This document shows, piece by piece, positions 1 through 64,000 of a stretch of 64,000 nt of DNA (position 1 is the stretch's first letter; each line of letters opens with the position of its first letter). The notes under the pieces were generated by a model that searched no databases, had not been told where the DNA came from, and saw only the letters and a list, made by a program, of their open reading frames with translations. Origin of the DNA: Bdellovibrionales bacterium. GTDB lineage: Bacteria; Bdellovibrionota; Bdellovibrionia; Bdellovibrionales; JAGQZY01. The translations under genes and the position numbers were made by a program. The stretch lies in assembly GCA_964230645.1 (NCBI GenBank), contig CAXRHT010000001.1:320001-384000 (forward strand), in the 5' to 3' direction.

Positions 1-198
1 ACTGACCACCAGAAATCCGGTTTTTTTAAGCTCCCTGGTTAAAAAATCACTCACCCTCTCGTCGGCCTCGGTCACTGGAGAGCCATCTTCTTTAGCAACA
101 GGAACACGCATTTGAGGATCTTTGGCCAAATTCTCTAGTAATATTCCGGCTTTATAGAGGATTCCGTTAATTTCGTCGGGATCAAAGTTTAAAGACAT
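1..198 (-). CDS. N-terminal part of a CysQ / inositol monophosphatase family phosphatase (runs off the window edge)
   Basis: Manual translation from ATG at 198 gives MSLNFDPDEINGILYKAGILLENLAKDPQMRVPVAKEDGSPVTEADERVSDFL. KxDxSPVTxAD is the family signature; AGGAGAG RBS upstream. Confidence 0.8.
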   Translation of the reverse strand, partial: MSLNFDPDEINGILYKAGILLENLAKDPQMRVPVAKEDGSPVTEADERVSDFLTRELKKTGFLVVS

Positions 199-307
199 AT
201 CTCTCCTAGTATGTGATGCGTGCAAAAATGTTAAGTTTTTATTGCGGGTTGGGGCTGTGCGTGTTACTTGTCGGTGCTTACGTTAATCAAAGACCGAGGA
301 ATTTGCT

Positions 308-487
308 ATGGCGAAAAAAGGAAAAGTTCGAATCATAACTCTTGAGTGCACCGAAGCCCGTAAACTAGGCCAACCCCCTTCTCGCTACACAACGAAGAAG
401 AACTTCCAAACTCATCCAGAAAGATTGGAAAAAAAGAAGTACAACCCTTTCCTAAGAAAGCACACTGTACATAAAGAAATTAAGTAA
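308..487 (+). CDS. rpmG: 50S ribosomal protein L33 (form lacking the zinc-ribbon cysteines)
   Basis: Manual translation [59 protein letters not shown] (59 aa, not in the ORF track); GAGGA RBS. Confidence 0.96.
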
Positions 488-509
488 ATTTCTTATTTCT
501 TTTGCGAAA

Positions 510-543
510 TAAAAAAAGGGATTCATTAGAATCCCTTTTTTAT
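510..543. terminator. Bidirectional intrinsic terminator
   Basis: AAAAAAAGGGATTC-ATTA-GAATCCCTTTTTT between convergent rpmG and the TPR gene. Confidence 0.85.
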
Positions 544-579
544 TGCCTTATTTTAGGCTTATAAAGCTTTTAAGACCAC

Positions 580-1881
580 CTACATAGCCTGGCTATCAAC
601 CTCACTGTCCTCGTCAGTCTTGGCGTATTTTTCAGGATTTAAGCGCATATCTTCGGTTTTGGTATACTCAAGCCACTGATCCGCTTGTCGCTCCACCTTT
701 TTGGAAGCTTTCTTAGCCTCCTTAAAAGAGTCAGAAGCCGCATCAAACTTTTTGAGATTAAAATTGGCAACTCCAAGAGCCATATGCACATGTTGTGGGT
801 TACGAATACTTCCCTTTTTAAGGCCTTGAGAAAGATACTTAGAGGCTTTCTCCCAGTTCTCTTGCTCGAGATAAATTCGCCCTTGTTTTGCAAAGATACG
901 ACCGTCTTCAGCCATCTTAGCCGACTGAGCATAGGCCTCAAGACCCTTGTCCATCTCTTCAGCAGCCACCCAGGCATCTCCCAGGATCTCGTAGTTCTTC
1001 TGAGATTTTTTAACCTTACCCTCTTTGAGAGATTTCTCTAGAAGTTTGGCGCCTTTTAATGGAATTCCACCATAAATGAACAAACTTACAAGATTCATAA
1101 TCTCCGAGTCTTGCTCAAGGTAGTTTCCTTTTTCAGCAAGTTCCATGGTCGCTAAAGCTTTTTTATTCTCTTCGAGGTTGAGGTAAACACCCGTGAGCTG
1201 CTTCCAATATTTTTTCTTTTGTGGGTACATGCCCGTGAGCTTTTCTAACAAACGACCGGCTTCTTTAAAACGCTCAAGTTGATAGTTCATAGCCACAGCG
1301 AATGCCAACCAGGACTCCTGAGGTTTTTTGCTCATATCAATAGCTTTTGTCACAAGCTCGAGAGCTGCTTTTTCTTTTTTCATTTGAGCGAAAATCGTGG
1401 CTTTTAAAACGTAGGCTTCAGGGCTTGGCTCATCAGCCAGCTTGAACCACAAATCCACTGTTTTAAGAGCTTCGGTGTACTTTTCTTGAGAAACTTGGAT
1501 TTGCCCCACCATATAGAGTGTAGAAAGGGTGGCTCCATAAGGAAGAGCCTTAAGTTCCAAGGACTTTTTCATATATTCAATAGCATTGCCAAACTGATCC
1601 TTTTGAGCGTAGGCGTGCCCCATTGCTTGAAGCACCTGTGCGAGCTCATGAGGCCGAGAGGCCGTTGATTTTTCGAGGCGTTTTAATACATCAAGAGCAT
1701 CGTTGATCTTGTCTTTGCCCAAAAGAGAATGAGCTCTCGAAAGCCTGCGGTGAGTTCCCTTGGAGGTCAGCGCGGCACTTCGACTCTTTAGCTCTTCTTT
1801 AGAAATATCTAAGAAAGCTTGAGAGAAGTTAAAACTCACAAGAGTTAAAACTAGTAGAGCTGTTTGAATAGATTTTTTCAT
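580..1881 (-). CDS. Exported tetratricopeptide-repeat protein of the TonB operon (TtpD-like)
   Basis: Signal peptide, repeated TPR-like helical motifs, position directly downstream of tonB. Confidence 0.8.
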   Translation of the reverse strand: MKKSIQTALLVLTLVSFNFSQAFLDISKEELKSRSAALTSKGTHRRLSRAHSLLGKDKINDALDVLKRLEKSTASRPHELAQVLQAMGHAYAQKDQFGNAIEYMKKSLELKALPYGATLSTLYMVGQIQVSQEKYTEALKTVDLWFKLADEPSPEAYVLKATIFAQMKKEKAALELVTKAIDMSKKPQESWLAFAVAMNYQLERFKEAGRLLEKLTGMYPQKKKYWKQLTGVYLNLEENKKALATMELAEKGNYLEQDSEIMNLVSLFIYGGIPLKGAKLLEKSLKEGKVKKSQKNYEILGDAWVAAEEMDKGLEAYAQSAKMAEDGRIFAKQGRIYLEQENWEKASKYLSQGLKKGSIRNPQHVHMALGVANFNLKKFDAASDSFKEAKKASKKVERQADQWLEYTKTEDMRLNPEKYAKTDEDSEVDSQAM

Positions 1882-2057
1882 ATCAGTTGTCCCCTTGGTT
1901 TCCTACCACTTTGCTTTTTACCAATTTCTGGTTCACCTAGCGAAGGAAGTTTTACCAAAAATAACGCGTTTTGTCAGCATCCTCAGAATTGATGAAAGTA
2001 TTACAGGATAATCTGTACATCCTCTAAACAGCTCTGAGAGCGGATAGCAGGCTCAAA

Positions 2058-2690
2058 CTACTCCAACTTGAAGTCCAATTGAACCTTTTCGCCTCGTTTA
2101 ACCACTGGTTTGCCGCCTTCAATCTGTGGCTTGTACTTCCATTTGAGAAGGGCTCTTTTGGCCGCCATATCGAAAACACGCCGAGGTTTTGAATCGAGAA
2201 CCTCCACATTGCTAACAGCCCCGGTTTCAGTGATATCAAAGGACAAACGAACCCATCCCGTAATTCCCTGCATGGCTGCTTTACGAGGGTATTGAGGCTC
2301 TATTCGTACAATCGGTGTGACGGCACTCCCTGTACCACCACTTCCGGCCGCTCCCAAATAGGGTCCATTCCCTTTTAATGAGGTGCTCATTTTAGGAAGA
2401 TTCATATTCATCTGAGGCTTATTCGGTTGGTCGGCGGCCACCGCTAACTTTTGAGGAGGTGGTGGTTTCTTTGGTTCTGGCGGTTTTTTAGGAAGTTGTC
2501 TTTTCCTTTCTTGCACTGTGGTATCTCTTTTGACTCGCACAAATTCAATGAAGTTTTCAGAATCATCCGACTTGTTGAGATTTTGCCCCCCTGAAATCAG
2601 TTGGGACATTAAATAAAAAAGAGAGAAGCTAACGACGACCCCAAGGCCCCCGGCTTTTGCTAATCGAAGACTCGCAGAACTATTCATCAT
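2058..2690 (-). CDS. tonB: Energy transducer TonB (short TonB2 type)
   Basis: N-terminal TM helix, Pro/Lys-rich linker (KKPPEPKKPPPPQK), TonB_C domain (PQYPRKA...G.V...FDI...G.V...W.Y.P). Confidence 0.93.
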   Translation of the reverse strand: MMNSSASLRLAKAGGLGVVVSFSLFYLMSQLISGGQNLNKSDDSENFIEFVRVKRDTTVQERKRQLPKKPPEPKKPPPPQKLAVAADQPNKPQMNMNLPKMSTSLKGNGPYLGAAGSGGTGSAVTPIVRIEPQYPRKAAMQGITGWVRLSFDITETGAVSNVEVLDSKPRRVFDMAAKRALLKWKYKPQIEGGKPVVKRGEKVQLDFKLE

Positions 2691-2695
2691 AGACC

Positions 2696-3106
2696 TTATC
2701 CACCTGACCCTGGCGCCGCAGAAACAGAGATGCTTTCTACACCGGCCAATCGGATTTGATCCATTACCTGAACTAGGATTCCCGTCTCAGACAATTTATC
2801 AGCTTGAATGACAACAGTTCCCTCAGGACTCTCGGCATGCAATCTTTCTATGTTGGCTCTAACTGAGCGAATATCCACTCGACGCTTTTGAATCCAAATC
2901 TCTCCCGTCTGAGATATACCCACAAGGATAGAAGCTCGTTCTTTTTTCTTGGCAGTGGAAGCAGAAGGACGGTTAACGTCAATTCCTGATTCTTTTACAA
3001 ATGAAGTTGTTACGATAAAGAAAATCAACATGATAAAAACCACGTCGAGCATTGGGGTCAAATCGATTCCCGCATCTTCTTCCTGGTTTTGTCTACGTCT
3101 TCTCAT
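2696..3106 (-). CDS. exbD: Biopolymer transport protein ExbD
   Basis: IDLTPMLDVVFIMLIFFIVTT signature. Confidence 0.95.
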   Translation of the reverse strand: MRRRRQNQEEDAGIDLTPMLDVVFIMLIFFIVTTSFVKESGIDVNRPSASTAKKKERASILVGISQTGEIWIQKRRVDIRSVRANIERLHAESPEGTVVIQADKLSETGILVQVMDQIRLAGVESISVSAAPGSGG

Positions 3107-3118
3107 AAAGTTTATCCT

Positions 3119-3640
3119 TTAACTTAAAGGGAGCGAGTCAGCGAGTTTCTGCTGCTCCTTTTTGGCTTTTGATTCAAGTAGGCTTCCAAAATAGAGTCCG
3201 GATAGGGCTGCTACCATTCCCGCCATTGTAGGAATCGTCGCCATCGAAATTCCTGAAGCCATAAGTCGAGCGTTTCCTGTTCCCGTTTCGGCCATAACAT
3301 CAAACACTGCGATCATTCCGGTCACTGTACCAAGCAGTCCTAATAGAGGGCACATGGCCACTAACATTTTAATAAACGAAATGTTTTGGCTAAGTCTTGT
3401 CGACATTTTCGAAATCTTCATTTGGCGGATTTTATGGGCATGCCAAGAGGATCTTTCACTGCGGGCTTGCCAAGACTCCACCGCCTGTTCTTTTTCCTTT
3501 GGAAATTCATTTTTGTAATACATGAATCTTTCGATAATAAGAGACCATAGCAGAACCAAGGTAAAGAGAATCATCCAAAGGACATTCCCTCCTCTCTCCA
3601 TAAAATCTCGAATGACATCAACGATATCCAGAACGAACAT
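3119..3640 (-). CDS. exbB: MotA/TolQ/ExbB proton-channel protein (ExbB2-like)
   Basis: PLLGLLGTVTGMI...GISMA..PT.AG motifs, three TM segments. Confidence 0.9.
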   Translation of the reverse strand: MFVLDIVDVIRDFMERGGNVLWMILFTLVLLWSLIIERFMYYKNEFPKEKEQAVESWQARSERSSWHAHKIRQMKISKMSTRLSQNISFIKMLVAMCPLLGLLGTVTGMIAVFDVMAETGTGNARLMASGISMATIPTMAGMVAALSGLYFGSLLESKAKKEQQKLADSLPLS

Positions 3641-3643
3641 AAA

Positions 3644-4981
3644 TTAAGCCTTGCCACCTTTTTCAGCTCTCTGGGCGACCATTCCAGCACTCTCTTCCTC
3701 TAGAATTTGTACAAGCCCTTTGGACTTAGTCGCTACTAGATTGTGAAGTAAAAGAAGTGGGATGGCACAAACAAGTCCAAGAACCGTTGTGATCAGGGCT
3801 TGAGAAATACCACCGGCCATAAGCTTGGGATCTCCAGTACCGAACAAAGTAATCGATTGGAATGTGGCAATCATACCAGTCACTGTCCCAAGGAGACCAA
3901 GGAGAGGAGCGACGGCTGCCAAAATCTTGATCGTACCAATTCTTTTTTCAAGAGGTGGTGTACTTTTAAGGATTGCCTCATCCATTTTAAGTTCAAGAGT
4001 TTCAAGATCACGAGTTTTATTTTCCTCAAAAGCCAGCATGATTTTACCAAGAGCATTGTCATTAGAGGCTGTGGAGTTACCCATTTGCTTTTTAATTTTA
4101 TCGCCCTCTTCTTTCAGAGTTTTTACTCTTTCAAGAACAAGTCCAATTCCAAGGAAAAGTAAGGCAATAATGACATACCCAACAAGTCCACCCTGCTGGA
4201 TTCTCTCCCAAAAACTAGGAGCTCTTACAAGCATAGATAGTAAAGAGCCGCGGGACGGGTCGATGGCAAAGGCTTCGTAACCACTTTTGGCTTCTACTAA
4301 GTCATCTATTGTTCCTGTATAACGTCCTGAAGGCTGCCTGGCTAACTCCACCACTTGACCTGTTGACGGTTGGTAGTCGAGGTAGATGCCTTGACTAACA
4401 AGGTTGAAAGCTCCCACTCGAGTGACCTGTTGCTCGGCTTTTTCACCGTCTGTTTTAACAACTGTGGTTTTGAATGTGGTTGTCTTTCCTGTTTCAGTCA
4501 TTTGGCGCTGAAGTTCGTACCAAAGCTTTTCTAACTCAGGTATTCCGGGAAGACTTTTCGTGCTTGCCATTTTCTGTGCAAACTTCTCTCTGCCTTGTAT
4601 TTGCGCGGACACCACGGAGTTTTCAACCACTCCCTTGAAGTCACCAGCGACCTGCCGAACCACACCGAACATCTCACCAAGAGTCCCCATGGCTAAGTTT
4701 AGTTCTTCTTCAAGCTTTGCTAGCTTTTTGTCGTTTTTTTCAAAGATTCCCGTTAATCGAGCGGTTTCTCTTTCGAGCTCATTGAGCTCGGCTTGAGCTT
4801 CACGAAGAAGAGCTTGTTGCTTATTCTTTTCTTTTACGAAACGCGCTTCTCTTTCTCTGTACTCTTTAGACTGGGTGATACTTTCCTGTCTCACCTTTTG
4901 TAACAACTCATCGAGAGTGGCTCCGTAAGAAAGGGCAGGAACTAGTAAAAATGTGGCGATTAAAATATTAAAGAGTTTCAA
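3644..4981 (-). CDS. Large ExbB-family protein with periplasmic coiled-coil N-domain (TtpC-like)
   Basis: Signal peptide, long coiled coil, C-terminal APLLGLLGTVTGMI..FQ.ITLFGTGDPKLMAGGISQAL; position in the operon. Confidence 0.88.
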   Translation of the reverse strand: MKLFNILIATFLLVPALSYGATLDELLQKVRQESITQSKEYREREARFVKEKNKQQALLREAQAELNELERETARLTGIFEKNDKKLAKLEEELNLAMGTLGEMFGVVRQVAGDFKGVVENSVVSAQIQGREKFAQKMASTKSLPGIPELEKLWYELQRQMTETGKTTTFKTTVVKTDGEKAEQQVTRVGAFNLVSQGIYLDYQPSTGQVVELARQPSGRYTGTIDDLVEAKSGYEAFAIDPSRGSLLSMLVRAPSFWERIQQGGLVGYVIIALLFLGIGLVLERVKTLKEEGDKIKKQMGNSTASNDNALGKIMLAFEENKTRDLETLELKMDEAILKSTPPLEKRIGTIKILAAVAPLLGLLGTVTGMIATFQSITLFGTGDPKLMAGGISQALITTVLGLVCAIPLLLLHNLVATKSKGLVQILEEESAGMVAQRAEKGGKA

Positions 4982-5795
4982 CTTGGGCCTCCACCGGTGC
5001 GGGTACTGGCATTTCTAAGAGCTCAGGGGCTGACTGCTTACGCGCCATCTTAAGACCCTGAAGGATCGGTTTACGATAACTGCTTGAAAGTTCTTTCCAC
5101 TTACGTTCTTTTTGATCCCAATAACCTTGAGTTTCTCCATCAAGGGTTTGATAAACCAAAGAGACTCTTCCAACGCGAAGAAAGTCCACTGTTAACTCTT
5201 TACCATCGACTGTCTGCAGCCCACGGTAAGCCTCAATCGTTCTTCCGTATTCGTTCTCAATTTGGAAAGCTTCCAAAATATTACGAAACTTTTCTGAAGT
5301 AGAGACTTTCGCCTTGTCCATTAACTTTTTTAAGTTGGCGATTCGACGACTTCTTTCTTTTGGAAGAAAGGGAACGTCCAGCTCCACAAATTTTTCAAGG
5401 CTTGCAAGCATGCGAAGCATAAGAGGAAAAATTTCTTTATTGGTGTTTTGGAGCTGCTCGATTTGTTTAGCAATCGAGGTCATCTCGTTTTCTTGAGAAT
5501 CAATCAGTTTTCGCAACTGATCGTTATAGACTTTCGCATTTTCTATACGTCGCAAAGTCGCGCGGTATTCATCTACGATGGTTCTGGTTTTCTCCGCCGT
5601 TTCTGAGACTCGCTCCTGTGAATCTTTGGCCGCCTTGTCGACTTTCATTTGCTCTTTCTGTGTGTCTTTAAGCTTCTTTTCCTGAGCCTTTAGCTCAGGG
5701 GTTGTCATGAAGCTGACAGTAAAAAGCGATATTAAAACGACAAGAGTCAAAACCCGACTCGCTCTCTTTGATTGTCTGTTATATAAGCTATTCAT
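4968..5795 (-). CDS. DUF3450-family periplasmic coiled-coil protein (TtpB-like)
   Basis: LD.PFL..ER..R, SEKFR.ILEA.QIE.EYGRTIE.Y and DFLRVGR motifs; first gene of the TonB2-type operon. Confidence 0.85.
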   Translation of the reverse strand: MNSLYNRQSKRASRVLTLVVLISLFTVSFMTTPELKAQEKKLKDTQKEQMKVDKAAKDSQERVSETAEKTRTIVDEYRATLRRIENAKVYNDQLRKLIDSQENEMTSIAKQIEQLQNTNKEIFPLMLRMLASLEKFVELDVPFLPKERSRRIANLKKLMDKAKVSTSEKFRNILEAFQIENEYGRTIEAYRGLQTVDGKELTVDFLRVGRVSLVYQTLDGETQGYWDQKERKWKELSSSYRKPILQGLKMARKQSAPELLEMPVPAPVEAQVETL

Positions 5796-6026
5796 AATAC
5801 CTCTCGAATAATCGCAGCCCGAGATACTAACCTCCCAATCCTCGAAAAATCAAGAATTGAATCGATTTCACGGGGCTCCTCTTCTCAAATAAACAATTTA
5901 AACTCTAAAAACAAATTGAGGCTCTTTAAAGTCCCCTAACACCCCAGTTCAATCAACGCTCCTTGTCTGACACAACCAGCCTGCTTTTTAGGCGCCTTAG
6001 CATTTAGCAATCCAAACAAAGCCAAT

Positions 6027-6057
6027 AAAAAAAAGGGAGTTAACTCTCCCTTTTTTC
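6027..6057. terminator. Intrinsic terminator downstream of TBDR 1
   Basis: AAAAAAAGGGAG-TTAACT-CTCCCTTTTTT. Confidence 0.8.
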
Positions 6058-6075
6058 TTCAAACCCGTTGAATTT

Positions 6076-8730
6076 TTAAAAATCTTGCCGATAAGTTAGA
6101 CCGAAAGTTCGACCAAAAGGACTGTAGAGGTCCGAATTGAGGTAACCGGTTGACTGGTAGTCATAGGATTGTGGACGGTCGGTATCAAAAACATTTTGCA
6201 CCATGAATGCGAAGGTTCCATCCCACGAGGCAGCGTACTGAACGCGAAGATCTAGCTCGGAGTGGTCTCTGGTTTTACCAAAGATACCTGGGTCATCATT
6301 CAAAGCCGCCTTGTTCTGTTCACCAATCGTTCTTACTACAAGTGAGTAATCCCAGGTTCGGTTCCCTAAACCAACTCTGACATTATTTCTCCAGTAAGGG
6401 TTTCCATAGTATCCCAACTGGTTTTCCGAACCGAGTCCTGGAAACTGCTCAACGTCAAGACTTAGCAACAATGAGTGACTCACTCCCGCACGAAGTTTGT
6501 AACTTCCAAAAACAGGAAGAGAATAATCTAGCTGCAAATCAAGTCCACTCACATCCTTAGAGGCAAGGTTGACCGAAGGGGCAATGATTCGCTGAATCTG
6601 ATCGTTTGTTGAGTTACGAATGACATCGAGTCCAAAACTTTGAAGGTATGGACGACCAAAAGCTCTTTCAGCACGGAAAAGATTTCTCATGCCGGTCGGT
6701 GTAGTAACATCAGTCACAACGTTTTCCTGGTGCACACCCCAATAATCAACAACGAAAGATAAGTCTCTTAGAAGCTGGAGGACAAATCCAACGTTATAAG
6801 ACTGTGTTGTTTCTTCTTTAAGATCTGGGTTCCCTCCAACCAACGCTTCAAACTGAGTTTCTTGCCCTGTCACAGGATCACTTCCAAAAGGAAAGCCTGT
6901 TGTTTGAGTTTGGTAAAGGTCTTGTAAAGAAGGAGCGCGGTATCCCGTTCCAAAGGACCCTCTGAAAAGGAGAGCTTGAATAGGTTTGTAACGAAGACCG
7001 AGCTTAGGGTTGAAGGTTGAACCAAAATCGGAATAATTATCAAAACGACCAGCTAGCTGCACTTCCATTCCAGTGAAAGGCGGTAAGGCGAACTCGACAT
7101 AAGCTGACTGAATGTCTCGGCGGCCTTGCCCCACAGCCGAAGCTCCTCCACCCCACTGGGCACCGGAACCGGTGATTAAATCGTTAGTCTGCTCATAAGT
7201 TTGCCAGGCGTTTTGCGCTCCGACGGCCATACTTAAAGGACCCGCTGGCAGATTAAACAATTCTCCGGTCGCCTGAGCAACAACAGTCGACATTGATGAC
7301 TTAATTATATCTTGTGGCTGATAGGCCGCTGAACTAACGTCGTCTTTGTTGTTCGGAGCTGCGAAGGGATTAAAATCTCCTGATTGAACAAGATTAAAAA
7401 GAATCTGTTTATTGTAATAACCCTGCACACCTCTATTGGTTGTTGAAGAGGCACCATGAGTGGCGGCCACTTCCCACTCCCAAGTATCAGACATATAGCC
7501 CTCAACTCCAGTTTGTAAGGCGAAACTGTCACTGACAACTTCAGAAACTCTTGGTCCACCTTCTCCGACCAAACGATATCTAACATAGGCCAAATCATCG
7601 TTAGCACTGAGGCCCCAACCTTGAGCCGTGGCTTGATCAATTTCAGTGTTCAAACCACCTGTTGCCGTGTCATCGCGAAACTGATCCGGTGGTGGTGCCA
7701 ATTGGCTGGTAACATCACGGTGGGTGTAAATACCACGAGCATAGGTGTTTAAAGATTCATTAATTTCATAGTTCCCCGACAACAAGGCACTGTACTGATC
7801 AATGGATGGAGTAATTTGTGAATAAGGCGAATAGTCAAACCCACAAAAACGACTCACCGGCTGACCATCGGGTTGAATTTCAAATATTCGACCAGCAGGA
7901 CAGGGGTCATTTCCGCCACCAGCTTGCGTTCCTGTACTCGGATCTTTATCCAACCAGTTACCTGGGCTACTGCGCGTACTGAAATCTTTTAGTAAAGGTT
8001 GTGCGTAATCATAGTCACGACTCCAAGTCTCCTCATTCGAACGATATTGAAGGACCCCAAGAAAAGAGCCTTTATTAAAAGTTTTACCATAACTGGCTTT
8101 AATATCGTTTCTCATCCCACCGGGACTATCAGGCACAAAAGAGCCTAGCTCGATAGAAGCTCCATCATAATTCTTTTTGGTGATAACGTTTATCACACCA
8201 CCAAGAGCATCGGATCCGTAAGTGGCTGATGCACCATCTTTTAGGATTTCAATTCTCTCAACTGCTGCCATTGGAATCAACGAAAGGTCCACGGAAGTTC
8301 CCCCTCCGATGGTAGGCAGCCTTTTTCCATCCATGAGGACTAGAATTCTCTCGGCACCAAACCCCCTTAAAGAAGTTGTGGATGCTCCTGTCGCTGCCCC
8401 TCCCTGTAACGAGGTTTCGCGATAACCACCAAAACTCGCAACGGTTGTGTCTCGAAGCACATCTCCGACGTTATTAAAACCTGACTTATCAAGATACTCG
8501 CGATCCAAAGTCAAAACAGGTGAAGGACCCTCAACATCGATTCGTTTAATGTGGGAACCAGTCACTTGAATTTTTTCTACTCCAGCGCCAGAAGACTGCG
8601 TCTGTGGCTCTTCTTCTTGCACCTCTGTGGTATCGGCATCGACTGTTGAAGTGGTTTCCGTTTCTTGCGCGAGCAAATTTGTTGGAAATAAGAACATTCC
8701 CAAAATTAAAATCAGCGTTTTAATCATCAT
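6076..8730 (-). CDS. TonB-dependent outer-membrane receptor 1
   Basis: Signal peptide, TonB box EKIQVTGS, plug motif ERIEILKDGASATYGSDALGGVINVITK, C-terminal Phe. Confidence 0.95.
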   Translation of the reverse strand: MMIKTLILILGMFLFPTNLLAQETETTSTVDADTTEVQEEEPQTQSSGAGVEKIQVTGSHIKRIDVEGPSPVLTLDREYLDKSGFNNVGDVLRDTTVASFGGYRETSLQGGAATGASTTSLRGFGAERILVLMDGKRLPTIGGGTSVDLSLIPMAAVERIEILKDGASATYGSDALGGVINVITKKNYDGASIELGSFVPDSPGGMRNDIKASYGKTFNKGSFLGVLQYRSNEETWSRDYDYAQPLLKDFSTRSSPGNWLDKDPSTGTQAGGGNDPCPAGRIFEIQPDGQPVSRFCGFDYSPYSQITPSIDQYSALLSGNYEINESLNTYARGIYTHRDVTSQLAPPPDQFRDDTATGGLNTEIDQATAQGWGLSANDDLAYVRYRLVGEGGPRVSEVVSDSFALQTGVEGYMSDTWEWEVAATHGASSTTNRGVQGYYNKQILFNLVQSGDFNPFAAPNNKDDVSSAAYQPQDIIKSSMSTVVAQATGELFNLPAGPLSMAVGAQNAWQTYEQTNDLITGSGAQWGGGASAVGQGRRDIQSAYVEFALPPFTGMEVQLAGRFDNYSDFGSTFNPKLGLRYKPIQALLFRGSFGTGYRAPSLQDLYQTQTTGFPFGSDPVTGQETQFEALVGGNPDLKEETTQSYNVGFVLQLLRDLSFVVDYWGVHQENVVTDVTTPTGMRNLFRAERAFGRPYLQSFGLDVIRNSTNDQIQRIIAPSVNLASKDVSGLDLQLDYSLPVFGSYKLRAGVSHSLLLSLDVEQFPGLGSENQLGYYGNPYWRNNVRVGLGNRTWDYSLVVRTIGEQNKAALNDDPGIFGKTRDHSELDLRVQYAASWDGTFAFMVQNVFDTDRPQSYDYQSTGYLNSDLYSPFGRTFGLTYRQDF

Positions 8731-9029
8731 CTGTACCCCATCGAAAAATTAATGAAAAATTGACGTTTCCTTAAAGATTCCGCCCCGAGGTGATTTTCTA
8801 AGCCATTCAGAGAAAATCACTCAAACAAAAAACAGGTGATACCAGGCGTTAACTACAGGTTTTAAGTCAGGATCTAAAATTACGCCCCGCTCTTGCTCAA
8901 TATAGGAGCAACGTTGCCGCTTTCATTGTTTTATTTTTGTTCAATTCCATGGACCTTTCTCATCACTGAGTTGACCCTTTCCGCCCATGAGAGGTAGGTA
9001 CTTCCTAAAAATGCGCTAGGAGATCTAAG

Positions 9030-9566
9030 ATGTTTAAAAAAATTGCCCTTGTACTAAGCTTTGTTTTATCCGCCCAAACCGGAAATAGTGCTTTTCTTTT
9101 TAGTCCATCAATTACCCATATGGAGCACAGTGAAGAGACCGCTAATAACCCTGAAAGAAATGTAAAGATGACCCTTATTGATTTGCGTCTTGGATATCTA
9201 ATGGATTTTGGACTTTATTTAGGTGGGCTCTACTCCTTACAAGACTACGAACTCTTGAGAGATTCTTCGGATTCTTTTTTTGGCCCGAGTGTGGGTTATT
9301 TTAACTCCGGTTTTTTCGCGGCCTTAACTTATTATCTCTATGGAGAGAGAGACCTTACTAATGGTAGCGGAAAATATTCTGATGTTTCCGGTTACCAAAT
9401 CGACATCTCTTATTCCGTTCCTGTTGCAGAAAACATTTTAATGGGCCCGCAACTGACTTATCACAATTACGAGTTTGGGGATTTTCAACAAAATGGCAAC
9501 TCATCTTCTACAGAATATAAATACTCTGGACTGACGCCCTATTTCAATCTGACTTTCATATTTTAA
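9030..9566 (+). CDS. Small outer-membrane beta-barrel protein
   Basis: AGGAG RBS, signal peptide, alternating aromatic beta-strands, C-terminal ...YFNLTFIF. Confidence 0.75.
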   Translation: MFKKIALVLSFVLSAQTGNSAFLFSPSITHMEHSEETANNPERNVKMTLIDLRLGYLMDFGLYLGGLYSLQDYELLRDSSDSFFGPSVGYFNSGFFAALTYYLYGERDLTNGSGKYSDVSGYQIDISYSVPVAENILMGPQLTYHNYEFGDFQQNGNSSSTEYKYSGLTPYFNLTFIF

Positions 9567-9627
9567 AAAAGCTTTTATAATTGTGGCTAATAAGCTTACT
9601 TTCGTTTCTTTGAAATCTTTCAAAGCA

Positions 9628-9665
9628 AATAAAAAAAAGCCTGGTTTGACCAGGCTTTTTTTATT
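9628..9665. terminator. Bidirectional intrinsic terminator
   Basis: AAAAAAAAGCCTGGT-TTG-ACCAGGCTTTTTTT between convergent genes. Confidence 0.88.
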
Positions 9666-9684
9666 CGCAATTTCAATTTCTACT

Positions 9685-12246
9685 TTAGAAGTCGTTACGA
9701 TAGGTAAAATAGAAAGTCTCCGTCGGACGGAAAAGTGTGGTGTCAATGGTTTGCTCCACACTAAATCTGGGACGAATGTTACCAAGGTTAATCACACCCA
9801 ACTGGAATTCCCCAGCGTAGTCATGAGTGTAGGTTGCGGCAACATCGAACTGAGTGGGCGAGGGTATACTCTTTAGGTTCTGACTAATATTACCGGACTC
9901 GAGCATGTCCGCTGTCGAACGTGCGAGCACGAAACCACCCCAACGGCCCTGTTTGTAGTTAATGCTAAAGTTATTTCTCCAACGAGGAAGACCTTGTCGA
10001 CCAACAATATCCTCACGTCCATAAAGATCGACGAACTCTTGATAGAAATGAAACATATAGGACAGTTGATTGTTAAATGTGAATTTACCGATACCTGTGT
10101 CCAATCGGTAATTGGCGTCAAAATCTAAGCCTTCAGCCTCCTGAGTACCAAGGTTTTGAAGAGTGTAGATAATTCTTTGAATTTCTCCTGTAGGATCATC
10201 GTTTTGTCGGATGATCTGCACACCGTAGTTGGCTAAAACCCCGGGACCAAAATCATCTTCGATTCTCAGTGCTTGCGAGAAGGCAGAGCCGATTACATCC
10301 TCAACTTTTACCCGCCAGTAATCGAACCCAAGTGAGAAATTCTCTGTGGGCTGAACGACTGTCCCGAAGTTAAGAGATAAAGAAGTCTCCTCTTCAAGAT
10401 TAGGATTAAGAGATTGACTGGCTGTTGTCGATTTAAGAGCACAATCCTGTATGCCAGGATCTCCACAGCGAAGCGGGTCTCTAAAGTTGTTATAAAATCC
10501 TTCCAAAGAAGTGTTCATCTGTTGCAATGTTGGGGCTTGGAACCCTGTTCCAGCAGAAGCTCTAAAGGTTAACCACTTAAAAGGTTGGTACCTGGTGGCA
10601 AGTTTGGGATTAATGGTCGACCCGAAATCAGAATAAAAGTCGCCCCTTAAAGAAAGCTGAACTTCAAAGTTAGTAGCCATTAAACCACTTAACTCAGTGA
10701 ACAAAGCATAAAGCTCACGACCGGCACTGCCTGTTACTCCGGATTGCCCCATCGCATCGCCTTCAAGGAAAATGGCTGAACGATGATCGGAATATTCAAA
10801 GTGAGCGGCAGATACACCGAAGGCAGAGGCCCAATCAAAACCAAGAAAGCTTCCTAGCGAACCATTTGTTTTGAACTCCGCCCAGTTAACCATGTAACGG
10901 TTTCGGTTAAAAGTGTCTGCACCAATACCTGAAACATCCTGCTGAGCCGGATTAAATGGGTCGTAGGCGCCGTTAACGACAGCTTCTTTAGTGGCAGAAA
11001 ATCGCCCAACGTTTTCCTCAGTGTCAGTGATTGTGTTGATTTGGTTGTTCAATGTGGCATCCCACTGCCAGTCGGAATTGCCGAAGTAACCTTTGAGGCC
11101 AGTGATTAAACCAGCGTAATAGTTTTGGGTTGTTTCTTTGTTTACAAGGTTATCCATGCGGTGAAAGACTTTCGTGTCTCCCCCGGTATAACCGGGTAGA
11201 GAATTCCAAGTGGTTGGACTCTCGGCACCTGTGAAACTGATTCCAGAGCCCACTCCTGGCTCGAGAAATACCACTGGACTACGAGACTGTGTTCGCCCGT
11301 ATCCCGTTATAAGAGTGGTATAAAACTCGGTATCGCTAGTAATATCATGAGAGTATTGAGTCACCCAATCAAATCCGTAGGCTGGGTCAGAGATGAAACG
11401 GCTACGATCAGCATCGGCACATTGACCAAAATCATTGAATCGTTGGCAATTAGGTCCGGGCCTAAGATTCTCAGCGTCATCAAAGTAGTTGGTTGCATAA
11501 ACTGGAGTAGCGAACAAGGAAAGCCCGCTGTAATCTCTATCGGAAACTCGGTCCCCTTGAACATAGTTAGCCTGAATCGCTGTCAGAAAATTGGAATCGG
11601 AAGTTTGAGTTCCATAGGCGAGTGAAAGACGATTGGAATCACTACCGTTCTGATTCGTCATATTATATTGATTCGCAAACGCTAACCCATCAATGTCTTT
11701 TCGAGTGATAATGTTTACAACCCCTCCCAAAGCATCGGATCCATATGTAGCCGAAGCCCCGTCTTTTAAGATTTCAATTCTATCCACTGCAGCCAAAGGC
11801 ACGAGGTTTGTGCTAACAGCACCTGTAGAATAACTGCTTCCTTCGGCTGGTGCTCTTTGACCGTTAATGAGAATCAGGGTTTTCGCAGAACCGAGTCCTC
11901 TTAAATTGACAGTGACGCCATCACTTCCAAAAGGACTGGCTGTGGACTGCCTCAAAACAGCTCCGACTGAGTTCATACCTGAGGCCTCAATTTCAGCCCT
12001 ATCAATGACAACAACAGGGGATGGCCCCTCTATATCGGTTCTTCGAATATGGGAACCTGTAACTTCGATCTTTTCGACGTTGGACCTTGCGGGAGTGGTG
12101 TCTTGGTCTTCGACCGGTTCGACTTCCACAGCCGTTTCTTCTTGTGTAACAGTGTTTGCATCAGAATCTGTGTCGTCTGTCGACTGAGCCAGAGAAAAAA
12201 CTGGCATCGAAAGAGCAAAAACGAGCACTAACTTTATATAACCCAT
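9685..12246 (-). CDS. TonB-dependent outer-membrane receptor 2
   Basis: TonB box EKIEVTGS, DRIEILKDGASATYGSDALGGVVNIITRK, C-terminal Phe; GGAGG RBS. Confidence 0.95.
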   Translation of the reverse strand: MGYIKLVLVFALSMPVFSLAQSTDDTDSDANTVTQEETAVEVEPVEDQDTTPARSNVEKIEVTGSHIRRTDIEGPSPVVVIDRAEIEASGMNSVGAVLRQSTASPFGSDGVTVNLRGLGSAKTLILINGQRAPAEGSSYSTGAVSTNLVPLAAVDRIEILKDGASATYGSDALGGVVNIITRKDIDGLAFANQYNMTNQNGSDSNRLSLAYGTQTSDSNFLTAIQANYVQGDRVSDRDYSGLSLFATPVYATNYFDDAENLRPGPNCQRFNDFGQCADADRSRFISDPAYGFDWVTQYSHDITSDTEFYTTLITGYGRTQSRSPVVFLEPGVGSGISFTGAESPTTWNSLPGYTGGDTKVFHRMDNLVNKETTQNYYAGLITGLKGYFGNSDWQWDATLNNQINTITDTEENVGRFSATKEAVVNGAYDPFNPAQQDVSGIGADTFNRNRYMVNWAEFKTNGSLGSFLGFDWASAFGVSAAHFEYSDHRSAIFLEGDAMGQSGVTGSAGRELYALFTELSGLMATNFEVQLSLRGDFYSDFGSTINPKLATRYQPFKWLTFRASAGTGFQAPTLQQMNTSLEGFYNNFRDPLRCGDPGIQDCALKSTTASQSLNPNLEEETSLSLNFGTVVQPTENFSLGFDYWRVKVEDVIGSAFSQALRIEDDFGPGVLANYGVQIIRQNDDPTGEIQRIIYTLQNLGTQEAEGLDFDANYRLDTGIGKFTFNNQLSYMFHFYQEFVDLYGREDIVGRQGLPRWRNNFSINYKQGRWGGFVLARSTADMLESGNISQNLKSIPSPTQFDVAATYTHDYAGEFQLGVINLGNIRPRFSVEQTIDTTLFRPTETFYFTYRNDF

Positions 12247-12624
12247 ATGACCTCCATGAAGCGCAGGATATTAGGGCCAAAGTCCTGGAAAACAATCAGT
12301 TAATGTGACGCGTTATTACCTTTTTTTAGTCGGCCCCATCAGTCCTGCTAACGACGAAGAGGTGAAATACTCATAATTTTGATCTGAAGACAAACAATTT
12401 CATATTCTTAAAAATATGCGTAATTTAAGAAGGTTTCAGAAGAGGCCTCAGGCTGCTAATGCCTCTTTTTTTAACCACTCTAGGATTTCCGCAGGACTAA
12501 CCAAAAACTAACACACCCATCTTACATGGGACCTTTACCTATCCCCCCCATTAATATAATGTGCGGATTCTCAAATATCAGATCCTAGAGTCTTTAAGGA
12601 TGTCGGTGCACACGAGGGGGAAAG

Positions 12625-15273
12625 ATGGCGGTTCGATTGATCTTTAGTTTAGTGATGGTTTTACTCCTAGCAGGAGAGGCCTTTGGGCAAAATGACCCGG
12701 ACGTGGTTCAGCCCAACGATTTGAATACAAAATTAGAAATTGAAGAAGAAAAACCTAAAGAAGAAGTGAAAGTCGACTCGGAATTTGAACGCACTCAGTC
12801 CGCAAAAAATGTAGAGAAAATTCAAGTCACAGGATCCTATGTGCGTCGAATCGACATTGAGGGACCAAGTCCTGTATTTACAGTGGAAAAAGAGGATTTT
12901 GAAAAAGCCGGAGTCAATACCGTCACCGATTATCTTCGTGAAAATTCCATGTTCACAGGAGCTGAGAACAACGGAAACAGAGATGGTTATTTTCGTTTTC
13001 GCGGACAGCACGCTGGAAGCACCTTGATTCTTCTTAATGGCCTAAGAGTACCAAAGCTTGGAGGTCCTGATCGCGGTTTTTACAACGGAGTTGAGGCCAT
13101 CCCTACAAACATCATCGAAAGAGTGGAAATCCTTAAAGATGGAAGCTCCGCCCTATATGGTTCCGACGCCATGGCCGGAGTGATGAACTTTATCACTCGA
13201 AAAGATTACGATGGCGCCGAGTATTCAAACCGAGTGATTGTACCGGAAATCAATAAGGGTCTTGAACAGCAGCACTCCATTGCCTTTGGTAAAAGTTATT
13301 CCAACGCCAACTGGTTTGCCACGGCTCAATATGTGGAACAAAGAGGCTATACCGAGGCCGACGCTGGGAACTACTACACCGTCCCCACCACCCGTGCCGC
13401 TTCAAACTCTAACATTACGACATTCAATAGTGATGGAGAATTTGATAGCAACCAACGCTTTGAAGCCTCTTGTGGCCCCAACGCTCAGGAGTGCGAAACC
13501 GATTTTCGTTATGTCGATATGGTTCGTGATCCCAGAGAAAACTTAGGAACCCTTCTTTCAGGGCGCGTGGACTTAACACCGGATATTTCGGTGAGTGCAC
13601 TGGCGATGTACAATCGCCGCAAACGTATGGACTACGGGCGACCCGCGTTTATCAATTACTCTCAAAACGAAGGTTATAACCGCATTCCTATATCAGAGCT
13701 TGGTTCCACAGAACTTCAAAGCTCTTTATCTGGAGACACCATTGAACTGAGTGCTCTCCCCTTTGATGAGGTGGGACCTGAGAACATTGCAGTCCTACAA
13801 AACTCTTATTCAGCACAAGCCAAAATTGAAGGCTACTATTTAGACACATGGAAATGGGACCTCTCTAGTGCTTACGCCTACTCTCTAGAAGAGCGCAATC
13901 ATAGAAATGGTCTTGTTGATATGGGCGAAGTTCGTGGCGCTCTAGTGAATGGGTGGAATCCCGCAAACATTGGACCACAGAACACCGGTGTTTTAAATTC
14001 CGCGCGAGTTCAAGGTGTGGAAGCTTATGAAGCCTCACTTGCCACAGCCCGCTTTCTCACAACAGGTGAACTTTTTGAGATGAATGATGTCTGGGGAACA
14101 GGTGGCCCAGTTTCCATGGCCATCGGAGTGGAAGGACAGTGGGAGACAACCGCTGACGCTCACGACGACATTCTTATCGAAACTGATACCAATAATAACT
14201 TCCTACCCAACCAACAAGGCTCACGAACAGTGAGTTCGTTTTTCACAGAGTTTGTGATGTATCCTCTCAATAGTGTTGAGCTTCAAATGGCGGGGCGCTA
14301 CGACGGATACTCTGATTGGGGTGGAACTTTTAATCCTAAAATCTCTGTGGGCTATCGCCCTTCAAGAAAGGTTCTATTGCGATCCTCTTGGGGCACAAAC
14401 TTTAATGCTCCCAGTGTTCGAAATATGATCCAACGAGATGAGATCTCCTACGAGAGGTTTCGTTTATGCGATCAGAGTGATCCTAATTGCCAAGACCAAA
14501 CTGTTGGAGTGACTCGCTACCGTGACCCTAGCCTCTCACCAGAAGAAGGAGTGAACTATAACTTCGGCACGGTTATCCAACCCGACAAGCGTTGGACCTT
14601 CACGATTGACCAATGGAACTTTGAGGGATCAAACACAATCTCAGCCGTTTCTTCTGGCGCCTACAGCGCTATTTACAATCAAATTTATAATGGCAGCACA
14701 CCAGAGTCTGACGCCGCTTTTGAAGATTTGGGAGTAGAGATTCAAAGAGATGCTCAAGGAGAATTGATTTCAGCACGTATCCCTGCAGTCACCAATATGG
14801 GTGAGAGAACCATCCGTGGTCTTGACCTTAACGTGAACTTTAACAGTCCTGTTCGCCTTCTAGGAAAGGTGGTTCGTTTAGGACTCGGAATGAATCACAC
14901 CCATATGTTGAGTTATAAAACCAGAACAGCCCCGCAATTGGATTTTTATTACCGCGAAGACCTTGAGTGGAAAAACACTTTAAGCACGTCTCTTTCCACA
15001 AAAAATCATTCTTACCGATTGGCGGCCCGTACTCTCGCCGGAGACACAGTGGCAAGAGCCTCCATCCGTACGCACACGGAGTATGATTTCAATTACAATT
15101 TCGCTATTCCTTGGTGGTCTGGAAAGTTAGCTCTAGGAGTTAAGAACTTACTCAACACTCGCCCACCTGTGGATCGTGGAAGTAACTTGGTTGATTTTAC
15201 CCAAGGATTTAACTCATACGCCTTCCAAGCACTTGGGCGCCGTTATTATGTTGGCTACAGCCACAGCTTTTAA
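12625..15273 (+). CDS. TonB-dependent outer-membrane receptor 3
   Basis: TonB box EKIQVTGS, ERVEILKDGSSALYGSDAMAGVMNFITRK, C-terminal GRRYYVGYSHSF. Confidence 0.95.
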   Translation: MAVRLIFSLVMVLLLAGEAFGQNDPDVVQPNDLNTKLEIEEEKPKEEVKVDSEFERTQSAKNVEKIQVTGSYVRRIDIEGPSPVFTVEKEDFEKAGVNTVTDYLRENSMFTGAENNGNRDGYFRFRGQHAGSTLILLNGLRVPKLGGPDRGFYNGVEAIPTNIIERVEILKDGSSALYGSDAMAGVMNFITRKDYDGAEYSNRVIVPEINKGLEQQHSIAFGKSYSNANWFATAQYVEQRGYTEADAGNYYTVPTTRAASNSNITTFNSDGEFDSNQRFEASCGPNAQECETDFRYVDMVRDPRENLGTLLSGRVDLTPDISVSALAMYNRRKRMDYGRPAFINYSQNEGYNRIPISELGSTELQSSLSGDTIELSALPFDEVGPENIAVLQNSYSAQAKIEGYYLDTWKWDLSSAYAYSLEERNHRNGLVDMGEVRGALVNGWNPANIGPQNTGVLNSARVQGVEAYEASLATARFLTTGELFEMNDVWGTGGPVSMAIGVEGQWETTADAHDDILIETDTNNNFLPNQQGSRTVSSFFTEFVMYPLNSVELQMAGRYDGYSDWGGTFNPKISVGYRPSRKVLLRSSWGTNFNAPSVRNMIQRDEISYERFRLCDQSDPNCQDQTVGVTRYRDPSLSPEEGVNYNFGTVIQPDKRWTFTIDQWNFEGSNTISAVSSGAYSAIYNQIYNGSTPESDAAFEDLGVEIQRDAQGELISARIPAVTNMGERTIRGLDLNVNFNSPVRLLGKVVRLGLGMNHTHMLSYKTRTAPQLDFYYREDLEWKNTLSTSLSTKNHSYRLAARTLAGDTVARASIRTHTEYDFNYNFAIPWWSGKLALGVKNLLNTRPPVDRGSNLVDFTQGFNSYAFQALGRRYYVGYSHSF

Positions 15274-15288
15274 TTCTTAAAACATTTT

Positions 15289-15675
15289 TTAGCTATTTTG
15301 TTCTTGGCAAACAGTCTTGCACTGTTTGCCAAGGCTTTCACACTGTTCCATACAAACTGAAGAGAACGACTGACAGCTGCTGACTTCGTTTTCGCTGTAA
15401 ACTTCTTTCATTTTTTGAGAGAGCAGCTCCAAACCCTTTTCATTTTGACATTGGGTCTGACAACTTTCTCGCCCCATGCATTTAACATTACAAGGTGTTT
15501 CGTAGCCATCATAACCCATATGAAAAGCGGTATAGAGTTTATAGCGCAGTGCTGAGAGGGAATAATCTTTTGAACTTGGACAGCGGTCTTTAGAAAAAGC
15601 TGGAAAGCTAAATAGAACACTAAAAAGTGTTGTTATTATTAAACCTCTCCCCTGTTTGCCGAGCATTTTCTTCAT
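15289..15675 (-). CDS. Small secreted cysteine-rich protein (10 Cys, four CX3C motifs)
   Basis: Signal peptide ending ..PAFS; AGGGG RBS; ORF fills the gap between genes. Confidence 0.72.
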   Translation of the reverse strand: MKKMLGKQGRGLIITTLFSVLFSFPAFSKDRCPSSKDYSLSALRYKLYTAFHMGYDGYETPCNVKCMGRESCQTQCQNEKGLELLSQKMKEVYSENEVSSCQSFSSVCMEQCESLGKQCKTVCQEQNS

Positions 15676-15847
15676 ACGTCCCCCTATTTTGACCGAAACT
15701 TTTAAAAGCTTCAGGAAAAAAGTCGGGAGAACTTACCAAAGTATTGAGAGATTTCTCAGTACGACTCACTTTCTTCTCAACTCGGAACAGAGAACTAGAC
15801 CTTTGCTTAAAGGTTTTACGAAATTAACTTCAAAAGGATCAACTCTC

Positions 15848-17233
15848 CTAAGTGCGGCCAAAAAGTTCGATTAACTGATCAAGCTCTTCTTGAAATTCAA
15901 AAGTCAGAGCCTCCACTCCACGGTAAGCCATGGTGAGATAAACGATATTCGCTGCACTGGTTTCCGTGATTGAAACCGAGACATCACTGGCTGGAAGGGT
16001 AAATAGATCATGAGGGCGACCTCTTGAACCAGCGTGAGTGAAAGCCAAAGACTTCCCTACGGGCACAAGGCCCGCCATATTTATAAGAAAAACGATATTG
16101 GCTCTTCTTTGTTGGGAATGACTTTGAGCTCGTGTCAAAATACCTTCTGAAAAACTCTGGTCTCCAAACAGTTGTCGACCGGCCTGTAGAGATTGTGCGG
16201 CTAAGCGAGAGTCAAGAAAACCTCTTCTCGCACCCCACATGCCATCAGCCAAGGCTGGAGCACACACTAGTAAGGCCGGAAGTGTCCCAAGGCCTGACCA
16301 GATTCCAACACCACAAATAACAGAGGTCGCAAATCCAACACCGATGGAAGAGCGCACTCTTCTTGTTTGTTGGTTTTTTAAATCACTCCAGGCGTTGCAA
16401 AAGCTTCTTTTTACGGTGGTATCATTTTCAGTTTGGATGATGGCCTCGATTTGATCAGGAAAGTTAACAAGCCCCATCTCATGGTCTCTCAGAGTGAGGT
16501 TTGGATAACTCCAAAATCCGCGACGATGACGTGTCTGCAACCCTTGAATGGTCTGAATAAAGTCTTCATTAAATTGGATCAGGCGATCAAAAGCGGGCAA
16601 TATTCCTTCAAAGCTCTCTGTGTCTTCTTCGTCAAGGAAAGCCAACAGCGGATTCATATAGTTTAGATTTTCAGAGACCGATTGAAAATAGGCCCTTACA
16701 TTTTCAATAATTACAGGCAATCTTTCCTCAGGTAATGCTAGTGCGGTTTTGACAAAGACATGAATCCACAAGCGCACAATTTTCTGTTCCTCTTGTGCAG
16801 AGAAACGAAAGCCTCTTAAATTTGTGCGAGCCACTTGTTGAGCGTGTATATAGTCATTTTGAATCCAAACAAGGAGCTCACCCACTGTTCTTGGAGAGCG
16901 AATTCCTCCTTGCATCGCACGGGGGCGTTCAGCCAAAGCCCGGGTCAATTTGGCCATTTGAAACTGTTCCCTTATCGAATTTAAAAATGAACCTTTAAAC
17001 TCAAGGCAGCTCTCATCAGAGCAGCGACTAAAGTCCTCTACTACATTTTCGATACTCTCAATAGCATCACCGGCCTGATCGATCAGCTGAGCCTTGGTCC
17101 TATTCAGAAGGGCCTCACGTTGTGATTCCGTACTAGGCTCGTAAGAGAAAGAATCACAGACCGACTCGGTTTGCGCCATCAAAACCAGCGGAAATAAAAA
17201 TGTGAAAACAGTTAAAATCTTTTTAAGCCCCAT
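15848..17233 (-). CDS. Secreted hypothetical protein with Gly-rich hydrophobic C-terminal segments
   Basis: 461-aa ORF, signal peptide, GAGGTG RBS; no family recognised. Confidence 0.75.
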   Translation of the reverse strand: MGLKKILTVFTFLFPLVLMAQTESVCDSFSYEPSTESQREALLNRTKAQLIDQAGDAIESIENVVEDFSRCSDESCLEFKGSFLNSIREQFQMAKLTRALAERPRAMQGGIRSPRTVGELLVWIQNDYIHAQQVARTNLRGFRFSAQEEQKIVRLWIHVFVKTALALPEERLPVIIENVRAYFQSVSENLNYMNPLLAFLDEEDTESFEGILPAFDRLIQFNEDFIQTIQGLQTRHRRGFWSYPNLTLRDHEMGLVNFPDQIEAIIQTENDTTVKRSFCNAWSDLKNQQTRRVRSSIGVGFATSVICGVGIWSGLGTLPALLVCAPALADGMWGARRGFLDSRLAAQSLQAGRQLFGDQSFSEGILTRAQSHSQQRRANIVFLINMAGLVPVGKSLAFTHAGSRGRPHDLFTLPASDVSVSITETSAANIVYLTMAYRGVEALTFEFQEELDQLIELFGRT

Positions 17234-17261
17234 AGCAGCTTCACCTCACAGTTTTATTGGA

Positions 17262-17277
17262 AGCATTTTTAGGGCCA
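17262..17277 (-). promoter_or_regulatory. Candidate sigma54 -24/-12 promoter
   Basis: Minus strand TGGCCCTAAAAATGCT (GG-N10-GC), about 30 nt upstream of the ATG at 17233. Confidence 0.45.
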
Positions 17278-17385
17278 TTTGTATTATTTAAAATTCACTT
17301 GGTATTTTATGGACTTGAAATGTTTTCACGAGTGTAAAAGGTAACATTTTGGGGCACAGGATGGCTCCCAAATGACAATAATGGG

Positions 17386-18258
17386 CTATTCCTTTGAAAG
17401 CCGCCATTGCGGGTCCATTAAAACCTTATAATCCTCTCCATTCAAACGAAAAGACAAAGACTGAGCATGTAGCATGAGACGCGGAGCCGATCTTTTAGAG
17501 CCATAGACCGAATCGCCTAAAATTGGATAGCCCCTGTGGCTCAGTTGAACCCTCAGCTGATGAGTTCGACCGGTTTTGGGCCGACAAAGAATAAGGTTAT
17601 ACTCATTAACTCTCCTTTCCAGCAATTCAAACTCTGTAATGGCTTGATCCCCTCCCTCAGAAACCTCAAAAGAAAATTTTCTTTTACTGGATTTCGCCCG
17701 AGCAATCTTGTCTTCTTGAGTCCAATGCTGGGGAGGGCTTTTTTCACCGGGCTCCGTATAGCAAAGGTACTCTTTTTGGATTTTTCTATTTTTGAAGAGA
17801 TCAGAGATGGGTTTATTTAAACTGCGTTTTTTTGACATTAAAACAAGACCAGAAGTTCCACGATCTAAACGATGATGAAGACCAACATAGGGAAGGTCTT
17901 TAGGGAACTTTTTCTCCAAAACAAAGTGATAGCGGACGTTTTCATAAAGGTTTTCCTCAAAGGCTTTGAAAGTCGCTTGAGTGGGCAGACCTGCTGGTTT
18001 ATTGAGAATCAGCCACCCAACCTCTTCACGGACGATTTCAATTTGAGGTTTTTTCCCTTTTCGGTTCACCAATAATATCTTTGAGCGAGGCTTGATGTTC
18101 GCCTTCCACTGATCCCAACGTTTATTGTTAACATAGAGAGCCCAGTTTTTTGGCTCATAGGTTTGGTTGGTTTTTTCAATATGTTTTTGAGCCAAATTCT
18201 CGGCAGGAGTCCATTGTTCTGGGGATTTGGCTTCAATAAAATAAATGGGGCGATTCAT
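17386..18258 (-). CDS. RluA/RluD-family 23S rRNA pseudouridine synthase
   Basis: NKPAGL, HRLDRGTSG (catalytic Asp), TGRTHQLRV, GYPILGD..YG, LHA motifs. Confidence 0.93.
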   Translation of the reverse strand: MNRPIYFIEAKSPEQWTPAENLAQKHIEKTNQTYEPKNWALYVNNKRWDQWKANIKPRSKILLVNRKGKKPQIEIVREEVGWLILNKPAGLPTQATFKAFEENLYENVRYHFVLEKKFPKDLPYVGLHHRLDRGTSGLVLMSKKRSLNKPISDLFKNRKIQKEYLCYTEPGEKSPPQHWTQEDKIARAKSSKRKFSFEVSEGGDQAITEFELLERRVNEYNLILCRPKTGRTHQLRVQLSHRGYPILGDSVYGSKRSAPRLMLHAQSLSFRLNGEDYKVLMDPQWRLSKE

Positions 18259-18281
18259 CCGCTCACCTGCATATATCAGTT

Positions 18282-20105
18282 TTATTGGCTTTCGCTATAA
18301 AAGATCTCATAAGCCTTTTCAAAGGCTTCACTAAACCCCTGCTTACGATCGGCCACCATATCCACCTTGATGTCAGGAATCACTCCTCGGTCTTCTATAA
18401 ATTCCCCACTGGCAGTAATCACCAAAGACTCTGTTAAAGCAATTCCCATTTTGCCAACTGGTGAAAGGCCATGCTGAACGACATTGCCACCACCACCCAT
18501 GGAGCGCTGACCAATAACATGCCCCATTTCATTGTCTTGAAAGGTAGCTGTGAAAATCTCACACATGGATACACACATCTCGTTTATGAGGACTACGATC
18601 TTAACATCTCCGGAAAGGCCATAGCCAGGGTTCTGTAGAAAGAAGGGGTCCATGACTTTGACAGAAATGGGACGTGAGAGTCTTTTACCCTGCGCTAAGT
18701 CCTCTTCAAAATGCCCAACCACCTGGTCGGCTATTGATTTCTGGTAATCATCCTCTCCAAAAACCGCCTGACTCTTAAAAGTATTCATCCAATTGTTGTT
18801 TAGGCGAAACTGCAAAGAGGGATAATTGAGGCCTTTTTTACGAAGCAGATTTAACATTCTCATTCCATGAACTAAGGACCCTCCGGTATTATCGACCAAA
18901 TCGATCACCACGTTTTTTATGCCCTTATCCTCGATTGCCGTAATAGCTCGGTTCCATTCTGTCAGCATTTTATCATTGGCCGGAAAGTTACTGACTTGTA
19001 AGTAGGCAAATTCACGCTCCGATTTAGTTTTGACAAGTTTGGCCTTAAAAAGTGGCTTAAACATAAGATCATCAACCGTTTCGGCTCCGGGGATCGTCCG
19101 TTTTTTTAAACTCTGATCAAACTTAGCTCCTAAATCTAGGTTTCCTCTAAAAATGGAGTTCATCAGGGGATTGATATGTTGAACTTGAAAACCTGTTTGA
19201 ATCAAATGTTGCAAACGTTTTGCTACCATTTCCACAGGAAACTCAAAGCTTTCCAAAAGTGCGCTCAATGACTCGTAACCAAGGAAGCGATGCACGAGCG
19301 GATTAGAGACTGAAATAACATTGACGGGAGTGAGCCTCTCTTCTGGAAAGGCTGACTCTTCGCCATTACCAGTCTCTTCAGAGTTCTCTTTTTTTTGTTT
19401 TTGCAGAAAGCTCAACAAATCCTCACGAATCCAGGGCAACTCGATTTCAAATCGAACGTCCCCCCTTAAAACCTCCAACTCAATGCTTGAGTCCTCGGGA
19501 AGCTTCATATCGGTTGAAGTGCGCATCGGGAAGTGAAAGGCTGCGGTTGTCAGATTGGTTTCTTCTTGTCCTACGTCAATAAACGGGACGATGGATGCTT
19601 CTAAATACTCTTCGACACTCTCCCCATTAATAGAGAAAATAAGATCGTCTTCCACCAGTGGCGCTCCGCCATTATCGGCCCCCTTGAGGCGGGATACAAT
19701 TTTCAGGGCATTGATCGACTCCCCTTCTAATTCGATCTTTGTTCGTAAAGTTAAAAACCCAAGGTGAGCCACTTGGGCGTATTCTGGTAAAAAGCCACTG
19801 TTGACTTGCAAAGCCATAATATGAGCATCTTTGAAGCGATGAACGCATTGTTGAAAGAGAGTTAAGAACTCCTGATTGTTCATGTCTTCTTCGGCTTTTT
19901 TCAGACAGCTCTCTTTGACTTCTTCAAAGTCGACGGCAAAATTTTTCTTTTTTAATGATAGAGGCGCATAGTTTTGTTCGAAGATAGCAAACGCCCAATT
20001 AAGGTCCGCTTTTCTTTCTTTTTCAGTCATTTGATTGATCGGTAAACTACAGCCTGCAGAGAAAATAAATATCCCTGAGATAACGATGAGCCCTATGAGT
20101 CTCAT
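18282..20105 (-). CDS. S41-family peptidase, CPAF-like lipoprotein with PDZ-like insert
   Basis: Lipobox FSAGC; NYAP..LK, DAH, ID..DN.GGS, CVSMCEIF (Ser nucleophile region), G.RSMGGGGNV, E..GV.PDI. Confidence 0.85.
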   Translation of the reverse strand: MRLIGLIVISGIFIFSAGCSLPINQMTEKERKADLNWAFAIFEQNYAPLSLKKKNFAVDFEEVKESCLKKAEEDMNNQEFLTLFQQCVHRFKDAHIMALQVNSGFLPEYAQVAHLGFLTLRTKIELEGESINALKIVSRLKGADNGGAPLVEDDLIFSINGESVEEYLEASIVPFIDVGQEETNLTTAAFHFPMRTSTDMKLPEDSSIELEVLRGDVRFEIELPWIREDLLSFLQKQKKENSEETGNGEESAFPEERLTPVNVISVSNPLVHRFLGYESLSALLESFEFPVEMVAKRLQHLIQTGFQVQHINPLMNSIFRGNLDLGAKFDQSLKKRTIPGAETVDDLMFKPLFKAKLVKTKSEREFAYLQVSNFPANDKMLTEWNRAITAIEDKGIKNVVIDLVDNTGGSLVHGMRMLNLLRKKGLNYPSLQFRLNNNWMNTFKSQAVFGEDDYQKSIADQVVGHFEEDLAQGKRLSRPISVKVMDPFFLQNPGYGLSGDVKIVVLINEMCVSMCEIFTATFQDNEMGHVIGQRSMGGGGNVVQHGLSPVGKMGIALTESLVITASGEFIEDRGVIPDIKVDMVADRKQGFSEAFEKAYEIFYSESQ

Positions 20106-20369
20106 GATCCCCCCTTATTTTTCTTTCTCAGATGTGCGACTTTTTCAAAAGTCACGAGTCCCAATTTCTCATCCTCGAAATTCGGCCGAGAATGTCAAAA
20201 TCATCTCAAAATAACAAGATCTTTTTCCTAATAAATTAAAATGGGACTCAAGCCTCAGTGAGCCTCCTAGAAGGGCTTTTAAAAGACTCTTGGACTAAAA
20301 GTTTTTATAATTTTAAGCAAGCTTGACTTATTGCAATAATCTCAGCCTTCAATATGACTGGATTTATAA

Positions 20370-21869
20370 TCAAAGCTCGATTTGATTTTTTTCCTGCTCT
20401 TCTAAAAACAAAGTCATTGCTTGTACGATTTGCCCGGAGCCTCCGCTGGCTCCATAAACACCTGTGGCAGAATCCACCCAAGCGTATATATCAAAATGGG
20501 CCCAGGGAACTCCATTCACGAAATGCTCAAGGAAAAGAGCGGCGGTGATGGCTCCACCATAACCATTGGTGGCATTCACAAGATCGGCAACATCCGAACG
20601 TAAGCGCAACTTCTCTTCTGGCACTAAAGGCATGCGCCAAAACACATCGCCCCTTTTTTGTCCCGTTTTTAATAAAGATTCTGCCAAGTTGTCACTGTTA
20701 CTAAAAAGACCGGGGGTATTGCCCCCAAGTCCATGTTTTATAGCTCCTGTGAGCGTCGCTATATCAATGACCAATTGTGGTTTTTTCTCTGTGGCTAAGG
20801 TGAGCGCATCAGCCATCACCAATCGCCCTTCCGCATCGGTGTTGTGAATTTCTACACTGAGGCCATTGCGAGCTGTGATCACATCACTGGGTCGGAAAGA
20901 CTCCGTTCCCACGGCGTTCTCAGCAATAGCAAAGTAAAAATCACAGTTAATTTTTGGTTGAGCGTTAGCGACCCATAAAGCAGTCCCTGCCACTGAGGCC
21001 GAGCCTCCCATATCTTTTTTCATCAAGCGCATACCTTGAGAAGGCTTGATATCAAGGCCTCCGGCATCGAAGGTGATTCCTTTACCCACAAACGCGTAGG
21101 GTTTTTGAGACTTACCACCATTGCGATACTGGATGTGAACCAAATGAGGCTCTTGGCTAGCAGCTTGTCCGACAGCCACATGCAAGCCCATTTTTTCTTT
21201 TTTGAGCCGCTGCATGTTCCAGGTTGTTACTTTTGTCTTCGCCTTGTTTCGGAAAACATTTTTTAAAAGATCGGCATAATTTTTTGGCTGCAGAACGTTC
21301 GGTGGAAGGTCCACCAGATACCGAGCAAAGTTAACCGCTTCACCGAGTTTCGAAGCCTTTTCAATGAGTGTTTTATCATTCTTAATCGAGCTTTTTAAAC
21401 TGACCTTAAAGGGATTTTCTTTTTTCTGGGGCCATACTTTTTTAAAATGATAGCGGGCCATCTCCATTCCCACACAAAGACCCACAAACTCCTCTTCGCT
21501 CTCGCCGATATACTCTACCGAAACTGACTTAAGAGGAGTGCTAATAATTTGTCGAAAACAAGTGCCCACCAAGTCGCGCGCCATGGTGTAGGGAGAGGCG
21601 GCAAAGAGACCATAGTGACTATTGGCCTCTACGGTTTTCATCTGTAACAACCAGATGTCATTTTTATTATCATTCCAACTGACAACAGAAGACTTACTTT
21701 TTATTTTCTCTTTGAGGTGGCTAGGTGCGGACTGACTTAGGCTTGAAGGAACTTTTTGTTCGCGGCCAATCACAATGACTTTCACATGGGGGCCTTGTTT
21801 TCCTGTGGACCCCTGGGTTTTGGATTTTAACCAAGAAAGTTGATCGTAGCTGCCAAAGTTTTCGCTCAT
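20370..21869 (-). CDS. M17 leucyl aminopeptidase (PepA/PepB family)
   Basis: VGKGITFDAGG, MKKDMGG, NTDAEGRL and ATLTGA motifs. Confidence 0.95.
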   Translation of the reverse strand: MSENFGSYDQLSWLKSKTQGSTGKQGPHVKVIVIGREQKVPSSLSQSAPSHLKEKIKSKSSVVSWNDNKNDIWLLQMKTVEANSHYGLFAASPYTMARDLVGTCFRQIISTPLKSVSVEYIGESEEEFVGLCVGMEMARYHFKKVWPQKKENPFKVSLKSSIKNDKTLIEKASKLGEAVNFARYLVDLPPNVLQPKNYADLLKNVFRNKAKTKVTTWNMQRLKKEKMGLHVAVGQAASQEPHLVHIQYRNGGKSQKPYAFVGKGITFDAGGLDIKPSQGMRLMKKDMGGSASVAGTALWVANAQPKINCDFYFAIAENAVGTESFRPSDVITARNGLSVEIHNTDAEGRLVMADALTLATEKKPQLVIDIATLTGAIKHGLGGNTPGLFSNSDNLAESLLKTGQKRGDVFWRMPLVPEEKLRLRSDVADLVNATNGYGGAITAALFLEHFVNGVPWAHFDIYAWVDSATGVYGASGGSGQIVQAMTLFLEEQEKNQIEL

Positions 21870-21965
21870 GAAATCCTCGCTTTTGAGTATGTGAACAGAC
21901 TTTCAGAGCTTACACAAAGGCCTTCACCTCGGCAAGAAGCACCCGGGGCACCCCCACAATCACCT

Positions 21966-22286
21966 TTAAACTGGGTAAACTTTAGGCAATGGAATCACCT
22001 CCGGCCCCATGACATAACTCCTGGGGTTTGTGATCTCCACCCATTGATCCCCAATTTTTTGGCCATAAAGGAAGTATTCAACAAACAGAGTTTTTTGACA
22101 TGGCTGGACGTACAAGAGCCCCGACCCTCTAAGCCCTGATTCGTACCCATTGATTAGGAGGCTCATGTCCTCTTGTTCATTAACAAAGAATACTTGGTGT
22201 TGGTTTTGATCCTGGAGCTGACCAAAGCCTCCGCAAGACTTCCTGCGACTCATTAAAATTAATAAAATAAAAATTATTTCAATCAT
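21966..22286 (-). CDS. Small hypothetical protein with N-terminal hydrophobic anchor
   Basis: ATG at 22286 with AGGGA upstream (MIEIIFILLILM...); fills the gap between genes; no family recognised. Confidence 0.5.
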   Translation of the reverse strand: MIEIIFILLILMSRRKSCGGFGQLQDQNQHQVFFVNEQEDMSLLINGYESGLRGSGLLYVQPCQKTLFVEYFLYGQKIGDQWVEITNPRSYVMGPEVIPLPKVYPV

Positions 22287-22510
22287 GCTATCCCTAGTCC
22301 GAAATGTTCCGGGCAAGTTAACAGGAATTTTTTCTTTTTCTAGAGTCCATTTTCATAACTAGACCTTGATCCTGAAAAATGCCTCATTTTCCAACAACTG
22401 GAGCGTTATAAAGGGCGGATGAGCGGGCTGGAGGCCCATTTTAAAGAAGTGACAAGTCTAGCAACATTTGCTTAAGTGGTGGCTTCCAAACCGAGGCAAG
22501 GAGACCAGCG

Positions 22511-23407
22511 ATGATCAAGATTCTAATCTCATTTGTGTTTTTATTCCCAATTTTGGCTCAAGCCACCAATGTTTTCGTGGCCCCCGTTCAGGGAACTAAC
22601 TTGAGTCAGGAAGAGAGCCGAGGTTACCGAGAACTCATTAAGCTCGCCGTACAAAAGGAGTCCGATTACAATCTTGTCGACTCTATTGATGAAGCAAACA
22701 TTTATTTGCAAGCCAAAGTCATTCACGTCAATACCTACACCCTTTTTATTTCTAAAGGTCAGGGCAATCAAACCATTGCACAGAAACAGTGGAAAGCGGA
22801 AAACTCTAACGAACTCGAGGCTCTGATTGATTCTTCCGTAACAGAAATCCTTAACACTGAAACAAATGAAGAACAGGCCGTCCTCTACGAAAACAAAAAA
22901 AGCTTAGGAGAACAAGCCGAGGAAAAGAAAGCCCGAAGTAATTTCGAACGCGTCCCCGCTAGGAGACAGGTCTCCTTAGGTTTTGGCCCCGCCTACTTTT
23001 CCAATATGCAAAGCCCTGGAACAGGGATCGGAATCAATGCCGGCTACTTATGGAATATCGATGACCACTTTGACCTGGGCCTACAATCCGACTTTGCCAT
23101 TTCAACCCAACATGCTGATGCCTACTTCTTCAGCGGTAAGATTCTCACCAATTACTTTTTTTCTACCAATGACATAAGTCCCTTCCTCGGCGCTGGTTTT
23201 GGTTACGGCTTTGCCAGCGCTCACGATCGTCCCACAATCGATGATAGCAACTCCAGTGGATTTGCGGTTGGCCTTCATGCGGGAGTTAAATTTTTCAGAA
23301 CTTCCACTGTGAATTTGGCTGTGTCCGGTGAGTACAACCGAATTTTTGACGACAACACATTGGGACAACCTAGTGTTTTCATGTTGAAGGTGGCTCTGCA
23401 CTACTAG
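22511..23407 (+). CDS. Outer-membrane protein with periplasmic N-domain and C-terminal beta-barrel
   Basis: AAGGAG RBS, signal peptide, Gly/aromatic strands (SPFLGAGFGYG), terminal aromatic residue. Confidence 0.75.
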   Translation: MIKILISFVFLFPILAQATNVFVAPVQGTNLSQEESRGYRELIKLAVQKESDYNLVDSIDEANIYLQAKVIHVNTYTLFISKGQGNQTIAQKQWKAENSNELEALIDSSVTEILNTETNEEQAVLYENKKSLGEQAEEKKARSNFERVPARRQVSLGFGPAYFSNMQSPGTGIGINAGYLWNIDDHFDLGLQSDFAISTQHADAYFFSGKILTNYFFSTNDISPFLGAGFGYGFASAHDRPTIDDSNSSGFAVGLHAGVKFFRTSTVNLAVSGEYNRIFDDNTLGQPSVFMLKVALHY

Positions 23408-23511
23408 CTTCGCCCCTACCTTTAAGAGCGACTGATAAAAATGATTTTTAGGCCTTTAAATCCATAGGCTCTAGACCAGAAAGGTCTCTTACAATAAAAA
23501 CCGGCTTTTAC

Positions 23512-24297
23512 TCACGAAGGCTTCGAGGCTTCTTTTTTGTGATCTTTGGTCATCTCCCACAACTTGAAATAGCGAAGCATCCAGCCGACTCCATCGAAAA
23601 AGGCTGCGAAAAATCCTGGGATCCCGTCGCGAATCCCCCCTTTTACAAGCCAACGCCTGAAGACTCGGGAGAAGGGTTTAAAAAATAAAAATTTTAGAGA
23701 ATTGGAAAAACTGGGGCGCACACCTTTTTTATAAAGGTGTCCGGCTTCAAAGCTGCTATAAAAATCCATTTTTTTTAAAAATTGAGAAATGGTTAAATAA
23801 GGATAGTGAAGCATTGGGTTTTCGAGATACTCGATCGGGCCATCGATTTTCAAACTTTCATGGACATGCTCGTTAGGAAAACGGCCTTCGCCTTTTTTAA
23901 ACAAGCGAAGTTGATAATCGGGATACTGACCGCCGTATCTTAACCAAGTGCCAAAAAAATGGTTGCGGCGAGGCAATTTGAAAGCACTCGCCGAGGTGAC
24001 TGAGAGCTTATGGTTAACCTCGTCGATCAAAGGTTTTTCGAAGCGTTCATCAGGATCCACATAAAAAATCCAGTCCCCTTGGGCCTGCTCCATAGCGTAA
24101 GATTTATTCACATTGAGGTTCATATTGTTGGGTCGTCTGAATACACGACACCCCAGTGATTCGGCCAACTCGTAGGAATTATCCTCGCTCTCACAATCCA
24201 CGTAAATCACTTCATCTCCCCATTTTAGAAGCTCTGGTATTAACTCCTTGAGATGATAGGCTTCATTGTGACCAATGCAGGTGAGAGATAACTTCAT
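23512..24297 (-). CDS. GT2 glycosyltransferase, WaaE/KdtX-like (LPS core)
   Basis: VD..S.D, WIF.VD.DE, YPD.QLRLF, VHE motifs and G..DG.PG tail. Confidence 0.88.
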   Translation of the reverse strand: MKLSLTCIGHNEAYHLKELIPELLKWGDEVIYVDCESEDNSYELAESLGCRVFRRPNNMNLNVNKSYAMEQAQGDWIFYVDPDERFEKPLIDEVNHKLSVTSASAFKLPRRNHFFGTWLRYGGQYPDYQLRLFKKGEGRFPNEHVHESLKIDGPIEYLENPMLHYPYLTISQFLKKMDFYSSFEAGHLYKKGVRPSFSNSLKFLFFKPFSRVFRRWLVKGGIRDGIPGFFAAFFDGVGWMLRYFKLWEMTKDHKKEASKPS

Positions 24298-24308
24298 AGA
24301 AAAAACCT

Positions 24309-25589
24309 TTAGTTAAAGCGAACCAGACAGTAATTTTTCTTACCTCTTCTTAAAATCATGAGGCTTTCAAAAAGCAAAGGAAACTCCCCACCTTCGAGGT
24401 TTTCACCCGTGAACTTTTCGTTATTTAAATAGATTGCCCCGGCTTTTATATCTTTTCTCGCTGCCCCCTTAGAAGAGCAGAGAGGACTCTCGGAGAGCAA
24501 AGTAACAAGATCCATTTCTTTGAGTCTTGATTTATCGACCTCTATTGAGGGCGCCTCACTAAAAACATCCTGCAGAAGACTTTGATCAAGCGAGCCAAAA
24601 TCTCCAGAGAATAGGGCTTCGGAAGCCTTCTTGGCTTTTGCCAATTCATTGGCCCCATGAATGAGAGTGGTTAATTCTTCGGCCAAACTATTTTGCGCTT
24701 CTCTTCTATGAGGTTCCGCAGTGAATCTTTTTTCAAGCTCTTTGAGCTCATCAAGGGGCTTAAGACTAAAAAGATAATTCATTTTCATGGCGTCAGCGTC
24801 GGCCAAACGCAAGAAATACTGGTAAAATTGATAAGGACTGGTCTTGTCTGGATCCAGCCAAACATTTCCGGCCTCCGTTTTTCCAAATTTACTTCCATCA
24901 GCTTTTGTCACCAGAGGAAAAGTCATTCCAAAACAGGCTTTTTTATTTTGATCATCGCCTTGCATACGACGGATAAAATCCACTCCAGCAGTGATATTGC
25001 CCCACTGGTCAGAGCCTCCAATTTGCAAGCGACAATCGTTTTCTTTATTCAAGTGATAGAAATCATAGGATTGTAAAAGCATATAGGAAAATTCGGTGTA
25101 GGAAATCCCCTGATCTCGGCTCTCAATGCGCGATTTCACAGAATCCTTAATAAGCATAGCGTTAACGGAAAAGTGCTTCCCTACATCTCTTAAGAAATCC
25201 AAAAAACTAAACTCTTTCATCCACTCAAAATTGTTGACCATTAGTGCCCCGGTGGATCCGTCGAAATCTAGAACTTTCTTGGCATCTGAGAATATACCTT
25301 GAATATTTTTGTCGAGAACTTCAGGAGTTAACAGGTTCCGCTCTTTACTTTTCCCACTCGGATCACCAATCATTCCTGTGGCACCGCCTAAAAGTAAAAT
25401 GGGGCGATGGCCTTTTTCTTGGAGCCTTTTCATGGTGATCAACGGTAAAAGATGACCTATATGAAGGCTATCGGAGGTGGGATCGGCCCCACAATAAAAC
25501 CGGATTCCATCTCCATTTAAAAGGTTTTTTACCTCTTCTGAGGTTTCTTGGTAGACTAAGCCCCTCTCTTTTAGCTCTTCGTAAAGCAC
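24309..25589 (-). CDS. tyrS: Tyrosyl-tRNA synthetase
   Basis: G.DPT.DSLHIGH, GGSDQWGNI, KFGKT, C-terminal S4-like domain; probable GTG start at 25589 behind GGAGG. Confidence 0.97.
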   Translation of the reverse strand: MLYEELKERGLVYQETSEEVKNLLNGDGIRFYCGADPTSDSLHIGHLLPLITMKRLQEKGHRPILLLGGATGMIGDPSGKSKERNLLTPEVLDKNIQGIFSDAKKVLDFDGSTGALMVNNFEWMKEFSFLDFLRDVGKHFSVNAMLIKDSVKSRIESRDQGISYTEFSYMLLQSYDFYHLNKENDCRLQIGGSDQWGNITAGVDFIRRMQGDDQNKKACFGMTFPLVTKADGSKFGKTEAGNVWLDPDKTSPYQFYQYFLRLADADAMKMNYLFSLKPLDELKELEKRFTAEPHRREAQNSLAEELTTLIHGANELAKAKKASEALFSGDFGSLDQSLLQDVFSEAPSIEVDKSRLKEMDLVTLLSESPLCSSKGAARKDIKAGAIYLNNEKFTGENLEGGEFPLLFESLMILRRGKKNYCLVRFN

Positions 25590-25675
25590 TGACCACCTCC
25601 GCAAAGGCAAAACTCTAACCTTCTCAGTTGATTTTTACAAGAAAATCAGTAATATGGGGGCAAACGAGGAGAAAT

Positions 25676-25897
25676 ATGGCTAAAGATGACCTCATCCAAA
25701 TTGATGGGACTGTGAAGGACGTAACCGGTGGTGGAAACTACAGAATCGAACTGGAAAACGGGGTGGAAATCTCAGCCAGACTTTGCGGGAAAATGAAACG
25801 CTTTAAAATTCGCGTGATTGTGGGTGACAAAGTCACTGTGGGCCTATCGCCCTACGACCCCACTCATGGTTTAATTACTTTCCGACACAAAGGTTAG
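25676..25897 (+). CDS. infA: Translation initiation factor IF-1
   Basis: MAKDDLIQIDG...LENG...GKM...IRV..GDKV.V..SPYD; GAGGAG RBS before ATG 25676. Confidence 0.97.
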   Translation: MAKDDLIQIDGTVKDVTGGGNYRIELENGVEISARLCGKMKRFKIRVIVGDKVTVGLSPYDPTHGLITFRHKG

Positions 25898-26128
25898 AAC
25901 TCTCCTTTCACCCTTGTCACACCTCGTCTCCAGAGGTGTGAAAAATGAACAAACTCTCTTAAATCTTGACCAAATCCTTGCGAACAGAAGCACTATTTGT
26001 CTTATTATAACCATTCAGTTGTGAGGGTTCTCCTATCGGTCATTTAGGCCTGGTCGGCACTCTCTCAAAGTGGAAAATAAAAGCTGTGTTAGAGTCTTTT
26101 AAATTCAGCTTATATTTGGGGGGAATCG

Positions 26129-27559
26129 TTGTCGTTAACCAGGCATCTTTACATTGCTATCGCCATTTTACTTTTTTCGGGCAGCACCTGGTCCGCATCT
26201 TTCACCCTCCCCTTTGAGTCCTTTCTCTCAAGCTATCTTTCAAAAAGCTCTGAAATTTTAAGTGCCAGAAGACAACTCTACTCCGCTCGAGAAAACCGGG
26301 TGGCCGCGCGCGACCAGTGGCAGTCTCGATTAACCGCCACTCCCCAGCTAAGCTTTGAGACTCAAAAATTCGACTCAAGCCTTAGAGATGACAACTCTAA
26401 CCGCACCACCAACATCACTGGGCAGTTAGTGCAAGGCACTCCCACCGGAACTGAAATTCAGGTCAACGCCCAAAAATACTTGGAAACCCAGAATCCCCTT
26501 TTTTCTACCCTTGATCGCAGCTACTCTGCCAAGATTACTCAAGATTTATTTCGAAATGCTTTTGGTGCCACACAAAGATCCGTGAGGAAGAAAGCAAAAA
26601 TTGACTTTAACGTGGCCGAGCTTGAATACCGCCAATCTATGGTCAACACCTGTGAGAACGCCTTCACCCTCTACGCTGAAACCTACATCCAACAGGAAAT
26701 CACCGAGCTTCTCATCTCTCAACTTAAAGACGCAAAAAGAGCCCTCAAAGTTTCCAAAGATCTTTATCGCGATCGACTTATTAATAAAATTGACAAGCTG
26801 ACCTCTGAAAACGACTTTATCGACACCGAACTACAAGTCGAACAAGCGAAACAAAAGCTTCTTAATAGCAAGCTTCAGATTCAAGCTTTTCTTGAGGATC
26901 AACAGAGCCTTGAGTACCGACTGAAAGACCCCTCTTACTATGTGCTCAATAAAGAGATGAATCTTGATAACGAGACCATCAGCGAAATAATTTTACAAAA
27001 ACGAGTCAATAGTCAGGAACTGGACGTGGACAGAGCCAGGTGGGATCGACGCACCGATGTGAAATTGGGCTTTGAAGTGGGTGAGCGTTTTGGACGACTG
27101 GCTTTCAATGGTCCCCTTCTTAATTACAACGAAGAGTACCTACGTGCCAGTGTGGAATTTGGGTTTGATCTTATTAACAACACCGAAGACGCTGATTTAA
27201 AAAATGCTATCGATCAAAGAAACTCTCTTTCAAAAGAGAACCAAGTTCTTGCTAAAACTCAAAGGAGTAAAGTGGCTGGACTTGTGGCCTTAAACGATCT
27301 TTTAAAATCGCAAGTGGCTGCAAGCCAAAACCAGGTCAAGATTCTTAAGGAAAAAATGGACATAGCATTTGAACGCATGGAAAGAGCGCAAATGGATTTT
27401 CAAAATTATCTGCTCCATCGCAACGCCTACCTCAACCAAAAAAGAAATTACCTGCAATTGAAAAAAGATCTGTGGCTCAATCAATTCGCTATTCAAAAAG
27501 AATTTGCCCATAATATGCCAAAACTCTGTGAAGCTCCCGTGGCACAAAAGAGTACTTAA
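26129..27559 (+). CDS. TolC-like outer-membrane efflux protein (divergent)
   Basis: Signal peptide, mixed helical/strand pattern with PTG..I and ITQDL.RN.FG, ~475 aa, directly upstream of an RND gene. Confidence 0.72.
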   Translation: MSLTRHLYIAIAILLFSGSTWSASFTLPFESFLSSYLSKSSEILSARRQLYSARENRVAARDQWQSRLTATPQLSFETQKFDSSLRDDNSNRTTNITGQLVQGTPTGTEIQVNAQKYLETQNPLFSTLDRSYSAKITQDLFRNAFGATQRSVRKKAKIDFNVAELEYRQSMVNTCENAFTLYAETYIQQEITELLISQLKDAKRALKVSKDLYRDRLINKIDKLTSENDFIDTELQVEQAKQKLLNSKLQIQAFLEDQQSLEYRLKDPSYYVLNKEMNLDNETISEIILQKRVNSQELDVDRARWDRRTDVKLGFEVGERFGRLAFNGPLLNYNEEYLRASVEFGFDLINNTEDADLKNAIDQRNSLSKENQVLAKTQRSKVAGLVALNDLLKSQVAASQNQVKILKEKMDIAFERMERAQMDFQNYLLHRNAYLNQKRNYLQLKKDLWLNQFAIQKEFAHNMPKLCEAPVAQKST

Positions 27560-27574
27560 CGGAAAGGTTCTACA

Positions 27575-30500
27575 ATGAAATCAATCATTCAATATTTCGT
27601 GAACCGCTCTTTTGTGGTGAACCTTTTATCTGCTTTTATTATTTTTGCAGGTCTAGTCTTAGGCTCAATGATCAAACGTGACATGATTCCACCATTTGAG
27701 TGGAAGAGTGTTTCAGTATCCGTATCATTGCCAGGAGCTTCCGCCACAGAAGTCGAGAAGTATTTGGCCTACCCTATTGAAAATGCCTTGCAGGGGCTCC
27801 CACACTCCAAGGAAATCACCACACGCTCCACCTCTGGATCATTAAATATCCAGGTGTACTTTAATGCCGGTCACGACGAAATGGCCGAGTCGGTGGAACA
27901 AATTCGTAGCCGTATCCAAGCGATCAACTGGCAGCTCCCCTCGCAATCAAGAGATATCACAGTCTCTCAGAACAAAGTGGACTCTGTTTTCCACATGGGA
28001 ATTGCCCTTGAAAACTTCGATGCCACCAATCCGGAACACCGCTTACGAGTGAAGCGCCTGGCCGAGAAAATCCGTCAGGTTAAGGGGATGATTGACGTCA
28101 GTGAAGACATGAATAAACAGAATGTCTACATCGAAATTCATCCTGACAAATTAGCGCCCTTTGAAATCTCTGTGGCGGAAATCAGAACAAAAGTTCAAGA
28201 AAACCTTTCTTACTCCCCAATCGGTCAGGTCGATTTTGATGAGAAAACTTTTTCAGTGGAAATTCAGCGACCGGCAGAGGCTATTGAAGCCTTTAAGAAA
28301 ATGGCGATTCGAAGTAATAAAACCGGCAATGTTCTCTATTTGGAAGACGTTGCCGATATTCGCTTAAAAATTGATGACGTCAAAACTAGCCACCGTTTTA
28401 ACGGCAAACCTGTTATCAATCTCTACACTAGAAAAGATATTGAATCCGATGCCATCGCTCTAAAAGGGGAAGTGCAAAAAATCCTGGATGAGGCCAACAA
28501 AAACTATCCGGATGGGATGCAGGCCACCGTGTTTATTGATGCCCCTCAACTGATCGAGTCCCAACTGGAAACTCTTAAAAACAATGGTCTGGTGGGAATG
28601 CTCATTGTATTGGTTATTCTCACCCTCTTTTTTAACTGGAAGGTCTCACTTGTCACCTCGTTTGGAATTCCAATCGCATATTGCGGAACTCTGGTGGCTC
28701 TCTATTTCTTTGGTATCTCCATTGATATTATCTCAGTTGTGGGCATGATTCTGGTATTAGGGATACTGGTGGATGACGCGATCATCATCGCAGAACGATA
28801 TATTGAAAACCTTGAAGAGGGGCAAGAGCCCAAAGAAGCCGCCTATAACGCTAGCCAAGATTTAATGATCCCAGTGACAGGCACCGTACTCACCACCGTT
28901 TTTGCCTTCACGCCAATGGTTATGCTTGAAAGTGAAATTGCTAACGTTTTTTATGCGGTTCCCATTGTCATTATCGTATCATTGGCAATGAGTTGGCTTG
29001 AGTCTTTTTTCATTCTCCCCAATCATCTCCAACATTTTATAGAAAAGGCGCCTCACAAAAATGGCCACTCCTTTTTTGATAAAACCAAAGACATTTACAA
29101 AAAAGTAATGGGTCAGGTTTTACGCTTTCGTTATCTCGTGGTAGTTTTCCTCGTTGCTTTTTTCGCCGCTTCGGGGTGGGTTGCTAAGAATAAGATTCAA
29201 CAAGAATTTTGGTTCAATGTCTCAAGGGAAAGAATCGCTATAAAAGTCACTTTAAAAGACAATGTCTCATTGAAGTTTACCGAAAACGTTATCGCTCCCA
29301 TTGAAAAGTATTTACTCACACTTCCTAAAGATAAATTTCAATACGTTCAAACCGACATTGGAAGTATGTGGACACGAGGTAGACACTACGAGGGTTACCG
29401 CTATGCCAAAGTTATGCTTCATATTCACGAAGACATCACAAAACCAAGTCTTGTCAAAAAAGAGTACACCGAAAAACTGAAAAAGTATTTTGCCGAGTAT
29501 GAAAAAGAGCATCCCGAGATCGAAAAAATCGGAATTGGTTTTGAAATGAACGATCAGGACGACAAGAAAAAAGATATGGTTTCAATAGACGTTTCTGGAA
29601 ACGAGGATGTGGATTACCTGGAATTAAAACAAACCATTAGCGCCCAACTCAAAGAAGAGAACTTGAATCTTGAGATGGTTAAAGAGGTGAATGAATTTGA
29701 TGAAAAATGGGTCTTCACTCCTGATACCAATAAATTAGCCCGCTATAAAATGAGTCTTGGCAGCATCACTTCACAACTTCGCTCTTACTTCGTTCCCCAC
29801 GAACTCATGCAAATGCGACTGCAGGGGGAAGCGAAGTGGATCTACACTCAAGTGAAACGCGACAAGCCCATCACCCAAAAAGAGCTCGAAAAGCTTTCAG
29901 TCCTTAACAACATCGGACTAAGTGTGCCACTCACAAGACTCGGCAGTTGGTCGCGAAAAAAACAGTTAGGAAATATCCGTCACCAAGATGGTAAAAGGAT
30001 GTTTAGTTTTGACCTCGCCTACGAGCCCACCGAAGAGATGAATATCGTGAAGGCCAAAGAGGAAGGCCAAAAAGTGGCTGACACTCTCACCAAAAAATAC
30101 CCGACCTACACCGTCGAACTTCGCGATGCCGACAGAGCCGAGGCCAGTAGCCGAGCTTGGGCCTTGAAGGTGGCTTTACTTTGCATAGTTCTAGTTATGT
30201 TTACTCTTGCCCTAGTGTTAAGCTCAGTTTCACTTCCATTTTTGGTAGGTCTTCCCATTCCTTTTGGCTTAATGGGAATTGTCTGGGCTCTTTATCTTCA
30301 TGATATGAAAATGGGAATCATGTCTCTCATTGGACTTATTGGAACGGTGGGCGTTTCTGTGAACGACTCTCTGATCATGGTGGACCAAATTATGAAAAGA
30401 GGGCGCAAAGCCGGCGGCCTTGCTAGAGAACATATTATTGAGGGTGCCTCCAGCCGCTTAAGAGCCATTATCTTAACAACTGTCACCACTTTAGGGGGTG

Positions 30501-30841
30501 TCTTTCCAATGGCCTACGGTATTGGTGGTGAGTCGGGCTACACCCAACCTCTCGCTTTTTCTTTAGGCTGGGGACTTTTCTTTTCGACCTTTCTCACACT
30601 TTTTGCACTTCCCGCTTTTGTTGAGATACGAAGAGATTTTACGCGTCTGGGGGGCTGGATCAAAGATCGACTGAGACACCAACGGGTGCGAAGTGCTTCA
30701 GAATCATCTTCCACAAAATCCTCGAAAACAAAGGGTCCCCAAAAGACCAATCTCGCTGATGGAAGCTGGGAGGCTAGGGATATTAAGAAAACTAACAAGG
30801 AAGAGGGCATTGACCAGTCCCCTCCACCACCTCGGGTGTAA
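27575..30841 (+). CDS. RND-family (AcrB/D/F) inner-membrane transporter
   Basis: PGAS..EVE, GILVDDAIII.E, GV.VNDS and RLRAI.LTT.TT motifs; two large periplasmic loops. Confidence 0.93.
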   Translation: MKSIIQYFVNRSFVVNLLSAFIIFAGLVLGSMIKRDMIPPFEWKSVSVSVSLPGASATEVEKYLAYPIENALQGLPHSKEITTRSTSGSLNIQVYFNAGHDEMAESVEQIRSRIQAINWQLPSQSRDITVSQNKVDSVFHMGIALENFDATNPEHRLRVKRLAEKIRQVKGMIDVSEDMNKQNVYIEIHPDKLAPFEISVAEIRTKVQENLSYSPIGQVDFDEKTFSVEIQRPAEAIEAFKKMAIRSNKTGNVLYLEDVADIRLKIDDVKTSHRFNGKPVINLYTRKDIESDAIALKGEVQKILDEANKNYPDGMQATVFIDAPQLIESQLETLKNNGLVGMLIVLVILTLFFNWKVSLVTSFGIPIAYCGTLVALYFFGISIDIISVVGMILVLGILVDDAIIIAERYIENLEEGQEPKEAAYNASQDLMIPVTGTVLTTVFAFTPMVMLESEIANVFYAVPIVIIVSLAMSWLESFFILPNHLQHFIEKAPHKNGHSFFDKTKDIYKKVMGQVLRFRYLVVVFLVAFFAASGWVAKNKIQQEFWFNVSRERIAIKVTLKDNVSLKFTENVIAPIEKYLLTLPKDKFQYVQTDIGSMWTRGRHYEGYRYAKVMLHIHEDITKPSLVKKEYTEKLKKYFAEYEKEHPEIEKIGIGFEMNDQDDKKKDMVSIDVSGNEDVDYLELKQTISAQLKEENLNLEMVKEVNEFDEKWVFTPDTNKLARYKMSLGSITSQLRSYFVPHELMQMRLQGEAKWIYTQVKRDKPITQKELEKLSVLNNIGLSVPLTRLGSWSRKKQLGNIRHQDGKRMFSFDLAYEPTEEMNIVKAKEEGQKVADTLTKKYPTYTVELRDADRAEASSRAWALKVALLCIVLVMFTLALVLSSVSLPFLVGLPIPFGLMGIVWALYLHDMKMGIMSLIGLIGTVGVSVNDSLIMVDQIMKRGRKAGGLAREHIIEGASSRLRAIILTTVTTLGGVFPMAYGIGGESGYTQPLAFSLGWGLFFSTFLTLFALPAFVEIRRDFTRLGGWIKDRLRHQRVRSASESSSTKSSKTKGPQKTNLADGSWEARDIKKTNKEEGIDQSPPPPRV

Positions 30842-30870
30842 AAAAAAAGCCGGTTTGAAACCGGCTTTTT
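30840..30870. terminator. Bidirectional intrinsic terminator
   Basis: AAAAAAAAGCCGGTTT-G-AAACCGGCTTTTT between convergent genes. Confidence 0.85.
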
Positions 30871-30898
30871 AAGTTGGGGTCATAGGGTTCGTGTCTTG

Positions 30899-31360
30899 TT
30901 AGTTTATTTTGACACTTTCTATTTTGCGATAGTCTTTCATGTCGGTGATATATGAGCTTGAAAGTTCATTCTTCTGTTTTTCGCTTAAAGCTTTACCCGC
31001 AAGTTGAAAAACTTCATGCTCTTCTTCGTCCAAATGATGAGTCACCAATTCTTTGAGCTGCTTAGCTTTAGTAAGCCAAGCCGAATTGGACATATCTGTA
31101 TTTTCGAGTTCCTCAAGCTTGTCATCGATTTGCTCGTGCTCATGAACACTGTGACGGGCTTTTTCAATAGTAATATCATCTTCCATCAAGGGCCGATAAA
31201 ACCAACGCTCCTCATAGCGTGCATGGCCTTTTAAGTTATCTTTAAGTTCATTAAATATCTTCTTTCTTGTCTCACTCTTCCCGTCTGTCTCCACAAGATG
31301 GTCAAAAAGAGCTCTTTGAATATCGTGGTCTTTTCGTAGTTCTTCAAATATCTGAGTCAT
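30899..31360 (-). CDS. Hemerythrin-like (HHE) domain protein
   Basis: L.KDH, H...EE..FY, H...EH and HH..EEE..VF motifs. Confidence 0.9.
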   Translation of the reverse strand: MTQIFEELRKDHDIQRALFDHLVETDGKSETRKKIFNELKDNLKGHARYEERWFYRPLMEDDITIEKARHSVHEHEQIDDKLEELENTDMSNSAWLTKAKQLKELVTHHLDEEEHEVFQLAGKALSEKQKNELSSSYITDMKDYRKIESVKIN

Positions 31361-31496
31361 AATCTGTCTCCTAAGTTTGATTTCAATAGCGTTAGATTAG
31401 TCCTCTTGTTCAATTATTACTTGGTTTTCATTTATAAATGCTGTGAACAATTGATAACAAATTGACGAATGAGGCCGTCTCTACTAGACACAAGCC

Positions 31497-31697
31497 ATGG
31501 AAACCACTTCGATTCTCAGAATTTTTTGCCTTGTTGGTGCGCTCCTAGGCTTTCTAGGACTTTATATGATGCTTGGTATTTATGAAATCACTGGCTTCAC
31601 GGTCGTGGTGGCTCTACCTCTGATCCTTACTTTTCTTAGCTCCCTTTATCTTATCTACAGAGCCTTTAAGCCTTCGCAAAATAACCTAAGTAATTGA
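31497..31697 (+). CDS. Small membrane protein with two TM helices
   Basis: 66-aa ORF with two clear hydrophobic stretches; weak RBS. Confidence 0.55.
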   Translation: METTSILRIFCLVGALLGFLGLYMMLGIYEITGFTVVVALPLILTFLSSLYLIYRAFKPSQNNLSN

Positions 31698-31716
31698 GGA
31701 ATTAGTAATACTTCTT

Positions 31717-31874
31717 CCCCATTGTCATCCTGACCAAAGGGAAGGATCTTTGCCGGTGACTATAATTTATAATGTGAATTTAGTTGCGATAGATTCTTCG
31801 CTTCGCTCAGAATGACAGGGCACTCAGAATGACAGGGCACTCAGAATGACCGTGCGCTCAAAATGACAATGGGG
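31717..31874. repeat. REP/MITE-like palindromic element A with a 17-bp tandem expansion in its right arm
   Basis: Arms GTCATCCTGACCAAAGGGAAGGATCT and AGATTCTTCGCTTCGCTCAGAATGAC; CTCA(G/A)AATGAC repeated at 31806, 31823, 31840 and 31857; outer 12-bp perfect IR CCCCATTGTCAT/ATGACAATGGGG. Confidence 0.85.
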
Positions 31875-31915
31875 CAATGGGATCGTGGGAGTTGAAAATG
31901 CCATCACCCCATTTC

Positions 31916-31941
31916 GTCGTCCTGAGAGTAGCGAAGGACCT
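31916..31941. repeat. Solo arm of the same REP-like family
   Basis: GTCGTCCTGAGAGTAGCGAAGGACCT resembles the arms of elements A, B and C. Confidence 0.7.
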
Positions 31942-31952
31942 ATTGCCGAGGA

Positions 31953-33116
31953 CTATGACTTAGCTTTTCCTTGGCTTTTAAACCAGTGAATCAACTGCGG
32001 ATAAAGAGTGTCGATTTTTTTGGATTCACTTTTTCTGTATATAGTTTCCAGAAACCGACAAAACTCGGAAAACCGCAAAAAGCCCCTCTTTTCAACTTGG
32101 TTCTTAATGTTTCTTTCGGTTAAAAACTTTTGATCGTAAGGGTCCTGAACCCTATCCAAATACCATAGATGCACCAGTCCCCAATTTAGATACTCTTCAA
32201 AGAGAGCGTTGCCAGAATAGTAATTATCACCTTTGCTCGGAGCTAGCCAAAAATCACGCTTTTCTATGGCATCAGCGATGGCCTCCCTATGGAGGCGGGA
32301 AGGTACTGCTAAATATCCATGGTTAATTTCGGTAAAAAGGAGACTTCCTTGCAGCAATCTTAATGATCGATACTTTAACTTTCTCAAGGCTTTTTCTGAG
32401 GGTGGGTAGGGAAAATTAACGTGAGCTTGCAGCTCTTTAAAACTATCCCCCTCAAACCATTTTGCTGACTGCCAGCCGTAGACAAGAGGAGAAAATACCA
32501 CATTCAAAAAATCAATGTTCTTGTTGGTTTGAAACCTTTGATCCAGCCACTGGCGCATATCTCGAGGATCAATTTCTGTTTTAAAAAATGAAATTTGCTT
32601 GCTGTAAACAGTTTTATTTCTTTTGTAAAATTCATCAAAGCGGGTCTCTAAGTAAAAATCAGTCATCTCTTTGGTTAGCTGTTTTAAGCTATTTTCTTTA
32701 AGAAAGCCTGTGACCTTATAAACAGGATGACGACCCACTCCTTTGTCTGCAGTGAAAATGAAAGAAAAGGAATCCATCTTCAATGTACTGTAGAGATTGG
32801 TCCTCTTCTCAAGGAGGGCATTAAGCTTGAGAACAAATGGGTGCTTATTGAATTGTGAAAAATACTGAATGACATCCTCGTAGTATTTTGAATCTTTATA
32901 AACAAGCCAAGAGATGGAGTGGGCATGATCGGTTAGTGCAATGGCTATATTCACCATTTCGTAGATTTCTGGAATTTGAAATTCAATAGTCCCCTTTTTT
33001 TGTTCAATGAAATTGGATGTGTAGATAACCCTCGGAGAGTATTTGCTTAGGCTAACCTTATTGTGGGTGCAGGATGCAACGATCAAGGAAAAACATAAAT
33101 AAACGAAATTTCTCAA
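31953..33116 (-). CDS. DUF4932-like lipoprotein
   Basis: Lipobox IVASC; PE.YE..NIAIALT, ELQAHVNFPY, FTEINHGY and F.EY.NWGL motifs recalled for DUF4932. Confidence 0.7.
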   Translation of the reverse strand: MRNFVYLCFSLIVASCTHNKVSLSKYSPRVIYTSNFIEQKKGTIEFQIPEIYEMVNIAIALTDHAHSISWLVYKDSKYYEDVIQYFSQFNKHPFVLKLNALLEKRTNLYSTLKMDSFSFIFTADKGVGRHPVYKVTGFLKENSLKQLTKEMTDFYLETRFDEFYKRNKTVYSKQISFFKTEIDPRDMRQWLDQRFQTNKNIDFLNVVFSPLVYGWQSAKWFEGDSFKELQAHVNFPYPPSEKALRKLKYRSLRLLQGSLLFTEINHGYLAVPSRLHREAIADAIEKRDFWLAPSKGDNYYSGNALFEEYLNWGLVHLWYLDRVQDPYDQKFLTERNIKNQVEKRGFLRFSEFCRFLETIYRKSESKKIDTLYPQLIHWFKSQGKAKS

Positions 33117-33128
33117 AGGGCCGCCTTG

Positions 33129-33569
33129 CTAAAGAATTTCGAAGTCCTCAGTACGTGGGATAGTTTTTATTTTCTCCTGCAGGACATCTGGAGGAAAAGT
33201 TACTTTTCTTTTGAGCAAGTCAAACCAAGCTCCGGTTATCTCAAGAGTGGCACTCAATTTGCCATCAGAGAGGCGGTAAATCTCATGGAGCATCTCCCAT
33301 TTACGACCATCCTCGCTCAATCCTTTCACCCGAATATTGACCCGCGCTTTGTCTCCGGGAAGAATTTCACTGAGATAGTGAACGTTTTCATTGAAGATAA
33401 TTGGCCCTATTTTAAGTTCGCTAAACTTTTTCATAGTGAACCCCAAACTCTCAAGATAGGCAAAGCGAGTGGCCGCGCATAGATCACCGTAAGCTGTGTG
33501 TCTCATGTGCCCATTGGGGTCTAGGTCCGCCCACCTGATATGAAATTCTTGATTGTAAACTTCCGACAT
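33129..33569 (-). CDS. Acyl-CoA thioesterase (hot-dog fold, YbgC/4HBT-like)
   Basis: RWADLDPNGHMRHTAY motif. Confidence 0.9.
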   Translation of the reverse strand: MSEVYNQEFHIRWADLDPNGHMRHTAYGDLCAATRFAYLESLGFTMKKFSELKIGPIIFNENVHYLSEILPGDKARVNIRVKGLSEDGRKWEMLHEIYRLSDGKLSATLEITGAWFDLLKRKVTFPPDVLQEKIKTIPRTEDFEIL

Positions 33570-33572
33570 CCT

Positions 33573-34373
33573 TTACCCCTTGTTGTTTTCCACCACGCAG
33601 GCTGACTTACCCAATTTGCGCCGATGCAGAGCTAACCCATAGGCCCAAAAACCACTCGAGGATTTTAACTTCTCAGCGCGCAGCCATTTTGTTTTCTTCT
33701 TATCGATATTTAACTTTTTATCAAAAACATTGATCACATCAACACTCGGTCCTGACTGCGGTCCTTTGTTTTTTTCAACGAAAAGATCCGGTTCACTTCC
33801 TTCAGGACAAGTCCATTGATAGCGAACGGGTTCATCCCAATATGGGGCGTTCTCAAGCTCGGGGACATTTTTAGCCGTTAGAGCGTCTTTAAACTGCTCA
33901 TCGGTCATAAAAGAAATACGATCAATTCCTAAGGCAATCAGGGTACTAGCCAGAAGAAACTCCTCACCATTTCCCTTTAAGCCTTTGCCAAAAACAACAA
34001 CATGACTGTAAGGCTCCACCCCTTTAAGAGCGAGCAAGCGCTGCAACTCATCGGCTTTGTCACCGAGTCTCTTTCCCGATAGCCCTCTTAAATCCCAATC
34101 CTTCCAATAAGCATAAAAGCTCCGCGGAGGTTTTGACATTTGATGATCAAAGCGAGACCTCACATCAATGATCACCGACTTTTTAAGCTCCACCTTCCCA
34201 TTGACCTGGACTTTCGAGAACACGCGGTCTTCTTGGTCAAGGTCTACCTCAGTGACCTTGGTGGGTTTTTGCTGGCAAGCACTGAGGAAAATAAAAAAGG
34301 CACCTAACATTAAAAAAGCCTTTCTTATGGAGAAAGGCTTTGAATGAAAAAATAAAAGGTCTGTAATCTTCAA
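33573..34373 (-). CDS. Lipoprotein with a rhodanese-like domain
   Basis: Lipobox FLSAC; VIIDVRS..D, L...G and V.V.G pattern of the non-catalytic rhodanese repeat. Confidence 0.6.
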   Translation of the reverse strand: MKITDLLFFHSKPFSIRKAFLMLGAFFIFLSACQQKPTKVTEVDLDQEDRVFSKVQVNGKVELKKSVIIDVRSRFDHQMSKPPRSFYAYWKDWDLRGLSGKRLGDKADELQRLLALKGVEPYSHVVVFGKGLKGNGEEFLLASTLIALGIDRISFMTDEQFKDALTAKNVPELENAPYWDEPVRYQWTCPEGSEPDLFVEKNKGPQSGPSVDVINVFDKKLNIDKKKTKWLRAEKLKSSSGFWAYGLALHRRKLGKSACVVENNKG

Positions 34374-34381
34374 GAAAGGTC

Positions 34382-35866
34382 CTATTGTTGTTTTTTGTGT
34401 TTCATGGTCGGAAAAAGGAGAATGTCTCTGATGCTAGGACGATCGGTGAGAAGCATTACGATTCGCTCCACGCCAATCCCCACTCCCCCTGTGGGAGGCA
34501 TTCCTACATCGATGGCGTGCATAAAGTCTGAGTCCATTGGCTGAGCCTCTTCGTCCACCACTCTTCTTTCTTCCTGATCCTTTAATCGATTCAATTGGTC
34601 CTCGGGGTCGTTGAGCTCCGTATAGGCATTGCCTATTTCCATGGCCGCACAGATGGGCTCAAACCTTTCCACAAGTCCTTTTTTCTCTCGGTGCATTTTT
34701 GTTAGAGGTGAAACCTCGACAGGAAAATCAATGACAAATGTGGGCTGGATCAATTCACTCTCAGCCGATAGCTCAAAGAGCTCCATAATCATATCACCAC
34801 GCAGTCCTGCTTTTTCCATATCCGAGCCAAGACTTTTACATTTTTTAAAAAGCTCTTCATCGCTGGCGGATTCGGGATCTATACCTGCGTACTCTTTGAC
34901 ACCATCGTAGACGCTCAGTCGTCTCCAAGGCGGTGTAAAATCGATTTCTTTGCCTTGATAAGTCACCTTAGTGTCACCCGTAATTTTACGAGCAAGATGA
35001 GCGACGAGTTCTTCGAACTGGTTCATTTGGTACTCATAGTCAGTATAGGCTTCATACCACTCAAGCATGGTGAATTCAGGGTTATGAGAACGATCAATTC
35101 CTTCGTTACGAAAGTTCTTACCCACTTCATAAACTTTTTCAAAACCACCCACGATTAACCTTTTTAAATAAAGCTCCGGACTGATCTTTAAATAAAGCTT
35201 CATATCGAGAGCTCGGTGATGAGTGGAAAATGGGTAGGCTGCAGCCCCACCATAAATTGGTTGTAAAACTGGAGTTTCAACTTCAAGAAAACCCCGCTCA
35301 TTTAAAAAGCTTCTGATTTCGGCGATAATTTTCGAACGGGTTTCAAAAGTCTTTCGACTCTCAGGGTCCATAATAAGATCGAGATGACGATGACGATACT
35401 TGAGTTCCACATCCTGAATCCCGTGATATTTCTCAGGCAAAGGCTCTAAGCTCTTACAAAGGATTTCAAATTTTTGAGTGTGAAGTGAAAGCTCTCCCTT
35501 TCTTGTTTTAAAAACAAACCCCTCAATACCCACGATGTCGCCGATGTCTATATTTTCAAAAGAAGTCAGCCCCGCTTCATCGAGCTCTGCTTTTTTAAGA
35601 TAACATTGAATGCGACCGGTTTGATCTTGAATGTTGAAAAAGGCGGCTTTCCCCATAGGTCGCTTCGTCATCAAACGGCCAGCGATCTTATACACTTCAC
35701 CTTCTTTTTTATCCCCGGCAGCAAGCCCTGAGTGAAGGTGAACGATTTCTTTGACCTGGGCTGTGCGCTCATAGTTATGGGGAAAAGGATCGATCCCTTT
35801 TTCTCTTAACTCTTTGAGCTTGGCTCTTTTTTCCGCGCGAATGGGGTTTTCCGTATTTTCACTCAT
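34382..35866 (-). CDS. lysS: Lysyl-tRNA synthetase (class II)
   Basis: OB fold, GGAAA.PF.TH, FRNEGID..HNPEFTM.E.Y, GMPPTGG.GIG.ER, IRD..LFP.M. Confidence 0.98.
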   Translation of the reverse strand: MSENTENPIRAEKRAKLKELREKGIDPFPHNYERTAQVKEIVHLHSGLAAGDKKEGEVYKIAGRLMTKRPMGKAAFFNIQDQTGRIQCYLKKAELDEAGLTSFENIDIGDIVGIEGFVFKTRKGELSLHTQKFEILCKSLEPLPEKYHGIQDVELKYRHRHLDLIMDPESRKTFETRSKIIAEIRSFLNERGFLEVETPVLQPIYGGAAAYPFSTHHRALDMKLYLKISPELYLKRLIVGGFEKVYEVGKNFRNEGIDRSHNPEFTMLEWYEAYTDYEYQMNQFEELVAHLARKITGDTKVTYQGKEIDFTPPWRRLSVYDGVKEYAGIDPESASDEELFKKCKSLGSDMEKAGLRGDMIMELFELSAESELIQPTFVIDFPVEVSPLTKMHREKKGLVERFEPICAAMEIGNAYTELNDPEDQLNRLKDQEERRVVDEEAQPMDSDFMHAIDVGMPPTGGVGIGVERIVMLLTDRPSIRDILLFPTMKHKKQQ

Positions 35867-35889
35867 AACCTCAACCTTTCTTGGTTTCT

Positions 35890-36813
35890 TTATTGATCTT
35901 TGCCGGTGTAAATATCCATCACTGATTGCAAAAGCTCTATGGCCTCTTTTTTAGGACGCTGAAAAGCATTGCGCCCCATAATACTTCCAAAAGCTCCGCC
36001 TTGCGCCAATTGGCTCACCTCTTCTAAAACGTCTTTAGTTTCTTTGGCGGCTCCTCCACTAAAGATCACAACACGGCGACCATTAAAACAAGACTCCACC
36101 ACGTGACGAGCACGATCGGAAAGTTTTGAAACGGGAATACCTTGTTCTTCATAAACTTTTTTAGCAGCGTCTTGCTCGATGTGGGCTGTGGGTGGTTTTA
36201 CTTTTATAAAGTGAGCCCCCAACTGCGCTGCGATTTGTGCGGCATAGGCAATCACATCAATGGCTGTCTCACCGTCTTTTGAAATTTGCTCACCACGGGC
36301 GTAAGACCAAATCACCACAAGCAGTCCGGCTTCTTTAGCCTTTCTTGCGGCTTCGGCGATCTCTTCGTACATTTGCTTTCTTAAACTACTTCCTGGGTAA
36401 ATGGTAAAACCAATTCCCACACATCCTAATCGAAGAGCATCGTCCACATGAGAAGTCAGCGCCGAACAAGGACCTTCCGGAGAGTAAAGAGTATCAGAAT
36501 TGTTAATTTTTAAGATAAGTGGCAAGTCGCCAGCAAAGTCTCTGGCTACAGCTTCAATAAATCCTAATGGAGCGGCGTAAGCACTGCAGCCAGCTTCCAC
36601 AGCAAGGGAAGCGTGATAGGTCGGATCGTACCCATTGGGGTTTTTTGCAAAACTACGGGCTGGGCCGTGTTCAAAACCCTGATCCACAGGAAGAATCACC
36701 ATTTTCCCTGTTCCACCGAGGCGGCCGTGGTTTAGCACTCGGGCCATGTTGTTTAATACTCCGGGGTTATCGGCCCCGTACCAGCTAAGAATCTCTCTTA
36801 CTCTAGGCGTCAT
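35890..36813 (-). CDS. fbaB: Class I fructose-bisphosphate aldolase (DhnA/FbaB type)
   Basis: ILPVDQGFEHGP..SF, KVK Schiff-base Lys, FSGG, GSI.GRNAFQRP; start at ATG 36813 behind AAGGAG. Confidence 0.9.
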   Translation of the reverse strand: MTPRVREILSWYGADNPGVLNNMARVLNHGRLGGTGKMVILPVDQGFEHGPARSFAKNPNGYDPTYHASLAVEAGCSAYAAPLGFIEAVARDFAGDLPLILKINNSDTLYSPEGPCSALTSHVDDALRLGCVGIGFTIYPGSSLRKQMYEEIAEAARKAKEAGLLVVIWSYARGEQISKDGETAIDVIAYAAQIAAQLGAHFIKVKPPTAHIEQDAAKKVYEEQGIPVSKLSDRARHVVESCFNGRRVVIFSGGAAKETKDVLEEVSQLAQGGAFGSIMGRNAFQRPKKEAIELLQSVMDIYTGKDQ

Positions 36814-36906
36814 ACTCTTTTTCTCCTTAAAACGAATGCTGCCTACACTATTCATTTTGGACTTTGAAATCAAGGGGATAAAGAGCTAGCGAGTGTGGAT
36901 GAGGGC

Positions 36907-37066
36907 CCGTTCCGCGGCTTTTTCTGTGGGATTTTTTTGGAGTGTTTGCGAGATAGGCACAGCTCCTGCTTTGCTGGCATCGCCCTTTGGGCGAGCGCGT
37001 CCCGCTTGCCAGAGCCATATCTCACAAACACTCCAAAAAAATCCCACAGAAAAAGCCGCGGAACGG
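36907..37066. repeat. 160-bp long palindromic element (49-bp arms, 1 mismatch)
   Basis: 36907-36955 CCGTTCCGCGG...GCGAGATA is the reverse complement of 37018-37066; GC-rich structured core. Confidence 0.92.
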
Positions 37067-37081
37067 TCAAACTTTTGAGCC

Positions 37082-37227
37082 TATTCTTTGTCATTCCTGA
37101 GTGTATTCTTTGCCATTCTGAGCATGCTCCTTGTCATTCTGAGAATAGCGAAGAATCTATCGCCACTGAATTCACGTTATAAATCAAAGCCCTCGGTAAT
37201 AGGTACTTCGCTTCGCTCAGCACGACA
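37082..37227. repeat. REP/MITE-like palindromic element B with a 21-22-bp tandem expansion in one arm
   Basis: Units TATTCTTTGTCATTCCTGAGTG, TATTCTTTGCCATTCTGAGCA, then ..TTGTCATTCTGAGAATAGCGAAGAATCT; partner arm AGGTACTTCGCTTCGCTCAGCACGACA; spacer homologous to element A in reverse orientation. Confidence 0.85.
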
Positions 37228-37273
37228 GCTGCACTCTTCACTACAAAATGGAGTTTATTTTAAAATATATTTT

Positions 37274-37834
37274 TTAAAAGCTGCGGACTTTTACCATGGC
37301 GCGCTTTAGGGAGAGGATTTCTTCTTTTACAGCGTCCATGAAGTTTTGGGCGAATTTTTCGACGTTGGCGATGCCGAAGTCTGTGAGGCTTGAGGTTTCT
37401 ACTGGGGTGCCGTCGTTGGTGATGTTGATTCCGTAGTGGATGAGGGAAGAGGTTGTTGAACAGGTGGCAATACTGATGTTGAGCTTTTTCTTTCCCCAGT
37501 AGACATCGTCACCGTAGCGTTTCAAGGCAATTTCGGTTTTGGTGAGTTTTTGAATTTCTAAAATGAGGATCTCTCCCATCAATCTCTGTAAGGCAATGGC
37601 ACTTGAAAGCGGAAATTGGAAAAGTTCCATTGAGAAGTGGAGCATGCTGTCGGAAGCGATTTTTGAAAGAGCTCTTAAATCCTCTCCATCAATCATATGC
37701 TCAGGGGTGACTTCACAGGCCCCTTGCCAGGCGACCATAGAATCTCCGAGCACGCCGTGCTCTAAATAATTAAAGAGAGGGGCGAGTTGTTTGCCGGTAT
37801 ATTTCATTGTGTTTTCAAGCCATAGAGTGTGCAT
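37274..37834 (-). CDS. DUF366-family protein (BPL/LPL-ligase-like fold, function unknown)
   Basis: Y.G.QL, GDS.V.W.G.C.V, M.D.EDL, I.S..MLHF, R.GDD.Y, KL.ISIAT, IH.GINI...GTPV.T motifs. Confidence 0.82.
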   Translation of the reverse strand: MHTLWLENTMKYTGKQLAPLFNYLEHGVLGDSMVAWQGACEVTPEHMIDGEDLRALSKIASDSMLHFSMELFQFPLSSAIALQRLMGEILILEIQKLTKTEIALKRYGDDVYWGKKKLNISIATCSTTSSLIHYGINITNDGTPVETSSLTDFGIANVEKFAQNFMDAVKEEILSLKRAMVKVRSF

Positions 37835-37845
37835 AAATTAAACCT

Positions 37846-38511
37846 TTAGTTTTGAGCCTTTAAGGCCCTCAAGAATCTTTGACAGGATTCACAGCGTCCA
37901 CAAATCTTATCGCCATTATAGTAACAGGACCAAATCTTTTGCGCATCCACCCCTAATTTCAAAGCCTCTTGCATGATTTCCACTTTTTGCATTTTTTGGG
38001 AAAAACAATGGATTTGAACCCCGTTAGAGGTTGAGAGTTTTAAACAGGCGTTCATCTTTTCAATATACTCTTCACTGTTGTCGGGAAATGTGACCGCCTC
38101 TTCTGCATTAAATCCAGGCACAACAAAGTCGGCTCCCCATTTTTCAGCAAAACAAGCTCCGATGTTTAAAAAAACTCCATTGCGATTAGAGACCCACACC
38201 TTTTCAGCCGAGGCTCTAGAGGCCGCCAAATCATCGATATTGACCTCCTCTGTGGGCACATCTTGACTTGAGGTGAGGGAGCTTTTGTCTTCAGAAAAAA
38301 GACTAGTTATATCAACTATTTCTAGAGATATGTTAAGGTTCCGACTAAAGTCTGTGGCGGCCTTTTTTTCGCTCCCCCAGGCTCGTTGGCCATAGTTAAA
38401 TAGCAAGGCACGCACGTGCCCAGGCCATTTATTTTCAGAGGCATAGAGATTATAAACAGAATCGAGGCCTCCTGAGAGTAAGACCACCGCTTTACAGGTT
38501 TTAGATTTCAT
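37846..38511 (-). CDS. queC: 7-cyano-7-deazaguanine synthase
   Basis: SGGLDS PP-loop, YGQR, V..RNG.FL, FPDNS, WSCY...CG.C.SC Zn motif. Confidence 0.93.
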   Translation of the reverse strand: MKSKTCKAVVLLSGGLDSVYNLYASENKWPGHVRALLFNYGQRAWGSEKKAATDFSRNLNISLEIVDITSLFSEDKSSLTSSQDVPTEEVNIDDLAASRASAEKVWVSNRNGVFLNIGACFAEKWGADFVVPGFNAEEAVTFPDNSEEYIEKMNACLKLSTSNGVQIHCFSQKMQKVEIMQEALKLGVDAQKIWSCYYNGDKICGRCESCQRFLRALKAQN

Positions 38512-38613
38512 ATGTTTGATGTAGTGGGACCCAGGCTAAACCTCAAGTTCAAATTATAGACAATTTCAGGAAATCCCTAGACGCCTCCAATTTCCTTCTC
38601 TATAAAATAGCTT

Positions 38614-39195
38614 ATGCTTTTAAATGCCAATGGTTTTAAGGAGTTCGTGAAAGCAGCCTTTCGCGACCCCCGCAATGTTTCCACTATTTTTCCAAGCCAG
38701 AAGTTTCTGGCCAAAGCCCTTATCCAACACGCTGGAATCAAAAAGGGAGACCACGTTTTAGAGCTTGGCTGTGGAAGTGGAGCTATTACACGCTACATCA
38801 TGGAAAAGAGAGCTCACATTGGAGAGTACACTGGAGTTGAAATCGACGAGGAGCTTGTCGAATACCTCAAGTACACTTTTAAAGGAGAAAAATTTCTCAA
38901 TGTCTCAGCCGACAAGCTTCATGACCAAATTCCTGATGGCTCCATGGACGTAGTGATCTGCTCTTTACCTTGGACACTTTTTGCTGGAAAACTACAAGAG
39001 GGCATCACCGACGAAATCTACCGAGTGCTAAAGCCCGGCGGACGATTCACGACCTATCTTTGCATTCACTCGCTCACCTATCCTGGCGCTCCACGGGCTA
39101 AAAAGATTTTTAAACGCAATTTCTCGGACTTTCAAAAAAGAGAGTCCATTGCAAGAAACATCCCGCCTGCCAACGTTTATCTTGGAATAAAATAA
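38614..39195 (+). CDS. Class I SAM-dependent methyltransferase, phospholipid N-methyltransferase (PmtA)-like
   Basis: P.....PS..FLA, VLELGCGSGAIT, SLPW, LKPGG.F, NIPPA.VY. Confidence 0.8.
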   Translation: MLLNANGFKEFVKAAFRDPRNVSTIFPSQKFLAKALIQHAGIKKGDHVLELGCGSGAITRYIMEKRAHIGEYTGVEIDEELVEYLKYTFKGEKFLNVSADKLHDQIPDGSMDVVICSLPWTLFAGKLQEGITDEIYRVLKPGGRFTTYLCIHSLTYPGAPRAKKIFKRNFSDFQKRESIARNIPPANVYLGIK

Positions 39196-39206
39196 CAACC
39201 TCGGGT

Positions 39207-42200
39207 TTAAATCGATTTTTCCAAGTACCCGCTCGGAGCATTTAATAAAAAGGCCCCTCGGTAGACCAGAGAGCGATAAAATTTGGAAGGTTCAACATGC
39301 TCTTCTTTGTCGATCACTTCGTAGGCTTCTACCTCTTCTTTTTCACCCCAGTCGTTCACTATCGTAATAGGAACTCTTTTATAGGCCCCGAAACCAAGAG
39401 GTCCGCCTTCAATTTTATCGAGCACTTTCAAGTCATCATTGTTCAGAGTGACCACCACTCCGTAAACCTGATCCCCTTTTGACGGGACGATATCCGCGAC
39501 CCCACCCTGTCTTTTTTCAGAGTAGCGCGTATAGGCCAAGCGATAATCATTGAGGCACCCACGCCCATGAACTCGGGCCGAAGGGCAGCGAGTTTTTATC
39601 TGATTGATATCCATGTTCGACCCAAAACAAAAGATCTTGTTATCTCGATTTATGGTGGGCTCACCAAAGCCTCCGCCACCTGGTGTTTCAATCACCAGCC
39701 GATCCTCTTTTTTTACATCAATTTCAAAACACTCTTCGAGTGACTTTCTCTCTCCCCTCTCTTCAACAAAGTTTCTCCCTGTGTGTCCATCAGAGCCACC
39801 TTTAATACCTCGGGGGGCATAATTTCTACTTTGGGATAAAAAACTCACACTCATATTTTCTAGAAAACGTAGTTTTCGAATAAGACCATTGCCCCCTCGG
39901 TTTTTACCCACTCCACCACTGCCATGGCGAACTCCCATCAATTCAATCAATACAGGGTAGCGATTTTCGAAAATTTCTGGATCTGTGAGAAGGGAGTTTG
40001 TCATATTCACTTGAACACTACTGGCTCCAGGCCCAGAAGCCGTCGCCCCACTTCCCCCGCCTAAGGTTTCATAATATTGATAATTATCTGTCCCAAAGGT
40101 CAAATTGTTCATGGTTCCCTGGGAGTGAGCCTTTATGCCAAAGGCTTCAAACAGAAGGTCACAAAGTGACTGTGAGGTTTCTACATTTCCGGCAACGACG
40201 GCTGCCCCTTTTTTAGGATTTAAAAAACAGTCCTCAGGTAATTTTATTTTAATAGACCGAAACAGTCCGTCGTTGAGAGGAAGGCTTTCCTGCACAAGAC
40301 TTCGTAAGACGAACAAGATAGCCGCTTTTAAAACAGGTTTCGGGGCATTAAAGTTGCTTTCTTGCTGGGGACTAGAACCGGTAAAATCAAATAATATTTT
40401 CTCATTATTTTTTTTAAGGCTCAGACAAATCTTTCTCTCTGGAGCCATCTGCTTTTCAACCTGCTGGTCCTTGAGATCTTTTAATTTTTCCGCTAACTTT
40501 TTTTCAGAATAGGAAAGTATCGATTCAATTTGGTTTTCGATTTTCTCAGTTCCATACTGTTCGGTTAAATCCTTTAATTCGGAAAGACCCTTTTGGTTGG
40601 CCGCAATTTTGGCTTTGATGTCAAAAATATTGGAATCAATATTACGAGTGGGATAAGCCCCCTCTGAGAAAAGCTTTCTCAATTTCTCCTCTTGAAATTG
40701 ACCATCATCAACAAGAACTTGCGGAGAAATAACCACGCCCTCTTCACTGAGTTTTTTACTAAAGGCTGGCATGGAGCCTGGACTCACGCCCCCTATATCA
40801 GCATGGTGCCCGCGGCTAGCGACCCACATAAAGACTTTGCCGTCTCTAAAAAAAGGCGTCACCACTGTCACATCCGGAAGGTGAGTCCCGCCAGCAGTAG
40901 GGTCGTTACAGATATAACTATTGCCAGGTTTTATTTCACACTGATCTCTTACCGCTCGCACGGAGTCCCCCATGGATCCTAAATGTACCGGGATATGAGG
41001 AGCGTTTGAAAGCAACTCCCCTTTTGAGTTAAAAAGAGCACATGAAAAGTCGTTTCTCTCTTTAATGTTTACCGACTGAGCTAACTTTTTGAGGCTCACT
41101 CCCATTTGTTCTGCGATAAATTGGAACCTTTGGTAAAAGAGCTCCATCTCTACGGACTCTATACGCTCTGGCTTAGTTTGATCTGGCTTCCCCTGAAACT
41201 CTAGGAACCATTCCCCCTCTTTATTCTTTTTAGCTTTCCAAGCTTCCTCAACAACGATGGTAGTGTTGTTCTCCTCAATTTTAAAAGGACCCTCTTTGGT
41301 TTGATCAACTTCTACTTCTTCTTCATTTGTTGATTCGGTCTTTTTACCCTCTCCTTTTAGAGAAATGGTCTCACAAAGTATTTCCTCTTCTTGATCAATG
41401 CCAAAAACTACTTTCATATGCTCCCTGAAAGATTCTTCGGCCTCAGTTTTATCCTCGGCTTCAATAGGAACGATATAGTCACTGCCTTTAGAATAAAGAA
41501 AATAAGTTCTGAGCCAATGGGTGACTTCGAAACTAGCTTCTCTTCTAATTTCCTGTTTGAGCTTTTCAAAACCTCTTTCAAAAGGTCCTTTCTTTGAGAG
41601 CGCTTGCACAGCCTCCCCCATCCCATAAGCTGAAAGCACACTTGAAAGAGGATGGATAAAAATAGACTTGATCTTCAACCTCTCTGCCACTCGCGTAGCC
41701 ATTTGGCCTCCCGCCCCTCCAAAGCTAACAAGAGTGTAATCACTTGGATCCTGCCCGCGCTCAATCGAAATTTTACGAATAGCCTTGGCCATCGTTTCAA
41801 CAGCAACATCTAAAAAACCTTCAGCCACTTCCTCAGGCGACACCCCAACCTCTTTTGAGAGCTCGTCAAATTTTTCTTTCACGATCTCTTCATCAAGTCC
41901 CTGGTTTTGATCGGACCCAAAAACTTTAGGAAACTGGTCAGGATTCAAACGACCTAAAAACAAATTGGCATCTGTAACCGTCAGTGGACCTCCTTGCCTA
42001 TAGCAGGCCGGTCCTGGATTGGCTCCTGCAGACTCAGGTCCTACTAAAAAACGAGAACCATCATATTTTAAAATCGATCCTCCACCTGCGGCCACAGTAT
42101 GAATATCCACCATAGGGCTTAAAAAATTAAATCCATGAAAATTAGCACGATGCTCAAGATTTATGGCTCCATTACAAAGAGCCACATCTGTACTTGTTCC

Positions 42201-43040
42201 ACCCATATCAAAAGTAATAATTTTATTTATCCCTCGCTTTTGAGCCGCCCGCAAAGCTCCCACAAGCCCTCCAGCAGGGCCAGAAAGAAGAGAGTTGTAG
42301 CCTTTGAGTTCCTCTGAAAAACAGAGATCCCCACTGGACTGCATATAAAGAAATTCATCCACATCAATTTTCGACTCAAGGTCTTCGGTGTACTGCTTCA
42401 AAAAAGGTGTGAGATTAGCATCGATAACAGAAGTCTCTGTTCTCATGATATAACGATTCTCCGGACTCACTCGGTGAGAAAGACTGATGTAATCAAACCC
42501 CAAATCCTTGGCAACTCTCTCAACAAGCAACTCGTGATCAGGAAACTTATTAGCATGCATAAAACTCACAGCAACAGATGAGATTCCTTTCTCAAGAATC
42601 CGCTCTAGTTCAAAACGAACAAGATCTTCATCAAGAGCTTTAATCACTTCCCCTTGAGCATTCACCCTTTCTTCTAGATGCGAGACCCAAGTATAAAGAG
42701 GCTTCTTTTTCTGAATATCCAACTCAAACAAATCCGGCCGATTCTGCTGCCGAATCTCCAAAACATCTTGCTGACCAAGGCTTGTCAGCAGCGCACAAGG
42801 CACTCCTTTTTTCTCTAAAAAAGCATTGGTTGCCACAGTGGTTCCAAGCCGAATAGAAGAAACCACATTCTTTAACTCCGAAGTCCCTGTCAGCTCAACA
42901 AGCCCCTGATAAACCGCTGACTCATAATGAGGAGAATGAGAAAGAAGCTTATGAACCTTCCTTTCCCCCGTTGGAGAAATCCCAACAATATCAGTAAACG
43001 TACCCCCACAATCAATCCAAAATACCCATTTTTTATCCAT
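39207..43040 (-). CDS. oplA: ATP-dependent 5-oxoprolinase (fused hydantoinase A+B) with C-terminal gamma-glutamylcyclotransferase domain
   Basis: IDCGGTFTD, SGPAGG, DMGGTSTDV, HTVAAGGGS, NIKERNDFSCA, NAPHIPVHLGSM, GGTHLPD, HHADIGG..PGS, TPGGGGFG; then FCFGSNM...GGVADI...VYGVV...LDKIEG...PS..Y. Confidence 0.93.
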   Translation of the reverse strand: MDKKWVFWIDCGGTFTDIVGISPTGERKVHKLLSHSPHYESAVYQGLVELTGTSELKNVVSSIRLGTTVATNAFLEKKGVPCALLTSLGQQDVLEIRQQNRPDLFELDIQKKKPLYTWVSHLEERVNAQGEVIKALDEDLVRFELERILEKGISSVAVSFMHANKFPDHELLVERVAKDLGFDYISLSHRVSPENRYIMRTETSVIDANLTPFLKQYTEDLESKIDVDEFLYMQSSGDLCFSEELKGYNSLLSGPAGGLVGALRAAQKRGINKIITFDMGGTSTDVALCNGAINLEHRANFHGFNFLSPMVDIHTVAAGGGSILKYDGSRFLVGPESAGANPGPACYRQGGPLTVTDANLFLGRLNPDQFPKVFGSDQNQGLDEEIVKEKFDELSKEVGVSPEEVAEGFLDVAVETMAKAIRKISIERGQDPSDYTLVSFGGAGGQMATRVAERLKIKSIFIHPLSSVLSAYGMGEAVQALSKKGPFERGFEKLKQEIRREASFEVTHWLRTYFLYSKGSDYIVPIEAEDKTEAEESFREHMKVVFGIDQEEEILCETISLKGEGKKTESTNEEEVEVDQTKEGPFKIEENNTTIVVEEAWKAKKNKEGEWFLEFQGKPDQTKPERIESVEMELFYQRFQFIAEQMGVSLKKLAQSVNIKERNDFSCALFNSKGELLSNAPHIPVHLGSMGDSVRAVRDQCEIKPGNSYICNDPTAGGTHLPDVTVVTPFFRDGKVFMWVASRGHHADIGGVSPGSMPAFSKKLSEEGVVISPQVLVDDGQFQEEKLRKLFSEGAYPTRNIDSNIFDIKAKIAANQKGLSELKDLTEQYGTEKIENQIESILSYSEKKLAEKLKDLKDQQVEKQMAPERKICLSLKKNNEKILFDFTGSSPQQESNFNAPKPVLKAAILFVLRSLVQESLPLNDGLFRSIKIKLPEDCFLNPKKGAAVVAGNVETSQSLCDLLFEAFGIKAHSQGTMNNLTFGTDNYQYYETLGGGSGATASGPGASSVQVNMTNSLLTDPEIFENRYPVLIELMGVRHGSGGVGKNRGGNGLIRKLRFLENMSVSFLSQSRNYAPRGIKGGSDGHTGRNFVEERGERKSLEECFEIDVKKEDRLVIETPGGGGFGEPTINRDNKIFCFGSNMDINQIKTRCPSARVHGRGCLNDYRLAYTRYSEKRQGGVADIVPSKGDQVYGVVVTLNNDDLKVLDKIEGGPLGFGAYKRVPITIVNDWGEKEEVEAYEVIDKEEHVEPSKFYRSLVYRGAFLLNAPSGYLEKSI

Positions 43041-43286
43041 AACTTTTTATAACGAACAACAAGAAACAAATCAAAACAAGCTAACCGCAAAGTTGTGAAG
43101 AATTTTACAAAATATCCCTTATCTCTCTTGAAAGCCTCAACCAATCGACAAATACGCATAAGGAAAAATGTTTCTGGAGAATTACTTTTCTAGAAAGAGT
43201 CTTTAAACAGTTACTATAAAGGAATCTTTGTTAAGAATTCACTTAAGATTAGGACATTGTGATTTATTGAAAAAAAAGAACTTCAA

Positions 43287-43460
43287 CGCCTTTCGCGTTT
43301 TCTCTTTGAAATTTGGATCGCATGAGACGGAGGCTCGAGCAGCGAGCGCTGCGTATCTCGGGCTGCGCAATGAAATTGCGCGGTCCGGGAGACGAAGTGC
43401 ACCCGAGTGCGTGCCTCCGGCCCATGCGCTCCAAATTTCAAAGAGAAAACGCGAAAGGCG
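43287..43460. repeat. 174-bp rod-like palindromic element
   Basis: 31-bp perfect terminal IR CGCCTTTCGCGTTTTCTCTTTGAAATTTGGA extending imperfectly to ~50 bp; the core also pairs around a GAA loop. Confidence 0.92.
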
Positions 43461-43495
43461 CCCCCGAGCGTCTTTCCCACTAAATCCAAATCTTG

Positions 43496-45460
43496 TTAAA
43501 TTTCCTTAGCCAATCGACGAAGATCTTCTTCTGGTGGCGTAAGTCCATACTCCGCCCCCAAATAGCTTTCCATAAACCGAGAGATTTCCTGTTTCTTCTC
43601 AGGATACTCCCTTTGAGCACGAAGTAAGAAATCCCGTGGCCCTTCAAAGCTCTCTTTCTCAATTCCCTTTTTAGAAAGCCGATCACGCAAGAGAAAATAG
43701 GATTTCTGAGCAGAAGAGAGCTTCACTTCATTGCGCCGATTGCGATGACGAATCCACAAATAAAAGACCAATAGAATTAAGAGAGTCAAATAAACCAATA
43801 ATTTTTGATTAAGACCTTGAAGTCCCATTCGCTCAAAAAAGTCTCTTTGCCCTTGACGATCGTAGTTTAGTAAAAAGAGATTCCAACGAGTGGCAATGGC
43901 ATCAACAGCGAGGGCTGCTCTTTTGATAAAACCATCATTGAGTCCATCAAGAAAGCCTTCTCTACCCGCTTCGGCCAGCTCGCTTTCACTTAAAGAGTGA
44001 AAAACAGCTCCCCCAAGCTCCATTCTTAAAGGAGCCACCATAACTGTAGGGTCAAATCGAAGCCAACGATTTTTCTGATCCGACCAAATTTCCGTCCAAG
44101 CGTGTGCGTCTCGACTGGTGACAAGATAAAAGTTACTCATGGGGTTTTTCTGCCCCCCTTGAAACCCCACGACCACCCGGGAGGGCACCTTAGCTAGACG
44201 CATAAGGGCTGCGAAACTCACAGCAAAGTGTTCACAGAAACCCACTTTTTTCTCAAAGAGAAACTCACCGAGCTTCTCAGTTTCCATGGCTCCCGGACTG
44301 AGCGTATAGCGAAACTGTCTTTGGTAAAAAGTCATCAGTTTATTGGCTTTTTCTTCATTGTTCCATTCCGCCCTATTAAAGCTGGCGACAAGATCTAAAA
44401 CTCTTTGGTCGGTTTCTTCTGGAGCTTGTAAATATTTGTCTCGATCACTCTCACTTAACAAACTTTGACCTTCAGGAGAGGAAAACACTCGGTAGACAAT
44501 TTTTTTATTCTGCTCTTTTAAAAGTCGAAAAGTTTCGCCCTCGACTTTCTTGGTTTTTCTTTGCAAAAAAGGACTATTGTGAACAACTCGAAGGGGACGA
44601 TCAAGACCAAAAAGCCATTTTTCAAAGAAAGGCTCTAGCAGAATTTCTTGCTCAAATCTCTTGGTTTTTTCCGAAATCGAATCGTTTTGGATCGGTTCGA
44701 TCCTCCCCTTTTCCCAGCGCATTCCGCTGTTGACGGTGAGCACACCTCCGCGCCAATATAGATCCATTCTTGATGGTTCTTTGACTGGAAATGTCACTCG
44801 AAAAGCTTCTTGATCTTGCTGAATGAGTTCTGAAAAGCTCCCAGGCTTCATAGTGTCACTAAAACCGTTAAGTTGGCTCTGCTTCCTGGCTCCTCCGATA
44901 AAACCCGTTGAGAAACGTGGAAAAACAAAAAATAGAAGAATCATAAACGGCGCAATTTGAAAGAAGAGTTTAAACCCCGTTTTCAACAATAGTTGTGGAT
45001 CAAAGCGCACCTGTGAGCCGTTATGAAGTTGCACTAAAAGTGCGGTAGTAATCACCAGGTCAAACAATGCGAAAATCGTCATCCCAAGTGACTGTGATTC
45101 AAAGAAGCGCGCGAGCAGCAGCATGAAATTTAAGAACAAAAGCACCATTGCATCGCGATATCCGACTCGGTCGATAAGTTTTAACGAGACCGCACAAATC
45201 AAAAGGGCCGAACCCGCTTCAAGACCTAAAATCTGCCCGTAGTTTTGATAGACTAAAAAGGATAATGTAAAGACAAGCCCCAACTTGGTGAACCAATTAG
45301 GTAGTGGCACGTATTGAAATTCATAGAGAAGTCGCCAGAGAAGGCATATCCCACCCACAGCCAAAGTGGGAACTGTATAAGTGGTAAAATGAGGAATAAG
45401 ATTTAGAGCTACCAAAAAAATAAGACTTAAATGAAAAAAGCGATTCGGAGCTGGGGTCAT
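43496..45460 (-). CDS. Transglutaminase-like membrane protein (TgpA type: DUF3488 + transglutaminase core)
   Basis: Multiple TM helices, LF..FPR, LYWRG, GFCEHFA (Cys), HAWTE (His), FDPT (Asp); ATG at 45460 overlaps the upstream stop (ATGA). Confidence 0.92.
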   Translation of the reverse strand: MTPAPNRFFHLSLIFLVALNLIPHFTTYTVPTLAVGGICLLWRLLYEFQYVPLPNWFTKLGLVFTLSFLVYQNYGQILGLEAGSALLICAVSLKLIDRVGYRDAMVLLFLNFMLLLARFFESQSLGMTIFALFDLVITTALLVQLHNGSQVRFDPQLLLKTGFKLFFQIAPFMILLFFVFPRFSTGFIGGARKQSQLNGFSDTMKPGSFSELIQQDQEAFRVTFPVKEPSRMDLYWRGGVLTVNSGMRWEKGRIEPIQNDSISEKTKRFEQEILLEPFFEKWLFGLDRPLRVVHNSPFLQRKTKKVEGETFRLLKEQNKKIVYRVFSSPEGQSLLSESDRDKYLQAPEETDQRVLDLVASFNRAEWNNEEKANKLMTFYQRQFRYTLSPGAMETEKLGEFLFEKKVGFCEHFAVSFAALMRLAKVPSRVVVGFQGGQKNPMSNFYLVTSRDAHAWTEIWSDQKNRWLRFDPTVMVAPLRMELGGAVFHSLSESELAEAGREGFLDGLNDGFIKRAALAVDAIATRWNLFLLNYDRQGQRDFFERMGLQGLNQKLLVYLTLLILLVFYLWIRHRNRRNEVKLSSAQKSYFLLRDRLSKKGIEKESFEGPRDFLLRAQREYPEKKQEISRFMESYLGAEYGLTPPEEDLRRLAKEI

Positions 45461-46350
45461 TCCACCACCCTTTGCTGAGCTAAGACTTTTAAGCATTCTG
45501 TTTTATGTTGAGGACCGTGGCTCGCAGCAACCCTCTTACCGCGGATGTTCATAGCATACGAGATATTTTCGTCATGACACTCATGAATCCATTTTGACAT
45601 TTGCCTCAAGCGAATCTCTTCATCCCCTTTGGCTTGTGAATAGTCGACAAGAAAAGTCTGCCTTTCGCCCTCTTCAAACTTTTTCGCTAATAGTGGTCGC
45701 CCCCTTGCAAAAGCCTTCCAGTCAATATGCCTGTGAGAGTCTCCCCATTCATATTTCTTGTGCTCTGAGAAATCATCTCCGTTATTTTTTTGCACCACAC
45801 CCTCATCCTGCCCCTCAGGCTGAAATTCGGAAATCGACTGATTTCCCCTTGGTGCGGGATAGATATAGTAGGTTTCATCGACCTTAAAATGGCGCCAAAC
45901 ATAGAAAAAACCAAAGGGATACCGAGTTGAAATAGATATCTTATCAATTTTTTTCTTACCCCAAGTTGAGGTCTTAAAGTCAAAGTATTGCGGGTGGAGG
46001 GACTTTTTATAGATAATCTCTATAGGAAAATCGATTTTATCCCCATTCATTTCGGCTTGTACCCGCAACTGAGAATGACCTTCTGTATTCTCACTTTTTA
46101 GCCACAAAACTCCGTGACCCGTGGATTCGCTGGCAGAAAGAAAAAGTTTAATCTTTTCTAATTTTATATTTTTTAAATTCGAGTGAGTTTGAACCATTCC
46201 TATAAGGAACAGGGCCACCAAAAAAAAGCATAAGATAAAAGCAAGGTTATTGTTGTAAACAGCCCCGCCTACAAGACTTACAAAAATACCCGCTCCATAC
46301 ATAAAGCCGTATTCTGTTGGTACAATGTAAATCTTTTCACGCTTTCTCAT
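45457..46350 (-). CDS. DUF58-domain protein
   Basis: IYI.PT..G, YNNNL, T.YPFG.F, Y..GD..RHIDWKA.AR motifs. Confidence 0.92.
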   Translation of the reverse strand: MRKREKIYIVPTEYGFMYGAGIFVSLVGGAVYNNNLAFILCFFLVALFLIGMVQTHSNLKNIKLEKIKLFLSASESTGHGVLWLKSENTEGHSQLRVQAEMNGDKIDFPIEIIYKKSLHPQYFDFKTSTWGKKKIDKISISTRYPFGFFYVWRHFKVDETYYIYPAPRGNQSISEFQPEGQDEGVVQKNNGDDFSEHKKYEWGDSHRHIDWKAFARGRPLLAKKFEEGERQTFLVDYSQAKGDEEIRLRQMSKWIHECHDENISYAMNIRGKRVAASHGPQHKTECLKVLAQQRVVE

Positions 46351-47279
46351 GGGATCGGTACGGAATGAATGATTTCCTGAGCTAATTGATGGGTGCTTTT
46401 TTCACCGAGATCTTCATGACTTCTTAAGCGATGATTCATTACCGCAACACCTACAGCTTGATAATCCTCGGGGATGACGAAATTTCGTCCTTCGATAAAT
46501 GCGTGGGCCTTGGCGGCTTTATTAAAATCTCTCGCTCCACGTGGTGAAAGTCCCCAGGAAAGTGTTCGGCTTTTTTCAACAATGTCTTGTAGATAGTCTA
46601 ATGAGGAATCTGACACCGTTACTAGATCGATCTGCTCAATCATTTCAATCAAATCCTGCGGAGTCATCACGGGCTTAAGCTCTTTGATCCAAAGATTGCG
46701 ATCACGCCCTCTTAAAATCCCTTTTTCGGCTTCGCGGCTAGGAAAACCCAATTCCAAACGCATTAGGAAGCGATCCAATTGCGATTCTGGCAGAGGAAAG
46801 GTTCCGATACTTTCCTGAGGATTTTGTGTGGCTATAAGGAAAAAGGGTCTGGGAAGCTCGTAAACGTGCCCATCCATAGTCACCTGTTTTTCTTCCATAG
46901 CTTGCAGGCAAGCACTTTGTGTTTTTGGGGTGGCCCGGTTGATTTCATCGGCAAGCACGAAGTTTGAAAACAAAGGACCTTTGTGAAAATTAAAGGTCTG
47001 GGAGTTTTTATTGAAAATCGGTGTTCCTAAAATATCGGCTGGAAGAAGATCATTGGTAAATTGAATTCTTTGCTCTTCAAGACCTAAGAGTTTGGAAATA
47101 GTTTTTACTAAACTCGTCTTTCCCATTCCAGGGCGGTCTTCCAATATAAAATGGCCGCCGGCTAGTAAACAGGTCACACACAATTTGACTGTTTGTTTTT
47201 TATCGACGATGACTTCGTCGATTTGATTGACAAGTTCTTGAATTTTTTTTGCAGAGCTTGAAGCGTCAATTTTTTCCAT
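46347..47279 (-). CDS. moxR: MoxR-family AAA+ ATPase
   Basis: ED.PGMGKT, RIQFTNDLLPADI.G, DEINRA.PKTQSA, ATQNP, LPESQLDRF. Confidence 0.95.
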   Translation of the reverse strand: MEKIDASSSAKKIQELVNQIDEVIVDKKQTVKLCVTCLLAGGHFILEDRPGMGKTSLVKTISKLLGLEEQRIQFTNDLLPADILGTPIFNKNSQTFNFHKGPLFSNFVLADEINRATPKTQSACLQAMEEKQVTMDGHVYELPRPFFLIATQNPQESIGTFPLPESQLDRFLMRLELGFPSREAEKGILRGRDRNLWIKELKPVMTPQDLIEMIEQIDLVTVSDSSLDYLQDIVEKSRTLSWGLSPRGARDFNKAAKAHAFIEGRNFVIPEDYQAVGVAVMNHRLRSHEDLGEKSTHQLAQEIIHSVPIP

Positions 47280-47331
47280 GTTTCACCTATGCTGCCGTCA
47301 CTTAAGTTGAGCGGCAAAGGTGAGGCATCAA

Positions 47332-49059
47332 TCAACCATCATATTCCGTCTTGAGATCCGTAATCAAAAGCTGCAGATTCTCTTTTCCCATATAAAAGTT
47401 GATCGACGGCTCTCCCACGAGGCTAACTCGCTTTGAGGTTAGTTGCCGCTTTTCATCGATGTTATCGGCAAAAAACCACAAAGCATCAATTTTATTTCCC
47501 TGCACATCTTTAAGACTCAGCTTCAGATGCTTTTCCTTAAGAACCCTTGTGGAGGCAACAAAGAGATGATTGAGGCGAAGGATGGGTGGCTTGAATCCAA
47601 CCCCATAGGGTTCAAGTTTTTTGAGCCAATAAGTGAAACGATGATCCAACTCGTCTAAGGTCGCTGTAAAATCATACTGCACCACCGCCTTTGGTCGGTG
47701 CTGATTTTCATAAAAAGCGTGAAGTCTGGCTTTGAAGTCCTCTGCATTTTCCAAGGGGAGTTCAAATCCAGCCGCTTGCTTATGGCCCCCGAATTGGGTG
47801 AGACTTTCGCTCGCTGCTTCGAAGGCTTCTAAAAGATTCATACCTTTTGGAGCCCTTGCACTGCCTACAATTTTATTGTCGATCACAGAACCCACAAAAC
47901 TGGGAACACTATGTTTTTTGGTAATCTTTGTTGCCAGTAACCCTACAATCCCCTTGTAAAAATCTTTTGAATACTCAAACACAAAGGAGAAGTCTTCGCT
48001 CTGCACGGCAAGCTTTGCTTCAATTAAGGCTTGTCCCTGAGCCTGAATCTCTGTTCGGCTTTTCTGGGCCCTCATAGTGTGTACGACTTTTTCTTTGGCA
48101 TCCTCTGGATCTGTGGCCAAGAACAAATCCAAGGCTTGCACTTCCGAATTCATTCGCCCTAAGGCATTGAGCTTCGGAGAAAGAGAAATGGCCACGTCAC
48201 TTGAGGTTAAACCTTTTCCTGCCAGGCCCAATTCTTCCATAAGGGCTCTTAAACCCAAACGGTCGGTTCGCGATAAATTTAATAGTCCATGTTTAACCAA
48301 GGCACGATTTTCTTTCACCAGAGGGACCATATCGGTCAAAGTCGCAATGGCAAAACAGTCCAACAAAATTTTAGGGTCAAAGTCTTTTTCAAGAAGCCTT
48401 AGTTCTTTCATCTTACGTCTCAGACCTAAAACAAGGTAAAAGGCTACCCCAGTTCCACAAAGATGACCAAGATCCGAAGAGCAGGCCCCTTGGTTCGGAT
48501 TAACAATCGCATAAGCCTCCGGTAGAACCTCTTTGGGTTGGTGATGATCAGTAATAATAAAATCAACACCACGCTCGCTGGCAGCGCTCACAGCATCAAC
48601 GGCTGTGATGCCAACATCGATTGTTACAAATAGGTCGATCCCGTGCTGGTCGATAAACTCTTCCACGATTTCGCGATGAACACCATAACCGTCATCAAAC
48701 CGATTGGGCTGAAAAGAAAGAAGGTTTTCAAAACCACAGAGCTGCAAACCTCGAATTAGAAGTGCTAAGCCTGGTGTGCCATCCATATCGAAATCGGCAT
48801 AAAGGCAGATTTTTTCATCATTTTTAAAGGCATGGATCAGGCGCTCAACCGCCCTTTCAAGATCTTTCAAAAGCGAGGGATCCCGCAAGTCTTTAAGACT
48901 AAACTCACTGAAACTGCGGAACTGCTGGTACTCACCAAGGCCTTTGGAGTCCATCCAGCGACGCACAACCAAAGGTATTTCTTCAGGCCAATCTTGGGAT
49001 GTATTCGAGGAGGGCTCTACCTCCTCCCAGTGTTGCATGGAAATGGAAAGTCCCCCCAA
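47332..49059 (-). CDS. recJ: Single-stranded-DNA-specific exonuclease RecJ
   Basis: D.D.DG, P.RF.DGYG, TDHH, P.LNA.GR, GS.R, GGH..AAG, L.PYG.G. Confidence 0.95.
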   Translation of the reverse strand: MGGLSISMQHWEEVEPSSNTSQDWPEEIPLVVRRWMDSKGLGEYQQFRSFSEFSLKDLRDPSLLKDLERAVERLIHAFKNDEKICLYADFDMDGTPGLALLIRGLQLCGFENLLSFQPNRFDDGYGVHREIVEEFIDQHGIDLFVTIDVGITAVDAVSAASERGVDFIITDHHQPKEVLPEAYAIVNPNQGACSSDLGHLCGTGVAFYLVLGLRRKMKELRLLEKDFDPKILLDCFAIATLTDMVPLVKENRALVKHGLLNLSRTDRLGLRALMEELGLAGKGLTSSDVAISLSPKLNALGRMNSEVQALDLFLATDPEDAKEKVVHTMRAQKSRTEIQAQGQALIEAKLAVQSEDFSFVFEYSKDFYKGIVGLLATKITKKHSVPSFVGSVIDNKIVGSARAPKGMNLLEAFEAASESLTQFGGHKQAAGFELPLENAEDFKARLHAFYENQHRPKAVVQYDFTATLDELDHRFTYWLKKLEPYGVGFKPPILRLNHLFVASTRVLKEKHLKLSLKDVQGNKIDALWFFADNIDEKRQLTSKRVSLVGEPSINFYMGKENLQLLITDLKTEYDG

Positions 49060-49068
49060 TAGTTTTTA

Positions 49069-50025
<957 letters not shown>

Positions 50026-50028
50026 TCC

Positions 50029-51753
50029 TTAGGGTGAAATTTTCAGTTTAAGTTTACCAACTAGTAAATTCAAAATCGTGCGTGTGAAGAAAATCGCTGT
50101 AAACATCGAAGTGATAATTCCGACAAGTAGTGTGACAGCAAATCCACGAATAGGACCCGTTCCGAAATACATAAGGACCACACAGACCGCAGCGGTGGTA
50201 ACGTTGGCATCAAGAATGGCCGTGAAAGCTCTTGCGTACCCCTCTTTGATGGCTCCAGCAAGACCGGCTCCTTTTGCGATTTCTTCTTTGATTCTTTCAA
50301 AAATGATAACGTTAGCATCAACTGCCATACCGATGGTCAACACAATACCGGCCACTCCAGGCAAGGTCAAAGTGGCTTGAAGGGAGGTAAGAATGGCGAG
50401 AATCATAAGAATGTTAAATCCAAGAGCCATGTCGGCAAGGATTCCATAAGACCTGTAATAAATAATCATAAAAAAGAAAACCAGAACAGCTCCGATGAGA
50501 CCTGCAAACTTTCCTTTCTCAATCGAGTCTTTCCCTAGGGTTGGTCCCACTGTTCTTTCTTCAAGTTGCTCTAAATTAGCTGGCAAGGCTCCAGAACGAA
50601 GAACCATAGCCGTCAAGTTGGCGTCATCCATTACTTTTTGACGGTCTCCAGAGGAGTTCATCTCAATAGAGCCTCGTCCACCTGTGATCGGCTCAGTTAA
50701 ACGAGGGGCTGACTGAACCACTCCATCAAGAACAATGGCCATCAATTTCTCAACATGTTTAGTCGTGAGGTCACCAAACTCTTTGGCACCTTTAGCATCA
50801 AAAGAAAAGACAACTATAGGCTGCCCTACTTGGTTGAGCGTCACAGCCGCGTCGTTCAGAGACTCTCCACCCATCATGGCATCGGTTTGTAGAACGTAAG
50901 GAATTTTTCCAGCTTCTAAAGTTTTTGCATTCTCCGCTTTTTGAAAACGCACAACACGGTCTTTAGGGAGACGGTCTTTTAAAGCCTCATCCATCTTCTT
51001 TATATAGTCAGAATAACCAAGCCCTTCTTGTCCGAGGGAAAAGTTTTTTTGCTCCTCAGCTTCTTTCACCCAGGTTTGTAATTGTTCAAACTTTGCGGTT
51101 CCCATCATGAACTCCGGGTCCCAGATCATGAAAGAGAGCTTCGCTGTTTTATTGATAAGCTCTTTGGCCTGGGAGGAGTCTTGCACCCCTGGGAGCTGCA
51201 CAAGAATACGGTTGTCACTTTGAGCAGCGATCGTTGGCTCTTTTACTCCGAACTCATCAATACGATTTCGAATGGTTTCAATGGTTCGGTCCACAAGACT
51301 CTTTTTAAAGTTTCGCATTTCGGCTTCGTAGAAACGAGACTCTATATATTGGTCAGTGACCTCAAGCGTTTGGAAGGTTCTCCCCTGCCCGTAGCTTGAG
51401 TCCTCCATATAGGACACAATCTTTTCGCGGTCCGCGGGATTTTTGAAGAAAAATCGCACACGGCCTTCACTGGGATCAATAATTTTGACATCCCCCAGTT
51501 CCACACCTTGCTCGTCTTTTAAAACCTGCTTCATGGAGTAGCTCAGTTTATTGATTCGAGCTTCTACGGCATCTTCAACGTCGATGCCTAGAACAAGGTG
51601 AAGACCACCCTGGATATCGAGTCCGTAGGACAGTTTATCTTGGCTCGGCCACCACATTCCTGATGTGTTCACAAAGTTCGGCATTGTCCAAGCCAAACAA
51701 ATCAGAAAAACCACGGCCACCACTGCGAGTCGCGCATTTAAATTTTCAAACAT
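50029..51753 (-). CDS. secD: Protein translocase subunit SecD
   Basis: GLD.QGG, RID.FGV.EP, LRSGALP, VGPTLG, GMAVDANV.IFERI.EE. Confidence 0.97.
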   Translation of the reverse strand: MFENLNARLAVVAVVFLICLAWTMPNFVNTSGMWWPSQDKLSYGLDIQGGLHLVLGIDVEDAVEARINKLSYSMKQVLKDEQGVELGDVKIIDPSEGRVRFFFKNPADREKIVSYMEDSSYGQGRTFQTLEVTDQYIESRFYEAEMRNFKKSLVDRTIETIRNRIDEFGVKEPTIAAQSDNRILVQLPGVQDSSQAKELINKTAKLSFMIWDPEFMMGTAKFEQLQTWVKEAEEQKNFSLGQEGLGYSDYIKKMDEALKDRLPKDRVVRFQKAENAKTLEAGKIPYVLQTDAMMGGESLNDAAVTLNQVGQPIVVFSFDAKGAKEFGDLTTKHVEKLMAIVLDGVVQSAPRLTEPITGGRGSIEMNSSGDRQKVMDDANLTAMVLRSGALPANLEQLEERTVGPTLGKDSIEKGKFAGLIGAVLVFFFMIIYYRSYGILADMALGFNILMILAILTSLQATLTLPGVAGIVLTIGMAVDANVIIFERIKEEIAKGAGLAGAIKEGYARAFTAILDANVTTAAVCVVLMYFGTGPIRGFAVTLLVGIITSMFTAIFFTRTILNLLVGKLKLKISP

Positions 51754-51756
51754 TTT

Positions 51757-52098
51757 TTAACCTTCCTTAACAGGTTGGGAGACATGGGCTTTTAGGACCC
51801 GAATGCTCACATCATCTGCGATTTCCAGTTTGACGTATTTGTCAGTTAGACCTTCAATCGTCCCGAAAATTCCACTACTTGTCAAAACTCTGTCGCCTTT
51901 CTTAAGCTTTTGTAAAAACTCTTGGTGAGTTTTCTGCTTTTTGATCTGCGGTCTCATCATTAAAAAATAAAAGATGAAAAACATCACCAAAAAGGGAACA
52001 GCCTGAATTAAGAACCCGGGGCTTTCTCCTGCGGTTTCTGCCTGAGCCATTAAGGGCTCCGTCAAGAATACTAAAAACAACATTGAGACACGACTCAC
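51757..52098 (-). CDS. yajC: Preprotein translocase subunit YajC
   Basis: FYFL..RPQ.K, L.KGD.V.T..GI.G; position between tgt and secD. Confidence 0.95.
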   Translation of the reverse strand: MSRVSMLFLVFLTEPLMAQAETAGESPGFLIQAVPFLVMFFIFYFLMMRPQIKKQKTHQEFLQKLKKGDRVLTSSGIFGTIEGLTDKYVKLEIADDVSIRVLKAHVSQPVKEG

Positions 52099-52148
52099 TC
52101 GTCCTCCTTGGGCATAGGAAATTAAGTAAACCCACTACTGGCTTGACG

Positions 52149-52262
52149 TGTCGTCTTGAGCCCTCAAATATCTTGAGCTTTCAAACATGTCGTCTGAGCA
52201 TTCAACATGTCGTCTTGAGCGAAGCGAAAGACCTAAGATCCTTCGGCCGCGCTCAGGATGAC
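52149..52262. repeat. REP/MITE-like palindromic element C with a stuttered left arm and no spacer
   Basis: Four TC(T)TGAGC-containing units ending TGTCGTCTTGAGCGAAGCGAAAGACCT, then A, then AGATCCTTCGGCCGCGCTCAGGATGAC. Confidence 0.8.
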
Positions 52263-52387
52263 TTTTGACAATCCACCTGACAGCAGTGAAGTAAACCGAT
52301 GATATACAAGGAATTTACACAATTTACAAAACTTCAAATCGAGGCCACCAGGACTACTTTGCGCCTCGTCATTTCCCGAGGGAGCTC

Positions 52388-54495
<2,108 letters not shown>

Positions 54496-54534
54496 AGGTT
54501 AGCCAACCTAGCGTCTTGATGGTTCTAGGACAAG

Positions 54535-54561
54535 AAAAAAGGGACCCCAAAATGGGTCCCT
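54535..54561 (-). terminator. Intrinsic terminator upstream of queA
   Basis: Minus strand AGGGACCC-ATTTTG-GGGTCCCT-TTTTT. Confidence 0.8.
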
Positions 54562-54745
54562 CAAAGCCACTTAAATTTTATTAGCTTTTTGCACCTAGAA
54601 AACCGTTGGGACTCTTGTGGGGCAAGAATCATCTTCTAAGCACTGACAACAACAACTGACTCTTAAGGAGGTCACTTTTGAGTCTTCCTGACTATTGAGG
54701 GATCCCATCCTAGTATCCCTTTAAGCACCACCGGGATGCTTATAG
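54535..54745 (-). ncRNA. Candidate small RNA (several hairpins, anti-SD loop, terminator)
   Basis: Hairpins at 54722-54742, 54698-54720 and 54658-54684, followed by the terminator; no long ORF. Confidence 0.35.
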
Positions 54746-54825
54746 ATTAGATACTTGATGGCAGGGCATCGGTTAGAAAAGATTAAAAAATAGACATTTT
54801 CTGGCCCTTGGGCAGGAAGAGCCCT

Positions 54826-54888
54826 TCAGAGATCAGAACTCTGAGATCCGAGCTCTGAGCTCGGGTATCTGATATCAGAGCTCTGGAG
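54826..54888. repeat. Nine degenerate heptamers (consensus about TCWGAGM) forming an imperfect palindrome
   Basis: TCAGAGA TCAGAAC TCTGAGA TCCGAGC TCTGAGC TCGGGTA TCTGATA TCAGAGC TCTGGAG. Confidence 0.7.
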
Positions 54889-54911
54889 TAAATGCCGGAG
54901 GCATTTACGAT

Positions 54912-54998
54912 TGGTGCGCCAGAGAGGACTTGAACCTCCACGGGGTTGCCCCCACCAGGCCCTCAACCTGGCTCGTCTACCAATTCCGACACTGGCGC
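54912..54998 (-). tRNA. tRNA-Leu(GAG)
   Basis: Reverse complement GCGCCAG...GGTAGAC...CCAGG-TT-GAG-GG-CCTGG, long variable arm, GGTTCAAGTCC, CTGGCGC-ACCA; 87 nt with encoded CCA. Confidence 0.97.
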
Positions 54999-55288
54999 TT
55001 CGAAAAAATAGAGGTACTTTTTAAACTTGATCGACGGACAAAGTCAAACTTTCTCGAGCTGACTTCCTCTTTCAAGTACTCACGATTGCCCCAAAGCATT
55101 AATAATATTTATTTAACTAAGAGCTCGAAAACACTCATCTGTACTTGTTTTTATCCCACAAGCCTTGGCAAGCCAGAGGGTTCACGGTTTTCAACCAATC
55201 GACTCCTTTTTAGAGACAAACCAGTAAAATTACCCCAAAGGCATCAATTATATTGACCCGTTGCTTCGTTCCGTCGAATATTAGACCC

Positions 55289-56920
55289 ATGGTCACTGCC
55301 CCTTATCCTCTGAATGAACTGGATCGACTCAAAGATCTCTATGAACTCAATATTCTGGACACTGCAGAATCCGAGGAGTTTCAACAGTACACTCGTTTGG
55401 CCTCACAAATTGCCGACTGCCCCATTGCTTTAATTAGTATCGTTGATGATAAACGACAGTGGTTTAAAGCAAAAGTTGGGATCGACGTTTGTGAAACGGG
55501 TCGCGATATCTCTTTTTGTGGCCACGCCATTGTAGAGTCCGATGATTTTTTCGAAATCTCTGACGCCACTAAAGAGGAAAGATTTCAAGATAATCCCTTA
55601 GTCATAGACACCCCAAATATTCGCTATTACGGCGGGCAGCCACTGATTACCTCAAAAGGACACAGAATTGGGACTCTTTGCGTGATCGACACAAAGGTAA
55701 AAAAATTAAATGAATCCCAAATCAAACAACTAGAAACTCTGGCTCGTATGATTATGAATCGCTTTGAGGAGCGTAAAATAATCCAGAAAACTCAAAAAGA
55801 AATACTCAAACATGATGAGTATCTCACAAGTCTTAGTCACGAAGTAAAAACTCCATTAACGAGCATCATTGGATACTCGGAAATCATTAAAGACGAGCTT
55901 ATTCAAGAAAAGCCCTCTTTAAACAATATTCGTGAGAACATTTCAATTGTCTCGCAAAGTGCTTCTCAACTCTACCAGCTAGTAAAAGACATTCTCCTTT
56001 TAGCCAAAGAGAGTAACACCACCGAAGAGATTCAATTTGAAAAACTCGATCTCTATCGTTTCCTAAGTGAGCTTAAAAAAGTTTTGGAGTTTCATCCCCA
56101 TAAAGAAGGCCTAACTTTTAAAGTGAGTCTTGAGGATGGCCTCCCCAACTTCATCACCACTCATCGCACAAGCCTCAACCAGGTTTTAATTAATCTTTTG
56201 AGCAATGCTTTTAAATACACAAACGAAGGCGAAGTGGAACTGAAAGTAAAATATCTTAAAAATAAAAACCGTGTTGATTTCCATATCAAAGATCAGGGCC
56301 AAGGGATTCCTGAGGAATACCAAAAGAACATTTTCAAACGTTTTGGAACCGATCTGCAATTAACCAATCAAGAAAGCACAGGGATTGGCCTTAGCATTGC
56401 CTCCAATAAAGCCACGGCAATGGGAGGAAAAATTGCACTTCTCTCTTCAGAAGTTGGAAAAGGCTCTCACTTTGTTTTCCGCCTCCCTTTAAGTGAAGAG
56501 GATGCCCCTACAAAAACGAAAAGAATTCCTAAGCTTAAAAAGAAGGTCACCACCCGTCGAGGCCTTGTCATTGATGATTCTAAAGAAAACCGCAACCTTG
56601 TCCGCCTAATTTTAAAAAGTATGGACGTAGAAGTAGTGGAAGCTGATTCCGTTGAAGCTGGACTCAAACAAACTAAAGAGACCACACCTGACTTTATTTT
56701 ACTTGATCATCGACTCGACGATCAAACTGGGCTTGATTTTATCGATAAAGCCGAAGAAGCCGGTCTTCTTAATGACGATACCCACGTTATTTCTTTTACG
56801 GCCTCAGAAACCTATTCTGAATCCGATCGTCTTAAGAAAAATCCCCATGTGGATGGTTTTTTGAACAAACCCTTTGTCAGGGCCGACCTTATTGAAGTGC
56901 TCAACCGAGTTTTCGAGTAG
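55289..56920 (+). CDS. Soluble hybrid sensor histidine kinase (GAF-HisKA-HATPase-REC)
   Basis: GAF (P.NE..RL..L...ILDT, RQWFK, SFCGHAI, NPLV, GTLCVID), SHEVKTPL, NA.KYT, D.G.G, GIGL, receiver DD/D/KP; probable ATG start at 55289. Confidence 0.93.
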   Translation: MVTAPYPLNELDRLKDLYELNILDTAESEEFQQYTRLASQIADCPIALISIVDDKRQWFKAKVGIDVCETGRDISFCGHAIVESDDFFEISDATKEERFQDNPLVIDTPNIRYYGGQPLITSKGHRIGTLCVIDTKVKKLNESQIKQLETLARMIMNRFEERKIIQKTQKEILKHDEYLTSLSHEVKTPLTSIIGYSEIIKDELIQEKPSLNNIRENISIVSQSASQLYQLVKDILLLAKESNTTEEIQFEKLDLYRFLSELKKVLEFHPHKEGLTFKVSLEDGLPNFITTHRTSLNQVLINLLSNAFKYTNEGEVELKVKYLKNKNRVDFHIKDQGQGIPEEYQKNIFKRFGTDLQLTNQESTGIGLSIASNKATAMGGKIALLSSEVGKGSHFVFRLPLSEEDAPTKTKRIPKLKKKVTTRRGLVIDDSKENRNLVRLILKSMDVEVVEADSVEAGLKQTKETTPDFILLDHRLDDQTGLDFIDKAEEAGLLNDDTHVISFTASETYSESDRLKKNPHVDGFLNKPFVRADLIEVLNRVFE

Positions 56921-56958
56921 AAAAACCCTTTTCTCTCAAAGGGCCGTTTCAATATATT

Positions 56959-57780
56959 TTATGAGTTTAACGAGTCACTGACTTCTTTAGTGAGCTCAAT
57001 AGAACGAGAAGCGGCCTTTAAAAGAGCCTCGCTCGTAGTACCCTCCAGATCCTTTTCTCTAAACTTTTCGACGGCCTCGATTGTGACACCTTTTTTAGAG
57101 GTCACGCGATCAATCAAGGTTTGTAATGGAGTGTCTTTTTCTTCTTCCATCAAATGAGAGGAGCCTTTAAAAAGTTGAGTCACTATCATCTCGGACTCAT
57201 CCTGGGGAAGCCCCCAACTTTGCAATTGCTGAGACATGGCCTGAGCAAATTGAAACACGTAAGCCGGGCCTGATCCTGAAACAGTGGTTACTTGATCAAA
57301 AAGCTTTTCTGAAGAAATATTAATTGTCTTTCCACAGGCTTGGAAAAAAGTTTCCACAAAAGATTTGTCCTGATCGGAAACGGCTTCGGTGTGAAGAAGC
57401 AGGCACATACCTTCGCCTACAAAACAGGGAGTGTTAGGCATCACTCGAGTGACCTTTTTGCAACCCAACTTGTCGGCCACAATCGAGGCCGGAACAGCCG
57501 CCATGATGGAGATGATGTGCTTAGAACTAAGGTCCACGCCAGCTTCACTGATCATCTTACAGAGACTCGCAAAATGCTGAGGTTTACAGGCCACCATAAC
57601 TTGATCGGCCTTTTCGATTTCTTTAAGATCTGTAATCTGGCGACCTTTAACTTTTTCAGCCAACCGAATGGCGTCTTTTTCATCGGGGGTGAAGGTAAGA
57701 AAGTCCCCTTTTTGATGTTTACGGTAATATCCTTCCACAATGGCTGTCGCCATGTTTCCACAACCTAAAACAGCTAACAT
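56959..57780 (-). CDS. proC: Pyrroline-5-carboxylate reductase
   Basis: G.GNM, KPQ, RVMPNTP, SGSGPAY, VTS..G.T. Confidence 0.95.
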   Translation of the reverse strand: MLAVLGCGNMATAIVEGYYRKHQKGDFLTFTPDEKDAIRLAEKVKGRQITDLKEIEKADQVMVACKPQHFASLCKMISEAGVDLSSKHIISIMAAVPASIVADKLGCKKVTRVMPNTPCFVGEGMCLLLHTEAVSDQDKSFVETFFQACGKTINISSEKLFDQVTTVSGSGPAYVFQFAQAMSQQLQSWGLPQDESEMIVTQLFKGSSHLMEEEKDTPLQTLIDRVTSKKGVTIEAVEKFREKDLEGTTSEALLKAASRSIELTKEVSDSLNS

Positions 57781-57792
57781 TATAAGACTCCT

Positions 57793-59031
57793 TTATTTTC
57801 GAGTGTGACCTTCACCCACAATCACATAGCGAGTGGTTGTCATTTGCTCAGCCCCCATGGGTCCATAGGCGTGAAACTTCGTCGTAGAAATACCAAGCTC
57901 AGCACCTAGCCCTAACTGACCACCATCATTAAATCGAGTGGAAGCGTTAACGGCAATGCAGCTTGCATCCACATTAAGAAGAAATTTTTCACAATTCGAT
58001 GAGTTCTCTGAAATGATCGCTTCGGTGTGAAAGGTTCCGTATTCATTGATGTGCTCGATTGCATCATCCATGGAATCGACGGTTTTAATGGATAGAGTGT
58101 TGGAAAGATACTCTGTGGCCCAGTCGTCTGCCGTCGCGGGCTTTAAATCCTGGCCACTGGCTTTACTAAAAGCTTCGTCGGCTCGAATGTCCGTTTCTTT
58201 TTCTTTTAACTTTTCAGCAATGGGTCCTGCGAGACTGGCTAGCTTATCCTTATGAATAAGAAGTGTTTCAATTGCGTTACAAACACCTGTTCTATGAGTC
58301 TTTGCATTTAAAACGAGATCAACAGCTTTGCTGTCATCCGCTTCGCTATCAATGTACATATGGCAAAGGCCTTTAAAGTGAGCAATCACAGGCATTTTGG
58401 CATTTTTATAAACATGCTCAATCAATCTTTCGCCACCCCTAGGAATAACTACATCAATGCAGTCTTCCATTGAGAGAAGTGCATTCACCTCTTCACGACT
58501 ATCAGAGGCTAGCACCTGCACACTTTCTGCAGGAACAAATTCACTGATGGATTCTTGAATAATTTTTCCTAAGATTTCATTAGAGTGCTTTGCTTCCTTC
58601 CCGCCCTTTAAAAGAATGGCATTGGAGGATTTTAAAGCGAGAGCGGCACAATCGATAACCACATTGGGGCGAGACTCAAAAATCATTAAGATCACTCCTA
58701 ATGGGATGCGTTGTCTCTTAATGGTTAAACCCTCATCATTTTTAAACTCTTGGGAATAACCACCCACAATGTCATCTTGTTCCGCAATTTCCCGCACACC
58801 TTGCACCATCGCCTTGACGCGATCCTCATCAAGCATCAATCGATCTTTTAAGGCTTGGGAGAGATCCGACTTTTCAGCAAAATCCATATCCTTGCGGTTT
58901 TCAGTGATGACCTCCTGGGTCTTAGAATCCAAGTGATCCGCTAACTTTAACAGCATCTTTTTACGAGTTTGATTATCAAGGCCTCTTAAAACGCGAGACG
59001 CTTTTTTTGATTTTTTTGCTAATTCATACAT
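57793..59031 (-). CDS. proA: Gamma-glutamyl phosphate reductase
   Basis: PLGVI..IFESRPNV, IPRGG, CNAIETLL, NASTRF.DGG..GLGAE.GIST.K.HA.GPMG. Confidence 0.97.
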   Translation of the reverse strand: MYELAKKSKKASRVLRGLDNQTRKKMLLKLADHLDSKTQEVITENRKDMDFAEKSDLSQALKDRLMLDEDRVKAMVQGVREIAEQDDIVGGYSQEFKNDEGLTIKRQRIPLGVILMIFESRPNVVIDCAALALKSSNAILLKGGKEAKHSNEILGKIIQESISEFVPAESVQVLASDSREEVNALLSMEDCIDVVIPRGGERLIEHVYKNAKMPVIAHFKGLCHMYIDSEADDSKAVDLVLNAKTHRTGVCNAIETLLIHKDKLASLAGPIAEKLKEKETDIRADEAFSKASGQDLKPATADDWATEYLSNTLSIKTVDSMDDAIEHINEYGTFHTEAIISENSSNCEKFLLNVDASCIAVNASTRFNDGGQLGLGAELGISTTKFHAYGPMGAEQMTTTRYVIVGEGHTRK

Positions 59032-60166
59032 TGCAATACTCTCCTGTTAAAACAAAGTTTTTTGCGGTGACCACAACATCGGAAACTTTAAAACCTAGAA
59101 CAGGTTCAATTTGGTCACTGCTTAAACGTTTAATTTTCTCTATATCAGAACGATCGTACTCAGAAATTCCGGCAGCAAAAACAGCACCGTCGTGGACAAT
59201 ATCCACACAATCGCCTTTATAAAAGTCTCCTTGTGCATCGAGAATACCCGCTGGGCCTAAAGAGCCCCCCTTTTTAATGATCTCAAAAGCATTGTCACTG
59301 ACTTCGATATGGCAGTTGAGCTTTTTAGTAGAGATCAGCCAGGCCTTGTGATTCTCCGGGTTATAGTCGGAGTTCGGTCCAAAAAAGGTTCCTATCTTCT
59401 GAGTTAAGGGATCAAGAATGATACGGTCATTATCTTTAGAAGATATGATGGCTTTAATTCCAAGAGGGGTGACTTTGTTCACCGCATGCACTTTGGATTC
59501 CATCCCTCCCCTGCCGACATCGGTTTTCGCCGTCATATCGATATTGTCAAAAGTCTCACCGAAAGGAACATGGTTGATCAACTGAGCTTCTTTTTCGGCC
59601 GGGTCCATGTCAAAAAGCCCTTTGGCACTAGTAACAATCACAAGCGCATCGGCATTGATCATTTGCGCCGCAGATGCTGCTAAGTGATCGTTATCACCTA
59701 AAGTATTTTTCGTATAAGAGATTGAATCATTTTCGTTCAAAATTGGTGTGACATGATTTTTTAACAACACTTCAATCGTCTGCCTAGCATGAGAAAAACG
59801 CTGAGGGTTTCTGAAGTCATCGTGAGTCAATAAAATTTGCGAGCAAATATGATCGTGGTCTTCAAAAAGATTTGAATATTTATTGATTAGCTTTGGTTGC
59901 CCTATGGAACTTGCTGACTGTTGCAAGTCAATCCCGCCATCTTTAGGAAGCATTTTCTTTAAAAAGGCTTTGCCGACGCTGACAGCACCTGAGCTTACCA
60001 AGACGATTTCATAGCCTTGATCGGTGAGGTCGATGATGTCTTCGACGATAATTCGCATTTTTCGAAGGTCGCAACGGCCATTTTTTTTCGTGACTACGTT
60101 ACTGCCAACTTTAACAACGATTCGCTTACAATCAGAAAGTTCTGGGCGCAGTGATATTAACGACAT
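59024..60166 (-). CDS. proB: Glutamate 5-kinase with PUA domain
   Basis: VVKVGS, VSSGAV, GQ, NEND, GDND.L, G.GGM.SK, C-terminal PUA domain. Confidence 0.96.
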   Translation of the reverse strand: MSLISLRPELSDCKRIVVKVGSNVVTKKNGRCDLRKMRIIVEDIIDLTDQGYEIVLVSSGAVSVGKAFLKKMLPKDGGIDLQQSASSIGQPKLINKYSNLFEDHDHICSQILLTHDDFRNPQRFSHARQTIEVLLKNHVTPILNENDSISYTKNTLGDNDHLAASAAQMINADALVIVTSAKGLFDMDPAEKEAQLINHVPFGETFDNIDMTAKTDVGRGGMESKVHAVNKVTPLGIKAIISSKDNDRIILDPLTQKIGTFFGPNSDYNPENHKAWLISTKKLNCHIEVSDNAFEIIKKGGSLGPAGILDAQGDFYKGDCVDIVHDGAVFAAGISEYDRSDIEKIKRLSSDQIEPVLGFKVSDVVVTAKNFVLTGEYCNV

Positions 60167-60402
60167 GAGATGAAATCGAGCTTAACAATCCGAGAACTGA
60201 AAGTCAAAAATTGGGTCGACAGACTGGGCAAATTCACAAAAGCTTAACATTTCCCACTATTAACACCTATCGCCAATTCCTTTTGCTATAGGCCTCGCCT
60301 ATGCCAAGCCTTTTACTTTATTTAAAAGCGATCATTTAGTATCTAATTGATTGTCATTCCACTCAGATACTGGAAGAATGGCGCCTTCGCGGGGACGGCT
60401 GT

Positions 60403-61320
60403 ATGACAATAGAGGACTTGATGACAACCTCCATGAATCGTCATCAACAACTAGAACAAATCATTCATTACCATTTATCAACAGGTGGCAAACAACTGCG
60501 CGCTCAACTTGTTTTATCTCAGGCCGAGCAAGTGGGACTCGATAGTCAGAAAGCAAAAACCTGGGCCAGCGTCTGTGAGCTTCTTCATAATGCTACATTG
60601 ATCCATGATGATATCCAGGACAACGACCCCATTCGCCGGGGCCAAGCCAGTGTTTGGAAAAAATATGGACTGGCGCAAGCGATCAATGCCGGAGACCTTT
60701 TAATTTTTAGAGCTTTCACTTTGGCTTCCACTCTGAATAATACTCACTTGATTACAATTCTTGCAGAAATTTCTGAAAAATTAGTACTCGGACAATCCAT
60801 GGAACTCAGTCCCTTGAGCTCCGAAATGAATGAAACTTGGAAATACTATTTAAGAATGGCTGAACACAAAACGGGAGCCCTTTTTCTACTCCCCTCCATT
60901 GGCGTTCACATTCTCTCGGAAAACTCTCCCGATGCTAACAAAGAAAAAGCTTGGCTGAGCCTTGGACTTTGTTACCAGGTCCTCGATGACTTAAAAGACT
61001 ATTACGGCCTCAAGCAACAAGGGCAAAAGCAAAAAGATCTCCATGAAAAAAGACTCAATGCCTTGACCTCACTTCTTTTTGATCAAGGCTGTGAGCCGGA
61101 TTTGAGAAATCTCTACTTTAATGGACCATTAGAAACGGAGTGTTCTTGTATTGAGTCCGTCGTTAGCAAGATTGAAAGTCAAAAAATACCCTCTCGACTC
61201 ATCCTTTGGATTCGACAGGAAATGTCAAAGATGCAAAGTGTGCAAGAGCTAGAAACGGCTCAATTACTTTTCGACCATGTCGAAAATCAACTTTTATCTA
61301 TGGAGTCTAAAAATGAATAA
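60403..61320 (+). CDS. crtE: Polyprenyl (probably geranylgeranyl) diphosphate synthase
   Basis: GGK.LR, ELLHNATLIHDDIQD.D..RRG, AINAGD, KT, YQ..DD..D; start position uncertain. Confidence 0.88.
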   Translation: MTIEDLMTTSMNRHQQLEQIIHYHLSTGGKQLRAQLVLSQAEQVGLDSQKAKTWASVCELLHNATLIHDDIQDNDPIRRGQASVWKKYGLAQAINAGDLLIFRAFTLASTLNNTHLITILAEISEKLVLGQSMELSPLSSEMNETWKYYLRMAEHKTGALFLLPSIGVHILSENSPDANKEKAWLSLGLCYQVLDDLKDYYGLKQQGQKQKDLHEKRLNALTSLLFDQGCEPDLRNLYFNGPLETECSCIESVVSKIESQKIPSRLILWIRQEMSKMQSVQELETAQLLFDHVENQLLSMESKNE

Positions 61321-62803
61321 CCAAAAGAAAACAGCCATCGTCATTGGGACTGGTTTCGGTGGTCTTTCCTCTTGCTTTGAACTTTTAGCCAAAGGATACC
61401 AAGTTAAAGTTCTTGAAGCGGGCGACCAACCCGGAGGACGAGCTCGTGTCTTTAAGGAAAAGGGCTACACTTTTGACGCCGGCCCAACAGTTATTACAGC
61501 ACCCTACCTCTTTGATGACCTCTTTGAGTTGATTGGAGAAAAGCGCGAGGACTGGATTGAGTTTTTACCGATCGATCCCTTTTATCGCATACTCTTTGAT
61601 GATGGTAGTCAGTTTGATTATGTGGGAGACGAAGAAAGACTTATTGAAAACATTCGCCAACTGAATCCCGCTGATGTGGACGGCTACAAGAAGCTCGCCA
61701 AACACTCCCAAGAAATATTTGATGTTGGCTACACCAAGCTTGCCGATCAACCTTTTCACCGCTGGTCGGATATGGCAAAAGCCATTCCCGATATGATTCG
61801 CCTGCAGAACTATCGCAGCGTCTATTCCCTGGTTTCAAAATACATCAAAGATGAACGTTTACGCCAAGCTTTTAGCTTTGAACCTCTACTTGTTGGAGGA
61901 AACCCTTTTAAAATTACCTCTATATATCTTTTGATCCACTGGCTTGAGCGCAAATGGGGGGTGCATTTTGCAAAAGGAGGTACCACAGCTTTAGTCAACG
62001 CAATGGTTTCAGCTTTGGAATCAAAGAAGGTAGAATTTCATTACAATTGTCCGGTGGATTCTCTTCAAATTGAGAAAGGCAGAGTCTCAAAAGTTTACTC
62101 CTCTACTGGTGTTAGTTTTGATTGTGATCTGGTTGTTTCCAATGCCGACCCGGTTAAAGTTTACGATGAATGGATTGATCAGAAATGGCTCGGTCGCAAC
62201 CGTTCTCAAAAAGTGAGAAAAAAGAACCAGTCCATGAGTCTTTTTGTTTCCTATTTTGGAACTAAAAAAAAATTCGACAATATCGTTCACCACACTATTC
62301 TTCTGGGGCCACGCTATAAAGGGTTGCTCAACGATATTTTTGATAAGAAAAATCTAGCCGATGACTTCTCTCTTTATTTACATGCCCCTACAGTCACTGA
62401 TCAAAGCTTAGGGCCAGAGGGATCAGAGACCTTTTATGTACTATCGCCCGTACCGAACACTCTCAGTGGAGTGGATTGGGAGAGTAAAAGACAGGAGTAT
62501 CAAGACAGAATTTTTGAAAGTCTCGAGAAAAGACTCCTGCCAGGATTAAAAGAAAATTTGGATGTTTCGTTTAATATCACTCCTGACTACTTTCAAAACA
62601 CTCTGAGAAGTACCCATGGGTCCGCTTTCGGCATTGAGCCTTCTTTGCAGCAATCCGCCTATTTTCGATTTCACAATGAGTCCGATGAAGTCAAAGGGCT
62701 CTATTTTGTTGGAGCAAACACTCATCCTGGAGCCGGTGTTCCTGGAGTTATAAACTCAGCCAAGGTTTTACGTCGAATCGTGCCCTCTGTTGAGGAGTTG
62801 TAA
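61313..62803 (+). CDS. crtI: Phytoene desaturase
   Basis: G.GFGGL, GGRA, FDAGPTVIT, LLVGGNPF, GLYFVGA.THPGAGVPGV; ATG at 61313 behind GGAG. Confidence 0.95.
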   Translation: MNNQKKTAIVIGTGFGGLSSCFELLAKGYQVKVLEAGDQPGGRARVFKEKGYTFDAGPTVITAPYLFDDLFELIGEKREDWIEFLPIDPFYRILFDDGSQFDYVGDEERLIENIRQLNPADVDGYKKLAKHSQEIFDVGYTKLADQPFHRWSDMAKAIPDMIRLQNYRSVYSLVSKYIKDERLRQAFSFEPLLVGGNPFKITSIYLLIHWLERKWGVHFAKGGTTALVNAMVSALESKKVEFHYNCPVDSLQIEKGRVSKVYSSTGVSFDCDLVVSNADPVKVYDEWIDQKWLGRNRSQKVRKKNQSMSLFVSYFGTKKKFDNIVHHTILLGPRYKGLLNDIFDKKNLADDFSLYLHAPTVTDQSLGPEGSETFYVLSPVPNTLSGVDWESKRQEYQDRIFESLEKRLLPGLKENLDVSFNITPDYFQNTLRSTHGSAFGIEPSLQQSAYFRFHNESDEVKGLYFVGANTHPGAGVPGVINSAKVLRRIVPSVEEL

Positions 62804-63721
62804 ATGAGTACGGCTTTGGAAAACTCCTGGGAAGGTGTGATGAAAAAACACGCGAAGTCTTTTTACTTGGCTTCCTTGTTTTTCCCCAAAAGCCTTATGC
62901 CTCGAGTGAAGGCCCTTTACGCTCTTTGTCGCTGGCTCGATGATGCTGTCGATGAGGCTCCAAATTCTAAAGAGGCCTCCCAGAACTTAAATAAAATTGC
63001 GGATGACTTAAGAAAGCCCGTACCCGAAATGCCCGTGAATCGTTTGTATAAGTCCAATCAGCTCGACTCGGCTTATATCGAAGACCTTATTGAAGGGGCT
63101 CGTGATGATATGAAAACGGTGCGAATCAAAGATGAGGGTGAGTTGATTCAATACTGCTACAAGGTGGCCGGCACAGTGGGACTAGCGATGTTTGACCTAT
63201 TAAAAGTCGACTCTCCCTTAGCGCGGCCCCACGCCGTCGATTTGGGTATTGGAATGCAGATTACTAATATTTGTCGAGACGTCAAAGAAGACCTTGAGCG
63301 TAATCGAGTCTATATTCCAGAGACTCTTCTCCTTAAACATGGCGCAAGTGTCGAAAACTTATTAAATGGCACTTTTGACCCCGAAGCTCTCTCGAAAGCT
63401 GTGAGTGAATTACTAGACTTGGCCGACCTTTATTATCAAAGTGCTCAAAGTGCTTACAAAAATATTCCATGGAGAGCGCGAGGCGCTATTATCATAGCAT
63501 CAAGACTCTACCAGGGAATTGGTAAAAAGCTCAGAGACAGTGGCTCTAATCCTATGCTCGGCCGCACCTACCTTACTAAAACCGAAAAACTGCTCTGCCT
63601 TTTTAAGAGCATGACGGAATGGCTGCTGTCTCCTTTAAGGAAGGGAGCCCAACTTCAACACAACCGCGATCTACATCATTCACTCAAAACATGGAGTTCC
63701 CAGCGGGGGTTTGAAGTTTGA
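62804..63721 (+). CDS. crtB: Phytoene synthase
   Basis: SFYLAS, LYA.CR..DD.VD, YCY.VAGTVG, LGIGMQ.TNI.RDV.ED...RVY.P. Confidence 0.95.
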   Translation: MSTALENSWEGVMKKHAKSFYLASLFFPKSLMPRVKALYALCRWLDDAVDEAPNSKEASQNLNKIADDLRKPVPEMPVNRLYKSNQLDSAYIEDLIEGARDDMKTVRIKDEGELIQYCYKVAGTVGLAMFDLLKVDSPLARPHAVDLGIGMQITNICRDVKEDLERNRVYIPETLLLKHGASVENLLNGTFDPEALSKAVSELLDLADLYYQSAQSAYKNIPWRARGAIIIASRLYQGIGKKLRDSGSNPMLGRTYLTKTEKLLCLFKSMTEWLLSPLRKGAQLQHNRDLHHSLKTWSSQRGFEV

Positions 63722-64000
63722 CTTACCTGGATTTTCATTTCGCGTTTACAATCCCTCTCTTTTTCCTTATGAGCCTTGTTTCTTATAAGGCACACTCTTT
63801 TCAAGACAAGAAAAAATGGTTTGGCTGCGCTCTCTTATGTGTTTTAGCCTTTGTTTATACAACTCCCTGGGACAGTTATCTTATTCGTGAAAACATCTGG
63901 AACTATAGCCCAGGCCAGGTGGTTGGCACCCTTTTTTACATTCCCTTTGAGGAGTATTTTTTCTTTTTCATACAAAGTATTATCGGATGCTTATTCACAG
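63718..64000 (+). CDS. Membrane-type (fungal/haloarchaeal CrtYcd-like) lycopene cyclase, 5' part (runs off the window edge)
   Basis: Manual translation from TTG overlapping the crtB stop: MTYLDFHFAFTIP...AFVYTTPWDSYLIRENIWNY...VVGTLFYIPFEEYFFFFIQ; PWD, W.Y and P.EE motifs. Confidence 0.88.
   Translation, partial: MTYLDFHFAFTIPLFFLMSLVSYKAHSFQDKKKWFGCALLCVLAFVYTTPWDSYLIRENIWNYSPGQVVGTLFYIPFEEYFFFFIQSIIGCLFT

Follow-up and report, generated by a model that had tools for sequence, protein, structure and literature searches.

In the 64,000-nucleotide window that we analysed, from a marine Bdellovibrionales bacterium (contig CAXRHT010000001.1), 5-oxoprolinase-type and γ-glutamylcyclotransferase (GGCT)-type domains are fused in one reading frame. 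The gene (P0001, 39207..43040, minus strand) encodes 1277 amino acids with no internal stops, and its sequence indicates that the product is probably a single-chain, two-step γ-glutamyl salvage enzyme. In animals, the cyclotransferase and the 5-oxoprolinase are separate proteins that catalyse consecutive steps.

A sequence-only reading of this DNA had proposed such a fusion, and its parts are all found. All four domain types match Pfam, each encoded on the minus strand: Hydant_A_N (aa 7-180, 42501..43022), Hydantoinase_A (aa 200-477, 41610..42443) and Hydantoinase_B (aa 629-1128, 39657..41156), in the single-chain order typical of eukaryote-type 5-oxoprolinase, and the GGCT-type domain (aa 1136-1277, 39210..39635), which is also assigned by structure match and alignment. 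The oxoprolinase end, ETPGGGGFG (39689-39663), and the translated linker, EPTINRDNK (39662-39636), lie in the order that reading gave, and the tail follows with I1136 (39635) as the first of its 142 residues. The tail likewise has no start of its own before FGSN: none of the linker codons is ATG, GTG or TTG, and the earliest ATG encodes M1143, after this motif. Linker length is near-constant, with 14 residues from PGGGG to GSN in 31 of 36 family rows and 13-15 in 35, the remaining row being mis-parsed. GC3 is higher in the tail (0.48) than in the body (0.38); the tail tree puts the tail inside the fused clade, and we do not claim a domain swap as the cause. No promoter-like site was found in 42900-43700.

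The junction is intact in independent data. Contigs of four sequencing runs cross it without an indel: X1 and X3, which are possible sources, X4 from the same study and X5 from a second study, the last by one 151-base contig over 39554-39704 with two differences, both synonymous. The fusion was found in 32 distinct proteins, and all named carriers are Bdellovibrionota-type bacteria, including a cultured one with a record, Pseudobacteriovorax antillogorgiicola (WP_132322318.1). Together, the four runs and 32 proteins rule out a sequencing error or recent read-through. When the tail alone was used as query, all 15 hits among 251 candidates had the same fused architecture. A search with the tail of P0121, a protein that might be a second origin of the fusion, matched P0121 itself only; a metagenome scan with P0141 as query gave no match. 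Over nine genes, amino-acid identity is the same in tail and body (59.6% vs 59.4%), and where the residues are identical, more than half of the codons are different. These comparisons support a fusion that is conserved and under selection. The sequence-only reading knew of no characterised fusion of this kind, and no published description of an oxoprolinase-GGCT fusion was found in the literature searched.

The body has the hallmarks of an ATP-dependent enzyme of the 5-oxoprolinase type. By alignment it contains both the ATP-site aspartates, D10 in the phosphate-1 motif of Hydant_A_N and D278 in the phosphate-2 motif of Hydantoinase_A (which also holds the adenosine motif), and the Asp-His-Asp-His metal site of Hydantoinase_B (D664, H720, D723 and H745). 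These six residues are invariant in 15 of 15 proteins and align with six positions of caprolactamase where mutation leads to loss of activity; CapA D11, for example, is required for activity (PMC8453981). The body is ~50% identical to bacterial proteins annotated as 5-oxoprolinase, a comparison set of automatic annotations, and 22-26% identical to solved enzymes. Its named homologues are annotated, again automatically, as 5-oxoprolinase or hydantoinase B/oxoprolinase. With the NCBIfam models of caprolactamase and of acetophenone carboxylase, the protein scores 311.6 of 1000 bits or less, far short of the cut-offs. The body is therefore likely to be an ATP-dependent 5-oxoprolinase-type enzyme that opens the ring of 5-oxoproline to give glutamate.

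Eukaryote-type 5-oxoprolinase (OPLAH/OXP1) shares with the fusion body the A-then-B single chain and the ATP and metal motifs; in a count cited by PMC13274462, 115 of 984 prokaryote genomes encode this single-chain type. The fusion body differs in being shorter (~1130 aa vs ~1180-1260 in the outgroup), and no member of its clade gave a PF19278 match, unlike most outgroup proteins; further differences are the presence of the GGCT tail and the surface patch specific to the clade. Among solved structures, the closest to the body is an N-methylhydantoinase (TM 0.81, 25% identity), and none of the chains matched is a true 5-oxoprolinase. The N-methylhydantoinases (9h03, 7hk5) and caprolactamase CapAB (6yra) share the whole-chain fold, the TM of 0.81 being to 9h03, and the catalytic residues, but they are only 22-26% identical, act on other substrates and have no GGCT domain.

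The tail was described in the sequence-only reading as GGCT/AIG2-like with a catalytic Glu, a description that is borne out: PF06094 (GGACT) matches aa 1136-1244 with 37.5 bits (cut-off 22.8) and PF13772 (AIG2_2) matches aa 1191-1274 with 33.5 bits (cut-off 27). Human GGCT (C7orf24; PDB 2pn7, 2i5t, 2rbh, 3cry) is both its best PDB sequence match (E 1.3e-11) and the best Foldseek match of its predicted model (rmsd 2.0 over 149 columns, E 2e-11, ~30% identity). E1211 (codon 39408-39410) aligns with human Glu98, a column altered in 3cry and 2rbh and, in the part of PMC7022552 consulted, the acid/base residue of the human enzyme. The GSN loop (G1140, S1141, N1142), E1211 and Y1220, Y1240 and Y1255, equivalent to human Tyr105, Tyr125 and Tyr139, are kept in 34 of 34 fused tails. 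The Tyr of the YGS loop (human Tyr22), by contrast, is replaced by Phe in this protein, as it is in 25 of the 34 fused tails vs 3 of 134 free domains. The fused version further differs from human GGCT in being the C-terminal domain of a 1277-aa protein and in having additional surface aromatics on its last helices, known here from sequence: positions 1257, 1260 and 1264 are aromatic in 33, 33 and 30 of 34 fused tails vs 1, 2 and 2 of 134 free domains, the present protein (Ser at 1257) being the sole exception among fused tails to aromatic W1257.

Other GGCT-fold proteins are more distant. The Kluyveromyces lactis allophanate hydrolase (4iss) is also an amidohydrolase with a GGCT-fold domain, and gives a weak fold match (E 7e-3); its N-terminal enzyme is another one and its GGCT-fold part presumably has a different chemistry. 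GGACT (A2LD1; 3juc) and ChaC (6k95, 5hwi) share the fold and the catalytic Glu with the tail but match it much more weakly (E 5e-3 for GGACT 3juc, 2e-4 for ChaC2), and the ChaC family PF04752 has no match in the fusion protein; their substrates, in the sections of PMC7022552 consulted, are γ-Glu-amines or glutathione. In sequence and predicted fold, then, the tail resembles GGCT and not GGACT or ChaC, and it is likely to be a GGCT-type cyclotransferase that cuts γ-glutamyl compounds to 5-oxoproline.

A set of body residues comes and goes with the tail. L88 (42777-42779) and F143 are present in 31 of 31 fused proteins, 0 of 5 tail-less relatives and 0 of 50 outgroup proteins; the corresponding counts are 31/31, 1/5 and 9/50 for E144 and 31/31, 0/5 and 5/50 for R147. 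F143, E144 and R147 lie on a segment (aa 138-150, 42591..42629) that is helical in the predicted model and with which L88 is grouped. L1034 (39939-39941), within Hydantoinase_B, is also fusion-specific (28/31, 0/5 and 0/50). The five tail-less descendants represent just two or three independent losses. Some of the 21 positions changed in them reflect divergence of the ordinary kind; five control sets show 2-12 such positions. This covariation suggests a docking site for the tail on the ATP-binding domain. The AlphaFold model of aa 622-1277 has a pTM of 0.91, where by our own estimate a loose tail would give ~0.77; that of aa 78-1277 (pTM 0.90) is not discriminating, the tail being 12% of the model. 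Taken together, the covarying patch and the rigid placement make it likely that the domains dock, and we infer that the tail is fixed against the ATP-binding and metal domains of the same or a partner subunit.

Upstream of the fusion gene on the same strand lies a moxR-DUF58-tgpA operon (43496..47279, assigned by Pfam), the transglutaminase-like operon of the sequence-only reading. That reading was correct on position and strand and not on immediate adjacency: the gap is 455 bases and holds a palindromic repeat (43287..43460) that forms a very stable hairpin and to which sequence elsewhere in the genome is related at 25 sites. Every genome of the genus (13 of 13) has the operon and one has the fusion. 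The insertion site is empty in relatives, and in 8 of 12 of them the methyltransferase gene or queC comes directly after tgpA. At the other fusion loci, homologues of tgpA, DUF58 and moxR were found in 0 of 9. We therefore regard the operon as a genus-wide neighbour, reject co-transcription of the fusion gene with tgpA, and do not retain the suggestion that the operon supplies γ-Glu-Lys links. No neighbour is conserved with the window across fusion loci, the commonest being a small family in 3 of 9, and none was found that points to a substrate. The fusion gene is a recent insertion behind tgpA, likely from a Bacteriovoracaceae-type donor, and is a self-contained accessory unit that moves among marine Bdellovibrionota.

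Four of 14 clade members in 237 family genomes are without the tail, and looking for an AIG2_2 domain at another locus of these four genomes gave none, which indicates that the tail is dispensable. No tail remnants were seen behind tail-less genes. The present genome encodes a γ-glutamyltranspeptidase (GGT), and pxpA, ChaC, gshA and gshB were not found, glutathione synthesis having been checked with three family queries; "glutathione-derived" substrates would thus mean foreign glutathione. Genomes with the fusion show no enrichment for GGT (8 of 10, vs 178 of all 237). pxpA occurs in 7 of 237 genomes and in 0 of the 19 that encode the single-chain enzyme, numbers too small for interpretation.

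In the mechanism that we favour, the tail would convert a γ-glutamyl-amino acid to 5-oxoproline, setting the amino acid free, after which the body would spend one ATP on the conversion of 5-oxoproline to glutamate; the section of PMC4538363 consulted gives these reactions as consecutive in the γ-glutamyl cycle. With the tail docked on the body, 5-oxoproline would be formed right beside the site of its removal, a proximity effect and not necessarily tunnelling. The presence of GGT and the lack of detected glutathione synthesis genes suggest that the substrates arrive from outside the cell. We also entertain, as a speculation with perhaps an outside chance of being correct, that the tail, seated on a patch of the ATP-binding domain that co-evolved for it, delivers 5-oxoproline directly to the site of phosphorylation or controls the ATPase; the protein would then be a coupled ATP-driven γ-glutamyl hydrolase acting on prey-derived compounds.

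Stated as a rival to proximity, direct handing of 5-oxoproline to the ATP site or switching of the ATPase is quite unlikely. The fusion-specific patch does sit on the ATP-binding half, in which, according to the proposal in PMC8453981, phosphorylation of the lactam precedes its passage through a tunnel towards the metal site, and the fixed linker length and rigid tail fit such coupling. However, the body survives tail loss, and the portion of PMC13398684 consulted describes 5-oxoproline as a stable compound with no more than mild toxicity to yeast, which leaves little need for channelling. It is also unlikely, if less so, that both halves are active with another tail substrate, be it γ-Glu-amines (γ-Glu-ε-Lys, γ-Glu-polyamines), glutathione or a special γ-glutamylated metabolite. 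Enzymes of the GGCT fold have the Glu and the loop motif in common, and near-pocket features account for their different substrates (as far as the part of PMC7022552 consulted goes), and the modest identity to human GGCT and the Tyr-to-Phe change in the loop would allow this; the far stronger match to GGCT than to GGACT or ChaC2, the missing ChaC family match and the incidental transglutaminase neighbour argue otherwise. There is no support for singling out γ-Glu-Lys, because the tail resembles GGCT rather than GGACT and the operon link is unsupported.

We consider it improbable that the body acts as an ATP-dependent lactamase or hydantoinase on a different ring compound, with the tail a binding or structural domain. 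In its favour, hydantoinases, caprolactamase and carboxylases all fall within these Pfam families, the nearest solved structure is an N-methylhydantoinase and the clade lacks a PF19278 match. The low NCBIfam scores and the closer identity to annotated 5-oxoprolinases count against it, and a tail with a purely structural role would not be expected to keep its catalytic Glu invariant. We give almost no credence to a partner of the transglutaminase-like operon that clears γ-Glu-Lys cross-links, or to an erroneous join. Shared strand and proximity within the window speak for the former, against which stand the genus-wide operon beside a single fusion, its absence from the other fusion loci, the hairpin repeat in the gap and the different genes behind tgpA in relatives; the latter is contradicted by the intact junctions.

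If the speculative reading with direct transfer or gating is correct, the fusion would be a structured metabolon in one chain, with which marine predatory-type bacteria would strip glutamate from the γ-glutamyl compounds of their prey. The fusion ties a bacterial GGCT subfamily to 5-oxoproline metabolism and would support a degradative arm of the γ-glutamyl cycle in some bacteria. It also offers a test case for coupling of the two steps, with tail-less descendants as natural controls and interface residues named, and a structure of the protein would also be of use for the 5-oxoprolinase family, no true 5-oxoprolinase being among the solved chains matched. The reach of the finding is modest, since the fused family is small and each of the two enzymes is already known.

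The oxoprolinase-GGCT fusion is real and conserved. Its gene (39207-43040, minus strand) is one open frame encoding 1277 amino acids, and between the oxoprolinase end motif (39689-39663, minus strand, located from the sequence) and the 142-residue tail lie nine linker residues with no common start codon, which bears out the sequence-only reading that a single frame runs into a tail lacking a start of its own. The read support that had been called for at the junction is also there: contigs from four runs, one of them supplied by a second study, cross it without an indel. Three of the listed runs are a possible source of the window DNA, and the runs with a sequence match and a stated habitat are all marine metagenomes. 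The body has Pfam matches to three hydantoinase/oxoprolinase domains, and the tail matches GGACT and AIG2_2, both over the cut-off.

Human GGCT is the nearest solved relative of the tail, both by sequence search and by fold search with an AlphaFold model, which upholds the original GGCT-like assignment; GGACT and ChaC2 are much weaker matches. The proposed catalytic Glu of the LD..EG motif, E1211, aligns in the column of human Glu98, the acid/base residue of human GGCT (PMC7022552), and Y1220, Y1240 and Y1255 pair with human Tyr105, Tyr125 and Tyr139 (human numbering hand-counted along the alignment). Of 36 aligned fused tails, 34 were counted, with P0121 and P0040 excluded: every one has these four residues and the G-S-N loop, and in 25 the Tyr of the loop motif is Phe. 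Three related findings stand beside the fusion: a second GGACT-family gene of the host genome (L106, G000:C2:1874219-1874593, minus strand), in whose product the catalytic Glu is by eye missing and the C-terminus extended; a free GGCT-like Bdellovibrionota protein (L017, L027-L030) of ~220 aa whose loop reads YGAN and whose C-terminus is likewise extended; and a 398-aa protein (P0100) joining a HEPN_AbiV domain to a GGCT-type domain.

In the body, D10, D278, D664, H720, D723 and H745 align with the catalytic residues of caprolactamase, whose mutants at these six positions are reported as inactive (PMC8453981), and they do not vary in 15 of 15 fused proteins. The automatic annotation of ~50%-identical homologues and low scores for other enzymes suggest that 5-oxoproline, not another lactam, is most likely the ring opened. 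The region at residues 480-620 is shorter throughout the clade, and the PF19278 match present in most outgroup oxoprolinases is absent from all of it, tail-less members included in both cases. The eukaryote-type enzyme occurs in 115 of 984 prokaryote genomes, as cited in PMC13274462.

A search with the tail only returned 15 matches among 251 candidates, all 15 fused. Among the best 120 of 7997 scored candidates from a search with the metal domain, fused proteins filled 29 of the top 36 rows and none of the other 84; a profile search of 1.84 billion representatives contributed P0121 and P0141, both within its best 150. Combined, the searches gave at least 43 long fused sequences, or 32 after removal of 11 that fell into 90% clusters already represented. 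Many fused proteins carry no taxon name; the named carriers are Halobacteriovoraceae, Bacteriovoracaceae, Halobacteriovorax and Pseudobacteriovorax antillogorgiicola. The fusion is rare: among 401 genomes sampled from the phylum it occurs in 4, and among 237 of the family holding most carriers in 10. In public databases the fused proteins appear solely as 5-oxoprolinase or hydantoinase B/oxoprolinase, and literature searches for the fusion or its parts (listings and abstract openings, with most subscription papers beyond this scope) turned up no description of the fusion. In keeping with the sequence-only reading, this is apparently an undescribed fusion of two known enzymes.

The body tree (113 rows, leaving out P0188 for a parsing fault, P0213 and rows lacking the end motif) places 30 fused and 5 tail-less proteins in one clade with support 100, and the poorly resolved tail tree has a similar branching order. 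This fits a single fusion origin followed by two or three tail losses. P0121, which lacks the docking residues described below, stands alone on a long branch and may represent a second origin; it is a 1366-aa protein found only in ENA, and a search run with its tail recovered no relatives. Mean identity is 56% for the tail and 54% for the body (465 pairs), and across nine genes both lie at 59.4-59.6% with silent sites largely saturated; the tail is conserved to the same degree as the body. A complete genome from the host's genus has only short oxoprolinase-gene pieces with stops (G012:C2:79709-80288; L005, L013), likely a decayed copy.

There are signs in the alignments of a dedicated tail-body interface. 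Fused bodies share 538 conserved positions, 21 of which are changed in at least four of the five tail-less descendants; five control sets gave 2 to 12 each. The clearest cluster lies in the ATP-binding half (fused, tail-less and outgroup counts, with P0121 excluded and 50 of 79 outgroup rows used): F143 (31/31, 0/5, 0/50), E144 (31/31, 1/5, 9/50), R147 (31/31, 0/5, 5/50) and L88 (31/31, 0/5, 0/50), with residues 138-150 confidently modelled as a helix; L1034 of the metal domain behaves similarly (28/31, 0/5, 0/50). Tail positions 1257, 1260 and 1264 are aromatic in 33, 33 and 30 of 34 fused tails; the corresponding counts for 134 free domains are 1, 2 and 2. Shared ancestry could by itself produce this pattern, and the fusion in the window is an exception at 1257, where it has Ser. 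In 31 of 36 sequences, 14 residues separate PGGGG from the loop motif. AlphaFold modelled residues 622-1277 with pLDDT 93 and pTM 0.91, against a roughly estimated 0.76-0.77 for a loose tail. We infer that the tail would hold a fixed position, in putative contact with both body halves, within the chain or across a dimer.

By sequence comparison, the fusion gene is a recent lateral insertion, because the transglutaminase-like gene tgpA upstream is in 13 of 13 genus genomes and the fusion in 1 of 13, and because the window's protein nests within Bacteriovoracaceae-type proteins, to which the host is related no more closely than at phylum level. A quick 22-row tree rejected a clade of the 12 Bacteriovoracaceae-type rows that leaves the window's protein out (p-AU 0.004). 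Among 12 relatives, tgpA lies directly next to a methyltransferase gene and queC in five and to queC in three; other genes (one), another order (two) or a contig end (one) account for the rest. None of nine other fusion loci shares a neighbour with the window. The functional link once suggested with the transglutaminase-like operon therefore falls away as chance adjacency. The 455-base gap between tgpA and the fusion gene contains a hairpin repeat, a near-perfect 175-base palindrome (43287-43460; fold z -10.2) that has relatives at 25 further genome sites and that we take to be REP- or MITE-like. The tgpA/methyltransferase junction is an insertion hot spot, holding unrelated genes in at least two genus genomes (window 39195-43496; L092 5100-8460). 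At 36860-37280, between an aldolase-like gene and DUF366, lies an inverted repeat accompanied by two further multi-copy repeats, with dozens of genome matches.

The host genome (99.6% complete) encodes a gamma-glutamyltranspeptidase whose N-terminal start resembles, by eye, a signal peptide. With the queries used, it gave no match for pxpA, ChaC, gshA or the gshB N-domain, and only weak matches to the gshB ATP-domain model; two other fusion carriers have both gshA and gshB. The cyclotransferase and oxoprolinase reactions are described as successive steps of the gamma-glutamyl cycle (PMC4538363). Several findings speak against tight coupling of the two steps: the tail has disappeared completely from 4 of 14 clade members, no AIG2_2 domain was found elsewhere in the four tail-less genomes (by a model whose control matched in only 2 of 14), the gamma-glutamyltranspeptidase shows no enrichment with the fusion (8/10 versus 178/237), and yeast is reported to tolerate 5-oxoproline (PMC13398684). 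Fusion by itself says little about a shared pathway; the case here lies in the chemical match of the two steps and in the covariation. We predict, as the most probable function, a two-step enzyme. The tail would convert external gamma-Glu-amino acids to 5-oxoproline and the free amino acid, and the body would open the ring with ATP to give glutamate, its A half phosphorylating and its B half hydrolysing by analogy with the split proposed for caprolactamase and oxoprolinase (PMC8453981), while docking would keep the two reactions together.
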